Positions 1 through 64,000 of a DNA stretch of 64,000 nt are shown here, in pieces. Both the position numbers and the translations under genes were made by a program. The stretch is taken from NCBI GenBank assembly GCA_951406725.2, contig OX597819.1:49848001-49912000 (forward strand). Reading direction: 5' to 3'. Source of the DNA: Octopus vulgaris (Eukaryota). Within the stretch, counting starts at the first letter, position 1. Each line of letters begins with the position of its first letter. The notes under the pieces were generated by a model. It was not told where the DNA came from. It did no database searches and saw only the letters and a program-made list of their open reading frames with translations.

Positions 1-298
1 CGCTTCAAGACCAGTTAGTGCAACAGCCTGGGTTTCAGGGGCCCACAGCTTTTTAATATTCTTCCAAAGAGCCTGAGGAACCTGCACAAAGTAGATGTAG
101 AGGTTTTTAAATCAAAGCTGGACCTCTTCCTGTAGAGAGTCCCAGATGAATCTACCTCACGTCAAGAGGTGCAAATAAGGGTAGCTACATCAAACCCCAT
201 TCTTCACCAAGTGCCACATACTAGAGAAGGCTCTCAGTAATAACAGTGTAGCAAAGCGGTGGTGCATCAGCATGGCCGCAGCTCTGAGCTGAAATTAG
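1..298 (+). mobile_element. 3' end of a CR1-like LINE (decayed ORF2 C-terminus plus 3' tail)
   Basis: Frame 1 reads RFKTS*CNSLGFRGPQLFNILPKSLRNL..VFKSKLDLFL*RVPDE..ATSNPILHQV, typical of CR1-group ORF2 ends. The tail gcggtggtgcatcagcatggccgcagctctgagctgaaa (256-294) recurs at about 22560. Confidence 0.75.
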
Positions 299-324
299 AG
301 ATAATATATATATACGTACTTATA

Positions 325-1092
325 ATAAGGGATGACCACTAAGTGGACATCCAATATACTAGAAGAAGATCATCTACGATCTAACTACAAAAAAAAAAAG
401 AATGTTCTTTATAGACATTCAGCAAACACCAGAACAAAAGTGGGTAAGAAAGATGAAAATACAAAAAATACAGAATTAATTGACGATATTTACTTACATA
501 ATCATCGTCCGTGGACTCTTCACTACTATCGTTCCAATTCATTATAATTTATAGAACTATACACAAGTTGTCCTCATAAAATTAGATGTGTGTATAGTTC
601 TACCGATTACATTGGGGTTATTTTCAAATGTCTAAGTTCTGTCGCGCTAAATCCCGGAAACAGTTCCGCAGTAGATAATGTTTGAGAACATAATTATTTA
701 AAATTTAAATAATGAGGGTGATAAAATGAATACTAATTTAATTAACATCAATTTAAAACTAGTAGCCTAGTATATAGAAAAATCTGAAAATTCTGAAAAA
801 AACCGGTCTACGATTAATTTTGTATTTTGTATATTTTCATCTGTCTTACCCGCTTTTGTTCTGGTGTTTTCTGAATTTCTCTAGAGAACATTCTTTTCTT
901 TGTAGTTAGATCGTAGATGATCTTCATCTAGCATATTGGATGTCCACTTAGTGGTCATCCCTTATTACTCGCATGTATTACAATTTTTCTGAATTTTCAG
1001 ATTTTTCTAAATGTTGGGCTACTGGATTTAAATTGATCTTAATTAAATTAGTATTCAATTATTTAAATTACCCTCATTATTTAAATTTTATA
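325..1092. repeat. Fold-back repeat (Penelope/retrozyme-like), decayed relative of 55476-56310
   Basis: About 810-967 is the reverse complement of 325-485, and about 985-1090 is the reverse complement of 695-795. Shares aggatgaccac..gtggaca..ctagaa and gtccgt..tcttca..agaacta with 55476-55730. Bounded by (TA)n. Confidence 0.7.
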
Positions 1093-1233
1093 AATATATA
1101 TATATATATATCAACAATAAAGGAACGGCCATAATAGGCCATTCACCCACTAGAAATAACAGCCAAAGCTTCAACCGCAAATAAAAGTTAATTCAGTAAA
1201 CCAGGAGAAAATTTAAAAAACATTTACCCTGTA

Positions 1234-1340
1234 ATTTCTTATACGATATACCGTTTCATCTGCTGATTAATGGTAAACTAACCTGATTAAATTAAATCAA
1301 GCCAATCTTCCACAGGCCCTCAGATTCATCAGTAAGAAAT
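1234..1340 (-). ncRNA. Type I hammerhead ribozyme (492-bp unit, copy 1)
   Basis: Minus strand reads ATTTCTTA-CTGATGA-ATCTG...CAGAT-GAAA-CGGTATATCG-TA-TAAGAAAT: 8-bp stem I, 5-bp stem II base, short stem III, GUA site. Confidence 0.9.
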
Positions 1341-1725
1341 AGCCCAAGACGGAACAGATATTTTCACGAGGCATTTCCGACGTTGCCAAGTTTATATCTG
1401 ACCTAAAATTTTCAAATCGTCGCACTCGCGCCAAATTTATCGGCAGCAAATAAATATAAGCCGTCGATTCCATTACGGAATTAACCAGAAAATTCATAAT
1501 TAATCAATATAGGGTGGCAAAAAAATTTTGTAGAATTCTTTTGCCACCAGCGGCCTAGTAGGAAAAAATTAAAATAGTCATAGACCATTTTTAAGTTCAA
1601 CATCAACAATAAAGGAACGGCCATAATAGGCCATTCACCCACTAGAAATAACAGCCAAAGCTTCAACCGCAAATAAAAGTTAATTCAGTAAACCAGGAGA
1701 AAATTTTAAAAACATTTACCCTGTA

Positions 1726-1832
1726 ATTTCTTATACGATATACCGTTTCATCTGCTGATTAATGGTAAACTAACCTGATTAAATTAAATCAAGCCAATCT
1801 TCCACAGGCCCTCAGATTCATCAGTAAGAAAT
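1726..1832 (-). ncRNA. Type I hammerhead ribozyme (492-bp unit, copy 2)
   Basis: Same motif as 1234-1340; tcatcag at 1818-1824. Confidence 0.9.
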
Positions 1833-2217
1833 AGCCCAAGACGGAACAGATATTTTCACGAGGCATTTCCGACGTTGCCAAGTTTATATCTGACCTAAAA
1901 TTTTCAAATCGTCGCACTCGCGCCAAATTTATCGGCAGCAAATAAATATAAGCCGTCGATTCCATTACGGAATTAACCAGAAAATTCATAATTAATCAAT
2001 ATAGGGTGGCAAAAAAAATTTTGTAGAATTCTTTTGCCACCAGCGGCCTAGTAGGAAAAAATTAAAATAGTCATAGACCATTTTTAAGTTCAACATCAAC
2101 AATAAAGGAACGGCCATAATAGGCCATTCACCCACTAGAAATAACAGCCAAAGCTTCAACCGCAAATAAAAGTTAATTCAGTAAACCAGGAGAAAATTTA
2201 AAAACATTTACCCTGTA

Positions 2218-2324
2218 ATTTCTTATACGATATACCGTTTCATCTGCTGATTAATGGTAAACTAACCTGATTAAATTAAATCAAGCCAATCTTCCACAGG
2301 CCCTCAGATTCATCAGTAAGAAAT
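2218..2324 (-). ncRNA. Type I hammerhead ribozyme (492-bp unit, copy 3)
   Basis: Same motif; tcatcag at 2310-2316. Confidence 0.9.
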
Positions 2325-2709
2325 AGCCCAAGACCGAACAGATATTTTCACGAGGCATTTCCGACGTTGCCAAGTTTATATCTGACCTAAAATTTTCAAA
2401 TCGTCGCACTCGCGCCAAATTTATCGGCAGCAAATAAATATAAGCCGTCGATTCCATTACGGAATTAACCAGAAAATTCATAATTAATCAATACAGGGTG
2501 GCAAAAAAATTTTGTAGAATTTTTTTGCCACCAGCGGCCTAGTAGGAAAAAATTAAAATAGTCATAGACCATTTTTAAGTTCAACATCAACAATAAAGGA
2601 ACGGCCATAATAGGCCATTCACCCACTAGAAATAACAGCCAAAGCTTCAACCGCAAATAAAAGTTAATTCAGTAAACCAGGAGAAAATTTTAAAAACATT
2701 TACCCTGTA

Positions 2710-2816
2710 ATTTCTTATACGATATACCGTTTCATCTGCTGATTAATGGTAAACTAACCTGATTAAATTAAATCAAGCCAATCTTCCACAGGCCCTCAGA
2801 TTCATCAGTAAGAAAT
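2710..2816 (-). ncRNA. Type I hammerhead ribozyme (492-bp unit, copy 4)
   Basis: Same motif; tcatcag at 2802-2808. Confidence 0.9.
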
Positions 2817-3392
2817 AGCCCAAGACGGAACAGATATTTTCACGAGGCATTTCCGACGTTGCCAAGTTTATATCTGACCTAAAATTTTCAAATCGTCGCA
2901 CTCGCGCCAAATTTATCGGCAGCAAATAAATATAAGCCGTCGATTCCATTACGGAATTAACCAGAAAATTCATAATTAATCAATATAGGGTGGCAAAAAA
3001 AATTTTGTAGAATTTTTTTGCCACCAGCGGCCTAGTAGGAAAAAATTAAAATAGTCATAGACCATTTTTAAGTTCAACATCAACAATAAAGGAACGGCCA
3101 TAATATTATGGCCGTTCCTTTATTGTTGATGTTGAACTTAAAAATGGTCTATGACTATTTTAATTTTTTCCTACTAGGCCGCTGGTGGCAAAAAAATTCT
3201 ACAAAATTTTTTTTGCCACCCTATATTGATTAATTATGAATTTTCTGGTTAATTCCGTAATGGAATCGACGGCTTATATTTATTTGCTGCCGATAAATTT
3301 GGCGCGAGTGCGACGATTTGAAAATTTTAGGTCAGATATAAACTTGGCAACGTCGGAAATGCCTCGTGAAAATATCTGTTCCGTCTTGGGCT

Positions 3393-3499
3393 ATTTCTTA
3401 CTGATGAATCTGAGGGCCTGTGGAAGATTGGCTTGATTTAATTTAATCAGGTTAGTTTACCATTAATCAGCAGATGAAACGGTATATCGTATAAGAAAT
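3393..3499 (+). ncRNA. Type I hammerhead ribozyme (492-bp unit, inverted copy 1)
   Basis: atttctta 3393-3400, CTGATGA 3401-3407, atctg/cagat stem II, GAAAC 3476-3480, GTA 3489-3491, taagaaat 3492-3499. Confidence 0.9.
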
Positions 3500-3885
3500 T
3501 ACAGGGTAAATGTTTTTTAAATTTTCTCCTGGTTTACTGAATTAACTTTTATTTGCGGTTGAAGCTTTGGCTGTTATTTCTAGTGGGTGAATGGCCTATT
3601 ATGGCCGTTCCTTTATTGTTGATGTTGAACTTAAAAATGGTCTATGACTATTTTAATTTTTTCCTACTAGGCCGCTGGTGGCAAAAGAATTCTACAAAAT
3701 TTTTTTTGCCACCCTATATTGATTAATTATGAATTTTCTGGTTAATTCCGTAATGGAATCGACGGCTTATATTTATTTGCTGCCGATAAATTTGGCGCGA
3801 GTGCGACGATTTGAAAATTTTAGGTTAGATATAAACTTGGCAACGTCGGAAATGCCTCGTGAAAATATCTGTTCCGTCTTGGGCT

Positions 3886-3992
3886 ATTTCTTACTGATGA
3901 ATCTGAGGGCCTGTGGAAGATTGGCTTGATTTAATTTAATCAGGTTAGTTTACCATTAATCAGCAGATGAAACGGTATATCGTATAAGAAAT
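3886..3992 (+). ncRNA. Type I hammerhead ribozyme (492-bp unit, inverted copy 2)
   Basis: CTGATGA at 3894-3900; same stems as 3393-3499. Confidence 0.9.
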
Positions 3993-4218
3993 TACAGGGT
4001 AAATGTTTTTAAAATTTTCTCCTGGTTTACTGAATTAACTTTTATTTGCGGTTGAAGCTTTGGCTGTTATTTCTAGTGGGTGAATGGCCTATTATGGCCG
4101 TTCCTTTATTGTTGATGTTGAACTTAAAAATGGTCTATGACTATTTTAATTTTTTCCTACTAGGCCGCTGGTGGCAAAAAAATTCTACAAAATTTTTTTT
4201 GCAACCCTATATTGATTA

Positions 4219-4249
<31 letters not shown>

Positions 4250-4303
4250 TATTCACACACACATACATACACACACTCACGCACGCACACACACACACAC
4301 ACA

Positions 4304-4339
<36 letters not shown>

Positions 4340-4341
<2 letters not shown>

Positions 4342-4520
4342 GCTGGCAGAATCGTTGGCACAATGGACAAAATTTTAGCGGTATTTCGCCTGTCGCAGCG
4401 TTTTGAGTTCAAACTCCACCGAAGTCGACTTTGCCTTTCTTCCTTTCGGAGTCGATTCATTAAGTAGCATTTGAACACTGGGGTCGATGTAATCGACTAG
4501 GCCCCTTACCGAAATTTTCA
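4340..4520 (+). mobile_element. SINE family B (agctggcagaatcgttagca... type)
   Basis: Matches copies at 23727, 38335 and 50197; contains gagttcaaa B-box-like motif and gtcgactttgcctttc. Confidence 0.75.
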
Positions 4521-4915
4521 ACCCATGTATCTGCGCAGGTATGGCTGTGTAGTTTGCTTTCCAAATATGTGACTCTAGGATCAGTCCCACAACTTACCAC
4601 TTTGGGGATGGTTTTCTAGCCGAGCAAAACTTGTTTGCATGGATCTGACAGATAGGAGCTGAAGGAACATCGCCCTATATGTGTGTGCATGCATGTGCCT
4701 ATATATATATATATATATATATATAAGTAGTTGAATGAATTATCCTAGTATGGATAAATCGGTTAACCGATACCCGGGTAGCAAATTCACGTCAGAAAAC
4801 ATGTTTGAAGCTACATGCCAAGGGCAGAATTCACGTGCTTTCGTGTGGAAATTTGTGTGTATTTTTTAATATAAATAAATGAAAGAATGGAGTCGAACGA
4901 CGATTTAACAAAATT

Positions 4916-5010
4916 CCTTTATTCTCGACATATGTTTCGAAGACTGCATATTCTTAATTCCGAAGGAATAAAGGGTGCATTACGCCGCCTTCTCATCAGG
5001 AAAGACAAGG
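4916..5010 (-). ncRNA. Type I hammerhead ribozyme, ATAT palindromic stem III
   Basis: Minus strand: tttc-CTGATGA-gaaggc...gtcttc-GAAAC-ATAT-GTC-gaga. Confidence 0.8.
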
Positions 5011-5220
5011 AACTTACGTCAGCATCATGACGAACAAAAACTTTTAGATGACTGCCCACACGGAGTCCATAGTGATGTGATCACTATGGACTCCGTGTGG
5101 GCAGTCATCTAAAAGTTTTTGTTCGTCATGTTGCTGACGTAAGTTCCTTGTCTTTCCTGATGAGAAGGCGGCTGGGCAGTCATCTAAAAGTTTTTGTTCG
5201 TCATGATGCTGACGTAAGTT

Positions 5221-5313
5221 CCTTGTCTTTCCTGATGAGAAGGCGGCGTAATGCACCCTTTATTCCTTCGGAATAAGAATATGCAGTCTTCGAAACATAT
5301 GTCAAGAATAAAG
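5221..5313 (+). ncRNA. Type I hammerhead ribozyme, ATAT palindromic stem III
   Basis: CTGATGA 5232-5238, stem II gaaggc/gtcttc, GAAAC 5292-5296, ATAT, GTC 5301-5303. First stem I pair is mutated relative to the other arm. Confidence 0.75.
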
Positions 5314-5349
5314 AAATTTTGTTAAATCGTCGTTCGACTCCATTCCTTC

Positions 5350-5421
<72 letters not shown>

Positions 5422-5632
5422 GTCGCTGGTAAGCAAGCTACTCACCACACATATCAGTGTGCGCGCGCGTGTGTATATGCATGTGTGTGTGGATGTGTAG
5501 TAACTACTATACTTACATTCACAATCATACAAAACATTTACTTTCTCTCTCTCTCCCTTTATCTCTCTCTCTCTTTATATATATATATGTATGTATTTCC
5601 AAGTATGTATATATGTATACATGTATATTCAT

Positions 5633-5689
<57 letters not shown>

Positions 5690-5795
5690 AGTGCGTGTGA
5701 TAACTAGTACACACTCACATACATACAAAGTATTTACTTTCTCTGTCTGTCTGTCTGTCTCTCTCTATTATCTATCTATCTATTTATCTATCTAT

Positions 5796-5844
<49 letters not shown>

Positions 5845-5954
5845 AGTGCGTGTGATAACTAGTACACACTCACATACATACAAAGTATTTACTTTCTCTG
5901 TCTGTCTGTCTGTCTCTCTCTATTATCTATCTATCTATTTATCTATCTATCAAT

Positions 5955-6008
<54 letters not shown>

Positions 6009-6585
6009 CTAATGAATTTAAGAACTTTGTATTGTTGGAAAGCATATATGGTTTGCTTGGAATCTTGCTTCAAGTTCCTGGAGCTCACATCTATAACTTT
6101 ATAAGTATATTTACACTCTCTAAGATGTTTGGAAAACCTATATGAAATTTAGCTGAAGATTACTTAACATTATATTTGCTGTAATATTTGCAGCTTTAAT
6201 AAATTGTTATAGTATGAAACAATTGTACTAAACTACCGATCCATTCTTGTTGCTTATTATTTTTTGGTTATAATCACCCCACATAATTTTATGGGTAATA
6301 CCATAAAAAAATTCTGGTGCATCTAAGTTAAGTACCATATTCATTTGAATCTAAATTGTTTTGCTATATATATATATTTGTATATGTATATATACCATCA
6401 AGTAAGATAGGGGTTGTGGATCCAACCCACTAAGGGATAATACTTATCCAATATACTGTTGGTATAATACCCAAATTGTTAATACACAAGTGTTTTTAAT
6501 TGCAATGCAATATACTTACTTATTGTAGGAAATAGGTGAAGGTAGAGAAATATTTTACCATTAATTTATATTACAAAAAAAAAAA

Positions 6586-6725
6586 ATGGAGAAACACATT
6601 AGTTGGTTTATCAGCTTCAGGATATTAGAATGTTGACTTATTTATCAAAACGACAAAAGATAATCTTCTAATATCCTAAAGCTGATAAACCAACTAATGT
6701 GTTTCTCCATTTTCTTATTTGTAAT
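6586..6725. repeat. Inverted repeat with arms of about 45-60 bp
   Basis: aatggagaaacacattagttggtttatcagcttcaggatattagaa versus ttctaatatcctaaagctgataaaccaactaatgtgtttctccatt. Confidence 0.8.
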
Positions 6726-6735
6726 ATATATATAT

Positions 6736-6864
6736 ACAACTAAAAAAAAAAGGGTGTCTGAGAGACACCACCATGCCGAAATAGCAGTCAAATCCCTGAC
6801 TCTAGGGATTTGACTGCTATTTCGGCATGGTGGTGTCTCTCAGACACCCTTATTTTTAGTTGTA
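6736..6864. repeat. Near-perfect palindrome of about 125 bp
   Basis: agggtgtctgagagacaccaccatgccgaaatagcagtcaaatccct, short spacer, then its reverse complement. Confidence 0.85.
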
Positions 6865-6927
6865 AAAAATTATTACCCCTGTATGGTATTTTTTACCATG
6901 CTGGCCACTTGATAATATCGATATTAT

Positions 6928-6984
<57 letters not shown>

Positions 6985-6985
<1 letters not shown>

Positions 6986-7340
6986 TCTCTTTACTCTTTT
7001 ACTTGTTTCAGTCATTTGATTGCGGCCATGCTGGAGCACCGCCTTTAACCGAGCAACTCGACCCTGGGACTTATTCTTTGTAAGCCCAGTACTTAATCTA
7101 TCGGTCTCTTTGCCGAACCGCTAATTGACAGGGACGTAAACACACCAGCATCGGTTGTCAAGCAATGCTAGGGGGACAAACACAGACACACAAACATACA
7201 CACACATACATATATATATACATATATACGACAGGCTTCTTTCAGTTTCCGTCTAGCAAATCCACTCACAAGGCATTGGTCGGCCCGAGGCTATAGCAGA
7301 AGACACTTGCCCAAGATGCCACGCAGTGGGACTGAACCCA
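6985..7340 (-). mobile_element. SINE family A (tRNA-like head, internal microsatellite, LINE-like tail)
   Basis: Reverse complement of the full copy at 30803-31205; 5' end truncated. Confidence 0.85.
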
Positions 7341-7356
7341 TATATATATATATATT

Positions 7357-7722
7357 CTTTACTTTGTATAAATTATTTGACTGCGACCATGCTGGAGCAC
7401 CGCCTTTAGTCGTACAAATCGACCCAGGACTTATTCTTCGTAAGTCTAGCAATTATTCTATCGGTCTCTTTTGCCGAACCGCTCAGCTACGGGGGGCGTA
7501 ACCACACCAACATCGGTAGTCAAGCGATGGTGGGAGGACACAGACGCACAATCATATACATATATATGTATATATGACGGGCTTCTTTCAGTTTCCGTCG
7601 ACCAAATCAACTCACAAGGCTTTGATCGGCCCGAGGCTATAGTAGAAGACACTTGCCCAAGGAGCCACGAAGTGGGACTGAACCCGGAGCCATGTGGTTG
7701 GCAAGCAAGCTACTCACCACAC
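7357..7722 (-). mobile_element. SINE family A
   Basis: Same blocks (gctggagcaccgcc, ccgaaccgct, gggcttctttcagtttccgtc, gacacttgcccaagg). Confidence 0.85.
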
Positions 7723-7832
7723 ATATCAGTGTGTGCGCGCGTGTGTGTATGTATGTGTGTGTGTGGATGTATAGTAACTACTATACTTACATTCACAAAC
7801 ATACAAAACATTTACTTTCTCTCTCTCTCCCT

Positions 7833-7904
<72 letters not shown>

Positions 7905-8588
7905 GTATGTATTTCCAAGTATGTATACATGTATACATGTATATTCATACATATGCAACACAGACAAACCGACTAACACACATACACACAGAATAGCAAT
8001 GGTGTCTTATTTCTCCAATCCACAGCGAATTAGACCTACGTTAGCAACTGTCCCGCCCTGAGATGGTGATGATGTAAATATGTTATCACATACCATTGAA
8101 ATATCAGTGCGGTCGACGTTGGTTAGATGAAGTGCTGAAACGGTTATACATGACATCTTATCGCCTCGTAATCTACTCACACATTCATCTCTACCACCAT
8201 TTTAAGTACATACTCATGCGCACATATACACGTATTGGTACACAAATACACACACACACGTATATAAATATGTACATACATACACGCATTCATACACATA
8301 TATATATATACGTACATTCATACATACAGTGATTCATACATATAAAGTGTATATACATACATGCATGCATTTGTACATACATATATATATATATATAAGT
8401 ATATACATACATTTATACATATATAGGTGTACTACATACATAAATACATACATAGATACATATATAGATACATAGATACATACATACATAGATACATAGA
8501 TACATACATAGATACATAGATACATAGATACATACATACATACATACATACATACATACATACATACATACATACATAGATACATACA

Positions 8589-8622
<34 letters not shown>

Positions 8623-8864
8623 CATAAATGCATGCATATGTGTGTGTGTGTATGATTTATGTAGACATCTATACATGATGTTTGTGGTGAAGGGTTACTC
8701 GGCTATTATCTCTAGACGGCAGAAGCATACAAAATATGCTATCTATGGTAAGACGAGTGCCGGCCTGGAATTTTGGTTCTGATGAGAGACATTCCAATAG
8801 AACAAGACGAAAGGGAAACAGCCAGGACGTGGGAGATGAGAGTTAGATTGAAGAAGTTGGTGGA

Positions 8865-8903
<39 letters not shown>

Positions 8904-9224
8904 CGTGATTGAGAGAGACAGGTACAGAAAAAAAGAGCGAAGTAAAAAGAGCGAAAAAAGGAAGAAGAAAGAAACACGAAGTAGGCAGTCAGGAACAATA
9001 AGTCCAGAAGAAAATGGATGTTAAACGGAAGTCAAGAATTCCTTACCCACCCACCGTGTCAATTCGATACCCCTGTATTTTTGTGGAATGACTGGATTGC
9101 AAATATTTTTATACTGTAATCTTGTTGAGCCATAAAAGTAAACTGAAGTCATTTGTCTAAGAGACACCAGAATGAATTCTGAGCGCCGTTAACGCATTTG
9201 TCTTAAGTTGTTTGTTTTCACTTG

Positions 9225-9271
9225 TTATAGTCAACATTCTTTTCCGTTTATTCTAGTGTGTGTGTGTGTGA

Positions 9272-9335
<64 letters not shown>

Positions 9336-10353
9336 CGTTGGGAGAAGGAAGTGAAGGTGAAAGGAAGCAATGTGAAACATTGTAGAACAACGGGATGAGA
9401 TCTCCGGGAAAAAAAAAAAAACGTCGTAAATCTCCGTCAAGTGCCGTAGATTGTCGTGAAAGTGCCGATTTGAACACTCACGTAGTGTGGTAAACGACGA
9501 CGAAGGAGCCTCTATTACGAGGTTAGAAAAATTGCTAGAAATAGCAGCAAGATGTCTGTTTTCATCTGTTACAGTCAATATTCTTTTTGCATCTATTCTT
9601 CTGAGTGTATGTGTGTGGGTGTGGGGGGTGACGAGAGAAGGAAGTGATGATGAAAGGGAGAATGAAAAACAGTAGAACAACGAGATGATGTTACCGAAAA
9701 AATGTCGTAAATCTCCGTCAAGTAACGTAGGTTGCTGTGAAAGTGCCGGTTTAATCTCTCACGTGTTTGAGGTGAACGACGACGAACGAGAATCTACTAC
9801 AAGGTTAGAAAAACTGCTAGAAATAGCAGCAGGTTTTCTGTTTTCTCTTGTTAAAGTCAACCTTCTTTTACGTGTATTCTTCTGTGAGTGCGTGAATGTG
9901 CGTGGGTTTGTTCATGAATGTGTATATGTGTGTGTGTGTGTATGTTTGTATGCTTGTGTGTGTTTGTGTGTTCATGAATGTATATGTGTGTTTGTTTGTT
10001 TGTTTGTTTGTGTGTGTGTGTGTGTGTGGTTGGGAGAAGGATTTTTAAATAAAAGGAGAAATGTGAAACACTAGGACAGCGGGTTGAGATGTCCGAAAAA
10101 ATATTGTAAACCTCCTTCTATTTGTTCTGATAAAAGTGTCACGTGGTGAGGTGAACGATGATAAAGGAGCCTCTAATACGAGGCTGCAAAAACTGCTAGA
10201 AATAGCTGCCAAATTTCTCTCAACTTACGCGTAAAAGTGTTCTGCAAAGGAAATGAAGCATTGGACGACGTGGTCCATGATTATACCACGAGCGGGAGAA
10301 GGACGACTTTTTTTTGCATTCAGCATTCTTTGCGTCTGTTCTATGTGTTTGTA

Positions 10354-10398
<45 letters not shown>

Positions 10399-10790
10399 TG
10401 CAATGAGGAGAGTGAAAATGAAAGGAGCGCTGTAGAACAGCGAGGTGAGATTTTAGAAAAAGTCGGTAGTAAATTTTCGTCAATTGCCGTAGTCTTTATA
10501 CTAAGAGTATTGATACTAATTTTAAGATCTCTTGTGAGGGCAGAGAAACAACGATTAAGAGACCCCTATAAGGTTACAAAATCTGCTAGAAATAGCAGCC
10601 AAATTTCTCTCAATTTTCCTATAAAGAGAATGAAAGAATTATACAACGAAGTCCATGATATTCTATGATTCAAAGAAGGACGAGATGTCTATAGTTGGAA
10701 TGTTTTCACTAATGCATCTGCTCTTGTGAGACAGTAGAATTGCAGTCATTTGCACTGCTAGAAATCGCAGCCAAATATTCTTTTGCAAAA
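9225..10790 (+). repeat. Degenerate tandem array of units about 280-390 bp long with (GT)n inserts
   Basis: Recurrent gtgaacgacga..aaggagcctc..gagg..ctgctagaaatagcagc near 9535, 9817, 10196, 10586 and 10758; tgtagaacaacg and aaatctccgtcaag also repeat. Confidence 0.7.
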
Positions 10791-11164
10791 AAAAAGAAAC
10801 AAAAAAACCTACAAAGAAAAGCAACTGGATAATCACGTCTAGAAAGCTTTTGATTACACGTTCGCTCAGGTAGAGCAGTGAAGTTAGACAGGAGGAACAG
10901 CAACAAGGACTAAATCAACAACAATTACATCTCTTTCAATGGAACAAACAAGATTCGTACTCCTTCGGGCACACGTGACACAACCGTCCCACCTTTTCTC
11001 ATTACTTATGTCTCACCCTCCTCCTAGTGGTAGTAGTAGTAGTAGCAGCAGCAGCAACGACAACAACAGTTACCAACACAGGATGACTATGATAATAACG
11101 ATGACAATGATATGGTGATCACGACCATGATGATGATGATGATGATGATCTTTAAATTTTTCTG

Positions 11165-11313
11165 TCTTGTTTTATGACTGATTGTTGCTGTTGCTGACCC
11201 CAGAGCTTATTCTTTGTAAGACTAGATCGGTCTCTTTTGCCGAACCGCTAAGCTACATGGACGTAAACTCACCAACCTCGGTTGTCAAGCGATGTTGGGG
11301 GAGACAAACACAC

Positions 11314-11394
<81 letters not shown>

Positions 11395-11478
11395 TACGAC
11401 GGGCTTCTTTCCAAATCTACCAAATCCACTCACAAGGCTTTGGTCGGCACGAGGCTACAGTAGAAGACACTTGCCCAG
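11165..11478 (-). mobile_element. SINE family A (partial)
   Basis: cttattctttgtaag..gccgaaccgctaag..gtagaagacacttgccca. Confidence 0.8.
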
Positions 11479-11720
11479 TGTTTGTTTACATTTGCTGGAT
11501 GCAAACCATCTTGTCCTTGTTTCCAAAGCATATCATGTATAACCTCCTTTTTTCCAGTTTTAAGACCGTTTTGAGATAGATCCGGCTACTACTCTTAGCA
11601 GGCCAAAAGATTCTTATCTCTTCGTTTAGCCCGTTTTTACAACTGTTTTTTTATATTTGCGGGAATACAAAGATAGTGGCCACATGTTGATATCAAGGAG
11701 AGTCATAATGAAGAACTGGA

Positions 11721-12808
11721 GATCTTGTTAAATTCTTTCTAACCACTAGAATTTTCAGAAATAATCACCAGAATAGTTTTCAAATTTCAAATTTTCTACA
11801 CTGGTGTAGTTTTGCATACTCATGTCCAAGATTACATTCATTTTCTCAGCATGCAAAACTACATCAAAACTATATTTTTTTGAAATATTTTGGTGGCTGG
11901 AAAAAATTTAACAAGATTTGGGATATTTTCTCTTTGGCTGCCAATTTCCAATCTCTTTAATTCCTGCACGAATTGATTTCATATTCGGTGCAATGATATG
12001 GTTTTATATGGTAATCACTGCTTTGAAATTCAAATTTACAATAAACCAATAAATAAAAAAGTTACTAGCTTTTAAAGTTTGAAAATTTGGGGTAATTTTA
12101 GACAGTCGAAAGCCACAGACTCATTCATGCTTATTTCCATAGTAACAAGCCAAACATGAGAACTCTTTTGTCTGCGAAATAACACGTGTTGACAAATATA
12201 TTCTATGAGAGAATATGTGCGTCGATGCAGTGTTCTGCTGCTAAAATGTGTTAAAAGAAATTGCCAAATAGACCTTAAATCGCGCACCCCCTATTATTTT
12301 TGTTTTTTTTTGTTTTGCATAATCGTATCAATTCCCGAGTGTGGAATACAAATTCCCAAAAATTTTCTGAAAAAAATTATGAGGGGCTATATGTCGTGCG
12401 TAAAGCAGAAGTTGATTTATTTACAGTTGCAAAATCAAAACACGTCACGCTCAAAATGACAGCTTTCCAAATCCTGTTTTCTAACTGGGTGAAAATTATC
12501 TATAACTTTCTGGAGAAAGTGGAATATCGCTGAAATTCAGCCTGGAAAACTATATTAATGTACCAAATTTCAGAATTTTCAATATACTTTGAATTTTCGA
12601 AAATTAGCAACCAAACTGAAAATAACCACCAGAATAGTTTTCAAATTTCAAATTTTCTACACTGATGTAGTTTTGCATGTTCATGTCCAAAACCACATTC
12701 GTTTTCTCATATGTAAAAAAAAAACTACATCAAAACTATATCTTTTGAAAATATTCTGGTGAATATTTTTAATATTTCAAGTGGCTGGAAGAAATTTAAC
12801 AAGATCTG
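11721..12808. mobile_element. Probable non-autonomous DNA transposon with terminal inverted and internal direct repeats
   Basis: agatcttgttaaattctttctaaccact at 11721 is inverted to agtggctggaagaaatttaacaagatct ending at 12808. About 11760-11915 is repeated at about 12620-12808. Confidence 0.5.
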
Positions 12809-13237
12809 AACATACTTTTCTCCAGAGTATTTCGACAATCTCCTCTCTAGAAATGTTTGATTTAGTATTTCTTTCACAAATTTATCCTTTTCGTTTTTCA
12901 TTTACTATTTAGTTTCATTTTTCTGTTATTATTGTCGTCTCTTAGAATAGAGAGAGAGAGAGGGGGGAGGAGAGACAGAGAGAGCGAGAGGGTGGTGTTT
13001 GAGAGAGGAGAGTATTGAGAAAGTTGGTAAATGAGAACTGAGTGGTACACTGATAAGCAAATGAATAGATAAACAGGCCGACAATTAGGAAGACGCACAC
13101 ACACTCACACACACACACGTACACACACATACACACGCACACACACATACCCATATACAAACACACACCTACATATATGTGACGTCCTGTAGCCATATAT
13201 GCATATATAAAGGCATATATATATGCATATGTATATA

Positions 13238-13289
<52 letters not shown>

Positions 13290-13290
<1 letters not shown>

Positions 13291-13935
13291 TTACTTGAAC
13301 ACCACGCATCCATGTCCAAGTAAGTTTATCTTAACCTTTTTGATGCAACTCTACTCTATACAGTTTTCTCCCCCATTCTTAACTTATTTCCTTTTTCTTC
13401 CCTTCACCGTTTCTTCTCTCTCCCTTTCTTGCTCTTTTTCCCCTCTCTTGTTACTTACCTGTGACCATCGTTCAACTTTCTTTTCCCCACGTGACCATCT
13501 TTCTTTTCCTGCTCGACGTGCTCATGATTGGACGTTTTCCGTCTCTCTCTTCTATCTTTTCTTTTTTCAAAGAAAATATTTCTCCCAGCGTTCATGATTT
13601 TCCTATCGTTCTGGTCTAACGACCCTCCATGTTTGTTTTCGTTTGGCATCCTTGTATGTCTCCACTGTTCTGTTTTTGTTCCCAACTTTGACTCTCCATA
13701 AATCCCAAATTTTATTTTGGAATTTATGAGAGCAACTGCTTCCGAAAGCTCATATTGTCGTTGAACGCTCGAAATGAGGTGTAGATAGACAGCTGACAAC
13801 TGATGAAGAGTCGTTCTCTGTGTTACTTGTCCTGTTTACCAAAATTTTCTCTCGTTGTTTGCATATTTAACTCGTTTGTTTTCGTACTTCATGTTGTTTG
13901 CGCAGTTGGTTACGTCCTGTACCCATATATGCACA
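13290..13935 (+). repeat. Pyrimidine-rich Penelope/retrozyme-like element, diverged relative of the ~880-bp family
   Basis: Downstream of the ribozyme it shares ttgtcctgt..gtcctgtac.catatatgc with 31395-31510. Flanked by (TA)n. Confidence 0.65.
13749..13816 (+). ncRNA. Hammerhead ribozyme with non-circularly permuted strand order
   Basis: CTC-ATA(site)-TTGTCG-tt-GAACGCTC-GAAA-TGAG-15 nt-TGACAA-CTGATGA-A-GAG-t-CGTTC. Stem III CTCAT/ATGAG, stem I TTGTCG/TGACAA, stem II GAACGCTC/GAG(t)CGTTC. Confidence 0.85.
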
Positions 13936-14019
13936 TATATATATATATATATATTATTTATACTACTATTTATATATATATATATATATATATACATACA
14001 TACATACACGTAAATACAT

Positions 14020-14060
14020 TAGCATCGGTTGTCAAGCGCTGTTGGGGCCACACACACACA

Positions 14061-14104
<44 letters not shown>

Positions 14105-14186
14105 TATATATATATATATATATATCTCACGGGCTTCTTTCAGTTTCCGTCTATCAAATCCACCCACAAGGCTTTGGTCGGCCCGT
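14020..14186 (-). mobile_element. SINE family A fragment
   Basis: agcatcggttgtcaagc..gggcttctttcagtttccgtc..ggctttggtcggccc. Confidence 0.75.
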
Positions 14187-14187
14187 G

Positions 14188-14258
14188 GGCATATGGCGTA
14201 GTGGTTAAGAGCGTGGGCTACTAACCCCAAGATTCCGAGTTCGATTCCAGGTAGTGAT

Positions 14259-14262
<4 letters not shown>
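14188..14262 (+). mobile_element. Short tRNA-derived SINE or tRNA pseudogene with (AAT)n tail
   Basis: A box tggcgtagtgg, B box gagttcgattcc, anticodon-like arm gtggg-ctactaa-ccc, no clear acceptor stem, followed by (aat)n. Confidence 0.65.
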
Positions 14263-14331
<69 letters not shown>

Positions 14332-14336
14332 GTAAA

Positions 14337-14735
14337 GGCGCGTGGCTTAGTGGTTAGGGCATTCGGCTCACGATTATAAGGTAGTGAGTTCGATTCCCAG
14401 CGACGCGTTGAGTCCTTGAGCAAGTCACTTTATTTCACGTTGCTCCAGTCCACTCAGCTGGCAAAAATTAGTTGTATTTGTATTTCAAAGGGTCAGCCTT
14501 GTCACACACTGTGTCCGCTGAATCTCCCTAAAAACTACGTTAGGGGTACATGTCCGTAAATTGCTCAGTTACTTGCACGTTAATTTCACGAGCAAGCTGT
14601 TCCATTGGTCGTATCAGCTGTGTAGTAGTGGCGCGCGCACACATTATTAGCCATTTGAAAAGACTATGAAAGTCTCGACCACGGTCGAACAATGATGATG
14701 ATGATGGGACCCTCGTCGTCGTAACCGACGGAGTA
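14337..14735 (+). mobile_element. SINE family C (tRNA head, ccttgagcaag.cacttta core)
   Basis: ggcgcgtggcttagtggttaggg..gagttcgattcc..; ends ctcgtcgtcgtaaccgacgga; second copy at 15531. Confidence 0.85.
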
Positions 14736-14809
14736 CTACTTCTTTTTTATTTAATAATAATAATAATAACATCGAAAAATACCTTAGGAATGAGAACACA
14801 TGTTCAAAA

Positions 14810-14855
14810 GATACCTGATGTAGGTTGGAGAGTATATCAGCCGAAACGTTGTGTT
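14810..14855 (+). ncRNA. Minimal hammerhead-like motif (loopless stem III, core variant)
   Basis: gatac-CTGATGT-a-ggttg..cagcc-GAAAC-GTT-gtgtt. A9 is changed to T, so it is probably decayed. Confidence 0.55.
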
Positions 14856-15530
14856 AACAACAAACAAGATGAGGAGATAAGGCGAAATATCCGTCAAATA
14901 TAAATAATGTAAATAATGTACATAATTCCTGATCTCTTAAATATAGAACAGAAGTTTTAAGACTTTGAATGGTTATGAGGGTCCCATCCCCTGAGCAAAG
15001 GGGTCCATAGGTAAAAGATGGTTATGAACTATTGGTTTAAACAATAACAACGCCTTGCTCCTGCTTCACCCTTTCTTTCCCTCTTTCAATTCCACCTTAA
15101 ACCCTCTGCTATTCTTATTCCTCTTCTTCCTCCTCCTTCTGCTTTCATTCTCTCTTTCTCCTCTTTCTCTTTTATATCCAGTTCCTGTGCGATCCATTTC
15201 ATCAACCGGATCGAAAACATCGCCCACACAGCAAACTTCCGCTATTTTATCGGCCACCAATCTACTTTCTCCCTTTTCTGTGTTCTGTGTACCAGCTCGA
15301 TGCCAATGTTATTAACATGTTAAGCCAGCCAGCCAGCCAGTCAGCAAGCCACACATGCACGCATCTACCCGTCCAGCCAACCAGCCAACCAACCAACCAA
15401 CCAGCCAGCCAGCCAACCAGCCAACCAACCAACCAACCAGCCAACCAACTAACCAGCCAACAAACAAACCAACCAGCCAACCAGCCAAAAAGCCAGCTTC
15501 TTCAGTCATTAACAACCAACTAACCAGCTA

Positions 15531-15866
15531 AGGCGCGCGGCTTAGTGGTTAGGGCATTTGACCAACGATCGTGAGGTCGTGAGTTCGATTCCCGGAGGCG
15601 CGTTGTGTCCTTGAGCAAAACACTTTCTTTCATCTCACTGCAGTCCAATCACCTGGCGAAAATTAGTTGTACCTGTAATTCAAGAAGGCCAGCGTTGTCA
15701 CATTCTATGTCACGCTGAATCTCCTTGAGAACTACATTAAAAGTACGCATGTTTGTGAAGAGCTCAGTCACTTGTACGGAACAGCCTGCTCAGGATATTT
15801 CTTGAGCAGGCTGTTCCGTTTATAGGAACAACTGGAGCACTCGTCGTCGTCACCGACGGAGAGCCA
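15531..15866 (+). mobile_element. SINE family C
   Basis: Homologous to 14337-14735. Confidence 0.85.
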
Positions 15867-16260
15867 GGCTATCCAATCAAAACAAGCTGATAACCAGCTA
15901 ACCAATCAAAACATGCTGACATATAAGACGTGGGTGGTCATCTTATCTACAATAATAAGCTAAATAACCAGCAGTTAATGCTGTATGGCAGCAAGGGTTT
16001 CCAGATATTCTCTTTCTTCCTTTCTTATCCTCCTCTTCTCCCAACCCTATTTCGTTCTTCCTTTCTTTCAAAACAGGAAGCTACGGAATCATCAGATAAT
16101 GGTGTCGTAGACAGGATTCAACGATTCAAACGTAAGTATTAAGAGTGTTTCACTGTCAGTATGTCCGCCAGTTTCTCTGAATGACTGCCTGCCACAGTCT
16201 GACATTTTGCCTTTTACACTATAAGAGCAGCAAAAGAAAAAAAAAAAAAAAAAAGAATTA

Positions 16261-16550
16261 GGCGCTGTCGTGGGTGTGTGGTAAGAAGTTTGCTTCCCAA
16301 CCACATGGTTGTGGGTTTAGCCCCAGTGATTGACACCATGGGCAAATATCTTCTACAATAGCCCCAGATCGACCAAAGCCTTGTGAGTGGATTTTGGCAG
16401 ACGGAAACAAACCAACACCGGTTGTCATACTGTGTCTCTGTGTTTGGCCCCACCACCGCTTGATAACCTTGGTTTGTTTACGTCCACGTAGCCAGGCAGT
16501 TTGGCAAAAAAAGACCGTTAGAATGAGTATCAGACTTGAAAAAAAGAAAA
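16261..16550 (+). mobile_element. SINE family A (diverged)
   Basis: gtgtggtaagaagtttgcttcccaaccacatgg..gaccaaagccttgtgagtggatt. Confidence 0.75.
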
Positions 16551-16646
16551 AAGAAAAACAAAATGTATTAGGGTCACATTCTATAGCTCTACATTGGTCT
16601 ACGCCAAACCGACTTCATTTTGTAGTCACAACTATTTTACTAATAA

Positions 16647-17043
16647 CTAGCAGTATCGCCCGGCGTTGCTCGGGTTTGTAAGGGAAATAACTATATAAGC
16701 ATTTTTAGAGAGTTATAGCCAAAAAATAGCAAAAAAATGCATTAAAAATGGAAAAAAATGATGGTAATTTTTTTTTTAAATCGTTGACTCATCGTAGACA
16801 TTTTTAGAGAGTTACTTCCCTTATATAATAGCGAAAAAATGCATTAAAATGGAAAAAAATGATGGTAATTTTCTTTTTTAATCATAGACTCATCGTAGAC
16901 GCGCGCTAATACCCAGAAGGGCTCGATATGAATCACGACTATAAGATACCCGGTTTTGGTTAAACTGCACCGCAAAATGTGGGAGTAGTTAGGAATCTAA
17001 ATCGTAGGAGACAGACACACAACCTCTCTTTTATATATAAAGA
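16647..17043 (-). mobile_element. Non-autonomous Helitron
   Basis: Minus strand begins A|TC and ends with the GC hairpin cccgagcaacgccggg about 8 nt before CTAG|T. Confidence 0.8.
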
Positions 17044-17269
17044 TTATACGATAAGCGTGAACTCGAGAGCGCTAATTATACCACCAGTTAATTCTAAAAT
17101 GTAACCCTCCCACACTTACCTTACTTCTAGCTTTATGTTTCTCGTACTTTATTGTATTGATTATATCTGATCCCTCACTTTTAGCCTCTCGTTTTCATTT
17201 ACATAGTATGTAACTTTAACTAGTATATCCTAACTCTTAGGATTGCTAATGAGTTAGAGTATGAATCGT

Positions 17270-17570
17270 TGTATGTATGTATGTATGTATGTATGTATGT
17301 ATGTATGTATGTATGTATGTATGTATGTATGTATGTATGTATGTATGTATGTATGTACGTATGTATGTATGTACGTATTATGTACGTACGTATGTATGTA
17401 CGTATGTATGTATGTATGTATGTATGTATGTATGTATGTATGTATGTATGTATGTATGTATATATGTATGTATGTATGTACGTATGTATATATGTATGTA
17501 TGTACGTACGTATGTATGTACGTATGTATGTATGTATGTATGTATGTATGTATGCATGTATATATGTATG
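17270..17570. repeat. (TATG)n microsatellite
   Basis: About 300 bp of gtat repeats; source of the YVCM/HTYI ORFs. Confidence 0.95.
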
Positions 17571-18039
17571 TGTGAATATCATCTGTGTATATATGCTTAT
17601 GAATATATATGTATGTATATATATATACACAAATGATGGTATAAATAGATCTGATCCCTTAAACCAAGCGATGAACTTCTGCTATTTATGGAATTACTGT
17701 TTTGATATAAATAATTTATGAGATCTGGTGTGTGTGTGTGTGTGAGTTAAAGTGCGCATGCGTGTGTGTGTGTCTGTGTGTGAGCGTATGTATGTGAAGG
17801 TATGCGTATGAATGTGTCTAAGAACATTCATAGGAGGTGTGTGTGTGCATGTACGTTTTTGCCATTATCAATGGTCTTGGAATGACATTTCTGTCCTGAA
17901 TCAGTCGTACATGAAATTCCAACAGTTCAGGACTCTCTGCTACGGTAACTAAGTATCTCTCTCTACAAAAACATATGCATTGCCTTTACCATATACAGTC
18001 TCCTATCTCGATATTCAAAACCCTGTTTATTCATACTTT

Positions 18040-18260
18040 TTTTACTCTTTTACTTGTTTCAGTCATTTGACTGTAGCTATGCTGGAGCACCGCATTTAGT
18101 CGAAGACATCGACTCCAGGACTTATTCTTTGTAAGCCTAGTTACGGGGACGTAAACACACCAGCCCGGTTGTCAAGCGATGTTGGGGGACAAACACAGAC
18201 ACACAAACATATACACACATACATACATACATACATACATACATACATACATACATACAT

Positions 18261-18322
<62 letters not shown>

Positions 18323-18496
18323 TCACACACATACATACATATATACGACGGGCTTCTTTCAGTTTCCGTCTACCAAATCCACTCACAAAGCTTTGGTCGG
18401 TCCGAGGCTATACTAGAAGACACTTGCCAAGGTGCCACGCAATGGGACTGAACCCAGAACAATGTGTTTGGTAAGCAAGCTACTTACTTACCACAG
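18040..18496 (-). mobile_element. SINE family A
   Basis: Tail ttttacttgtttcagtcatttga through head gcaagctactt. Confidence 0.85.
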
Positions 18497-18735
18497 AGCC
18501 ATTTCTCTTCCTTTTCTCCATACTTTTTCTTCTCTATGTATTTTTTCTATTTATTCATTCATTTATCGTTATCTTATTCTCTATTTTTGCATCATATGGT
18601 TTATTCCTTTACATACTACGGTACGATGAACGAAATTTTTGGGAATACTGTATTTTGCAAGTATATTTTGTGGAAAAATCAAATTTAATATGTTTCATCA
18701 AGCACTCATTGAAAAAATATTCTAAAATAGTTTTC

Positions 18736-18855
18736 AGGCTGTGTGGTAAGTAGCTTGCTTACCAATCACATGGTTCTGCGTGGCACCTTGGGCAGGTGTC
18801 TTCTACTATAACCTTGTGAGTGGATTTGGTAGACGGAAACTGAAAGAAGTCCGTC

Positions 18856-18939
<84 letters not shown>

Positions 18940-19150
18940 GTGTGTGCGTGTTTGTCCCCCCCCCCACCAGCATCGCTTGACAACCGATGTTGGTGTGTTT
19001 ACGTCCCCGTAACTTAGCGGTTCGGCAAAAGAGACCGATAGAATAAGTTCTAGGCTTACAAAGAATAAGTCATGGTGTTGATTTGCTCGACTAAAGGCGT
19101 TGCTCCGGCATGGCCATAGTCAAATGACTGAAACAAGTAAAAAGAGAGTA
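18736..19150 (+). mobile_element. SINE family A
   Basis: ggctgtgtggtaagtagcttgc..catggccatagtcaaatgactgaaacaagtaaaag. Confidence 0.85.
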
Positions 19151-19431
19151 AACATAATGTTTTAACCTTTATTTTATTTATTTTATTGTATTTACCTTTT
19201 TACCAGAATTTGTATTCATCCACTTTTATCACTTCATTAATGCAATTCATATAAGATAATTCTAGTATTTGTAAGGAGTGGAATCTGCCGAATACATCTA
19301 TTGTCTGTGACTATATGATGAAACTCTTTGCTATACAGTAGAGTCTAGTGTCTTAACTTGACATGGAAAGTCCGAAAGTGTAGTCAGTTCTTTGTGTTAC
19401 ATCACAATTATATATATGGGGTGTGCATATA

Positions 19432-20663
19432 CCAGGGTGAGTCAAAAGTTTTTTCGGATTTTCACTGATGATTTTTGGCAACTAGTACTTCTATGTTATA
19501 TCACTGATTTCATTGTTGTGCAATGATTCCTGGATTGTTGATACGTTGTTTTCATATATAACATATAAACATTTATTGGTTATTCTTAATTTTAAAGCTT
19601 TGATAATGAGTGGTGGAATAATTGCAATTAGAGCCATTTTACGCTACATGTGGAAAAGGAAGAATTGATGGCAGTGGCAAAAGAAATAAATGATGTAAAA
19701 GGCCTAGGAACTGTTAACAAATGTGTAGCATAAAACTAGTTCAGACGTTTCTAGGAAAGTGATGCGATCCTCAAAGGCAATCCAAGGCGAGGGAGACCTT
19801 CTGATGTAGAAGATGTGGCCTTGTTTGAAATGGTTGAGCCAAGCACAAGCACTCGTACATGGTCGACAGAACTTGGTCCTTTACAAAGCACCATCAATAG
19901 ACACCTCCAAAAGCTCAACCTTGTGAATAGACGTTGTTGAGAAGCCCTTCATGACCAGGCTCAACGACGTATGAACATTTACAAACAGCTGCTGGCAAAT
20001 CCTTGAGATGCCCGTCATTGGCGTCGAACTATAACAGGGGATGAAAACTTCATTTATTTTCATTATCCAAATAAGAAAAATCAATAGCTTAGTTCCGGGC
20101 AGTTTGAACAGAATGTTATGTTATGTGATTTGGTGTAATTTCGAGGTGGCGTTGCACTTTGAACTTGTCCCAGATGTGCATGTTCTGAGCGCTAACCTTT
20201 ATGCCCAATAACTTCAGCGAGTATATGATGCTTTGAAAGCTACTCGTCAATGGTCAATCAAAGATGTGCATTACTACAATATGACAACGCCCCTTCCCCA
20301 CACCACAGACCATCAATGTCACCCAGCGCAAACTTGAGGAACTTGAAGGGATGGAAGCGCTGCCTTACCTTGCCTATAATCCAGACCTTGTACCATCAGA
20401 TTTCTACTTTTTCTGGGCCACGGCTCATCCCCTTCACAGCCGGAGGTTCGACAAAGTGAGTAAGGTTGCAAACCGGTGCAGGGGTTTCTTTTGCTTCTGA
20501 ACCAGGCAAATGGTATAAGCGAGAAATTTAGCTTCAGACATAACGATGGCAACAGACAACGGAATATGATTGGATAAATTTTGATAAATAAACGCTCTTC
20601 GTAATTTGTTTGAACTATTAAATAAAGGTTGAAACACGAAAAAAAACATTTGTCTCAACCTGG
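19432..20663 (+). mobile_element. Decayed mariner (Tc1/mariner) DNA transposon
   Basis: TA-flanked terminal inverted repeats ccagggtgagtcaaaagtttttt / aaaaaacatttgtctcaacctgg; length about 1.23 kb. Transposase relics FRRF..PRRGRPS, ITGDEN, LLQYDNAP and PYNPDLVPSDF with stops and frameshifts. Confidence 0.9.
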
Positions 20664-20741
20664 TATATTCATATATATTTTCTCTTAAGCGTTTCAGCTT
20701 TAAATCTGCGGTCAGCTGGGGCACCATTGTTATAAAATGGA

Positions 20742-20861
20742 ATGCTTACAGCACTTGGGCTTTCCAAGCGGTCACCCATCTAAGTACTAACTAGGCTCAA
20801 TGTTGCTTAACTTCGGTGATCAGACTAGAACCGGTGCTTTCAACATGATATGGCCGTAAGC
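20742..20861 (-). pseudogene. 5S rRNA copy (probably retroposed) fused to a LINE 3' tail
   Basis: Minus strand gcttacggccatatcatgttgaaagcaccggttct..gatcaccgaagttaagcaac..gttagtacttagatgggtgaccgc..gctgtaagc is a full-length, 120-nt eukaryotic 5S. Confidence 0.9.
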
Positions 20862-21033
20862 ATGTATATTCATATATATATATATATGACGGATGGTGTA
20901 GCGTTGCTTATGTAACTAACAGATTACGAAACAGCTGTCAACTAATGGAATAAATCTCTATTCTCTCATTTCTCTTCTCTTATCTGGTCAGTTTACACAG
21001 ACTCACACACAAACATATGTGAACGTATGTGTG

Positions 21034-21093
<60 letters not shown>

Positions 21094-21578
21094 TATATAT
21101 GTATGTATGTGTATATTTGAGTGTATGTATGGATGGATGGATGGATGTACCGCTGCTTGTATAAGTAAATCTCCATAGAAAATTTAGGCTTAATTACGAA
21201 CATTTATGTATGTGCGTATGTATATTTATGCATACTCATTAACGAATGTTTTCAAACACATATACATGCCTGTATATATACACACACACATTCTCACATA
21301 GAGAGATTTATACATACACATATATTCGCGCCTATGCCAACCCGCACGTGTGTACATATGTACATATGGAAGTTAGCAATATCTCTATGCAAACACACAA
21401 GCATATACACTCAACTTCAATACACATAAGCAAAAGCAAAATAATATTTAAGTGATTTATCGAATGATCGATTGAATATGTGAGGAGTTAGTGATCGAAT
21501 AAATGAAAGAGAGCGAGGCAATGTTTATATGGGATATTTTTATATATAAGTTGATAGATGGATAGATAGACAGATTGA

Positions 21579-21614
<36 letters not shown>

Positions 21615-21717
21615 AGGAAGGGAAAAAGAGGAAGAGAGATAAGGGATTTCGAAAAAGTTCAAACATCAGTACAAAACTAGATATATCATATTAGTTTATA
21701 CATACAAAGGTACACAC

Positions 21718-21795
<78 letters not shown>

Positions 21796-22297
21796 TCAAG
21801 CGATTTGATAATTTCCTCTATTTTAAAAATGGTAGAAAATAAAAAAAAAAACCTGGAACTAAAAAAGTTTGAAAAATCCCTCGGAGATAGCGCGGTCTAT
21901 GTATATGTGTGTAGGCGTGGGTTGGGGGGATGATTGTATTAATAATATATATATATATATACATAAAGAAAGAAAACTCAATAAACTTCACTGGTTTTTT
22001 TGAAAAGAGCTTTTTATGGGACCTTCTGCTATTAAATTGTGTATTAAAAAAATCTGTGATGCTTAACTTCTTTGTGTAATATTTTGAATGGGTGTGCAAG
22101 CTGACTGACTGCCTGTCTGTCTCTCTGGCTGTCTGGCTGTCTGACTAATTGGGTGGATAGCTTAATTGAGTCGTGATGATGGTTATGATGATGATGATTA
22201 CAAAATAGTGCATAAATGCATAAATGTATAATATATGTGTATGGCTTTGTATGCATCCATGTTCATCCATATTTGAGCGTACACACACACACACAAC

Positions 22298-22396
<99 letters not shown>

Positions 22397-22409
22397 CATT
22401 CATATATAG

Positions 22410-22620
22410 AGTTTAAAACTAAACTGGATCTCTTGTCAGGGTTCCAGATGAACCTACCCCTCGGCAGGAAACACAGATGCGGGCAGCGGCGTCGAATTCC
22501 CTTGTTGACCAAGTGCCACGTATCAGAGGTGGTTTCACATACTAGTGTAGCACATTGAACGGTGGTGCCCCAGCATGGCCGCAGCTTTCGGGCTGAAACA
22601 TTTTAAAGGATTTCAGGATT
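22410..22620 (+). mobile_element. 5'-truncated CR1-like LINE 3' end (same family as 1-298)
   Basis: EFKTKLDL..VPDEPT..AASNSLVDQVP, then tail ggtggtgccccagcatggccgcagctttcgggctgaaac. Confidence 0.8.
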
Positions 22621-22753
22621 TATTAATGTGCATATTTATGAACGATCTAACATTTCTGTTCGTTTGAGTTTGATTATGGCATATATATATGCATTCACGA
22701 ATGACATACATTTATGCATTTAATATCTGCGCGTGCGCGCCTGTGTATTCATG

Positions 22754-22827
<74 letters not shown>

Positions 22828-22917
22828 CACATATATATATATATATTGATCTACCAACCTACCTATCTGTCTGACTGTCTGTCTGTCTGTATGTATGTAC
22901 ATATGTGTGTGGGTAAG

Positions 22918-22977
<60 letters not shown>

Positions 22978-23544
22978 CCAGCATGGCCACAGCTCGTGAG
23001 CTGAAACTAGATAAAATTTAAAAAATAAATACATAATTTCAAAGCTGTCACAATATTTTTTTTTTGTAAAATAACTCTCATTGTTTCTCTTTGAAATATC
23101 GCCATAAACAAAATTTTGATCGCTAGATAAAAACACAGCTGTATGTACTAGCTTAAAACATATATTCATTCACTAGATGTAATGAAATATTGGGATTTAT
23201 AGCCCCATTAAAATTTTCGGAAACTCACATGACTGACAATTCGTTCTAAGATGGCGTGGTGCTAATGATACACAAAGTCGCCGCGGAGTAATCGGGGAAT
23301 GAGGATGTAATAAAATAGAAACAGCACCAGCATACTCACAGTCAAATGACTGGAACAAATAAAAGATAAAAACACCGTAGAGCAAACTAAAAGTTGTATC
23401 CTACAATATATAAATATGTAGTCACGAAATGCAGTGCTCTCCCTTGAAACCCAAAGAAAGCCAAGCATTTCGAAAACGTTCACATCCCGTTGGACATATG
23501 ACTGACAATCTGGAGTTATAAGTTCTATATTTATAAAATGCAAT

Positions 23545-23945
23545 AAGGCAGTTTGCTGGCAGACGAGTTCAAATTCCGCAGAGGTTGACTTTGCCTTTCA
23601 TCAAATTCAGGGTTGATAAAATAAGTACTAGTTGAATAACGAGGTCACCGTAAACGACTTACCCCCCCACCCCCGAACTTGCTGGCCTTGTGCCAAAATT
23701 TGAAACCAATATCTATACGGTGCAATAAGGTAGCTCGCTGGCAGAATCGTTAGCACGCCGCGCAAAATGCTTAGCAGCATTTCATCTGCCTTTGCGTTCG
23801 GAGTTCAAATTCCGCCGAGGTTGACTTTACCTTTCATCACTTTCCGGGTTGATAAAGTAAGTACCAGTTGAACACTGGAATCGATGTAATCGACTTGAAC
23901 ACCTTTCTTAAATTTCTGGCCTTGTGCAGGAATTTGAATCCCATA
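23545..23945 (+). mobile_element. Two adjacent SINE family B copies
   Basis: gctggcaga..gagttcaaattccgc.gagg.tgacttt.cctttcatc occurs twice. Confidence 0.75.
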
Positions 23946-24049
23946 CCAAATATGATTTAAATACGGTAGCAAACAGGTGCCTACATAGTTGTGTAGTTAA
24001 GTAGTTCGTCTTTGCTATCACGTGTTTTTTGTGGTGGAGAGGCGTATAA

Positions 24050-24640
24050 TAACACTGCTTTATTAATAGACATTGCAAAGCAAAGTCGCACTGGAAATTG
24101 TACCTCAAATGGCATGTTTGTTGGTTTGATTTTAATTCTTGGAATGAAAACCTCTTCCCCAGAGACACATCCAGTAATGATAGTAGCTACTGTCACATTA
24201 GGTTATAATACCTATTTCTTTATTACCCACAAGGGGCTAAACACAGAGGGGACAAACAAGGACAGACATAGGTATTAAGTCGATTATATAAACCCTAGTG
24301 CGTAACTGGTACTTAATTTATCGACTCTGAAAGGATGAAAGGCAAAGTCGACCTCGGCGGAATTTGAACTCACAACGTAACGGCAGACGAAATACGGCTT
24401 TCGCCCGGCGTGCTAACGTTTCTGCCAGCTCGCCGTTTTTTTTTTGGAGATAATACCTTCACAATCAGCCTTGATAATGATTCAGTAACTGCAATTTTTT
24501 GTTACCTTACCTTGGAGAGAAGCAATGTTACAAATGTTTTACCTGTGCTACCAGGAGCATCAAGAAAGAAAATTCCTCTGGTTTTTTCTGGCGATTGTGT
24601 GCATACAATGAACGAGATTACCATAGAATGAAAAAAACGT
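24050..24640 (-). pseudogene. Helitron PIF1-type helicase remnants, interrupted by a SINE
   Basis: Minus-strand FFLDAPGSTGKTF (Walker A, about 24530-24570) and GEEVFIPRI..QFPVRLCFAMSINKA (about 24055-24165). Confidence 0.8.
24210..24435 (-). mobile_element. SINE family B
   Basis: Reverse complement of 38335-38568. Confidence 0.85.
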
Positions 24641-24965
24641 ATAAATACAAGCACGGTTAAAACTATCTTGTACCGAATATTTAAATTTGTGAACTTAGTA
24701 AATATTTCTTTCGCAGTTGTTTACAAACAAGCGAACATTAAAATAGAGAATGAAAGAATTCGCTTGTTTTTACGTCAATACCGGAAGTTGACATTGAGAA
24801 ACACATTTAAACAAGTGAATCATAAATGTAAAGTAATAATTTTTATTTTTGATTAAAAAAAAAAATCAAATGGAGAGTCTAACACATGTCCGAGGTCAAA
24901 TTATTCATACAAGTATGGAAGCAACTGGTTATGCCGTTTTCGCGTGAAAAACGAATACACACACA

Positions 24966-24976
24966 TCTCTATTTTA

Positions 24977-25064
<88 letters not shown>

Positions 25065-25579
25065 ATATAAACGGCAGTTTGTCTGTCTGTGTGTCTGTGT
25101 GTCTGTCAGGTTGTACCCTCACCCTGACCACGGCTTTCAACCGATTCTGATGAAACTTGACACACACATAGCCCAATGTCATAATTCAAAACTAACGCAG
25201 CGAAAATTTCGAAAAGTTTCCCCAGTCCTGAAAAAAATCGATAAATTCGACATTGGGTCGAGAATCTAAGCTTTTTATTTGCAACACATTTTCTGTTGTA
25301 GTTTTCGCAACTTGCAATCGATTTTCACCAAACTCATGGTGAAGCTTAATGTTACCCTAAGAAACTTAATTCTGGTGTTAGTTTTCCATGCAATACCTTA
25401 CCATCAGAAAAAATCGATAAAATCATGCCATTTTGGGAAATCGCGTTCAAATTCAAGATGACATATTTTCGACAATATCTTTCACAAATTGGCAGGAATT
25501 TTTTTCTAAATTCACGGCGAGCATCATGTCTGGTCCAGGGGCTCTTACATACCCGGGCAATGCCGGGCTATGCTGCTAG
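24966..25579 (+). mobile_element. Non-autonomous Helitron
   Basis: Starts a|tc..(TA)n..aaacggcagtttgtctgtctg and ends with hairpin cccgggcaatgccggg then ctatgctgCTAG|T. Confidence 0.75.
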
Positions 25580-25626
25580 TATATATATATATATATAAAA
25601 TAGAGATGTATATATATATAATAGAG

Positions 25627-26070
<444 letters not shown>

Positions 26071-26087
26071 ATATATATATATATATA

Positions 26088-26333
26088 TGGAGGCGCAATG
26101 GCCCAGTGGTTAGAGCAGCGGACTCGCGGTAGTAGGATCGCGGTTTCGGTTCCCAGACCGGGCGTTGTGAGTGTTTATTGACCGAAGACACCTAAAGCTG
26201 TACTTTCTCTCACTCTATCTTCTGTTGGCCTGCTCGCTTAGCCAGCGGGGTGACGTCATTTGAAGGCTAAAACAACGCGAAGTGCATTGTGACCAGCGAT
26301 GTGTAGCGACATCTGATTGTCTGGTCGATCACG

Positions 26334-26337
<4 letters not shown>
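26088..26337 (+). mobile_element. tRNA-derived SINE (family D)
   Basis: tggaggcgcaatggcccagtggttagagcagcggactcgcgg..agaccgggcg; shares its head with 35365-35669. Confidence 0.75.
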
Positions 26338-26405
<68 letters not shown>

Positions 26406-27396
26406 CGCGTGTGTACATACATTCGTGCAAGTTTGCATACGTACGTACACACATACATCACATACATGCACACATACATACATTTATACATGCATAAATG
26501 CATGCATGCATTCGTACATACATGCATAAATGCATCATACATATATACATATATACGTACATAATACATACATACGTACGTGCGTACATGCATACATACA
26601 TACATATATGCATGCATGCATCCACACACACATACACACGCTCAGACACACAAATACATTACGACAGTTCTTAATACTCCTATTGATGTAAACTGGCGAC
26701 CCGTCCTTCCCTTATTGCCACTGTGCAATGCTGCAAAAAAAGTAAATTCCCTGCTATACGGCACATCAGTGCCAGGAGGGGTGCCGGATACCTGAATTTT
26801 CCGGATATCTAAACATCACTTTTTAAATTAACATTGCACCATACAAATGTAATTAAAGCTCTATAAATACATTAATATTATAATTATTATTCTGAAATTA
26901 GTAGAAATGAGACAAGTAGGAAGAAATAAAAGTATAATTTAAGAACACGTCTTATTAACCTAATAAAATACACCTACTGTTTCTTGCAGTATAATAAAAC
27001 ACTCTACAGTTATTTGAAAAGTAACGACCCATTTCAAATACAGTAGAAACTTTATTTCTTTTAATGACAATTAATTAACACAAATTAGTGCGAATTCTTT
27101 TGACTCTAATTAACATATTTTCCATTATATTTTTCCTGGGTTCCGGTTGCTTGAGAGTTTCCGTTATTTGAGTACCGGATAATCGGGAGTTTATCATAAA
27201 TCAATATACGTGTGTCTCACCGGAATACAAGTAGGAGTGGATTCCAAGTTGGGGTACAGAACTAAGAATGGCAATTGACTCACACGGCCAGCAGCAGTGT
27301 TGGTACAGCTGCGGATATCAACATCTACCGAATAGTATTTACCCAGAAAGGAAACTGGCTTTCTGAGTAAAGGTGGCGAGCTGACAGAAACGCTAG

Positions 27397-28415
27397 CCCG
27401 CCGGGAGATGCTATTTGCTGATGATGCCGCTCTGGTATCACACACAGAAGAAGCCCTACAAAGGCTCATCAACTGTTTTGAGCAAGCATGTGGCAACTTT
27501 GGCTTAGTTATTAGCCTCAAGAAGACCAACATCATGGGTCAGGCTACATCGACCATCCAAAACATACATATTGGAGACCACAGACTACAGGAAGTAGAGA
27601 AATTTACCTATCTTGGCTCTACCGTCACCTACTACCTATCCCTTGATACTGAGCTCAATATACGCATTGGCAAGGCAGCTGCTGTGATGGCCCAACTCTC
27701 CAAACGGGCATGGGACAACAATAAGCTGACCACAAAAATGAAGATTTACCAGGCATGTGTACTTAGCACTCTACTGTATGGAAGTGAGACTTGGACGCCA
27801 TACGACGCCATACGTCGCCTAAATATCTTTCACCTGCGTTGCCTCCGGAAAATCTTTCGCATCAAATGGCAGAATCATGTCCCCAACAAAGATGTCATCA
27901 AGCAAGCAGGAATACCAAGCATGTTTACACTCCTCACACAAAGACGTATGAGATGGATTCGACATGTTAGCCGTATGGAAGATGGCACAATCCCCAAGGA
28001 CATACTCAACGGAGAGCTTGCTAGAGGCACTAGGTCTGTGGGAAGACCGTTCTTACGATACAAGGATGTTTGCCAAAGGGACATGAATGCCTGCAACATC
28101 AATATTACCAACTGGGAAGCAGTTGCCAGCAACCGTGGAGATTGGCGACGTACCGTAAAAGAGGGAACACAAACGAGTGACATAGAGGGAGAGGAGAAAT
28201 AGAAAGACAAGAAAAGACGTCAACAAGAAAGTATGACATTACAACCAGCCAGGCAAAGTCTTCGCTACATTTGCGGCACCTGCCAGAGGGAGTGTTTGTC
28301 CAGGATAGGACTACACAGCCACAGCAGATGTATTAGGACATGAAATGAAAAAGCCGGACTAGATTATTTTATGCGCAACTCCATTGTCTCCCGAGACAAA
28401 AAGGATGCCAACAAC
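27397..28415 (+). mobile_element. 5'-truncated RTE-clade LINE
   Basis: ORF 27408-28202 has LFADDAAL, FTYLGS, RIGKA, IYQACVLSTLLYGSETW, FHLRCLRKI, WIRHVSRM. Downstream C2H2-like CGTCQRECLSRIGLHSH and a (caa)n tail. Confidence 0.93.
27408..28202 (+). CDS. RTE reverse transcriptase C-terminal fragment, 264 aa (transposon-derived, probably non-functional)
   Basis: Starts at the catalytic FADD motif and lacks the endonuclease and most RT subdomains. Confidence 0.8.
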   Translation: MLFADDAALVSHTEEALQRLINCFEQACGNFGLVISLKKTNIMGQATSTIQNIHIGDHRLQEVEKFTYLGSTVTYYLSLDTELNIRIGKAAAVMAQLSKRAWDNNKLTTKMKIYQACVLSTLLYGSETWTPYDAIRRLNIFHLRCLRKIFRIKWQNHVPNKDVIKQAGIPSMFTLLTQRRMRWIRHVSRMEDGTIPKDILNGELARGTRSVGRPFLRYKDVCQRDMNACNINITNWEAVASNRGDWRRTVKEGTQTSDIEGEEK

Positions 28416-28679
28416 AATATATATGGATTTCGTAGACAGGAACTGAAACAAATCAATCGTATATATATGTATATATGTAAGTGTATGTGTGTGTCTTTGT
28501 GTCTGTGTTTCGCCCTCATCACTGCTTCACAACTGCTGTTCATTTATTTACATCCACAAAACTTACTGGTTTCACAAGAACAAACTAATAGAATAAGTAC
28601 TAGGCTTATCAACATAAAAGAGCACTAGGCTGTGTCTCATACTTTTGTTTGCCCACTTAGTTGTATCTATCAATTTATC

Positions 28680-28737
<58 letters not shown>

Positions 28738-28751
28738 TGTTTATCTCTCTC

Positions 28752-28789
<38 letters not shown>

Positions 28790-28792
<3 letters not shown>

Positions 28793-29843
28793 CACCCTAA
28801 AGGGAGCCTTAACTCCCAAATTTTAGTAATTTCTTTTATGATCCAAAACTAGGTCAAAAGTACTGAATGGATTTTTATGAAATTTGGAAATTATATTCTT
28901 AGCATAAGGGCCATAGCCCCCATCACAATTCATATATTTTTGTTGTTGATGAAATTTTAACCATAGATATTAGACACAAATGAAGTGATATTTATAAAAT
29001 TTCATCTTCTTACAAAGTTAGAAAGACCCCCTCCATGGGGACTTAACACCCACAAATTTGTCATTTTATCTAAGCAAAAACGAATACAGTTGTGCTCTTG
29101 GAAGCTGTAGGGTTACCCGAGCATAAAAGTTGAGCATTATTTGTAATTCAATGGTACAACAGTGTAACAGTTTGCTTTGACATACACTTACATTGTGATT
29201 TCTGCAATGTGATACATAAATTGTCAAGTAAATGAGAGGCATTTTTGTCTCCACTGATTCAGTTGCAAAGTGTTGAGTAAAGTTATTTGATTGCAGACCT
29301 CCTTTCAGTCTTTTTATTATCACTCGGTCACACTTAGTCACCAGATGGTAACATTGATTACAAGGCCTTCCCAGATGAGTGACTGGTTATTCAAAGGCAT
29401 TTATAGATCTTAAATTCATTCTGTCCAGTTACGTATCAGTATAGTGGTCATTTGCACACTCCAGAGGTGACACTTTAATTTCTCCTAGGCCCTCACGTCA
29501 CACAGTTGTTAATGTTGATTTCAAGTTGGGTCACGCCCTTCCAATTGCTATAGATTCTTAATGCATCTTACGGCTGTGCCTGTCACCTGGATGGTGAGGA
29601 ATCCTACATTGGGAGTGGTAACGACTAGGGTAGGGTAACTGACTGCTTATCGTGATCATTCGTCTTTTGGTTTCCATGTGGCACGATTACAATTTTTTTA
29701 GGGTGTGTAAAGAGGGAAATAACCCTCATCTGCAGTTTTGATGAAATTCGAAACATAGATATTCCAGTTCATTCGGAAAATATAACAGAAAAGTCTAATT
29801 CTTCAATTGAATGTAACCGGGCAACGCCGGGTATCTCTGCTAG
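28790..29843 (+). mobile_element. Helitron-like element (3' end clear, 5' end uncertain)
   Basis: Ends ccgggcaacgccggg-tatctctg-CTAG|T, like 25579 and 16647. Confidence 0.6.
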
Positions 29844-30117
29844 TAAAGAAATAAGAATAAAAAAGGAAACTGGCTATTGAAAATCTTTTCACTCTAACTA
29901 TTAAATTGTGCATGTAGAACTAATTCCCATGCTCCCAATCTCTGTTTGTCTCTGTCTTCCTTTCATTTTACAGGAATTTATCCTAAACTTTGGAAACACG
30001 GCACTGTGTTTCATCCGTCCGAAAGAGTAACATTCTTGACTCTCAAAACCGGGTGTCTCAGAATAGCGATGCTTTTTATGTCTATGAAACTTAGGAACGC
30101 ATATCTGAGTCAAACTC

Positions 30118-30218
<101 letters not shown>

Positions 30219-30275
30219 ATGTATACGTATGATAGATCGCTAGCCTCTGTACATTCTTTATTTTCTCTCCTTGCT

Positions 30276-30313
30276 TCTTTCTGTGGAAGAGCGTAGGCTC
30301 GAAACGTTAAAGA
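30276..30313 (+). ncRNA. Minimal hammerhead-like motif (loopless stem III, core variant)
   Basis: tcttt-CTGTGGA-a-gagc-gtag-gctc-GAAAC-GTT-aaaga. Stems I and II are perfect; the core deviates from CUGANGA. Confidence 0.55.
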
Positions 30314-30416
30314 CTTTTTCACTTCCCGAGCGTTAAACTAATACATCTGTTTGTTGTCTACACCACCTGTCTTCATCTTTTTGAATTCTTCCTATATATA
30401 TATATATATACACACG

Positions 30417-30784
30417 TACTCTTTTACTTGTTTCAGTCATCTGACTATGGCCATGCTGGGTCACAGCCTTTAGTCGAGGAAATCGATTCCAGAACATATT
30501 CTTTGAAAGCCTAGTGCTTATTCTATCGGTATCTTTTGCCGAACCGCTAGGTAACGGGGACCTAAACACACCAGCATCGGTTGTCAAGCGATGATTGGGG
30601 GATAAACACAGACACACAAAAATACACACACACATATATATATACATATATACGACGGGATTCTTTCAGTTTCCGTCTAACAAATCCACTCACATGGCTT
30701 TGGTCGGCCCGATGCTATAGTAGAAGACACTTGCCCAAGGTGGTTCGTAAGCAAGCTACTTACCACACAGCCACTCCTGCGCCT
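30417..30784 (-). mobile_element. SINE family A
   Basis: Tail to head ..ccacacagccactcctgcgcc, with an internal deletion. Confidence 0.85.
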
Positions 30785-30802
30785 ATGAATATATATATAT
30801 AT

Positions 30803-31205
30803 GGGCGCAGGAGTGGCTGTGTGGTAAGTAGCTTGCTAACCGACCACATGGTTCCGGGTTCAGTCCCACTGCGTGGCATCTTGGGCAAGTGTCTTCTACT
30901 ATAGCTTCGGGCCGACCAAAGCCTTGTGAATGGATTTGGTAGACGGAAACTGAAAAGAAGCCTGTCGTATATATGTATATATATATGTATGTGTATGTAT
31001 ATGTTTGTGTGTCTGTGTTTGTCCCTCTAGCATTGCTTGACAACCGATGCTGGTGTGTTTACGTCCCCGTCACTTAGCGGTTCGGCAAAAGAGACCGATA
31101 GAATAAGTACTAGGCTTACAAAGAATAAGTCCTGGAGTCGATTTGCTTGACTAAAGGCGGTGCTCCAGCATGGCCGCAGTCAAATGACTGAAACAAGTAA
31201 AAGAG
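30803..31205 (+). mobile_element. SINE family A, full length
   Basis: ggcgcaggagtggctgtgtggtaag (A box) .. gggttcagtccc (B-box-like) .. microsatellite .. ggtgctccagcatggccgcagtcaaatgactgaaacaagtaaaagag. Confidence 0.92.
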
Positions 31206-31314
31206 TACACTGTCGTTACCGTCTTGCTTTTTTTACCATTTTTTACCCCTCTGCGAAAAGATCTCAGAATTTTAATTGATTTGCTTTTCACAGGAAGGAA
31301 GTTTCTTCGAAGTA

Positions 31315-31378
31315 TACGTCTCGCTTTTATCCTTCGAAACGTAGAGTAGATGAAACCTTAGCGACTGAAGAAGGGGAT
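31315..31378 (+). ncRNA. Hammerhead ribozyme with non-circularly permuted strand order (copy 1)
   Basis: TAC-GTC(site)-TCGCT-ttt-ATCCTTC-GAAA-CGTA-16 nt-AGCGA-CTGAAGA-AGGGGAT. Stem III TACGT/ACGTA, stem I TCGCT/AGCGA, stem II ATCCTT/GGGGAT. Confidence 0.8.
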
Positions 31379-32198
31379 TTTTCGTTGTGCTTATTGTCCT
31401 GTATCTCTTTTTTTCTTTTTTGCTTGTCCTGTTCCTTGGTTTGTGTCTATGTTTTTCGTCTCTCTATGTGTTCGACGTCTTTTTGGTGTCCTGTACACAT
31501 ATATGCGTGTATATGTACATGTAGAGGTAGGTACGTACATATATGTTTATATATATGCATATGTTCTATTTTATTAACATATGATACGACTAAACGCACG
31601 CACCCTATTAAGTAAGATTGTTCTGTTTATCAAGTTAGCCTTGATATTAACTCTCACGCGACTCTGCATCTTTCTTTCTTTCTCTCCCATTCCCTTTTTC
31701 GTCCTTTTTCCCTCACTTAACTTGTCTCTTCCTCTCTCTCTCATTCTTCATTCTCTCTCTCCCCCTCACCATTCTTCATGGTCTCCTCGCACCATTCCCC
31801 TTCTTCTCTCTCTTCCTCTTGCTCCTCCTCCCCCATTCCCGTCGTCCATCTGCGACGATACTTCCGTCGTAACTGCTATCCTGTCTTTTCTCGCCCGCCT
31901 TCTAAGGCCACTGGTCGACATTCTTTCTCTCTCGTCGTCCACTATAATCCAGCGTTTGCATTACTTTTTTCGTCTGGCGTAAACAGCCCTTCTTATCTTG
32001 TTCTCCTTGTCCTGTCTCTCACTGTTATATATTTATTTTTCAACTGTTTATATATAATTTTTTTTTTTTTTTTTTACTGTTTATATGTTTGTACTGTCGT
32101 TACCGTCTTGCTTTTTTTACCATTTTTTACCCCTCTGCGAAAAGATCTCAGAATTTTAATTGATTTGCTTTTCACAGGAAGGAAGTTTCTTCGAAGTA

Positions 32199-32262
32199 TA
32201 CGTCTCGCTTTTATCCTTCGAAACGTAGAGTAGATGAAACCTTAGCGACTGAAGAAGGGGAT
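32199..32262 (+). ncRNA. Permuted hammerhead ribozyme (copy 2)
   Basis: Identical to 31315-31378; CTGAAGA at 32249-32255. Confidence 0.8.
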
Positions 32263-33079
32263 TTTTCGTTGTGCTTATTGTCCTGTATCTCTTTTTTCTT
32301 TTTTGCTTGTCCTGTTCCTTGGTTTGTGTCTATGTTTTTCGTCTCTCTATGTGTTCGACGTCTTTTTGGTGTCCTGTACACATATATGCGTGTATATGTA
32401 CATGTAGAGGTAGGTACGTACATATATGTTTATATATATGCATATGTTCTATTTTATTAACATATGATACGACTAAACGCACGCACCCTATTAAGTAAGA
32501 TTGTTCTGTTTATCAAGTTAGCCTTGATATTAACTCTCACGCGACTCTGCATCTTTCTTTCTTTCTCTCCCATTCCCTTTTTCGTCCTTTTTCCCTCACT
32601 TAACTTGTCTCTTCCTCTCTCTCTCATTCTTCATTCTCTCTCTCCCCCTCACCATTCTTCATGGTCTCCTCGCACCATTCCCCTTCTTCTCTCTCTTCCT
32701 CTTGCTCCTCCTCCCCCATTCCCGTCGTCCATCTGCGACGATACTTCCGTCGTAACTGCTATCCTGTCTTTTCTCGCCCGCCTTCTAAGGCCACTGGTCG
32801 ACATTCTTTCTCTCTCGTCGTCCACTATAATCCAGCGTTTGCATTACTTTTTTCGTCTGGCGTAAACAGCCCTTCTTATCTTGTTCTCCTTGTCCTGTCT
32901 CTCACTGTTATATATTTATTTTTCAACTGTTTATATATAATTTTTTTTTTTTTTTTACTGTTTATATGTTTGTACTGTCGTTACCGTCTTGCTTTTTTTA
33001 CCATTTTTTACCCCTCTGCGAAAAGATCTCAGAATTTTAATTGATTTGCTTTTCACAGGAAGGAAGTTTCTTCGAAGTA

Positions 33080-33143
33080 TACGTCTCGCTTTTATCCTTC
33101 GAAACGTAGAGTAGATGAAACCTTAGCGACTGAAGAAGGGGAT
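33080..33143 (+). ncRNA. Permuted hammerhead ribozyme (copy 3)
   Basis: Identical to 31315-31378; CTGAAGA at 33130-33136. Confidence 0.8.
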
Positions 33144-33339
33144 TTTTCGTTGTGCTTATTGTCCTGTATCTCTTTTTTCTTTTTTGCTTGTCCTGTTCCT
33201 TGGTTTGTGTCTATGTTTTTCGTCTCTCTATGTGTTCGACGTCTTTTTGGTGTCCTGTACACATATATGCGTGTATATGTACATGTAGAGGTAGGTACGT
33301 ACATATATGTTTATATATATGCATATGTTCTATTTTATT

Positions 33340-33401
<62 letters not shown>

Positions 33402-33488
33402 TACACACATATATACATATACATATATATCAATATACATACATATAAAAACATGCACTCATATATATATATACATATATATATATAC

Positions 33489-33519
<31 letters not shown>

Positions 33520-34145
33520 CATATATATATATTTATATATATATATGCATATACATGCATGTGTGTATGCGTGTCCGTGCTCGTTCGATATGCTATGAGC
33601 GCTATATCTGAATTAAAAACTTTCTAAAGCCTATTTAGATCCTCAGTTGATTGCAATTCACACACACATATGCACGCGCGCCTGCGCACACACACACATA
33701 CACACATACACATACACGGACATATATACAGGCACTCCCCCCCATACCTACATCAAACTCACGCATACAAATACACACGTACATAAGTGTGTCAACAGAC
33801 CCCCACCACCACCACCACCACCACGAAAAAAGAAAATGAATGAAAAATTCATACAGCTGGAATTGAAAGAAAAAGTAAGAGGGGGTGAGGAAGGACATTT
33901 CTTCAAAATTAGTCAGTCGCCATGTTTGATTTCACTAACTAGGTCAACTGCAGGTAGCTTTCACTGGAATTGTAATTAACACCTTTGTTTAATTAGGGCG
34001 AAAGGTGGTGTTGGTGGTGGTGGTTGTGATGTACAAAAGGGAGTTAAAGTACGGCAGGAAAGATCGAGGAACGAAGAGATGACAGCTGTTGAAATATATA
34101 TGTATGAATACACACACACACAGGCGCGCGATCACGCACATATAT

Positions 34146-34364
34146 ACTCTTACTCTTTTACTCTTTTACTTCTTTCAGTCATTTGACTGCGGCCATGCTG
34201 GAGCACCGCCTTTAATCGAGCAACTCGACCCCGGGACTTTTGTAAGCCCAGTACTTATTCTATCGGTCTCTTTTGCCGAACCGCTAAGTAACGGGGACAT
34301 AAACACACCAGCATCGGTTGTCAAGCAATGCTAGGGGACTAACACAGACACACAAACATACACA

Positions 34365-34406
<42 letters not shown>

Positions 34407-34572
34407 TACGACGGGCTTCTTTCAGTTTCCGTCTACCAAATCCACTCACAAGACTTTGGTCGGCCCGAGGCTATAGTAGAAGACACTTGCCCAAGGTGCC
34501 ACGCAGTGGGACTGAACCCGGATCCATGTGGTTGGTAGACAAGCTACTTACCACACAGCCACTCCTGCGCCT
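34146..34572 (-). mobile_element. SINE family A, full length
   Basis: Reverse complement of 30803-31205, with a (ttactc)n tail. Confidence 0.9.
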
Positions 34573-34647
34573 ATATATCGACTTCTTCGACTAAAGCCTT
34601 TCAGGGTAGTCCTCCAGCATGGCCGCAGTCATATGACTGATGCAAGT

Positions 34648-34990
34648 CGCCGAGGTCGACTTTGCCTTTCATCCTTTCGGGGTCGATAAATTAAGTTGCG
34701 TACTGAGGTCGATTCAATCGACTGGCCCCCACCTCCCCAAAAATTTCGAGTCTTGTGCCTAGAATAGAAAAGAACATTAGTTTCAAATTTTGGCACAAGG
34801 CCAGCAATTTCAGAGGAAAGGTAAGTCGATTACAACAAACCACGTGTTCAGCTGGTACTTATTTCATCAATCCCGGGAGCATGAAAGGCTATGTTAACGT
34901 CGGCGGAATTTGAACTCAGAACGTGAAGACGGACGAAATGCCGTTAAGCATTTTGCCCAGCGTGCAAACGGTTCTGCCAGCTCGCTGCTT
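34648..34990. mobile_element. Two SINE family B copies in opposite orientation
   Basis: Partial plus copy at 34648-34775 and minus copy at about 34780-34990. Confidence 0.7.
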
Positions 34991-35284
34991 TAATCTTTCA
35001 TTTTAATATTAAAGAGTCAAATTTAACCAGTGTAGAGTAGGAGTGTTACTTTGGTGTTATAGTATCACGACTATCCAGGTTACAGCAATTTCTTTGAGTC
35101 CCGCTGGTGATTTTCCGCCCAATCCTGTGTATTACGAGCTACTATTTATAACTGGATTCGCATTTGGCACATCATGAATAGAAGACACATACACACATGC
35201 ATACTTCTAAAATAAAGATAAAATTTTATTAAAATTTTTTTATCAGTGGTCAGCATCTGAAAAATACCTTTTAAGGTGAAAATT

Positions 35285-35920
35285 ATAAATACAATTATAA
35301 ATAAGGGCAAAAAGAAAAAACATCTTTGCTAATATGCTGAAAATAGACGCTAAATCGTTTAACCGTGTGGAGGCTCATGGCCTAGTGGTTAGAGCAACGG
35401 ACTCGCGGTCGAGGGATCACGGGTTCGAATCTCAGACCGGGCGATGTGTGTGTTTATGAGGGAAACAACTAAGCTCCACGCTGCTCTGGCAAAAGGTAAT
35501 GGCGAACTTCTGCTGACTTTTTCGCCACAACTTTCTCTCACTCTTTCCTCCTGCATCTTGCAGCTCACTTGCGATGGACCGGCGTCCCATCCAAGTGGGG
35601 AAACCTATACGCCAAGGAAACCTTCAAACCGGTCCTAATGAGCCAGGAGTGACTCGAGAAGGAACAATCAAATCGTCTAACCACATAAAATATTTCCACT
35701 CATATCAATTACACCACGTGTCGAAACGGGGAAAGCAAGCTAGCTGAAATTCGAGGATAACTATATTTTTATGAATTTCTGTTAGCTTGCTTTCCTCGTT
35801 TCGACGCGTGGTGTAATTGATATATGTGAAAATATTTTATGTGGTTAGACGATTTAGCGTCTATTTTTCAGCATATTGGCAAAGAAAAAAATTCTTTTTG
35901 CCCTTATTTATAATTTTATA
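35285..35920. repeat. Fold-back repeat interrupted by a SINE
   Basis: 35290-35364 plus 35683-35752 is inverted against 35773-35915. Confidence 0.8.
35365..35669 (+). mobile_element. tRNA-derived SINE (family D) with 13-bp TSD
   Basis: A box tggcctagtgg, B box gggttcgaatc. TSD aaatcgt(t/c)taacc at 35352-35364 and 35670-35682. Confidence 0.85.
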
Positions 35921-36193
35921 CACATGTGTATATATACATGCACACATATATATATATATGCGTATACAGGAGTAGGTAAAACTAGGTATACAGTTGTTCA
36001 ATCCTCCTCATCATCATAATCGTCGTCGTCGTCGCAATCATCGCCACCGCCACCACCGCCACCGCCGCCGTCGTCATCATCATCATCATCATCATCATCA
36101 TCAACAACATCATCACCACCACCACCACCACCCACCATCATCAACACCACCACCACCACCACTATCATCATCACATTATTATTATTATTATTA

Positions 36194-36234
<41 letters not shown>

Positions 36235-36783
36235 GAGTGAGCGAGCAGAGCATGCCATCAAAGTGACACTGGGGTAAAATATACGAAGCCCAGTATACCC
36301 ATTATGACTACCCGTCTGATAAGGGTACACCAGGCACATGCATCACAACCATATGTGCGCGACATGGTGATCTCATATCAAGATAAACAGCATATGACCT
36401 TGCAGGTGGAGCCCAGTTAGAATTTTCTTCAGATCGAGTAACCCATCCCGCTCAAAAGGTCCCTGAATAAGGGTTGTTTAAGGATGTTGAAAGAACCACC
36501 CATGTTTTCAGAGGTGAATTATTCAAACCCCAAAGAATCCTTCTCAACACATGGCTATGATGCTCCCCCACTACTTCTGCTCGTGATCAGAGATGCACAT
36601 ATCGTCAGCCACTAAGGGACATGCTCAACTGGTTAAGGTCAAACAACTGACAAGCAAATCTGTGGTATTGAGCAGAATATTTGCTGTAGCCCATCTTTTA
36701 TACCAAGACAAAACAATGTACATGATAACACTTCCAATCAGTTAAGATCAGAAGCCATGAGAGCCACTGCCTGGTACTGCATC
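36235..36783 (-). mobile_element. Unclassified ~550-bp insertion within (TAA)n
   Basis: Complex sequence bounded on both sides by (att)n, next to R4/Dong fragments. No coding motif recognised; strand is inferred. Confidence 0.45.
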
Positions 36784-36808
36784 TATTATTATTATTATTA
36801 TTATTATT

Positions 36809-37101
36809 GCCTTTGCACAGCTTCTAACGCTGGAGATGTACTACAGTGTCAGCTGTTCACTACCAGTGAACTGAGGTAACACCTCTTATTTTTCGAGCAC
36901 CTTCCGGAGTATTCGAGCAGTTCCAAGCAGTGCTGTTTTCTGCAAGTGCTCCACCCTTATTGCAGCCCCTATTTGTTCCACGTACTTCTCGAGATTTTTG
37001 CTTACTGTTCCCAGGGCTCCAACAATTATTGGTACAACTGCTACTTTTTTCATCGACCACTACTACTTAACTTCCCAAGCTAATCTGTCATATCTCTCGA
37101 C

Positions 37102-37103
<2 letters not shown>
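36809..37103 (-). mobile_element. R4/Dong-type (RLE) LINE 3' end
   Basis: Minus strand VERYDRLAWEVK**WSMKKVAVVPIIVGALGTVSKNLEKYVEQIG..LQKTALLGTARILRKVLEK*, then short UTR and (TAA)n. Confidence 0.85.
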
Positions 37104-37140
<37 letters not shown>

Positions 37141-37144
<4 letters not shown>

Positions 37145-38273
37145 TAGTTTTATTTTTATTTTTATAGCGTGCTTTCACTTCACTACCGAGCGCAGCTCTG
37201 TGTGCCTTGGATATGTGCTGTGATTTGTTGTGATGCTCTGATGGTTATTGTATGGAAAGTGTTCTGCGTAGGATGTGTGCAGTGCCTAGTAGTGCAATTT
37301 TCTGTATGTTATATGTGTTTGTAGAGTACTGCTGTGAAGTATGCGTGTAAGATAGAAGTGTATTCCTCACGTGTCCATTTACGTCTTTTGGGTTTTATTT
37401 GCGGGACATGAGGTACAACGTCCGGCCCATTATTTTGACGGTCGTCATTTTCGTAGGGTACCGGTCCGTTTATTTCTGTTGTCACATTATTTCGCACGTG
37501 TAGTTTTTCGTACATTTTTTGTTGTAGGTTTAATGTACGTACCGCTCGATTGTTATTCTTGGGTTGAATAGTATCGGTGGCATTTAATTTCTTCGTAGTT
37601 CCTTTGTACATGGTGTTTGGGGTCGGAGATGATCGTGGTGTTTCACGCATGTTTACATGTGTTGCGTTAGAGGTGGAGATGATATCGAGTCAAAATACAT
37701 CATTTCGTTTCGAAAATAGTAATAAATTTCAATTTGTATTACTTACTCGGATACAGTCCAATTCTTTGTTAGTAAAACTTTGGCTCCATAGGATGTCCTT
37801 GTTTTCGATGTTTGTGGATAGGTTTCGGAGCTCTGAATTTTCCTTCTTACATCTTAAAAGTCCCCCGGTGTTCTCCTCTTAAAAGTCCCCTGGTGTTCTC
37901 CTCTTAAAAGTCCCCCGGTGTTCTCCCTTAAAAGTCCTCCGGTGTTCTCCCTTAAAAGTCCCCCGGTGTTCTCCCTTAAAAGTCCCCCGGTGTTCTCCTT
38001 AAAAGTCCCCCGGTGTTCTCCCTTAAAAGTCCCCCGGTGTTCTCCCTTAAAAGTCCCCCGGTGTTCTCCCTTAAAAGTTCCCCGGTGTTCTCCCTTAAAA
38101 GTCCCCCGGTGTTCTCCTTAAAAGTCCCCCGGTGTTCTCCCTTAAAAGTCCCCCGGTGTTCTCCCATAAAAGTCTCCCGGTGTTCTCCCTTAAAAGTCCC
38201 CCGGTGTTCTCCCTTAAAAGTCCCCCGGTGTTCTCCCTTAAAAGTCCCCCGGTGTTCTCCCTTAAAAGTCCCC

Positions 38274-38274
<1 letters not shown>
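37141..38274 (-). mobile_element. Internally deleted R4/Dong-type LINE with a 5' minisatellite
   Basis: N-terminal RRKWTREEYTSILHAYF is joined near 37322 to C-terminal NIQKIALLGTAHILRRTLSIQ*. (TAA)n lies at both ends. Confidence 0.75.
37853..38274. repeat. 24-bp minisatellite (cccttaaaagtcccccggtgttct), about 17-18 copies
   Basis: Head-to-tail near-identical units with no unique spacers. Confidence 0.95.
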
Positions 38275-38327
<53 letters not shown>

Positions 38328-38334
38328 CATCATT

Positions 38335-38950
38335 AAGGCGGCGAGCTGGCAGAATCGTTAGCACATCGGGTGAAGTGCTTAGCCGTATTTCGTCTGCCGC
38401 TACGTTCTGAGTTCAAAATTCCGCCGAGGTCGACCTTGCCTTTCATCCTTTCGGGGTCGATTAAATAAGTACCAGTTACGCACTGGGGTCGATATAATCG
38501 TCTTAATCCGTTTGTCTGTCCTTGTTTGTTCTCTCTGTGTTTAGCCTCTTGTGGGTCGTAAAGAAATAGGTATTTCGTCTGCCGCTATGTTTTTAGTTCA
38601 AATTCCGCCGAGGTCGACTTTACCTTTCATCCTTTCGGAGTCGATAAATTAGTACCAGTTGAGTACTGGAGTCGAAATAAACGACTATCCCCCTCCTCCA
38701 AATTTCAGGCGTTGTGCCTATAAAAGAAATGATTATCATTATCATTACTTAAGGCGGCGAGCTGGCGGAATCTTTTAGCACGCTGAGCAAAATGCTTAGC
38801 GGTATTTCGTCTGTTACTACGTTCTGAGTTCAAATTCCGCAGAGGTCGACTTTGCGTTTCATCTTTACGGGGGTCAATAACATAATTACCAGTTAAACAC
38901 TGAGGTTTATGTAATCAACTTATCCGCTTCCCTGAAATTGCTGGCCTTTT
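38335..38950 (+). mobile_element. Three SINE family B copies (full, partial, full)
   Basis: aaggcggcgagctggc at 38335 and 38751; partial copy from about 38569. Confidence 0.85.
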
Positions 38951-39097
38951 TGTGTCAAAATTCAAGACCAATATGAGTGGAATGTTCTCCCCTCCACCAA
39001 AAAAAAAAAGAATAGAGAAGTGTAAAGAACATTCCATTCATATTAAGCAACTGTATACCTTCTTTTACCCACCCCTGTGTGTGCGTGCGCGAGCGTG

Positions 39098-39153
<56 letters not shown>

Positions 39154-39419
39154 ATGTATACTCGCATACAGACCAAAAGAAGAGTTTTCTGCATTAACTG
39201 ATTGTATGTTGCCTGTAGTTATGAAACAGTTATAGAAGCATTGCTGCAAGGGCCTTAATGAATAAAAATTCCATCCATTAAAGGAAAGTTGATCTCTTAT
39301 ATTGTCTTAGTCGATAAAAACAAAACAAAACAAAACAAAACCGTTGGTTTACTTGAGCAAAGGTTCACATACAAAGTAAAGGTCCATAGATTGCTCGTTT
39401 CTAAAGTGTAAATCATTGG

Positions 39420-40512
39420 GTGAGAAAGAGAGAGAGAGAGAGAGACAAAGGGAGAGAGAGAAAGAGACAGAGAGAGACAAAGGGAGACAGAGAGAAAGCG
39501 ACAGAGAGAGAGAAAGAGACAGAGAGAGACAAAGGGAGACAGAGAGAGACAGAGAGAGACAGAGAGAGAAAGAGAAAGCAAGTGAGTGAGAGAGAGGAGA
39601 GACCAGGAGTGAGAGGGAGAGAGAGAGAGAGGGAGAGAAAGGAAAAGAGAGCTAGGGAGAAAGAGGTGAAGAAAGAGAAAGCAAGATAATGAGAGAAGGG
39701 AGATGAAGAGTGAGAGAGAGAGAGTAAGAAAGGAAGAGAAGGGGAGAGAGAAAGAAAGAGAAGGCAAGTTAGTGAGAGAGAGAGAGAGAGGGATAGAGAG
39801 GGAGAGTGTGGGAAAGAGAGGGAGAGAGGGAAAGAAAGAGGGAGGGAAAAAGAAAGCAAGTGAGTGAATGAGTGAATGAGATGGAAGAAAGAAAGAGAGT
39901 TAGAGTTTATCGATTGATCTCATACATCAGAAAGGAAAAAAAAAAAGTTGGATGAGAATAAAACAAAATAAATGCCACGTAGTTCCCTAAGAGCGAAACA
40001 TAGTGCTGTGCTTTGGCAAGTATAGGATTCATTAAAAAAAAAAGAAGAAATGATTGCTTTCATGAGATGGTCAGTGTAATATTGACAAGATACCATTTTA
40101 CCTTAGATGTCTAATGCAATCCAACTGAATGCGCATGTAACCATTCATTCTAATTTTCAAATTTGGGATTTGTTTCCTGCTTTAGTGGAAGCAGACCCCA
40201 TTAAGCAACGTCCATTGGTACCGCCATTTTAGTCTTTGATTTACGTTGTAGTAACTGCTCTGTTGAATTAATGTTATGGAGATTTGTGTCATCTAGAAAA
40301 GGCTAAGTCTTACTCTATTTAAAAGCAGCACGTAAGTCAAAAAATATTTATTGATATCTAAACTGTGATGGTGCTACCAAGATTTCAAAGGCTATTAGGA
40401 AATGGATGATGTTTAAAAGCTTATAGAAAACTCGAAGCCGTGTGTACAGGAGACCTGAAGAATACAACATGCAGTTCAGCAATTGACTGTCGGCCTAACT
40501 ACATGGTACAGT

Positions 40513-40571
<59 letters not shown>

Positions 40572-41366
40572 AGAGAGGGGAGAGAGCGTAGGGAGAAGAA
40601 TGGAATGAGAAGAGAAGACAAATGGACAGGGAGATGGAGAGGAGATAGAAGGTGTCTGGGAAAAAAGAGGAGAAGGGATATGGAGAAAGAGAGGGGAGAT
40701 AGTGAAGGAGGGGAAGGAGAAAGAAGAAGGAGAAAGAAGGAGAAAGTGATGGAGAGAGGGCGAAGAAGAAAAGGGAAAGAAAGAGAGGAGAGAAAGGGAG
40801 GGAGCAGAAGACAGTGGGAGAGAGGGGAGAGAGTAAGGGAAAGAAGGGAGAGAGAGCGTAGGTAGAAGAAAAGACGTTTGAGAATACAAATGGACAGGGA
40901 GATGGAAAGGAGATAGAGGGTGACGGGGAAAAAGAGGAGAGAGGATATGGAAAAAGAGAGGGGAGATAGTGAAGGAGGGAAAGGAGAAAGAAGAAGGAGA
41001 AAGAGATGGAGAGAGGGCGAAGAAGGTAAGGCAAAGACAGAGAGGAGAGAGGGAGCAGAAGAGAGAGGGAGAGAAGGGAGAGCGGGGGGAAAGAGTAAGG
41101 GAGAGAGGGGAGAGGGTAAGGGAAAGAGGGGAGATAGCGTAGGGAGAAGAATGAAATGAGAAGAGAAGACAAATGGACAGGGAGATGGAGAGAAGATAGA
41201 GGGTGTCTGGGAAAAATGAGGAGACGGGATATGGTGACGGAGGGAGAGGAGAAAGAAGAAGCAGAAAGAGAAGGAAAGAGGACGAAGAAGGAAAGGGAAA
41301 GAAAGAGAGAGGGAGCAGGGGAGAGAGCGGGAGAGAGTGAGAAATAGCAAGAGAGAGAGAGAGAGC

Positions 41367-41402
<36 letters not shown>

Positions 41403-41415
41403 AAGAAAGAGAGAG
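39420..41415. repeat. Two polypurine (GA-rich) low-complexity tracts, the second with internal duplications of about 280 bp
   Basis: 39420-39900 and 40512-41415; acaaatggacagggagatgga recurs near 40618, 40886 and 41169. Confidence 0.9.
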
Positions 41416-41569
41416 TCAACAGTTGAGATACAGATGTGCTCAATATAAAAAAAAAACAACAGTTAGTAGTGCTGAAACGATTAGAACTCCAAAGTCTTTA
41501 TCGAGGACTAGGTCCGAGGCATAAAGAGTAGCTATAAGAAGAAATCTAGTTGAGCTGAAATGCATCACA

Positions 41570-41620
<51 letters not shown>

Positions 41621-41937
41621 CATATATATGTATGTATGTATATGTATATATATAAAGATGTTGATATGCATCACTACATATGGTCTAAAGAGAACTACGT
41701 GATACAAAGAGCACATCAATGTGTGTGTGTGTATATATTCTGAACCGGCTTAAATATATAATACTCATACATATATACATACATGCATACATACATACAT
41801 GCATTCATACATACATGTATACACACACGCATATATGTATATGAATATGTATATGTAGATGCATATGTATGCATAGATATACATACATATACATGCATAC
41901 ATACATACATACATACATACATACATACATACATACA

Positions 41938-41970
<33 letters not shown>

Positions 41971-42999
41971 TTATGTGTGTGTGTATACACACGCACACAT
42001 TTGGTTAACAAGCGAGAGACGGAAGAGGGAATATACGAGAATATTTATTGATCACTACAATTGTTTTGACCCGTCTAACATTGATCCCTCGCGGGTGGGA
42101 TACTGAACAACTGGCTTAGATGTGTAGATGTGTCTCTTCCGGCGATTACAAGATGTATTTCGTTAAAATAACGATGAAAAGATTACTCGAATAATCGTAA
42201 ATGTGAGATTACTCGGAAAAGATTACTTGGATAATCGTAAATGTCAAGACACAGCATGAGCATAAACACATCCAACCTAACTTGGATGTGTTGCTTATAA
42301 CGCCTTAGACTGCAGTACACGTCCCGCAAAAGCATTTCGTCTAGACGACAGATGCTAAAAAGCAGCGAAATTCTATGATCATTTGACGAAATTCCATCAG
42401 TACTCCAGCGGATGGCATTACTGCATCATGCAATTTCCCTGTATTGCGGATCATTCAAACACACACACACATATACACACACACGTATATCATTTAAGGA
42501 AACATATACATATATCCAAACTCATATCCTTTTATGAGAAAGAACCTTTTTTCTCCCCGGATGTGATTTCAGTAGCTCTTGCTACTACATCAGGTCTTAA
42601 AAGAAAAAAAAAAATAGTCATCTTCTGACATTTTCGATTTGTTGCTGATAGTTTTCAACATCTTAACATTATCGCCATCTATTAACACAGCGTCGTGGTC
42701 TAAAAGCATAAGAAAAAACATTTATATATCCGCTGAAATACTAATAGATATTTCTTGCATTTGTATGGCGCGTCTTTAAAAATGTGAAGTAATGTTGCGT
42801 ACTTTTCATCCTGGTGAAGGTTACTTTTCTCAGCTATGTCGGTGTCATCCGGCTTACTGGCTACCCATTTATAATCTTTTACGAATTTGCTGCGTGGTTA
42901 TGATATTTCATAAAGTATATATATGCAAGTATATACATGTCATATAACATAACACATATTTATATATGTATATGTATGCATTGATGTGTATGCGTGTGT

Positions 43000-43038
<39 letters not shown>

Positions 43039-43063
43039 TGTGTATAAATATATGTGTGTGTAA

Positions 43064-43619
<556 letters not shown>

Positions 43620-43620
<1 letters not shown>

Positions 43621-44177
43621 TACACTGTATTTATATGAATAATATATAGTCTATTGACTAGTTTTTTTCTTCATGCTAGACCGCTGGTAGCAAAAAATTT
43701 CTAAATGATTTTTTGCTACCCTGAAATTTATCAATAATGATTTTTTGGATAATTTTGAAAGAAAATCGGCATTTTTCTATTTGCTGCCGATAAAACCTGC
43801 GCTTGCGCGGTGGATTTGAAAGATTATAACATGTAAGCACGAGGCATGTTCTGTATTGCCTCGTATTTATATGTTAATCTTGGCTTTCCTGCTGATGATA
43901 GCTGCGCGTAGCAAATTATTTGCTGAAGATAGCTTGAAACCATGGTACAAGAAATGTTTTTATTTTTCATTCCCTTTCGAAATTACCCCTAATCGTGGTT
44001 TGGATTTTAACTATTCCTTCTAGCGGGTTAGATGTCGTATTATGGTCATCTCTTATGTGTTTAAATGTACACTGTATTTATATGAATAATATATTGTCCA
44101 TTGACTAGTTTTTTTCTTCACGCTAGACCACTGGTAGCCAAAAATTTCTAAATAAGTTTTTGCTACCCTGGAAATGT
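43620..44177 (+). repeat. 447-bp partial tandem (about 1.25 copies), diverged homolog of the 492-bp family
   Basis: gtacactgtatttatatgaataat at 43620 and 44067. Shares ctag.ccgctggt.gcaaaaa..ttttttgc.accct and tatttgctgccgataaa with 3170-3300. Confidence 0.85.
43885..43954 (+). ncRNA. Type I hammerhead ribozyme, CATG palindromic stem III
   Basis: tttcctg-CTGATGA(43892-43898)-t-agct..agct-t-GAAAC-CATG-GTA-caagaaa. Confidence 0.85.
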
Positions 44178-44189
44178 ATTATATCTATA

Positions 44190-44307
<118 letters not shown>

Positions 44308-45560
44308 CGTGTGTGTGTGTGGCGTGTGTATGTGTGTGTGTGTGTGTTTGTGTTTGTGTGTGTGCGTGCGCGTGCGTGTGCGTGAGTGTATGTATGTAAG
44401 TAAGTATAGAAATACGTGTTTAATATTCTAATAGCGGACTTAGTAAGAATGATGAGAAATGTGTCCCGCACGTGCTACCCGACGGAATTAGAAAGACACA
44501 TACAACATCTCATTCACCGCATGCAGTTCTCTGTCTACAGCCAAAGGGACAGGATTAGAGTGTACAAAAGAGCTAGGCCTAAATAAAAGGCCACCATAAA
44601 GAGTGATGCAAAATGAGATGTGCCCCCTATACAGGAGTAAACCCTAGAATAGTATAGATAGGACCAAGAAGAAAATAGGCATGGTCAAATCATGGTATGA
44701 CAGCCATAAATACCAGAATGTCATGTTTGTTGATGCTCCCCCTGGCAGCGAACTAACATATTTTTTTAGGAAAAGAGGATAAGCTATATCAACGCATTAA
44801 AGTAGTAGAAAGGCCAAGAACCCCCATAAAATTCCTGGTCTGTAGAACATATCCATTCGGAAGGACCCCAGGTATGGAGAGCAACTGTATAGTATGTAGG
44901 ATGGTTACTTGTATGAGTAGGAGTGTTGTCTGTAGCACACGGTGTATTGAGGACGGCGCAGAAACAAGACAACGGCATAAATGGAGGAGACAGCACGAAG
45001 TATAGGGGAGCAAATAGGTGTACACTGGCAGGAACTCAAAGAAGCGAAAAGCACGTCAGTGCTCTGCCAAAATGCCCAATTAGAACATAGAGCTCGGTTG
45101 ATAATATAGAAGTTGAGGTATTATCAACGCATAGAACAGACGCAATACTTAGAATACAGAGGCCACGCACATAGTTATAAACAGACCGAGCCTCAACAGA
45201 AAAACACGAAAGGAGCAATAACACCCACTATCACCATACAGATACAGAAGCAAACGCACCATTCAAAAAGAAAATGAGCTAAACAAGACAAGAGAAGACA
45301 CGTGGGATAGAGAATCGCTGAAGAGGTCATAGGTTGTGTGACGAAAGATTTCCAGACATAGAACATAAAATAAGAACAATAATGAAATAAATCTGCAGTG
45401 AAGAACGAATATATAGTGCGTGTGTTTATTTGGTAAAAAAAAATGATAATGATGATAATACCCATCCCGAAATATAACAATAAGTGTTTCAACACACGAT
45501 TTCACATCAGGAATCTTGCAAAACAAATACATAAACGTATGTATATATGTGTGTGTGTGG

Positions 45561-45613
<53 letters not shown>

Positions 45614-45854
45614 AGTGAAAATATATTATGAATAAACAAACAAACGGGAAATAGACACAGATGGTCGCCAACTCCTCATCAAAGGGTCAATCGCAACTTC
45701 GCGTTATACACACACACACACATACACACACACACACACACACATACACACACACACACACACACATACACATATCTATACTTTATTATGAAAGCAACAA
45801 AAACATCATTAAAATATCAGAAAAAACTGCACACACACACACACACACACATAT

Positions 45855-46001
45855 ACGATGGGCTTCTTTCAGTTTCCATCTACCAAATCCATTCACAAGG
45901 CTTTGGTCGGTTCGAGGCTATAGCAGAAGACACTTGCCCAAGGTGCCACGCAGTGGGACTGTACCCGCAACCACGTGGATTCTAAGCAAGCTACTTACCA
46001 C
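45855..46001 (-). mobile_element. SINE family A, 5' half
   Basis: gggcttctttcagtttcc..gacacttgcccaaggtgccacgcagtgggactg. Confidence 0.8.
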
Positions 46002-47267
46002 ATATGTTTAAAGATGCACACACACACACACACACACAAATGCATAGACGCACACACACACACACTCATACTCACACATCTGTGTATTTACATGCATATT
46101 TTTACTTTACACTATTCATGAGTTCCTTATAGATTACCTCCTCCTTATTTCCCTATCAAGTGTTCATGTCCTCCATTTCGATTTGTATGTTACCACATAC
46201 TTTTAGTTGGATTTACAATCAATTTTTAAATAAAACATGCTATAAATAAAAGAATCAAAGAAAATAACCTCTCACCATCACTTCTATCACCACCACCACC
46301 ACTACTACCACCACCACTACCACTACTACCACCACCACCTTCGCAATTTTCATTGTCACCACTACCAACCCCAACATCGCTACCTCCACCACCGCTACCA
46401 TCACAACGACTTCGACCACCACCACTGATACCACCAACACCACTACCACCACCAGGAGCAAAATGCAAGGTAAACAACAACATGAACAAAGAAAACAAGA
46501 TAATAATGACAATAATGGCGGAAAGAGAACAACAACAATAAAATCCTCATCAATCATTATAATTATCATCATCATCATGATCGCCATCACCACCACCACC
46601 ACGACCACCATCACCACGACGACAACGACGGCCACCACCACCACCACCATGGTCGACATCAACTGCAACAACAGTAGCAACAACGACCACCAGAACCCCC
46701 CTTTCCCTAAAGAAACGTAAACAAAGGCAACAACAAGAACAATGCAAATACAAGAAAAAAAAATATACCAAAATCAAAACAAAAATAAAGCAGCAATGAC
46801 AATGTCGAAGACAACGACGACAATAGCAAAAAAAAACAAAAAAAAACAAGGAATAAAAAAGAAAATGGTACTAATAAAAGCAGCAGCAACAGCAGCAGCA
46901 GCAGCAGCAGCCGACAGCAACAACAATAGCACCATCAACTAACATTACTAACTACTACAACTATAAGATCTAGGAAAAGTGCATACAGCGACGACGACGA
47001 CGACGACTACATCAACAATAATGACAACGATGATGACAACGACAAGATCAGCCATTCTTTACACGAGTATTATTTTTCAACTTTGCTGCTAAAATAACGC
47101 TCCAAGCCATACATTTTTAGTTCGTTTCTCAATAGTCAAGTAAATTTGATAATAAAAAAATAAATTTAAAAGAGAGAGAGAGAGAGAGAGAGAAAAAAAA
47201 AGTTTTAAAAACCACACCCAAAGAAAACAACTACTAAATATAGAAACTTAAAATAATAAACAAAAAG

Positions 47268-47356
47268 AACTACTACTACTACTACTACTACTACTACTGC
47301 TACTACCACTACTACTACCACTACCACTACCACTACCACTACTGCTGCTGCTGCTG

Positions 47357-47415
<59 letters not shown>

Positions 47416-47440
47416 GCTGCTGCTACTACTACTACTACTA

Positions 47441-47486
<46 letters not shown>

Positions 47487-47493
47487 GACCACC

Positions 47494-47564
<71 letters not shown>

Positions 47565-47587
47565 CACTACTACTACTACTACTACTG

Positions 47588-47618
<31 letters not shown>

Positions 47619-47619
47619 C

Positions 47620-47678
<59 letters not shown>

Positions 47679-47690
47679 AACTTTCTACTA
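47268..47690. repeat. (ACT)n/(ACC)n trinucleotide tract
   Basis: About 420 bp of actactact with cca/gct interruptions. Confidence 0.95.
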
Positions 47691-48083
47691 CAGCCACGAC
47701 AACAACTAAAAGTAAACATAATTATTACAATAACAATAGAAAAGTATTGAAAAACAAATAAAAACAAACAAATAATTGAATAAATAAATCCAACAAAATT
47801 TTTGTTTTATCATCCATTTTGTGTTGCAGCGTTTCTTTTTGTTTAAATTTGTGTTTCGTTTTTTTTTTTGTGTGTGTGTTGTTTTGTGTGTGTGTGTGTG
47901 TGTGTGTTTTATTTTTGTTGTTATTAATCATTTCATTTTATTTATTTAATTTTATTATTTGCACATTTATTTAGTTATTTATTTATTTATTTATTTATTT
48001 ATCGTTGTTGTAATTGTTTTGTTTCTTTCTTTTTAATTTTTTTTTTTAATTTTTAAGATTATTTAATTTTATTATTTGCATAT

Positions 48084-48118
<35 letters not shown>

Positions 48119-48904
48119 TCGTTGTTGTAATTGTTTTGTTTTTTTTTCTTTTTAATTTTTTTTTCATTTTTAAAGTTATTTAATTTTATTATTTGCATAT
48201 TTATTTATTTATTTATTTATCGTTGTTGTAATTGTTTTTTTTTTTGCTTTTTAATTTTTTTAATTTTTAATTTTTTAAAAAAATTTTTGTCTTTTTTGTT
48301 TGGCATGTTATTATTTCCTTGATCGCGTCATTTTTGTGCTTGAATTCTTGTGAGGAGGAACAGCGGCGAACAGAGGCTAGCACCAACGCTTCATTTTATT
48401 TGGCGCCTGAGAAGAATAATGTGTCAGTTTTGAACAAATTAAAACTTAAATACAATTTCCAAGGTGGTGAGGGGAAGGAAAAAGAGGTGGGGGGAGGATA
48501 TAATAACAACGAAGCAATCAACAACAAAAACCCCCCACCTAAAACAAAAACAAAACAACCAACAACAACAACAACAACAACAGCAAACAACAAACGACTT
48601 TAGTAATGAGGTGATGTTCTCATTGCTAAGATGTTGTATAGCTTCGTTTTCTTTCTTTCTTTCCTTCTATCTTCTTTCTTTCTTTCTTTATTTATTTATT
48701 TTAGTTGTTTTTTATGTTGTAGTTTTTGAATTATACTACTTCTTTTCTCTTCGTATTATCGATAACTTCATTGATTATTTTATTTTATTTTATTTTTTTA
48801 AATTTAATTTGTGTGTGTGTGTGTGTGTGTGTTTTTTTTTTTTTTAGAGTTTTATTTGATTTTATTCCATATGCCTTCGGCACTGTTTTTAAAAGAAAAC
48901 AGTC

Positions 48905-48953
<49 letters not shown>

Positions 48954-49156
48954 CATCAACTACAACAATAACAAAAACAATTGCATCACTATCAATAGAC
49001 GCATCAACAAAAAAACAAAACAACAAAAAATCACTAACAATAACAAATAAAACAAAGAGACAACAAAAAAATAATCCAGGAGGAAAAAAAAATGCGTGAC
49101 AACAACAATGATAATAATACTGATAATAATAGACGAAGAAGAAGAAGAAATAAGCA

Positions 49157-49204
<48 letters not shown>

Positions 49205-49348
49205 AAGACGGAAAAAGAAAACTTCGTTGCTTTTTTTAAATTTTCAATGTTCTGTTTTTTTTAGTTAACGAATTCCATAACAATCGTGAGATGAATTAAG
49301 AAATGTATGTTGAGATCATATGCGCGCGCGCATGCGTGTGTATGCGTA

Positions 49349-49390
<42 letters not shown>

Positions 49391-49392
<2 letters not shown>

Positions 49393-49613
49393 TTTACTCT
49401 TTTACTTGTTTCAGTCATTTGACTGCGGCCATGCTGGAGCACCGCCTTTAAATCGAGCAACTCAACCCCAGGACTTATTCTTTTGTAAGCCCAGTACTTG
49501 TTCTATCAGTCTCTTTTGCCGAACCGCTAAGTAACGGAGACATAAACACACCAGCATCGGTTGTCAAGCAATGCTAGGGGGACAAACACAGACACACAAA
49601 CACACACACATAC

Positions 49614-49648
<35 letters not shown>

Positions 49649-49786
49649 TACGACGGGCTTCTTTCAGTTTCCGTCTACCAAATCCACTCACAAGACGTTG
49701 GTCGGCCCGAGGCTATAGTAGAAGACACTTGCCCAAGGTGCCACGCAGTGGGACTGAACCCGGAACCATGTGGTTGGTAAGCAAGC
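49391..49786 (-). mobile_element. SINE family A
   Basis: Near full-length reverse complement of 30803-31205. Confidence 0.88.
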
Positions 49787-49794
49787 CTATATAT

Positions 49795-49847
<53 letters not shown>

Positions 49848-49899
49848 TATATACATGCATATATATATATATATATATACATACATATATACAATAACA

Positions 49900-50075
49900 A
49901 TTTAATAGATAAAACATATGCATACATACATATATGTACATACCTACATCTATATGTATATATACATGCATATATGAGTACAGAACACCACAAATAAACG
50001 TAGAACACAACGAGAAACGAAAACATCAAATCAAACATATGATTGAACGCCACGCGTCGTTTCTTCTTCTCCAAG
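49900..50075 (-). repeat. Fragment related to the 3' part of the ~880-bp permuted-hammerhead family
   Basis: Minus strand tgttctgtactcatatatgc..gtaggtatgtacatatatg..gcatatgtttt..tattaa resembles 31487-31577. Confidence 0.6.
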
Positions 50076-50079
50076 TAAG

Positions 50080-50136
<57 letters not shown>

Positions 50137-50196
50137 CGTACATACGTATATTTACATACGTACATACACACACACAAAATATGAGGGGATATTATA

Positions 50197-50428
50197 TATT
50201 TCTTTACTACCCACAAGGGGCTAAACATAGAGGCGACAAACAAGGACAGACAAACGGATTGAGTCGATTCCATTGACGCCAGTGCGAAACTGGTACCTAA
50301 TTTATCGACCCCGAAAGGATGAAAGGCAAAGTCGACCTCGGCGGAATTTGAACTCAGAACGTAACGGCAGACAAAATACGGCTACGCATTTCGCCCGGCG
50401 TGCTACCGTTTCTGCCAGCTCGCCGCCT
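50197..50428 (-). mobile_element. SINE family B, full length, with 17-bp TSD
   Basis: TSD tatgaggggatattata at 50180-50196 and 50429-50445. Confidence 0.9.
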
Positions 50429-50893
50429 TATGAGGGGATATTATAAACCAGGCTATCATCTCAGCACTTCATGCAAAAACTTGCTAAAGTAATATTCAGT
50501 TAAGTGAATAAACATCAGTTAAACTCTAGCAGATTAAAAAGAGGCGTACTTCGAAAATTGAAGGCGTCCGACGAGGTGAACGAACCGTAAAAATTATCAT
50601 TTTATTTTATTGTAGATTACATGTATTGTATATACATGCATAAATACATACGTACACACACGCACACGCACACACGCACACACACAGGCACACACACGCA
50701 CATACACACACATGTATACATGTCCATATATCTATTATTAATGAATTAGAAAATAAGATTGGACAGAGTTAAAAAATTAAAAGTTAAATTTTTTTAAAAA
50801 TTTTTAACTCTCCAATCTTATTTTTTAATTGTTTAATAATACATATTTGATATATACATGTATGCGTGCGTGTGTATGTGTGTGTGTGTGTGC

Positions 50894-50926
<33 letters not shown>

Positions 50927-50929
<3 letters not shown>

Positions 50930-51197
50930 TCATCATCATCATCATCATCATCGTTTAACGTCCGTTTTCCATGGTAGCATGTGTTGGACGGTTCGACCGG
51001 GGTCTGGGAAGCCAGGAGGCTTCACCAGGCTCCAGTCTGATCTAGCAGCGTTTCTACAGCTCGATGCCCTTCCTAACGCCGTGAATGTAGTGGCTGCTTT
51101 TTACATGCCACCGGCACAGGTGCCAGGAGAGGCTGGCAACGGCCACGCTTGGTTGGTGCTTTTTACGTGCCACCAGCACGGAAGCCAGTCAAGGCGG
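50927..51197 (-). mobile_element. Short retroposon with an RTE-like (GAT)n tail
   Basis: Minus strand ends ..ggaaaacggacgttaaacgatgatgatg and contains ggcgttaggaagggcatc. Confidence 0.55.
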
Positions 51198-52010
51198 ATA
51201 TATATATATATATATATATATGCGTATGAGTTTAAATACATAAGTATGCGGGGCTATATAATAGTGCATACACACAAGTATATGTATGTGTGCGCGTGCG
51301 TATATCAATATACACTTCTTCCTTTCTCTCATTCCTCAGCACTTAATATCACATTAGCCAATACAATAAACACCGCCGTCTATTTTCAGAAACTTGACCA
51401 TTATCTCTTATTATTATTCCCTTCCTTTTTGAGGTTTACTACTCCCTTTAGTAATCCCCCTGTACCATTTTCCGTACCCACCCCTCTACCTTAGTGCCTT
51501 TCAAACATATCATCCCCTTCTACACTTCACACATATTCATTCCTTAGATTCTTATTTCTTCCTATCCCGCCCCTTCTCTTCTCCCACCCCTCATGATATC
51601 TTGACCACCAACTAACACTCCTTTTCTCATTTTGTCTTCCTCTTTCTACTTTCTTTCATCTTTCCTCACCTATCCCTTTTGACCAGTCTCCTCATTTTAT
51701 CTAATTAGTACTACCACTACATTCTCAAAATATCATTCACACCGCAAGACCAGTTTGAATGAGAAGCACATGGAATCTACGTCCCCATACTTCCCATTTG
51801 TAAAGACAAAATATGAACTCCTATTTGAATTTACATACCATGGGTAAGAAGCATTTCTACCACTTCTATACACCACTTTCCTTGGATAAGGGAACTCCAA
51901 ATATAACATCCTACATATATTTTTTATTTTATTCTCTTATTTCCATTCTTTTCCAAAATAACTCCTTATATTGAACTCTACTATTTCCTTCTATTTAACC
52001 ATCACACATT

Positions 52011-52058
52011 GTTTCTGATGAATGGATATCCCTAATATCTCAGAAACAGCTGTAAGAC
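52011..52058 (+). ncRNA. Type I hammerhead ribozyme, AGCT palindromic stem III
   Basis: gttt-CTGATGA(52015-52021)-a-tggatat..atatctca-GAAAC-AGCT-GTA-agac, at the end of a pyrimidine-rich tract (about 51310-52130). Confidence 0.8.
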
Positions 52059-52230
52059 TAACTTTCTCTTTATAAATAACCTAAAAATTCCTCGCAGTCT
52101 TGGCTTGGTTGTCTCATTTTATTTAACGTATACATGCTCATATAAGACTCGTATTATTATCGAACCGAGAGTTTAACTACAGTCCTTCCATAGCACTTAC
52201 TACCGCCTCGGGTCTTCTGGATGCCAATAG

Positions 52231-52272
<42 letters not shown>

Positions 52273-52279
<7 letters not shown>

Positions 52280-52720
52280 ATCCCTCGACTATCGTGGGTG
52301 TTACATTCCCCCGTTCCCCACGATAGGCGAAGATCCGCGAAGTAGAAACAATAGTGTACTATATACTTTTTTATTACTTTTATAATTTGTACATATTTAT
52401 TTTATTATTTTTATATATTTAAGCTTTTATAAACTCTCCCCACACACTTAGGAGTACCCGTGTCCTCTTTTTTTGTCTCCCGAGTTGCGTTTGCCATACA
52501 GTATGTGTGATTCTTTGTTTACTCATCTACAGTACACTACGTATTTTCTTTTAATATATTTTAATCAATATGTTATACAGTATTGTGCTGTACTGTATCT
52601 TTATGAATTTATTAAATTGTAGGTGTGAAAATGCTTATCTTACCAAAGAAATAATTTAAATGTAAAAGAATAGAAATACTTATCCACCACAGTAACCCGC
52701 GACATACAGAGAAGTATTAA
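52273..52720 (+). mobile_element. Possible pogo/Tigger-like DNA transposon end
   Basis: ta|cagaaatccctcgactatcg..ccacgataggcgaa..ccgcga resembles Tigger-type termini; no second terminal repeat found. Confidence 0.4.
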
Positions 52721-53841
52721 ATGTATTAAATATAAATTAACTTGGGAGATAATTTGTAAGGCAAAATCTTATTGTATAGGGAGTAATTCTTGTTTATTGT
52801 GTAATAATGAATTTAAGGAAATATTATTTAATAATAATTATGTATTGTTCAATTTATTAGATGAGCGTAAAATTAAATGCAAACATAAATTGAATTACCT
52901 ATATAATAGGTTTAGCTAATAAATAAATGAGTATATGAATTTGTTAAGATCTATTAATTATAGTAATATAAATTAATTTAAATACAATATGTATATTTTA
53001 CTTAATAATTATGTGGACTTTAAATTTATAGTAAAGAGTCATTTAATATTAAATGCAAACATAATTTATTTACCTGTATGTTACGTTTCCGTATATATAA
53101 AACCTTATTTTATTTTGTTACTTTTTTATTGTAGATATAATTTAGTAGTATTAGTGTATAAATTAGCATGTTATTATATGTAATATTACTTTATTTAAAT
53201 AATTTTAAACTTGGATATTTCTCAATAAATAAATGATAATATGAATTTTTTAAGATATATTATTATAGTAATATAAATTAATTTAATATCATATGTATAT
53301 TTTACGTAATAATTATTTGGACTTTAATTTATAGTGAATAGTCTTTTATAGTTTTGTTGATCTCTTATTCTTTGATTCTAGAAGCTTAAATATTCTTCGT
53401 AATTTTCATTAATAAATATATTTCGTAATTTTCATTAATCAATTTATTCTTTTTACACAATGTTTTCACGAGTTTAATTTCTTATAAAGACTAAAGCCTC
53501 ACATTTTTATGTTCGAAATATTCATCCATAAGATAAATAACGTTTTTATTTAACAATATTAAAAATATTTTGAATTGTATTATGTTTGATTATTATTATT
53601 ATTGTTAAAATATTAATTTATATATAATTCCTTGATAATTATTAGTTACGATACTATTTAATTTATTATCATTATTATTATTTTATTATGTGATTTAACG
53701 TATTACATATAATTTACTTTGTGAAATAGTTTTGTAAGACAATACATTATTTAATATTTTGGAAGTTTATTTGTTATGTAGTTAAGTAAATTAGTCTAAT
53801 ATTAATTGATATTTTGGGCAATTATATAAGTGAATGTAATA

Positions 53842-53940
<99 letters not shown>

Positions 53941-54146
53941 TTAAATAATTTAATTAATTGTATTTTATTTTTCTAGTAGTGATATATTATAGTTTGTTAT
54001 TATTTTATTATATAAGTTAAAATTTATTTTTATAGATATAATAAATATGCTTTTTTATTCTAGATTTATTTACACCAGAATATATATGTTGAGATATTTC
54101 GTATTTTACAGGATTATATACGTATATTTATTCATTTAATTATTTT

Positions 54147-54232
54147 ATTGACCTGAAGATTGGGAATATTTAAATTGAATTGATTTTACTGTTATCAGTT
54201 TTTAAATATAGCCACGAAACACGTGCAGTCAT
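54147..54232 (+). ncRNA. Decayed type I hammerhead, ACGT palindromic stem III
   Basis: tgac-CTGAAGA(54153-54159)-ttgg..atatttaaa..tttaaatat..ccac-GAAAC-ACGT-GCA-gtca. The cleavage triplet is GCA instead of GUH. Confidence 0.6.
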
Positions 54233-54459
54233 TGTATCAATTATATTCTTTTTTTTATTATTTTATAAATTACTTTTTCATTGGTATATGTTTTTATCTT
54301 ATATTTGATTGTTTTCTATATGGTATAATTTAATTATTTCATTGTTGAATTGATTAAAGTTGGTTTTTGTTTAATTTATATACATATATTATATTTTGTG
54401 AAATTTGATTTAGTATTTCTAAATTGAATTTTCCCCTGTAAGTTTGGAATAATATTCCC

Positions 54460-54534
<75 letters not shown>

Positions 54535-54994
54535 AGGAAAAAACATAAGAATCACAGTCCTTCCAAGATTTTATTCACTCTAGATTGCCAGGCTTTTACA
54601 GTTCCGGGCTGGACAAGCTATCGCTGAAATGGCAAAAGTGTATTGACAATATAGGTGCATACTTTGATGAATAAAACTTTTCCTCGTACTTATAAAATAT
54701 CAGGTAACTTTTTTCTTTTCTACAAATTTCATACTTGACGACCTAATATATAAATGAATAACAAAGATGTATAGGTATCAATTCATTACGGCCGTTTCAA
54801 GCGTTTCAGCTGGGTTGTGTTGTCTGCACATACGACAGGAATATCAGGTGCATACACACCTGCACAGAGTTTTGATATTCAGTATTCTATTAATATTGAT
54901 TGGGTGTGCGGATTATACCGACGTAACCAGGTGCCTCAATTTAAGTACCTAATTCAACAGAATCTTTATATATATATTCTTTTATTCTATCATT

Positions 54995-55351
54995 CTTTTA
55001 CTTGTTTCCGTCATGTGACTGCGGCCATGCTGGAACAACGCCTTTAGTCGAACAAATCAAGTCCAGGACTTATTCTTAGTAAGCCTAGTACTTTTTCTAT
55101 CGGTGTGTTCTGCCGAACCGCTAAGTTACGGGGACGTAAATACACCAACATCGGTTGTCAATACAGACACAGATACACACACACACGTATATATATATAT
55201 ATTTATACGATGGGCTTCTTTCAGTTTCCGTTTACTAAATCCATTCACTAGGCTTTGGTCCGCCCGTGGCTATAGTAGAAGACCCTTGCCCAAGGTGCCA
55301 CATAGTGGGACTGAACTCAGAACCATGTGGTTCTTACCACACAGCCACGCC
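54995..55351 (-). mobile_element. SINE family A
   Basis: Family A blocks in reverse orientation. Confidence 0.85.
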
Positions 55352-55385
55352 TCCGCCTGTCTGTCTGTCTGCCTGTCTCTCTCTC

Positions 55386-55467
<82 letters not shown>

Positions 55468-55618
55468 CATATTAGAAGGATGACCACTATGTGGACAATC
55501 CTACTGCTAGAAGTAGATCCGCTATGGTCTTACCACTGAGAAAGGTTCTCTAGAAAATTTAGCAAACACTAGAACGTAATCGAGCACGACAAATGAAAAG
55601 TAACAAAAATATAGATTA

Positions 55619-55694
55619 ATCATAAACAATGTTTCACTATCAACAGATTACGTAATTTTAATTATGCAATTTGTCCGTAGATCTTCAGTATGAT
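55619..55694 (-). ncRNA. Type I hammerhead ribozyme (GUU site)
   Basis: Minus strand atcata-CTGAAGA-tcta..tagt-GAAAC-ATT-GTT-tatgat. Confidence 0.7.
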
Positions 55695-56141
55695 CGTCAT
55701 ACAAATATAATTTTCAGAACTACACACCAGACAATTACGTTCTGGTGTTTGCTAAAGTTTCTAAAGAACATTTCTTAGTGGTAAGACCATAGCGGATCTA
55801 CTTCTAGCTCTAGGGTTGTCCACATAGTGGTCATCCCTCTAAATACAATTTACTGAACCTTCAGTTTTTAATATACTAGACCACTGGTGTTAAATTGATG
55901 TTATTAAACAAATATTCAATTTTTCATCCTCATTTTAATTTCAATTTTAAATTAATACGTTCTCAAACCGGCAAAAGCTACTGCAGTGAATTATTTCATG
56001 CAGTTTTATTTAGTGTAATTTAGTGCGCCAAAACGAGGACTTGTGAAAATTAACCACAAGTGTAATAGGTAGAACTACATACATGCCCGAGCTCGTACAG
56101 ACGTTTGGTGTGTAGTTCTTCAAATTATATTTGTATGACGA

Positions 56142-56215
56142 TCATACTGAAGATCTACGGACAAATTGCGTGAGTAAAATAACGTAATCTGTTGATAGTG
56201 AAACAATGTTTATGA
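56142..56215 (+). ncRNA. Type I hammerhead ribozyme (GUU site)
   Basis: tcata-CTGAAGA(56147-56153)-tcta..attgcgt/acgtaat..tagt-GAAAC-AAT-GTT-tatga. Confidence 0.7.
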
Positions 56216-56300
56216 ATTATCTTCAGTTTTTAATATGCTAGACCACTGGTGTTAAATTGATGTTATCAAATTAATATTCAATTTTCCACCCTCATTTTAA

Positions 56301-56338
<38 letters not shown>

Positions 56339-56349
56339 TATGTACATAT

Positions 56350-56560
56350 CTATGTGTATGTGTCTCTATGTCTGTGTTTGCCCCTCCACCGGTTGACAAT
56401 CGGTGTTGATGTGTTTACGTCCACGTAAAGAGACTGCTAGAATAGGTATTAGGCTTAAAAATAAAACAAATTTTGGGGTCAATGTGTTCGACAGAAAACC
56501 TTTAAGGAAGGCCCCAGCACGGTAACAGTAAAATGACTGAAACAAGTAAAAGAATAAAAG
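56350..56560 (+). mobile_element. SINE family A, 3' half (diverged)
   Basis: gtctgtgtttgccc..ttgacaatcggtgttg..atgactgaaacaagtaaaagaat. Confidence 0.7.
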
Positions 56561-56658
56561 TATATATTTACATACATACATATACATACATACATACATA
56601 CATACATACATACATACATACATACATACATACATACACATATACATATATATATATG

Positions 56659-57065
56659 AAAGAATTTTTGCGTAATAAGATAAAAAGCCAAGGCTGTGTA
56701 GATATTAGAGCATTTATAGATAGGTCTTACAGCTGTTTCTAGGATATTTATTAATTATATCCCTTCCTTGGAGACGGTGTGAGAGGATGGTTAAGTTATA
56801 ATTAGTTTAGATGTGATACAAAATAGAGAGTGAGATGGAGGAAAGATCAATATCCATACATATCTTGCATCTATTTTCTTTCCTCCACCTCACTCTCTAT
56901 TTTGTATCCCATCTAAATTAATTATTACTTAACCATCCTCTCACACCGTCTCCGATGAAGGGAGATAATTTTATAAATATTCTAGAAACAGCTATAAGAC
57001 CTATTTATAAATGCTCTAATATCTACACAGCCTTGTTTTTTTTATCTTATCACGCAAAAATTCTT
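56659..57065. repeat. Fold-back repeat (arms of about 190 bp) with decayed hammerheads
   Basis: 56659-56845 is inverted against 56875-57065. Plus arm reads gtct-CCGATGA..GAAAC-AGCT-ATA-agac (56948-57000); the minus arm keeps GAAACAGCTGTAAGAC. Confidence 0.85.
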
Positions 57066-57218
57066 ATATACACACGCTGACATAGAACCAACGTTGAACC
57101 CCTTATTCGCAAAATTACCGAATCTGGAACTTAACTATGGTGTGTCTATAGCACTTATTCAGCATTACCTTTGGGTCTCAATGACACCATTATCTCTTAT
57201 TACTTCAACTTCTCGCCA

Positions 57219-58258
57219 TGTGCTCATTGTCCTGTACTCCCTTTTTTTCTTGTCCTGTTCCTTGGTTTGTGTCTTGTTTTTCGTCTCTCTATGTGTTCGA
57301 CGTCTTTTTCGTGTCCTGTACACATATATGCGTGTATATGTACATGTAGAGGTAGGTACGTACATATATGTTTATATATATGCATATGTTCTTTTATTAA
57401 CATATTATACGACTAAACGCACGCACCCTCTTAAGTAAGATTGTTCTGTTTATCAAGTTAGCCTTGATATTAACTCTCACGCGACTCTGCATCTTTCTTT
57501 CTTTCTATTCCATTCCCTTTTTCGTCTTTTTTCCCTCACTTAACTTGTCTCTTCCTCTCTCTCTCATTCTTCATTCTCTCTCTCCCCCTCACCATTCTTC
57601 ATGGTCTCCTCGCACCATTCCCCTTCTTCTCTCCCTTCCTCTTGCTCCTCCTCCCCCATTCCCGTCGTCCATCTGCGACGATACTTCCGTCGTAACTGCT
57701 ATCCTGTCTTTTCTCGCCCGCCTTCTAAGGCTACTGGTCGACATTCCTGCTCTCTCGTCGTCCACTATAATCCAGCGTTTGCAATACTTTTTTCGTCTGG
57801 CGTAAACAGCCCTTCTTATCTTGTTCTCCTTGTCCTGTCTCTTACTGTTATATATTTATTTTTCCACTGTTTATATATATTTTTTACTGTTTATATGTTT
57901 GTACTGTCGTTACCGTCTTGCGTTTTTTACCTTTTTTTACCCCTCTGCGAAAAGATCTCAGAATTTTAATTGATTTGCTTTTCGCAGGAAGGAAGTTTCT
58001 TCGAAGATACGTCTCGCTTTTATCCTTCGAAACGTAGAGTAGATGAAATCTTAGCGACTGAAGAAGGGGTTTTTTCGTTGTGCTCATTGTCCTGTACTCC
58101 CTTTTTTTCTTGTCCTGTTCCTTGGTTTGTGTCTTATTTTTCGTCTCTCTATGTGTTCGACGTCTTTTTGGTGTCCTGTACACATATATGCGTGTATATG
58201 TACATGTAGAGGTAGGTACGTACATATATGTTTATATATATGCATATGTTCTTTTATT

Positions 58259-58263
<5 letters not shown>
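57219..58263 (+). repeat. Second locus of the ~880-bp family (860-bp period, about 1.2 copies)
   Basis: tgtgctcattgtcctgtac at 57219 and 58079; highly similar to 31385-32460; ends ttattaaca then (TA)n. Confidence 0.92.
58008..58070 (+). ncRNA. Permuted hammerhead ribozyme (copy 4)
   Basis: TAC-GTC-TCGCT-ttt-ATCCTTC-GAAACGTA..AGCGA-CTGAAGA(58058-58064)-AGGGG. Confidence 0.75.
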
Positions 58264-58321
<58 letters not shown>

Positions 58322-59619
58322 TATAGATTTGTCTATATGTGTATATATGTGTGTGTATATATGCACGCGTGAATGTTTGCGTGTGTGTATTTTCGTGGTT
58401 TTGAATGTATGCATGTGAAAATAAATGATAAACTATTCGTTTAGATGTAAATATCGACTTAGAAATGAACAAAATAAATAACGATATCTTATGAAGATTT
58501 TTTTGTTTGTTTTGTTTCTCAACCTCCTACCCTTCATTGTGTCTCAATGTTGTCTTTTTAAAGCGAATTTATTGATGACCAATAATCAAACTGGATTTCT
58601 TAGCAAACAAAACAGCAAAGAAAAGGAGGAAGAGGATATAAGTAAAATAGGGAGGAAAATGAGTCACCAAAACAAAAAAACAAACAAAAATGAAAGGAAC
58701 AATATAAAAATTGAATGAAAAAAGATAAAACAGAAATTTTTGAAAAAGCAAACAAGAAGAGGAAAGAAAAAAAACACTGAGAAAGAAAGGAAGATAGAAA
58801 AGAAAGCCATGAAATAAAATAAAAAGAAGAAAAGAAAGAGGAAACAAGTCAGTGAGTATGATGTTCGGTGCACAGCTGGAGAATAGTCGTTTGGTCAACG
58901 TATATGTCATTGTGAGTTAGCAGACCTAGCATCAAAGGCATTCCATTCATGTCCGCCCCATCTTTTCAAACACAGCTTATCACATACTACCTTATCTGAT
59001 TTGTCCTTCCTTCTCCTATCTAGATAGTGATCTGAGGGAGATTATGCTACCATTTCTAGTAAGACGAGCGCTCACATAGAGGTTTCATTCATTGGTTCTA
59101 TACAAAACGTATTTAGTTTTTATTGTGCGTGTTGTTATTGAAGACTAATAATCAGTTGTGAGACCTTTACCTTTTAACCGACAGATTAAAAAAATAATTT
59201 TTTGTAACTAAACACTTTCAAACTTCGTATACTTAGTAGAATGTGTCACATAAAATATCTTTTACTCTTGGCGTTGTTGAGAAAATTCTATATTATGGAA
59301 GTTATTTTTTGTTAAAGTTGTCGTACTTCGGTAATTTCAACCAATCAATGATGTGTTTTCAGCTGAATAAAATTACTGCATCGGGCGATATGGTGTTCGG
59401 CTAAAATTCTTGAAGGTAGTACTACAGCATGGCCGCTGTCTAATGACTGAAACAAATAAAAAATAGCAGGACAATGTCAAATATATTCGAGAGAAATTTG
59501 GCAGCCATTTCAGTTATAAAGATACTTCCAGTTCACTAGCCTGCTATCATCTCTCTTGAAATTGTTCCTTGAAATTGGCTGGACTTACCTACTCCATTCA
59601 AACTCACTCGAGCCACATA

Positions 59620-59900
59620 TGTCTCTTATTGTGTCCAATAGCACCAGGTTCTGCACTAACAACTACGCCCAGTCCTTCTTTCTCAAAACAACGCCCCACA
59701 GGAATCCCCTTCCTGCTTCGATATTCCTGTAGGGGTTGACTTGCGATAGTTCAAGCGGAACATTAACGGCATCAATTCCACTGACGTCACAAGGCTAACA
59801 AAGATCGTGAGCTCTGTCGTTTCGTTTAAGACCCAGCAACAGCAGTGGTTTTTAGCCGGGGTCCATATGTTCCTTGGAGGTTCGCAGATGATATTTTTGC
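59620..59900 (-). pseudogene. Possible pogo-type DDE transposase relic
   Basis: Minus-strand KPLLLL...HDLC*PCDVSG resembles the LLLLD...HxxQPxDV motifs; heavily decayed. Confidence 0.3.
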
Positions 59901-60015
59901 TAGAATATATGTGCAATGAACTGGTTATACTTCTGGTCCTCAACCGAGCTCAATATGACACTTGGGATGGGTGGGGTCTACAGAAGATTTTGCAGCTAAA
60001 ATGTATTCTTTTAAT

Positions 60016-60222
60016 CTTTTACTTGTTTCAGTCATTTGACTGGCTATGCTGGAGCACAGCCTTTAATTGAATAAATCGACCGCGGGACTTATTCTTTGTA
60101 AGACTAGTACTTATTATATCAGTCTCTTTTATTGCGGGAACGTAAACAGACCAGCATCGGTTGTCAGGCGATGATGGGGGGGACAAACACAGACACACAA
60201 ATACATACATACATACATATAT

Positions 60223-60309
<87 letters not shown>

Positions 60310-60447
60310 CAACGGGCTTCGTTCAGTTTCCGTCTACCAAATCTATTCACAAGGCTTTGCTCGGCTCGAGTCTATAGTAGAAGACACTTGCCCAAAGTGC
60401 CACGCAGTGGGACTGAACTGGGAGCTATGTGGTTGGGAAGCAAGCTT
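60016..60447 (-). mobile_element. SINE family A
   Basis: Family A blocks in reverse orientation. Confidence 0.85.
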
Positions 60448-60502
60448 CTTTATTTCATAAATTGGTTATGGAAGCCATACATAGATGGGACAAATAAGGA
60501 CA

Positions 60503-60548
<46 letters not shown>

Positions 60549-60627
60549 ATTATATATATATAAAATATAAATTAGAGAAATATATATATATATATGTATA
60601 TAAATTAGAGAAAATATATATATAAAC

Positions 60628-60682
<55 letters not shown>

Positions 60683-60724
60683 CTTTAAAAAATTTCAATA
60701 TAAGCTTGATGATCATTGCAAACC

Positions 60725-61322
60725 TTTATTTTTCCTTCTGGCCCCACTTACCTGGTTCCAGTCACTCGCAGCTTGTTCACTACTTTCTTCCATCTTTTTG
60801 CGAACATATCCTGTGACAGGTATCTCTTCTCCAGTCTGATCTTACAATCGAGGTGGTAACTAAAGAGGTTAACGAACACCTGGCCGGAGACAAAGGTACC
60901 TGTCACTATGCCTTTCACACGCGTCTTCCATACTGTTCCGTTCAGTATGCCTACTAAGCAGAAAAAAAAAGAAGCCTTTCTTTCGCTGTTAAGGCACAAT
61001 CTTGATAATAGACTCTGCCGATAGCTGTACTCTTCCCATCGTTGACAGCGGTTGCTCGACAAAAGCTATCAGTCCCGATAATTCCGGACACTCCACGAAG
61101 GTGTGCAAGGCAGGTTCTCTCTCCCGCCCGCACCACAGGCATATCGGCGAGACGGCACTTCCGTGCCATGACAGTTTGTCCCGAACAGGCAAAGTCGAAC
61201 GTTGCACTGCTAAACCAGGGATTTCTGGTAGTTATCCAGATACCCCGGCGCGAAAGTTCTCCTGAACAGGTTGATCAACTGATTTCCATTGAAGCCCAGG
61301 GTCTCCACCAGGACATCGTCTG
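60725..61322 (-). mobile_element. Tx1/L1-like LINE 3' fragment (zinc-knuckle region)
   Basis: TLPVRDKL..SPICLWCG..EPALHTFVECP (CCHC zf-RVT-like), then VWKTRVK..FAKRWKKV; frameshifted. Confidence 0.75.
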
Positions 61323-62691
61323 ACATATATTTGCTCTACATAGATATTATCCTTTTTTTAGAATCAGAATGATCCCGAGATTGAAAATCTGCCCTTCTTT
61401 GGTTCTTGAACATCCAGCATTGGGATTTGATTTAAAAGTATTTGGGTTCCTATTTCTAGCAGGTAAGGCTTCGCTGATTCATACCATCTTGCTTGGCGTT
61501 TGTCAGATGACGTCAGAGATTAAGAGTGGGATAAATGACATTCACTTCGTTACTTTTACTTCGAAATAAGAACTTTGGGACAAATTGGTCAACAGCTGGA
61601 ATTCAACTTGGGACTGGAACAATAGAATGATTGTATTACAAAATTAATTCTCAGCCATCCTTAACCCCCAATCAAACACCACCGGGGCATATAGTCATTA
61701 TAGACATAGTCATGCTATTTAGCACCGTTTAGTTTTGGGCCACAGGCCCAATTAGCCCTCCGCAGAAGCTTGCTCAAAAGTCCGCATGCAGTGCGGCTTT
61801 TAAGCTACGTTTACATAAAAATGAAACGAATATGATTAACAGCAAAGTAATTATAAAACTACTGTATATTAATACTAATATTAAGCTGAAAAGAGAAACA
61901 AAAATTAAATTTAAAGTTTTAAAGTGTTACAGTGTATGAAGTAGAGGAATATAAGCGAAATTTTTATTCGTCGGTGAGAGAGAGGGGGAGAGAGAGGAGG
62001 AGAGAGAGGAGAGAGAAAGAGAGATATATGCATGTCTCCAAGTAAAATAACAATGAAATGAACTAGGAAAAGATATTTAACCTCAAGAACATTAAACATT
62101 CAAAGATATATAAAAAGAGGTTATCTGTATATCATTGGCCAAACACTTTTAGATGAACAAATATACGATTAAGAAATCAACAAATAGAGTCAAGAGAACA
62201 ACTTATGTCTTATGAAAAGATATAACTCGAGAATGATATGAATTAAAAATAACAACCTTGATATAATAGCGAGAGCTGCCCAGAGAAATATTAAAACCAA
62301 TTAGCCAATGAATCGATGGCAACGAAAGCAACTTTTGCAAACCGGTAAATGGAAACGATATCAACATACAAAAGAATGAAGCCGTTCAGATGTATCATAT
62401 ATATAAGACGAGCTCGAAATAATAACCAGAAAGATCAGTGGTTTTTCATTTATTTTTTATTATTTGAGGGTCTGACTAATCTCAGAGGCGAGTTGCCGAA
62501 GAATTAAGATATTATAAGCAATATGCTTTATGCCGTGTTTCGAAACACTCTCTCTCCTCCTCTTTCATTGACAATATGTAACATATGAAACACACATGTG
62601 CACACAGACACACAATGTTTAACTTAACTTTCAGTAATGTGCAGCTGAGGCAACCAAGGTATGTATGTATGTATGTATGCATGTACGTACG

Positions 62692-62728
<37 letters not shown>

Positions 62729-62758
62729 GCACACACACATATGCACGTGTATATATAT

Positions 62759-62794
<36 letters not shown>

Positions 62795-62812
62795 GCACAC
62801 ACACATATGCAC

Positions 62813-62879
<67 letters not shown>

Positions 62880-64000
62880 TATGCATATACACACATGCAC
62901 GCGCCTACACACAAACACACACACACACATTTACATGTACTCACATATATTACGACGGAATTAAGCATGTATTTACGTTTTTTTTAACTCTTATGAAATA
63001 AATATATGTACTAGTACGCCTCTGTGTGTGTGTATGTGTGTGTGTGTGTGTGTGTGTATGCGCGCGTATGTTTGCACGTGTGTGTTTGTGTGGTGTATTT
63101 GTATGCTTACGGTTCGTATGTAGATCTTTGAATATATGCGATAAGATGTTTGGTAGTGTTTGTACGTGTATGATGGTGATGGTGGGGGTAATCGATAAAT
63201 AATTAGAACGACAAATATAGTTTTAAATGGTCTTCTAAGATATATGGATACACCGAATGACCAGTCAATTATTTGACAGACTCTGAGACACAGATAACGC
63301 GACGCGAGATAAGCAAATATTTTCCTAGTAAAGAAGCTAGTTCGGTAAGTATGTCAGAATAGAAGAGGTTGCGTTTCAGCTGGCGCCCTTAGTCACTTAC
63401 AAAGGGAGACCACTTAATCGATCTTTTGGCTACAATTGTTAAATAAACATGAAAACCTATATACATTTACTGACGCTACAGACAACGCATACACATTCGT
63501 ATGTATGTATGTATGTATGTATGTATGTATGTATGTATGTATGTATGTATGTATGTATGTATGTGTGTATGTGTGTGTGTATCATGTTTTAGCATTCCAT
63601 TAAAATCGTTTCTCTGTGTGTGTTATTTTTTCAAAATATTTTTAATCGATATATACATTGCAATCATAATGGTTTTACGTAATTGTAAATGTAGAGAGTA
63701 AGATCAAAGGTAGAACATATGTTTGCTAAAGTATACAAACGAAATTGATTTTATCTTTTCTTTGTGAGACAAACATTTGTTCATTTCCTTTTCTTTATTT
63801 TTTTTTCATTGCGATTTATCCAGAAAAAGTACTCGGCATTTTAAAACAGGTCACGGCTATAATAGAATAAAAATGTCGATTTTCACATTTACATCGAGGC
63901 CTAAGCCGCTAGGACTTTCCTACTAGTATTTGATGACATATAATTTCAGTGAAATATAAACCATACTAATATATAGGTGCAAGTATGACTGTGTGGTTAA

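Follow-up and report, generated by a model that had tools for sequence, protein, structure and literature searches.

A head-to-head hammerhead ribozyme array in the Octopus vulgaris genome with the anatomy of a Penelope-like insertion

Animal non-LTR retrozymes are described, in the available portions of two reports (PMC7229834; bioRxiv 10.64898/2026.07.22.740005), as highly repeated tandem non-coding units with a GC content below 50%, each carrying one type I hammerhead ribozyme (HHR) whose palindromic helix III favours dimers, and they are proposed to depend on Penelope-like elements (PLEs). In the first of these accounts, so far as its available text goes, the elements are modelled as spreading through rolling-circle copying of a circle (PMC7229834), while in the accessible part of the second only one of nine Xenopus retrozyme dimers was cleaved in vitro (bioRxiv 10.64898/2026.07.22.740005). 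PLE insertions have a characteristic anatomy of their own, summarised in the available text of PMC8557442 as a partial tandem with an adjacent inverted, 5′-truncated copy and a tail at one end, with (TA)n as the preferred target; head-to-head palindromic junctions are given as the commonest form in the portion of PMC3846280 available. In an anole PLE, the tail is the stretch between two internal start sites of reverse transcription, uncut RNA is the main insertion substrate, and the HHR required protein and was dispensable for insertion in vitro (PMC11167929). Type I HHRs of PLEs with a palindromic helix III depend on dimers (PMC4209133). Non-autonomous derivatives of PLEs are also known, such as MRC1 of the green-algal Chlamys clade, which is likewise non-coding, multicopy, arranged head-to-tail and mobilised by PLEs (PMC8557442, in the part available).

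We analysed a 64,000-nucleotide stretch of Octopus vulgaris DNA (contig OX597819.1; hereafter the window), which is rich in microsatellites. TRF delimits a left block at 1110–3105 (period 492, about 4.1 copies, 99%) and a right block at 3104–4220 (period 493, about 2.3 copies, 99%), so that the 492-bp array put forward in the original prediction is recovered as 6.3 copies of a 492/493-bp non-coding unit across two arms, inverted relative to each other with a spacer of 0 nt. The left (inverted) arm occupies 1110..3105 on the minus strand with 4.06 units and four HHRs, and the right (direct) arm 3104..4219 on the plus strand with 2.27 units and two HHRs. Four full monomers can be delimited from cleavage site to cleavage site, one of 493 nt on the plus strand (3492..3984) and three of 492 nt each on the minus strand (2226–2717, 1734–2225 and 1242–1733). 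They differ at 2–6 positions, in keeping with the few differences noted from the letters, the units being more than 98% identical, and only four substitutions in the 3.1 kb of array are private to a single unit. The unit has a GC content of 35%, lacks any (TA)3 run and has no open frame longer than 68 aa in a dimer (all six frames examined). A rolling-circle open reading frame was considered and rejected; 492 is divisible by three, yet stops occur in 6/6 frames. A bacterial promoter model, which is irrelevant for animal DNA, returned three sites against 1.7 expected.

A descriptor scan found six identical type I HHRs, four on the minus and two on the plus strand, one at each of the six complete positions in the array in runs of four and two consecutive copies. 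Each comprises CTGATGA, a 5-bp stem II base, GAAA, stem III ACGGTATATCGT, the cleavage triplet GTA and a perfect 8-bp stem I, in agreement with the core, stem I and near-palindromic stem III, and with the number and orientation of ribozymes, that had been proposed. The HHR at 3393..3499 (+), placed by descriptor and folding, is predicted to cleave after A3491; its stem I lies at 3393–3400/3492–3499, the core at 3401–3407, a rod-like stem II at 3408–3475, GAAA at 3476–3479 and the palindromic stem III at 3479–3490. Identical copies are located at 3886..3992 on the plus strand (cleavage after 3984) and on the minus strand at 2710..2816, 2218..2324, 1726..1832 and 1234..1340 (cleavage after 2718, 2226, 1734 and 1242, respectively). 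Stem II measures 68 nt between the core boxes, 58 of them within the basal 5 bp, which fits the insert of about 60 nt expected, and folds into a long rod (−24.8 kcal/mol). The HHR region has a folding z of −4.7, with equally stable shuffles in 0/200, and a stricter descriptor gave ten matches in the window against none per window in 30 block-shuffled controls. Of the common DNA variants within the HHR, 0/11 fall on its 30 positions of core and stem I (P = 0.02); tested over the whole unit, the same depletion (0/31 variants, P = 0.13) is not significant.

An Rfam search with Hammerhead_1, suggested originally as a check, does not recover these ribozymes. No hammerhead family reached its gathering score anywhere in the window, Hammerhead_1 was absent among the 80 Rfam matches at E ≤ 10, and the best hammerhead matches were sub-threshold hits of Hammerhead_3 (19.6–26 bits vs. 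a cut-off of 48.5). The miss of the Hammerhead_1 model is probably due to the 68-nt stem II insert. MiRNA-type matches at E ≤ 10 in the same search are explained by palindromes and microsatellites. We also considered a type III hammerhead with a cut after C3385 and rejected it; its stem I does not form, T3384 is A in 46–56% of the DNA depth, and the motif is disrupted in one of the six copies and missing from a relative at 43.6 kb.

Several computed features suggest that these ribozymes would act in pairs. The probability of the hammerhead fold in the monomer is only 0.006, and stem III, a 12-nt near-palindrome, has a computed energy of −0.2 kcal/mol as a hairpin vs. −13.6 kcal/mol as a duplex. 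Unconstrained co-folding of two HHRs yields a double hammerhead at −72.6 kcal/mol vs. 2 × −31.5 kcal/mol for single monomers, whose own folds are not hammerheads. The dyad-centre bases 3484/3485 co-vary from AT to GC in family DNA contigs (8–10% of depth in run X1 and 40–44% in run X4, described below); these are loop bases in the monomer, and the retention of their complementarity therefore points to a dimer, although the co-change may be a single inherited event. On this modelling, the HHRs would cut as dimers via the palindromic stem III. No loop 1–loop 2 tertiary contact was recognised in the array, stem I being a simple helix of 8 bp and stem II an extended rod; a mussel retrozyme family is without most of the contact bases according to the available part of PMC7229834.

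Both arms of the array begin at unit position 106 (numbered from the cleavage site) and share a 2-nt TA overlap, forming a head-to-head palindromic junction (3095..3114) within the loop of a hairpin. This site A hairpin (unit positions 99–118; 3590..3609, +) lies just upstream of the 3′-end of the inverted arm and is a candidate signal for the initiation of reverse transcription. With the 5′-ends central, both 3′-ends point outward into (TA)n; the left arm stops at unit position 132 (site A) and the right arm at 234 (site B), 102 nt apart in the unit. The intervening tail contains a CTAG motif and an A/T-tract hairpin (3667..3713, +) upstream of site B, which are kept in the 43.6-kb relative. 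The left target, (TA)n at 1094..1111, also forms the 3′ terminus of another inverted-repeat element, which is older and lies at about 312–1092, and the right target is (TA)17 at 4219..4252; as both ends lie inside (TA)n, no target-site duplication is readable. Run X2 shows the site A end once more beside a different flank (a loose end at 3619 and records that stop at 3623), and the site B end is common to the 43.6-kb relative (homology z 13.2, 0/500 shuffles).

A partial tandem with an adjoining inverted, 5′-truncated arm, a palindromic junction, a tail and (TA)n at both ends are the marks of a PLE insertion. The original prediction had named Penelope pseudo-LTRs (pLTRs) only as a parallel and overlooked the head-to-head arm, the junction palindrome, the (TA)n target and the offset 3′-ends as signatures of PLEs at the locus itself. 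As far as the available text of PMC8557442, PMC3846280 and PMC4209133, together with PMC11167929, allows a comparison, the array shares with PLEs and their pLTR hammerheads, besides these arrangements, a tail at one end, an AT-rich target, a palindromic helix III and a long helix II. Unlike PLEs, it has no reverse transcriptase or GIY-YIG open reading frame between pLTRs, the feature by which an autonomous PLE is recognised; its tail of about 102 nt exceeds the 30–40 nt reported for PLEs in the same accessible text; and its HHRs are longer than minimal PLE HHRs, with a complete stem I of 8 bp and a stem III of 12 nt. The Chlamys clade, in the part of PMC8557442 available, is reported without canonical HHRs and with a known similarity to an autonomous partner, whereas the array has HHRs.

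Judged by its sequence, the locus has the features of an animal non-LTR retrozyme, with one type I HHR per tandem unit, no coding capacity, a GC content below 50%, a unit some hundreds of base pairs long and membership of a multi-copy family, and the prediction of a young retrozyme-like locus is thus upheld. Its 492-bp unit is above the 150–450 bp of PMC7229834 and inside the 51–972 bp of bioRxiv 10.64898/2026.07.22.740005, as given in the available portions of both. It departs from the animal non-LTR retrozymes in the 68-nt rod of stem II and in its inverted arm and tail, an arrangement not described for retrozymes in the accessible parts of these two sources. The anatomy of a PLE insertion on a unit without an open reading frame is in line with the thesis of bioRxiv 10.64898/2026.07.22.740005. 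Among the papers listed by a literature search on retrozymes, hammerheads and octopus, none concerned this subject by title or opening of the abstract. The kind of element is already known, and the locus would represent an additional animal non-LTR retrozyme or non-autonomous PLE derivative.

The array is not isolated in the window. A diverged relative at 43619..44180 (+), identical to the array unit in 398/645 aligned columns, is a complete partial tandem in its own right, without coding sequence and with about 1.3 units at a 447-bp period; its site B 3′-end runs into (TA)n, and its own type I HHR (43892–43947) has a covarying stem I. Counting this one, five HHR families other than that of the array were found, at 4999/5232, 6153, 43892, 54153 and 55688/56147. 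All have a long stem II, and in all of them stem III is palindromic or nearly so, though the letters differ. An anchor-based tabulation of eight HHRs showed variable stem II lengths, the loss of U16.1 at 54153 and a mismatch at the base of stem I at 5232. Three additional inverted-repeat elements occur in the same 64 kb and, together with the five other HHR families, indicate that elements of this kind are ordinary here. Three window elements combine a site A motif with an inverted arm, and in all of them the left arm enters (TA)n 21–25 nt past the start of the motif and the rightmost arm ends 59–79 nt past the CTAG motif, a regularity that partly rests on motifs chosen by eye. Specifically, the left arm ends 21 nt past the motif in the array and 25 nt past a site A-like motif in elements 312–1092 and 55472–56310, and the rightmost arm 59 nt and 70–79 nt past the CTAG or CTAG-like motif, respectively. 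Pairwise homology of the 3′ module to these two elements is weak (z 2.3, 12/500 shuffles, for 312–1092; z 3.6, 1/500, for 55.5–56.3 kb), and their support for fixed ends is therefore softer. Neither the neighbouring element at 4851–5379 (z −1.4) nor the sequence downstream of HHRs 6153 and 54153 (z near 0) showed homology to the 3′ module. Taken with the recurrences of sites A and B, the sequences suggest that the 3′-ends are fixed rather than random. As for an autonomous PLE partner, no GIY-YIG domain was found in the 110 window frames scanned, which are those passing a complexity filter among 303 stop-free frames of at least 70 aa; matches in these frames were RVT_1 at 27336, zf-RVT at 60992 and a PT repeat.

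At least half of the unit's words were present in 20 of the 24 sequencing runs listed (11 studies, four organism labels), all 24 entries being contigs and none of them recorded as RNA. Pattern scans of metagenome and viral contigs gave no match. Four runs were examined in detail, of which X1 and X4 are DNA and X2 and X3 are RNA according to the tool's guess. X1, a possible source of this DNA, contains 4606 family contigs and the independent X4 775, with many variants, the depth of which gives no copy number; go-back joints of unit length occur in 13 contigs of X1 and two of X4. The family is thus a large and highly repeated tandem one. In X3, one 523-nt contig covers the unit once with a self-overlap of about 30 nt, and X2, from a different study, has the same go-back joint. 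A self-overlapping contig of unit length arises alike from a circle or a tandem multimer in de Bruijn assembly. The contigs of both probable RNA runs carry 3405A, which falls on N7, a free position of the core, together with a deletion at 3651; these alleles are found in none of the window's copies and in only 1.4–7.7% of DNA depth. They lack the DNA-dominant alleles at 3420 (80–86%), 3467 and 3665. These differences suggest that the transcribed copies belong to a minority subfamily about 99% identical to the locus, rather than to the locus itself. Transcription at the level of the family is likely. By analogy with other animals, a 492-nt circular RNA from the locus, as originally proposed, is possible.

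Run X2 also contains a trace of possible RNA editing. Two overlapping contigs (depth 2.4 and 2.9) cover 3415–3597, and their loose ends match 3491–3520 on the assumption that 11 of the 13 A there appear as G; in this by-hand comparison the 17 other bases are all unchanged. The two spared A have G and C as 5′ neighbours; ADAR preference is described as a depletion of 5′ G in the available text of PMC5625713. Among the substitutions listed for X2, 7/9 are A>G and none is T>C, which indicates that the edited strand is the ribozyme strand, and two of the A>G sites (3459 and 3551) are present at no more than 0.06% in DNA. The edits cover the cleavage-site A and stem I on an RNA that crosses the cleavage site uncut. 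The molecule carries 3538G and thus derives from another copy than the locus. The contig pair, from one run at a depth below 5 and without matched DNA, looks ADAR hyper-edited across the cleavage site. The 600 nt around the array centre have a computed fold of −532 kcal/mol, and a head-to-head insertion, if read through, would make a long double-stranded RNA (dsRNA). In the available parts of the respective papers, an engineered HHR was about 30-fold less active with inosine as its cleavage base (PMC3923133) and Penelope repeats are hyper-edited in a lizard (PMC5625713). Among the papers listed by our literature search, which had most subscription papers outside its reach, none reports editing of a natural retrozyme.

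We consider it reasonably probable, though well short of certain, that the locus is a young insertion of a non-autonomous, non-coding PLE derivative, that is, an animal non-LTR retrozyme with a unit that amounts to a free-standing pLTR, spread by the following cycle. A tandem source locus would be transcribed into multimeric RNA, in which adjacent HHRs could form a double hammerhead, held together by the palindromic 12-nt stem III, and cleave 3′ of GUA, releasing 492-nt monomers that a host ligase may close into circles. The structure in this step comes from in silico folding and covariation, while the cutting and the circles are presumed from other animals. The reverse transcriptase/GIY-YIG protein of an autonomous PLE, acting in trans, would nick (TA)n DNA, and reverse transcription would be primed within the RNA at one of the two fixed sites 102 nt apart, one per DNA strand; joining of the two cDNAs head-to-head at the 2-nt overlap would leave the direct arm, the inverted arm and the tail. 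Here the anatomy is observed and the enzyme is a presumed one. As template, a single circle would be less likely than several RNAs or a multimer left wholly or partly uncut. Lastly, read-through over the palindromes could yield long dsRNA and ADAR hyper-editing, as in the one low-depth case from a sister copy.

The choice of template bears directly on the retrozyme cycle as classically drawn (PMC7229834), in which self-cleavage is efficient, 492-nt circles are plentiful and the tandem arms come from a PLE or LINE enzyme that reverse-transcribes a circle in rolling-circle fashion. Position 3687 (unit position 196) is polymorphic across the family, with 33–42% A in DNA, and its alleles, read outward, are A,A,G,G for the left arm and A,G,A for the right. 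Copying of one circle predicts identical units, so the alternation within each arm fits a heterogeneous multimer or several templates better, and the different order in the two arms argues that one is not a simple copy of the other; gene conversion after insertion could also explain the mixed alleles. The intact, identical HHRs of all six units would suit the classic cycle, as would the demonstration of circles in coral, mussel and axolotl (PMC7229834, available part) and the structure that the ribozyme strand adopts when folded as a circle (z −3.9 vs. 40 shuffles), but the antisense fold has a similar z (−3.7) and the fold is thus no strand-specific support. The self-overlapping unit-length contigs from two probable RNA runs of two studies, free of the DNA-majority alleles, would be expected of circles, yet they do not separate a circle from a multimer, and the single Xenopus dimer cleaved among nine tells against efficient cutting as a rule. 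We regard this cycle as a rather unlikely account of the array.

Unlikelier still, in our estimation, is that a short head-to-head pLTR remnant of an autonomous PLE later grew locally by unequal crossover into a satellite, with the HHR as a passenger and no action at the RNA level. PLE remnants with opposite-strand HHR pairs are known (PMC4209133) and common in the window, local amplification is discussed in the available part of bioRxiv 10.64898/2026.07.22.740005, and the order of alleles in the left arm is compatible with stepwise duplication. However, both arms are multimeric with very few private substitutions, go-back joints of unit length are common genome-wide, the 43.6-kb relative is already a complete partial tandem without coding sequence, and the variants in the HHR are compatible with its structure. 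An assembly artefact, such as a fold-back read or a mis-expanded repeat, is very improbable. The arms mirror each other perfectly for the first 414 nt from the centre and the contig tables list no strand-change joint, which would be compatible with such an error, but past 414 nt nine mirrored positions differ in about 700 nt, the arms are of unequal length, neither their end sites nor their flanks are the same, and inverted arms recur in three other elements of the window. The PLE-derived insertion is the reading that we retain.

Three observations deserve to be retained, namely a tail of 102 nt, alleles that are mixed among the units and the trace of editing. All the PLE insertion signatures on a pure retrozyme array make it a clean example, and its insertion anatomy supports the proposal that animal retrozymes are parasites of PLEs, which has so far come from co-occurrence and trees. 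Near-identical units with mixed alleles provide a simple test of a one-circle against a multimer template. The editing trace, if it holds, would tie heavy A-to-I editing to the control of a natural ribozyme. We offer a broader idea speculatively and think it has only a modest chance of being right, namely that PLE machinery spreads this retrozyme clade from uncut multimers via two fixed starts about 100 nt apart, and that each of its head-to-head insertions acts as a dsRNA trap in which ADAR hyper-editing of the ribozyme strand over the cleavage A and stem I switches the HHR off and sets the balance between circles and multimers competent for transposition. If true, insertion anatomy would speak against rolling-circle copying as the way in which retrozymes spread, and editing would control the activity of a ribozyme in nature.

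A diverged relative of the 492/493-bp retrozyme-like tandem unit lies at positions 43619–44180, where about 1.3 units are arranged with a 447-bp period. It carries a type I hammerhead of its own, and its 3′-end is the same as that of the right arm of the retrozyme-like locus (unit position 234). A short distance upstream of this relative is a near-perfect palindrome of 200 bp (43255–43454), which has no spacer (0 nt) and consists mostly of microsatellite sequence.

At 312–1092 and 55472–56310 are two related elements, which contain nested inverted arms and have (TA)n at their ends. The (TA)n end of the 312–1092 element is also where the left arm of the retrozyme-like locus is located. The 55472–56310 element harbours hammerheads at 55688 (minus strand) and 56147 (plus strand), in which stem III is 7 nt long and the cleavage triplet is GUU; a search for hammerheads in the 312–1092 element found none. 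A second head-to-head hammerhead element, of a family unrelated to the 492/493-bp unit, occupies 4851–5379. Its arms are separated by a 3-nt spacer (5077–5079) and bear hammerheads at 4999 (minus strand) and at 5232 (plus strand), the latter with a mismatch where stem I meets the core; within the element there is also a 75-bp duplication, and its right end lies in (TA)33.

Solitary type I hammerheads, each with a 56-nt stem II rod, were found at 6153–6235 and 54153–54235. In the latter, U16.1 has changed to C, and this ribozyme is probably dead.

The window also contains one full-length 5S rRNA match (20743–20861, minus strand; 97.6 bits), a 24-bp minisatellite (37853–38274; 17.6 copies, 96% matches) and a tandem duplication of ~883 bp (31280–33340), whose frames at 31578 and 32461 are identical and to which a third copy near 57400 (within 57135–58230) is similar. 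An RVT_1 reverse-transcriptase fragment (27336–28202, plus strand; 288-aa frame) and a zf-RVT fragment (60992–61231, minus strand) are probably remnants of non-LTR retrotransposons, not of a Penelope-like element, the supposed mobiliser of the retrozyme-like locus.

In a probable RNA sequencing run, contigs covering 3415–3597 at a depth under 3 appear to be A>G hyper-edited in the ribozyme strand, and the affected stretch includes the cleavage site. Within 3491–3520, 11 of the 13 A positions read as G in these contigs (depth likewise under 3), which originate from a sister copy of the 492/493-bp unit.

Follow-up and report, generated by a model that had tools for sequence, protein, structure and literature searches.

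What is the tandem repeat that occupies positions 31209 to 33344 of the window (the whole 64-kb stretch of Octopus vulgaris contig OX597819.1 analysed here), and what does the hammerhead-like motif carried in each of its units do? The initial annotation had described a non-coding tandem repeat with units of ~882 bp and three identical motifs in all (starts 31315, 32199, and 33080), and comparison of the units bore this out: they measure 884 bp and 881 bp followed by a 371-bp end piece, differ only in poly-T length, contain one hammerhead motif each at these starts, and have no credible ORF (ORFs of 134 and 170 codons look like by-products of pyrimidine richness). The 3' end of the insertion passes into (AT)n, and its 5' end adjoins the 3' tail of a ~400-bp repeat (30803-31207, + strand) that is present in many copies within the window and that we take to be SINE-like. 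A fourth motif (start 58008), absent from the initial list, was found inside a further copy (57219-58270) that is 93–98% identical, and an older relative lies upstream, giving the following features:

31209..33344, + strand: the whole insertion, 5'-truncated, with 2.4 tandem units.
32185..32262, + strand: ribozyme copy 2, predicted cut 3' of C32204.
33066..33143, + strand: ribozyme copy 3, predicted cut 3' of C33085.
31321..32204, + strand: predicted unit-length RNA between two cuts, 884 nt and 43% U, as placed from the cut sites.
57219..58270, + strand: separate insertion of the same subfamily with one ribozyme, predicted cut 3' of C58013.
13300..13935, + strand: older related subfamily with the same SGC ribozyme and an AUA triplet, predicted cut 3' of A13754.

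Elsewhere in the window, a 5S rRNA copy (20743-20861, - strand) scored above the Rfam gathering score, and a 288-codon frame (27336-28202, + strand) resembles the C-terminal part of a LINE reverse transcriptase.

The first ribozyme copy (31301-31378) was assigned as follows:

31301..31305, + strand: 5' strand of stem IIIb (GTTTC), whose partner is 31352-31356 and which lengthens stem III past the internal loop; from covariation and folding.
31315..31325, + strand: block S, with the stem IIIa 5' strand TACG, U16.1, C17, and the stem I 5' strand TCGCT.
31329..31343, + strand: block G, with the stem II 5' strand ATCCTTC, GAAA (31336-31339), and the stem IIIa 3' strand CGTA.
31344..31359, + strand: internal-loop strand GAGTAGAT, the stem IIIb 3' strand GAAAC, and a 3-nt link.
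31360..31378, + strand: block C, with the stem I 3' strand AGCGA, the CUGAAGA core, an extra A (31372), and the stem II 3' strand GGGGAT.

The blocks thus follow the order cleavage site, GAAA, CUGANGA, which is that of type SGC hammerheads. The permuted order proposed in the initial annotation therefore stands, but the topology is not new, having been published as type SGC (PMC10085705); what is new here is the setting of an SGC hammerhead in an animal genome and in a retroelement. A full-text literature search, in which few subscription journals were covered, returned no SGC-type permuted hammerhead reported from an animal genome. Stems I (TCGCT/AGCGA) and III (TACG-T/A-CGTA) pair as had been proposed, and the motif at 13749-13816, which lies within 13300..13935 (subfamily copies 80–86% alike), indeed differs in the letters of every stem and retains the pairing. 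Two details of the earlier drawing had to be replaced. Its stem II put an A.C mismatch where G10.1-C11.1 belongs; the register that is consistent across subfamilies has the extra A after CUGANGA and then a G-C pair (18 of the 18 rows with letters there). Its 16-nt “linker” contains a GAAAC that pairs with GTTTC at 31301-31305 and so forms the covarying stem IIIb. Because the extra A follows CUGANGA, published SGC patterns would miss the motif; a strict SGC descriptor lacking the extra base gave zero SGC matches in the window, and an Rfam search of the unit gave no match to a hammerhead family.

Across natural copies, the core letters are kept (CUGANGA, GAAA, and UH), with U16.1-A15.1 in 18/19 and G10.1-C11.1 in 18/18 rows, many of which were chosen by patterns containing GAAA and CTGANGA, with UH outside those patterns; position 7 (U, A, G) is the sole variable core position. 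Stem II was paired in 97% of cells in the 19 natural copies, mostly as G.U and partly fixed by the search patterns. In the CCUUC subfamilies, which include that of the window, stem II in the catalytic register consists of G-C, G.U, G.U, and G-C, and an alternative pairing, in which G8 and A9 are sequestered, is predicted to be stabler (-7.9 vs -5.5 kcal/mol, for isolated duplexes). Folding left the unit RNA 46% paired. Plain folding of 31284-31400 recovered stem IIIb, with a stability not above that of shuffles (z +1.5), pseudoknots being beyond such folding. A stem I-II helix was sought in 16 window tests (best p 0.0045, uncorrected), with suggestive pairs in some subfamilies and none in the window's own; our first guess, a pairing of GAUGAAA and UUUCGUU, did not outscore shuffles. 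The closing helix P4 shows conservation and appeared in 5 of 7 constrained folds, with covariation that was not significant (p 0.11). Stem IIIb and stem I are separated by 0–4 bases only, and therefore a monomer would have to bend sharply at the GAAG/GAGUA internal loop, or two motifs would have to swap strands. This internal loop may resemble a loop-E motif.

How widespread is the motif, and is it more than a chance arrangement of letters? Two disjoint core patterns gave 4,526 and 3,446 matches in the whole genome, against 0 and 1 for the reversed controls, which puts the genome-wide count at ~8,000 SGC cores. The common 3' motif had 9,513 genome matches and the 5' half of the window subfamily 533 exact ones; a DNA search with one unit gave at least 109 matches among 40 of 2,077 candidates, mostly 94–100% alike and on many contigs. 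Unit spacings range from ~590 to 985 bp across the family, and the sampled copies form about 19 subfamilies. This is a large, still young, and real family. At 30 loci chosen by the 3' motif alone, the copies that reach the ribozyme have the SGC order or decayed forms of it, and no ORF was found in cis; two weak type I descriptor matches at these loci overlie decayed SGC copies.

For covariation, 115 distinct motifs were reduced to 88 intact ones by removing 27 that are 5'-truncated, the 5' partner strands lying outside the search patterns. Stems I and IIIa pair at 8–9 of 9 positions in 74 of the 88 copies, compared with 355 of 4,624 swapped partners, and permutation across 19 subfamily representatives gave p 5e-5 both for stems I plus IIIa and for stem IIIb. 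The latter reads GTTTC/GAAAC in the window and CTGTCT/AGACAG or CTAGTTCGA/TTGAATTAG in other subfamilies. In an alignment of 19 natural copies, 89.5% of cells were paired and both partners vary in 17 of 25 pairs, a level matched by 0 of 500 shuffles and by slid controls only to 41–57%, with the caveat that the rows were hand-picked, that the structure was read from the same rows, and that relatedness and row choice inflate the counts. A similar pattern run on metagenome and viral contigs returned matches at chance level only, 1 of 64 having 8 of 9 stem pairs. The motif is thus not a chance occurrence, because genome-wide matches vastly outnumber reversed controls and the pairing found in 74/88 copies compares with 1/64 in those contigs.

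Does the motif cut? Here, the break-off points of insertions are informative. A 20-mer lying 3' of the ribozyme had 2,003 matches, and for the first 100 of these we mapped the start of each insertion, a sample made up of sister subfamilies on one contig (C1) and not of the window's own subfamily. Eighteen of the 100 insertions begin on the 3' side of the predicted cut at a distance of 0–14 nt (1,074 at-risk positions), compared with 48 ends in the 620 nt upstream (21,789 at-risk positions), which is a 7.6-fold excess (p about 1e-9). Within 28 nt on each side of the predicted cut, there were 25 ends on the 3' side vs 2 upstream; every other upstream 15-nt window held at most 5 ends, those far upstream being only roughly mapped, and several copies start at the predicted scissile bond or within one base of it. 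The excess was seen again at 63 other loci (18 ends in 581 vs 15 in 2,387, p 9e-6), a set from which 22 duplicates and 3 loci without reference were dropped and in which one locus was counted twice. Of 80 copies that reach the predicted cut site, 62 continue through it, and therefore most templates would have been uncut, rejoined, or circular.

As a positive control, we used the type I family at 1110-4220, a 492-bp tandem that is inverted at 3104/3105 and has one canonical type I hammerhead per unit. Ends accumulated 0–28 nt 3' of its cut (16 in 2,560 vs 33 in 24,407, p 7e-6), with 27 internal units counted as read-through and the paired inverted ends non-independent; this pile-up is broader than the SGC one, and the 0–14 nt interval alone gave p 0.012. 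The control family has 1,947 genome matches to a 20-mer and often occurs as head-to-head pairs. Palindromic repeats were also observed at 4869-5361, with a minus-strand type I hammerhead near 4999, and at 56653-57070, with a CCGATGA...GAAAC core near 56950 seen by eye.

The simplest reading of the 5'-end excess would be that the reverse transcriptase ran off cleaved RNA, and we consider it likely, on genomic evidence of this kind, that the SGC motif cuts its own RNA in the living animal. The cut that had been proposed 3' of C31320 gains support in the same way, with the 5' ends of related insertions accumulating just 3' of that site. A different account is that the motif is a conserved structure of hammerhead ancestry which is no longer an efficient cleaver and acts as a binding or folding element for a Penelope protein, with the reverse transcriptase stalling on it. 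The weak stem II and its stabler rival pairing fit such a stall, as do the majority of copies (62/80) that continue past the site, and an upstream TTCG-like stretch could pair with (C)TTCGAAA into a hairpin that stalls copying; moreover, hammerhead mutants described in PMC11167929 left insertion by a Poseidon protein in vitro unaffected, and those autonomous Neptune-like families that were examined do well with no hammerhead recognisable in them. We nonetheless regard stalling as improbable. The catalytic core letters and the U-A pair stay constant across subfamilies while the stems change, the excess of ends does not extend past the scissile bond (25 vs 2), with several copies beginning there or at most one base off, and the strands under the pile-up are 5' strands, which would already have been freed when the enzyme arrived.

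If cleaved RNA is a likely template, what copies it back into the genome? The 3' ends of the insertions fall at two fixed places in the unit:

31575..31582, + strand: main fixed 3' end of insertions, given as position in the unit (36/38 terminal pieces), and the likely start of reverse transcription.
31583..31624, + strand: optional tail, ending at a second fixed 3' end ~45 nt further (12/85 related insertions).

Terminal pieces stop at unit position 374 in 36 of 38 cases, and their 5' ends are scattered. The 3' end was readable in 85 copies, of which 70 use the main site, 12 the second site ~45 nt beyond it, and 3 continue into the following unit; (TA)n comes next in 67 of the 70 main-site copies, and one copy of the window subfamily extends to unit position 406, in the tail region. 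Inverted 5' pieces were found in 2 of 44 short copies, and an adjoining inverted piece at 3 of 30 older-subfamily loci. Taken together, a constant 3' end with an optional tail, partial tandems, 5' ends that vary, and (TA)n targets support the Penelope-type mobilisation suggested by the initial annotation. That the tandem copies could instead be a satellite-like duplication at the DNA level, with the motif incidental, is suggested by the window units being identical save for poly-T length, yet this account is scarcely credible: the copies are spread over many contigs, sharing a fixed 3' end and differing in where the 5' end falls, and this signature of reverse transcription refutes it, and the covariation across subfamilies also speaks against it.

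Multi-unit arrays preserve some record of how they were made. Six of 21 have a variant in both units that is found in no other array, and these fit one template copied twice; the others are mosaics whose switch points are not placeable. Two sequence variants are intermixed in an array of seven motifs from the window's family (L012/L022/L021/L018, G000:C5:22863277-22869081), which suggests template switching or repeated self-insertion. At one young array, an older-subfamily copy lies 609 bp upstream in the same direction (L012 1018-1627), a nested insertion in a common (TA)n tract. Of the data sets containing the unit, none is recorded as RNA and 14 are presumed to be; assembled contigs from four of these presumed-RNA runs, each of a different study, cover 25–30 of 30 bins of the unit and join across the unit boundary; being contigs, with the same join present in tandem DNA, they are uninformative on cleavage, level, and circles. 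A depth step near 32210 in these contigs was accounted for by sister subfamilies.

Young intact RT-GIY-YIG elements are present in the genome. An autonomous Penelope element with the same terminal repeat was looked for and not found in the Neptune-like families examined: terminal repeats of the 781-aa, 785-aa, and older families lacked an SGC motif and resembled the unit in nothing but AT-rich simple sequence, and in the young families (L129, L433/L434) these repeats had no recognisable hammerhead. This scoring covered 150 of 6,136 GIY-YIG and 147 of 15,660 RT candidates, with other clades barely sampled. In the young Neptune-like families (L129 1481-6200, G000:C5; L433/L434), a 479-aa unannotated ORF overlaps the 781-aa RT-GIY-YIG ORF in another frame. 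At locus L077, an SGC element is joined 5'-to-5' with a truncated Neptune-like ORF, which fits the use of the same enzyme by both elements, as judged from this single junction; it is the only true head-to-head case, two further matches being to flanking repeats and not to ORFs. ORFs in the same strand near SGC copies (L214, L224, L440) proved to be separate insertions in common (TA)n tracts.

These searches also bear on the idea that the units derive, as a detached terminal repeat, from an autonomous SGC-bearing Penelope-like family that went unfound or is extinct in this genome. Vertebrate retrozymes are described as related to Penelope terminal repeats (bioRxiv 10.64898/2026.07.22.740005), and the small share of candidates scored leaves such a family room to exist; on the other side, no ORF stands in cis upstream of the SGC motif at the loci checked, and the nearby ORF pieces inspected are separate insertions in common (TA)n tracts. 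We think this origin rather unlikely. It agrees with our preferred explanation on catalysis and differs from it on the mobiliser.

That preferred explanation, SGC cleavage together with Penelope-type mobilisation of a non-coding family, is in our judgement probably correct. The array at 31209..33344 would then be one insertion of a large non-coding Penelope-type family whose unit carries an S-G-C hammerhead motif. Transcription would run through the tandem units, and each motif would fold into an extended stem III hairpin. The terminal loop of this hairpin, with the cut site, GAAA, and strands of stems I and II, would pair with the CUGANGA strand further downstream, for which either the internal loop would have to bend sharply or two adjacent motifs would have to pair with each other. 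The RNA would cut itself 3' of GUC, converting part of it to unit-length pieces. Reverse transcription may start internally, ~260 nt 3' of the cut. The enzyme would run off cleaved templates where the RNA ends, giving about a fifth of copies, and would pass the site on templates that are uncleaved, rejoined, or circular; copying back into (TA)n microsatellites would likely be performed in trans by a Neptune-like reverse transcriptase-endonuclease. Circularisation of the unit RNA is plausible, if slightly short of an even prospect. More tentatively, and leaning against it on balance, we entertain a permuted ribozyme with an architecture of its own, built on the long stem III and its loop pairing, that evolved from a Penelope-type hammerhead in an animal lineage, is active in vivo, and makes tandem transcripts into ~880-nt circles which stem III keeps closed and which parasitise Neptune-like enzymes whose hammerheads have decayed; a strand-swapped dimer of neighbouring units could be part of it. 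If that were true, permuted hammerheads would be hidden but widespread in animal retroelements, missed by canonical patterns, and the 5'-end pile-ups of old insertions would be a genomic read-out of ribozyme activity.

Until now, non-circularly permuted ribozymes had been known only among orphan environmental RNAs without a host or a role, and the octopus family supplies a host genome, a retrotransposition setting, and thousands of natural variants for structure work. The break-off points of insertions serve as fossil evidence pointing to a cut in vivo, and their position offers a sequence-only test applicable to any family. The result bears on the open question of what hammerheads do for Penelope-like elements, and it suggests that elements scored as lacking a hammerhead merit a new search with permuted patterns that allow an extra base.

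Finally, how does the family compare with known systems? The type SGC hammerheads (HRIMA-1 and variants; Eckert et al. 2023, PMC10085705) cleave in vitro at 0.007–0.19 per minute and come from metatranscriptomes, none of those described there being placed in the genome of a known organism. The octopus motif shares with them the S-G-C order, the conserved core, stems I and III, a predicted stem II, and a 2–3 nt link between stems I and II; it differs in residing in an animal genome, in thousands of copies and a retroelement setting, and in its CUGA(U/A/G)GA-A-G with the extra A and its distal stem IIIb. As reported in the same source, the search patterns demand CUGAUGAG or CUGAUGAUG, and the ribozymes need a stem I-II helix. 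Hammerheads with an additional base before stem II have been reported elsewhere: an active one from a viroid has an A there and loses some of its rate, to a moderate degree (PMC3705267), and in Penelope hammerheads stem II begins with an unpaired base (PMC4209133).

Like the animal non-LTR retrozymes described by Cervera and de la Pena 2020 (PMC7229834) and in the preprint of Li et al. 2026, the family consists of non-coding tandem units with one hammerhead each in thousands of copies, and dependence on Penelope-like elements has been proposed for those too. Non-LTR retrozymes are characterised in PMC7229834 by a type I ribozyme and highly self-paired circles of 170–400 nt. The octopus units, known from DNA and as predicted RNA, are instead of SGC type, ~590–985 bp long across the family (881–884 bp in the window), U-rich, and 46% paired. 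The initial annotation's retrozyme family therefore holds as a description of how the element works and does not hold as a class: with a ribozyme that is not type I and a monomer outside the published size range, the unit is retrozyme-like in working and should not be filed as a retrozyme.

There is likeness also to Neptune-type Penelope elements, with which the family shares partial tandems, inverted 5' pieces, (TA)n targets, an optional 30–40 bp tail, a hammerhead near the 3' end, and an unpaired base before stem II (Craig et al. 2021, PMC8557442; Frangieh et al. 2024, PMC11167929); these sources present an optional tail that arises from the use of two reverse-transcription start sites as a Penelope signature. 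It is unlike them in having no ORF in the unit and no terminal-repeat match to the Neptune-like families examined, and the Penelope hammerheads described so far in these sources are of type I, whereas the octopus motif is SGC. The supplement of PMC8557442 flags eight Naiad families with half a hammerhead core, the other half standing on either side at 35–50 nt, and these half-core motifs could be permuted hammerheads.
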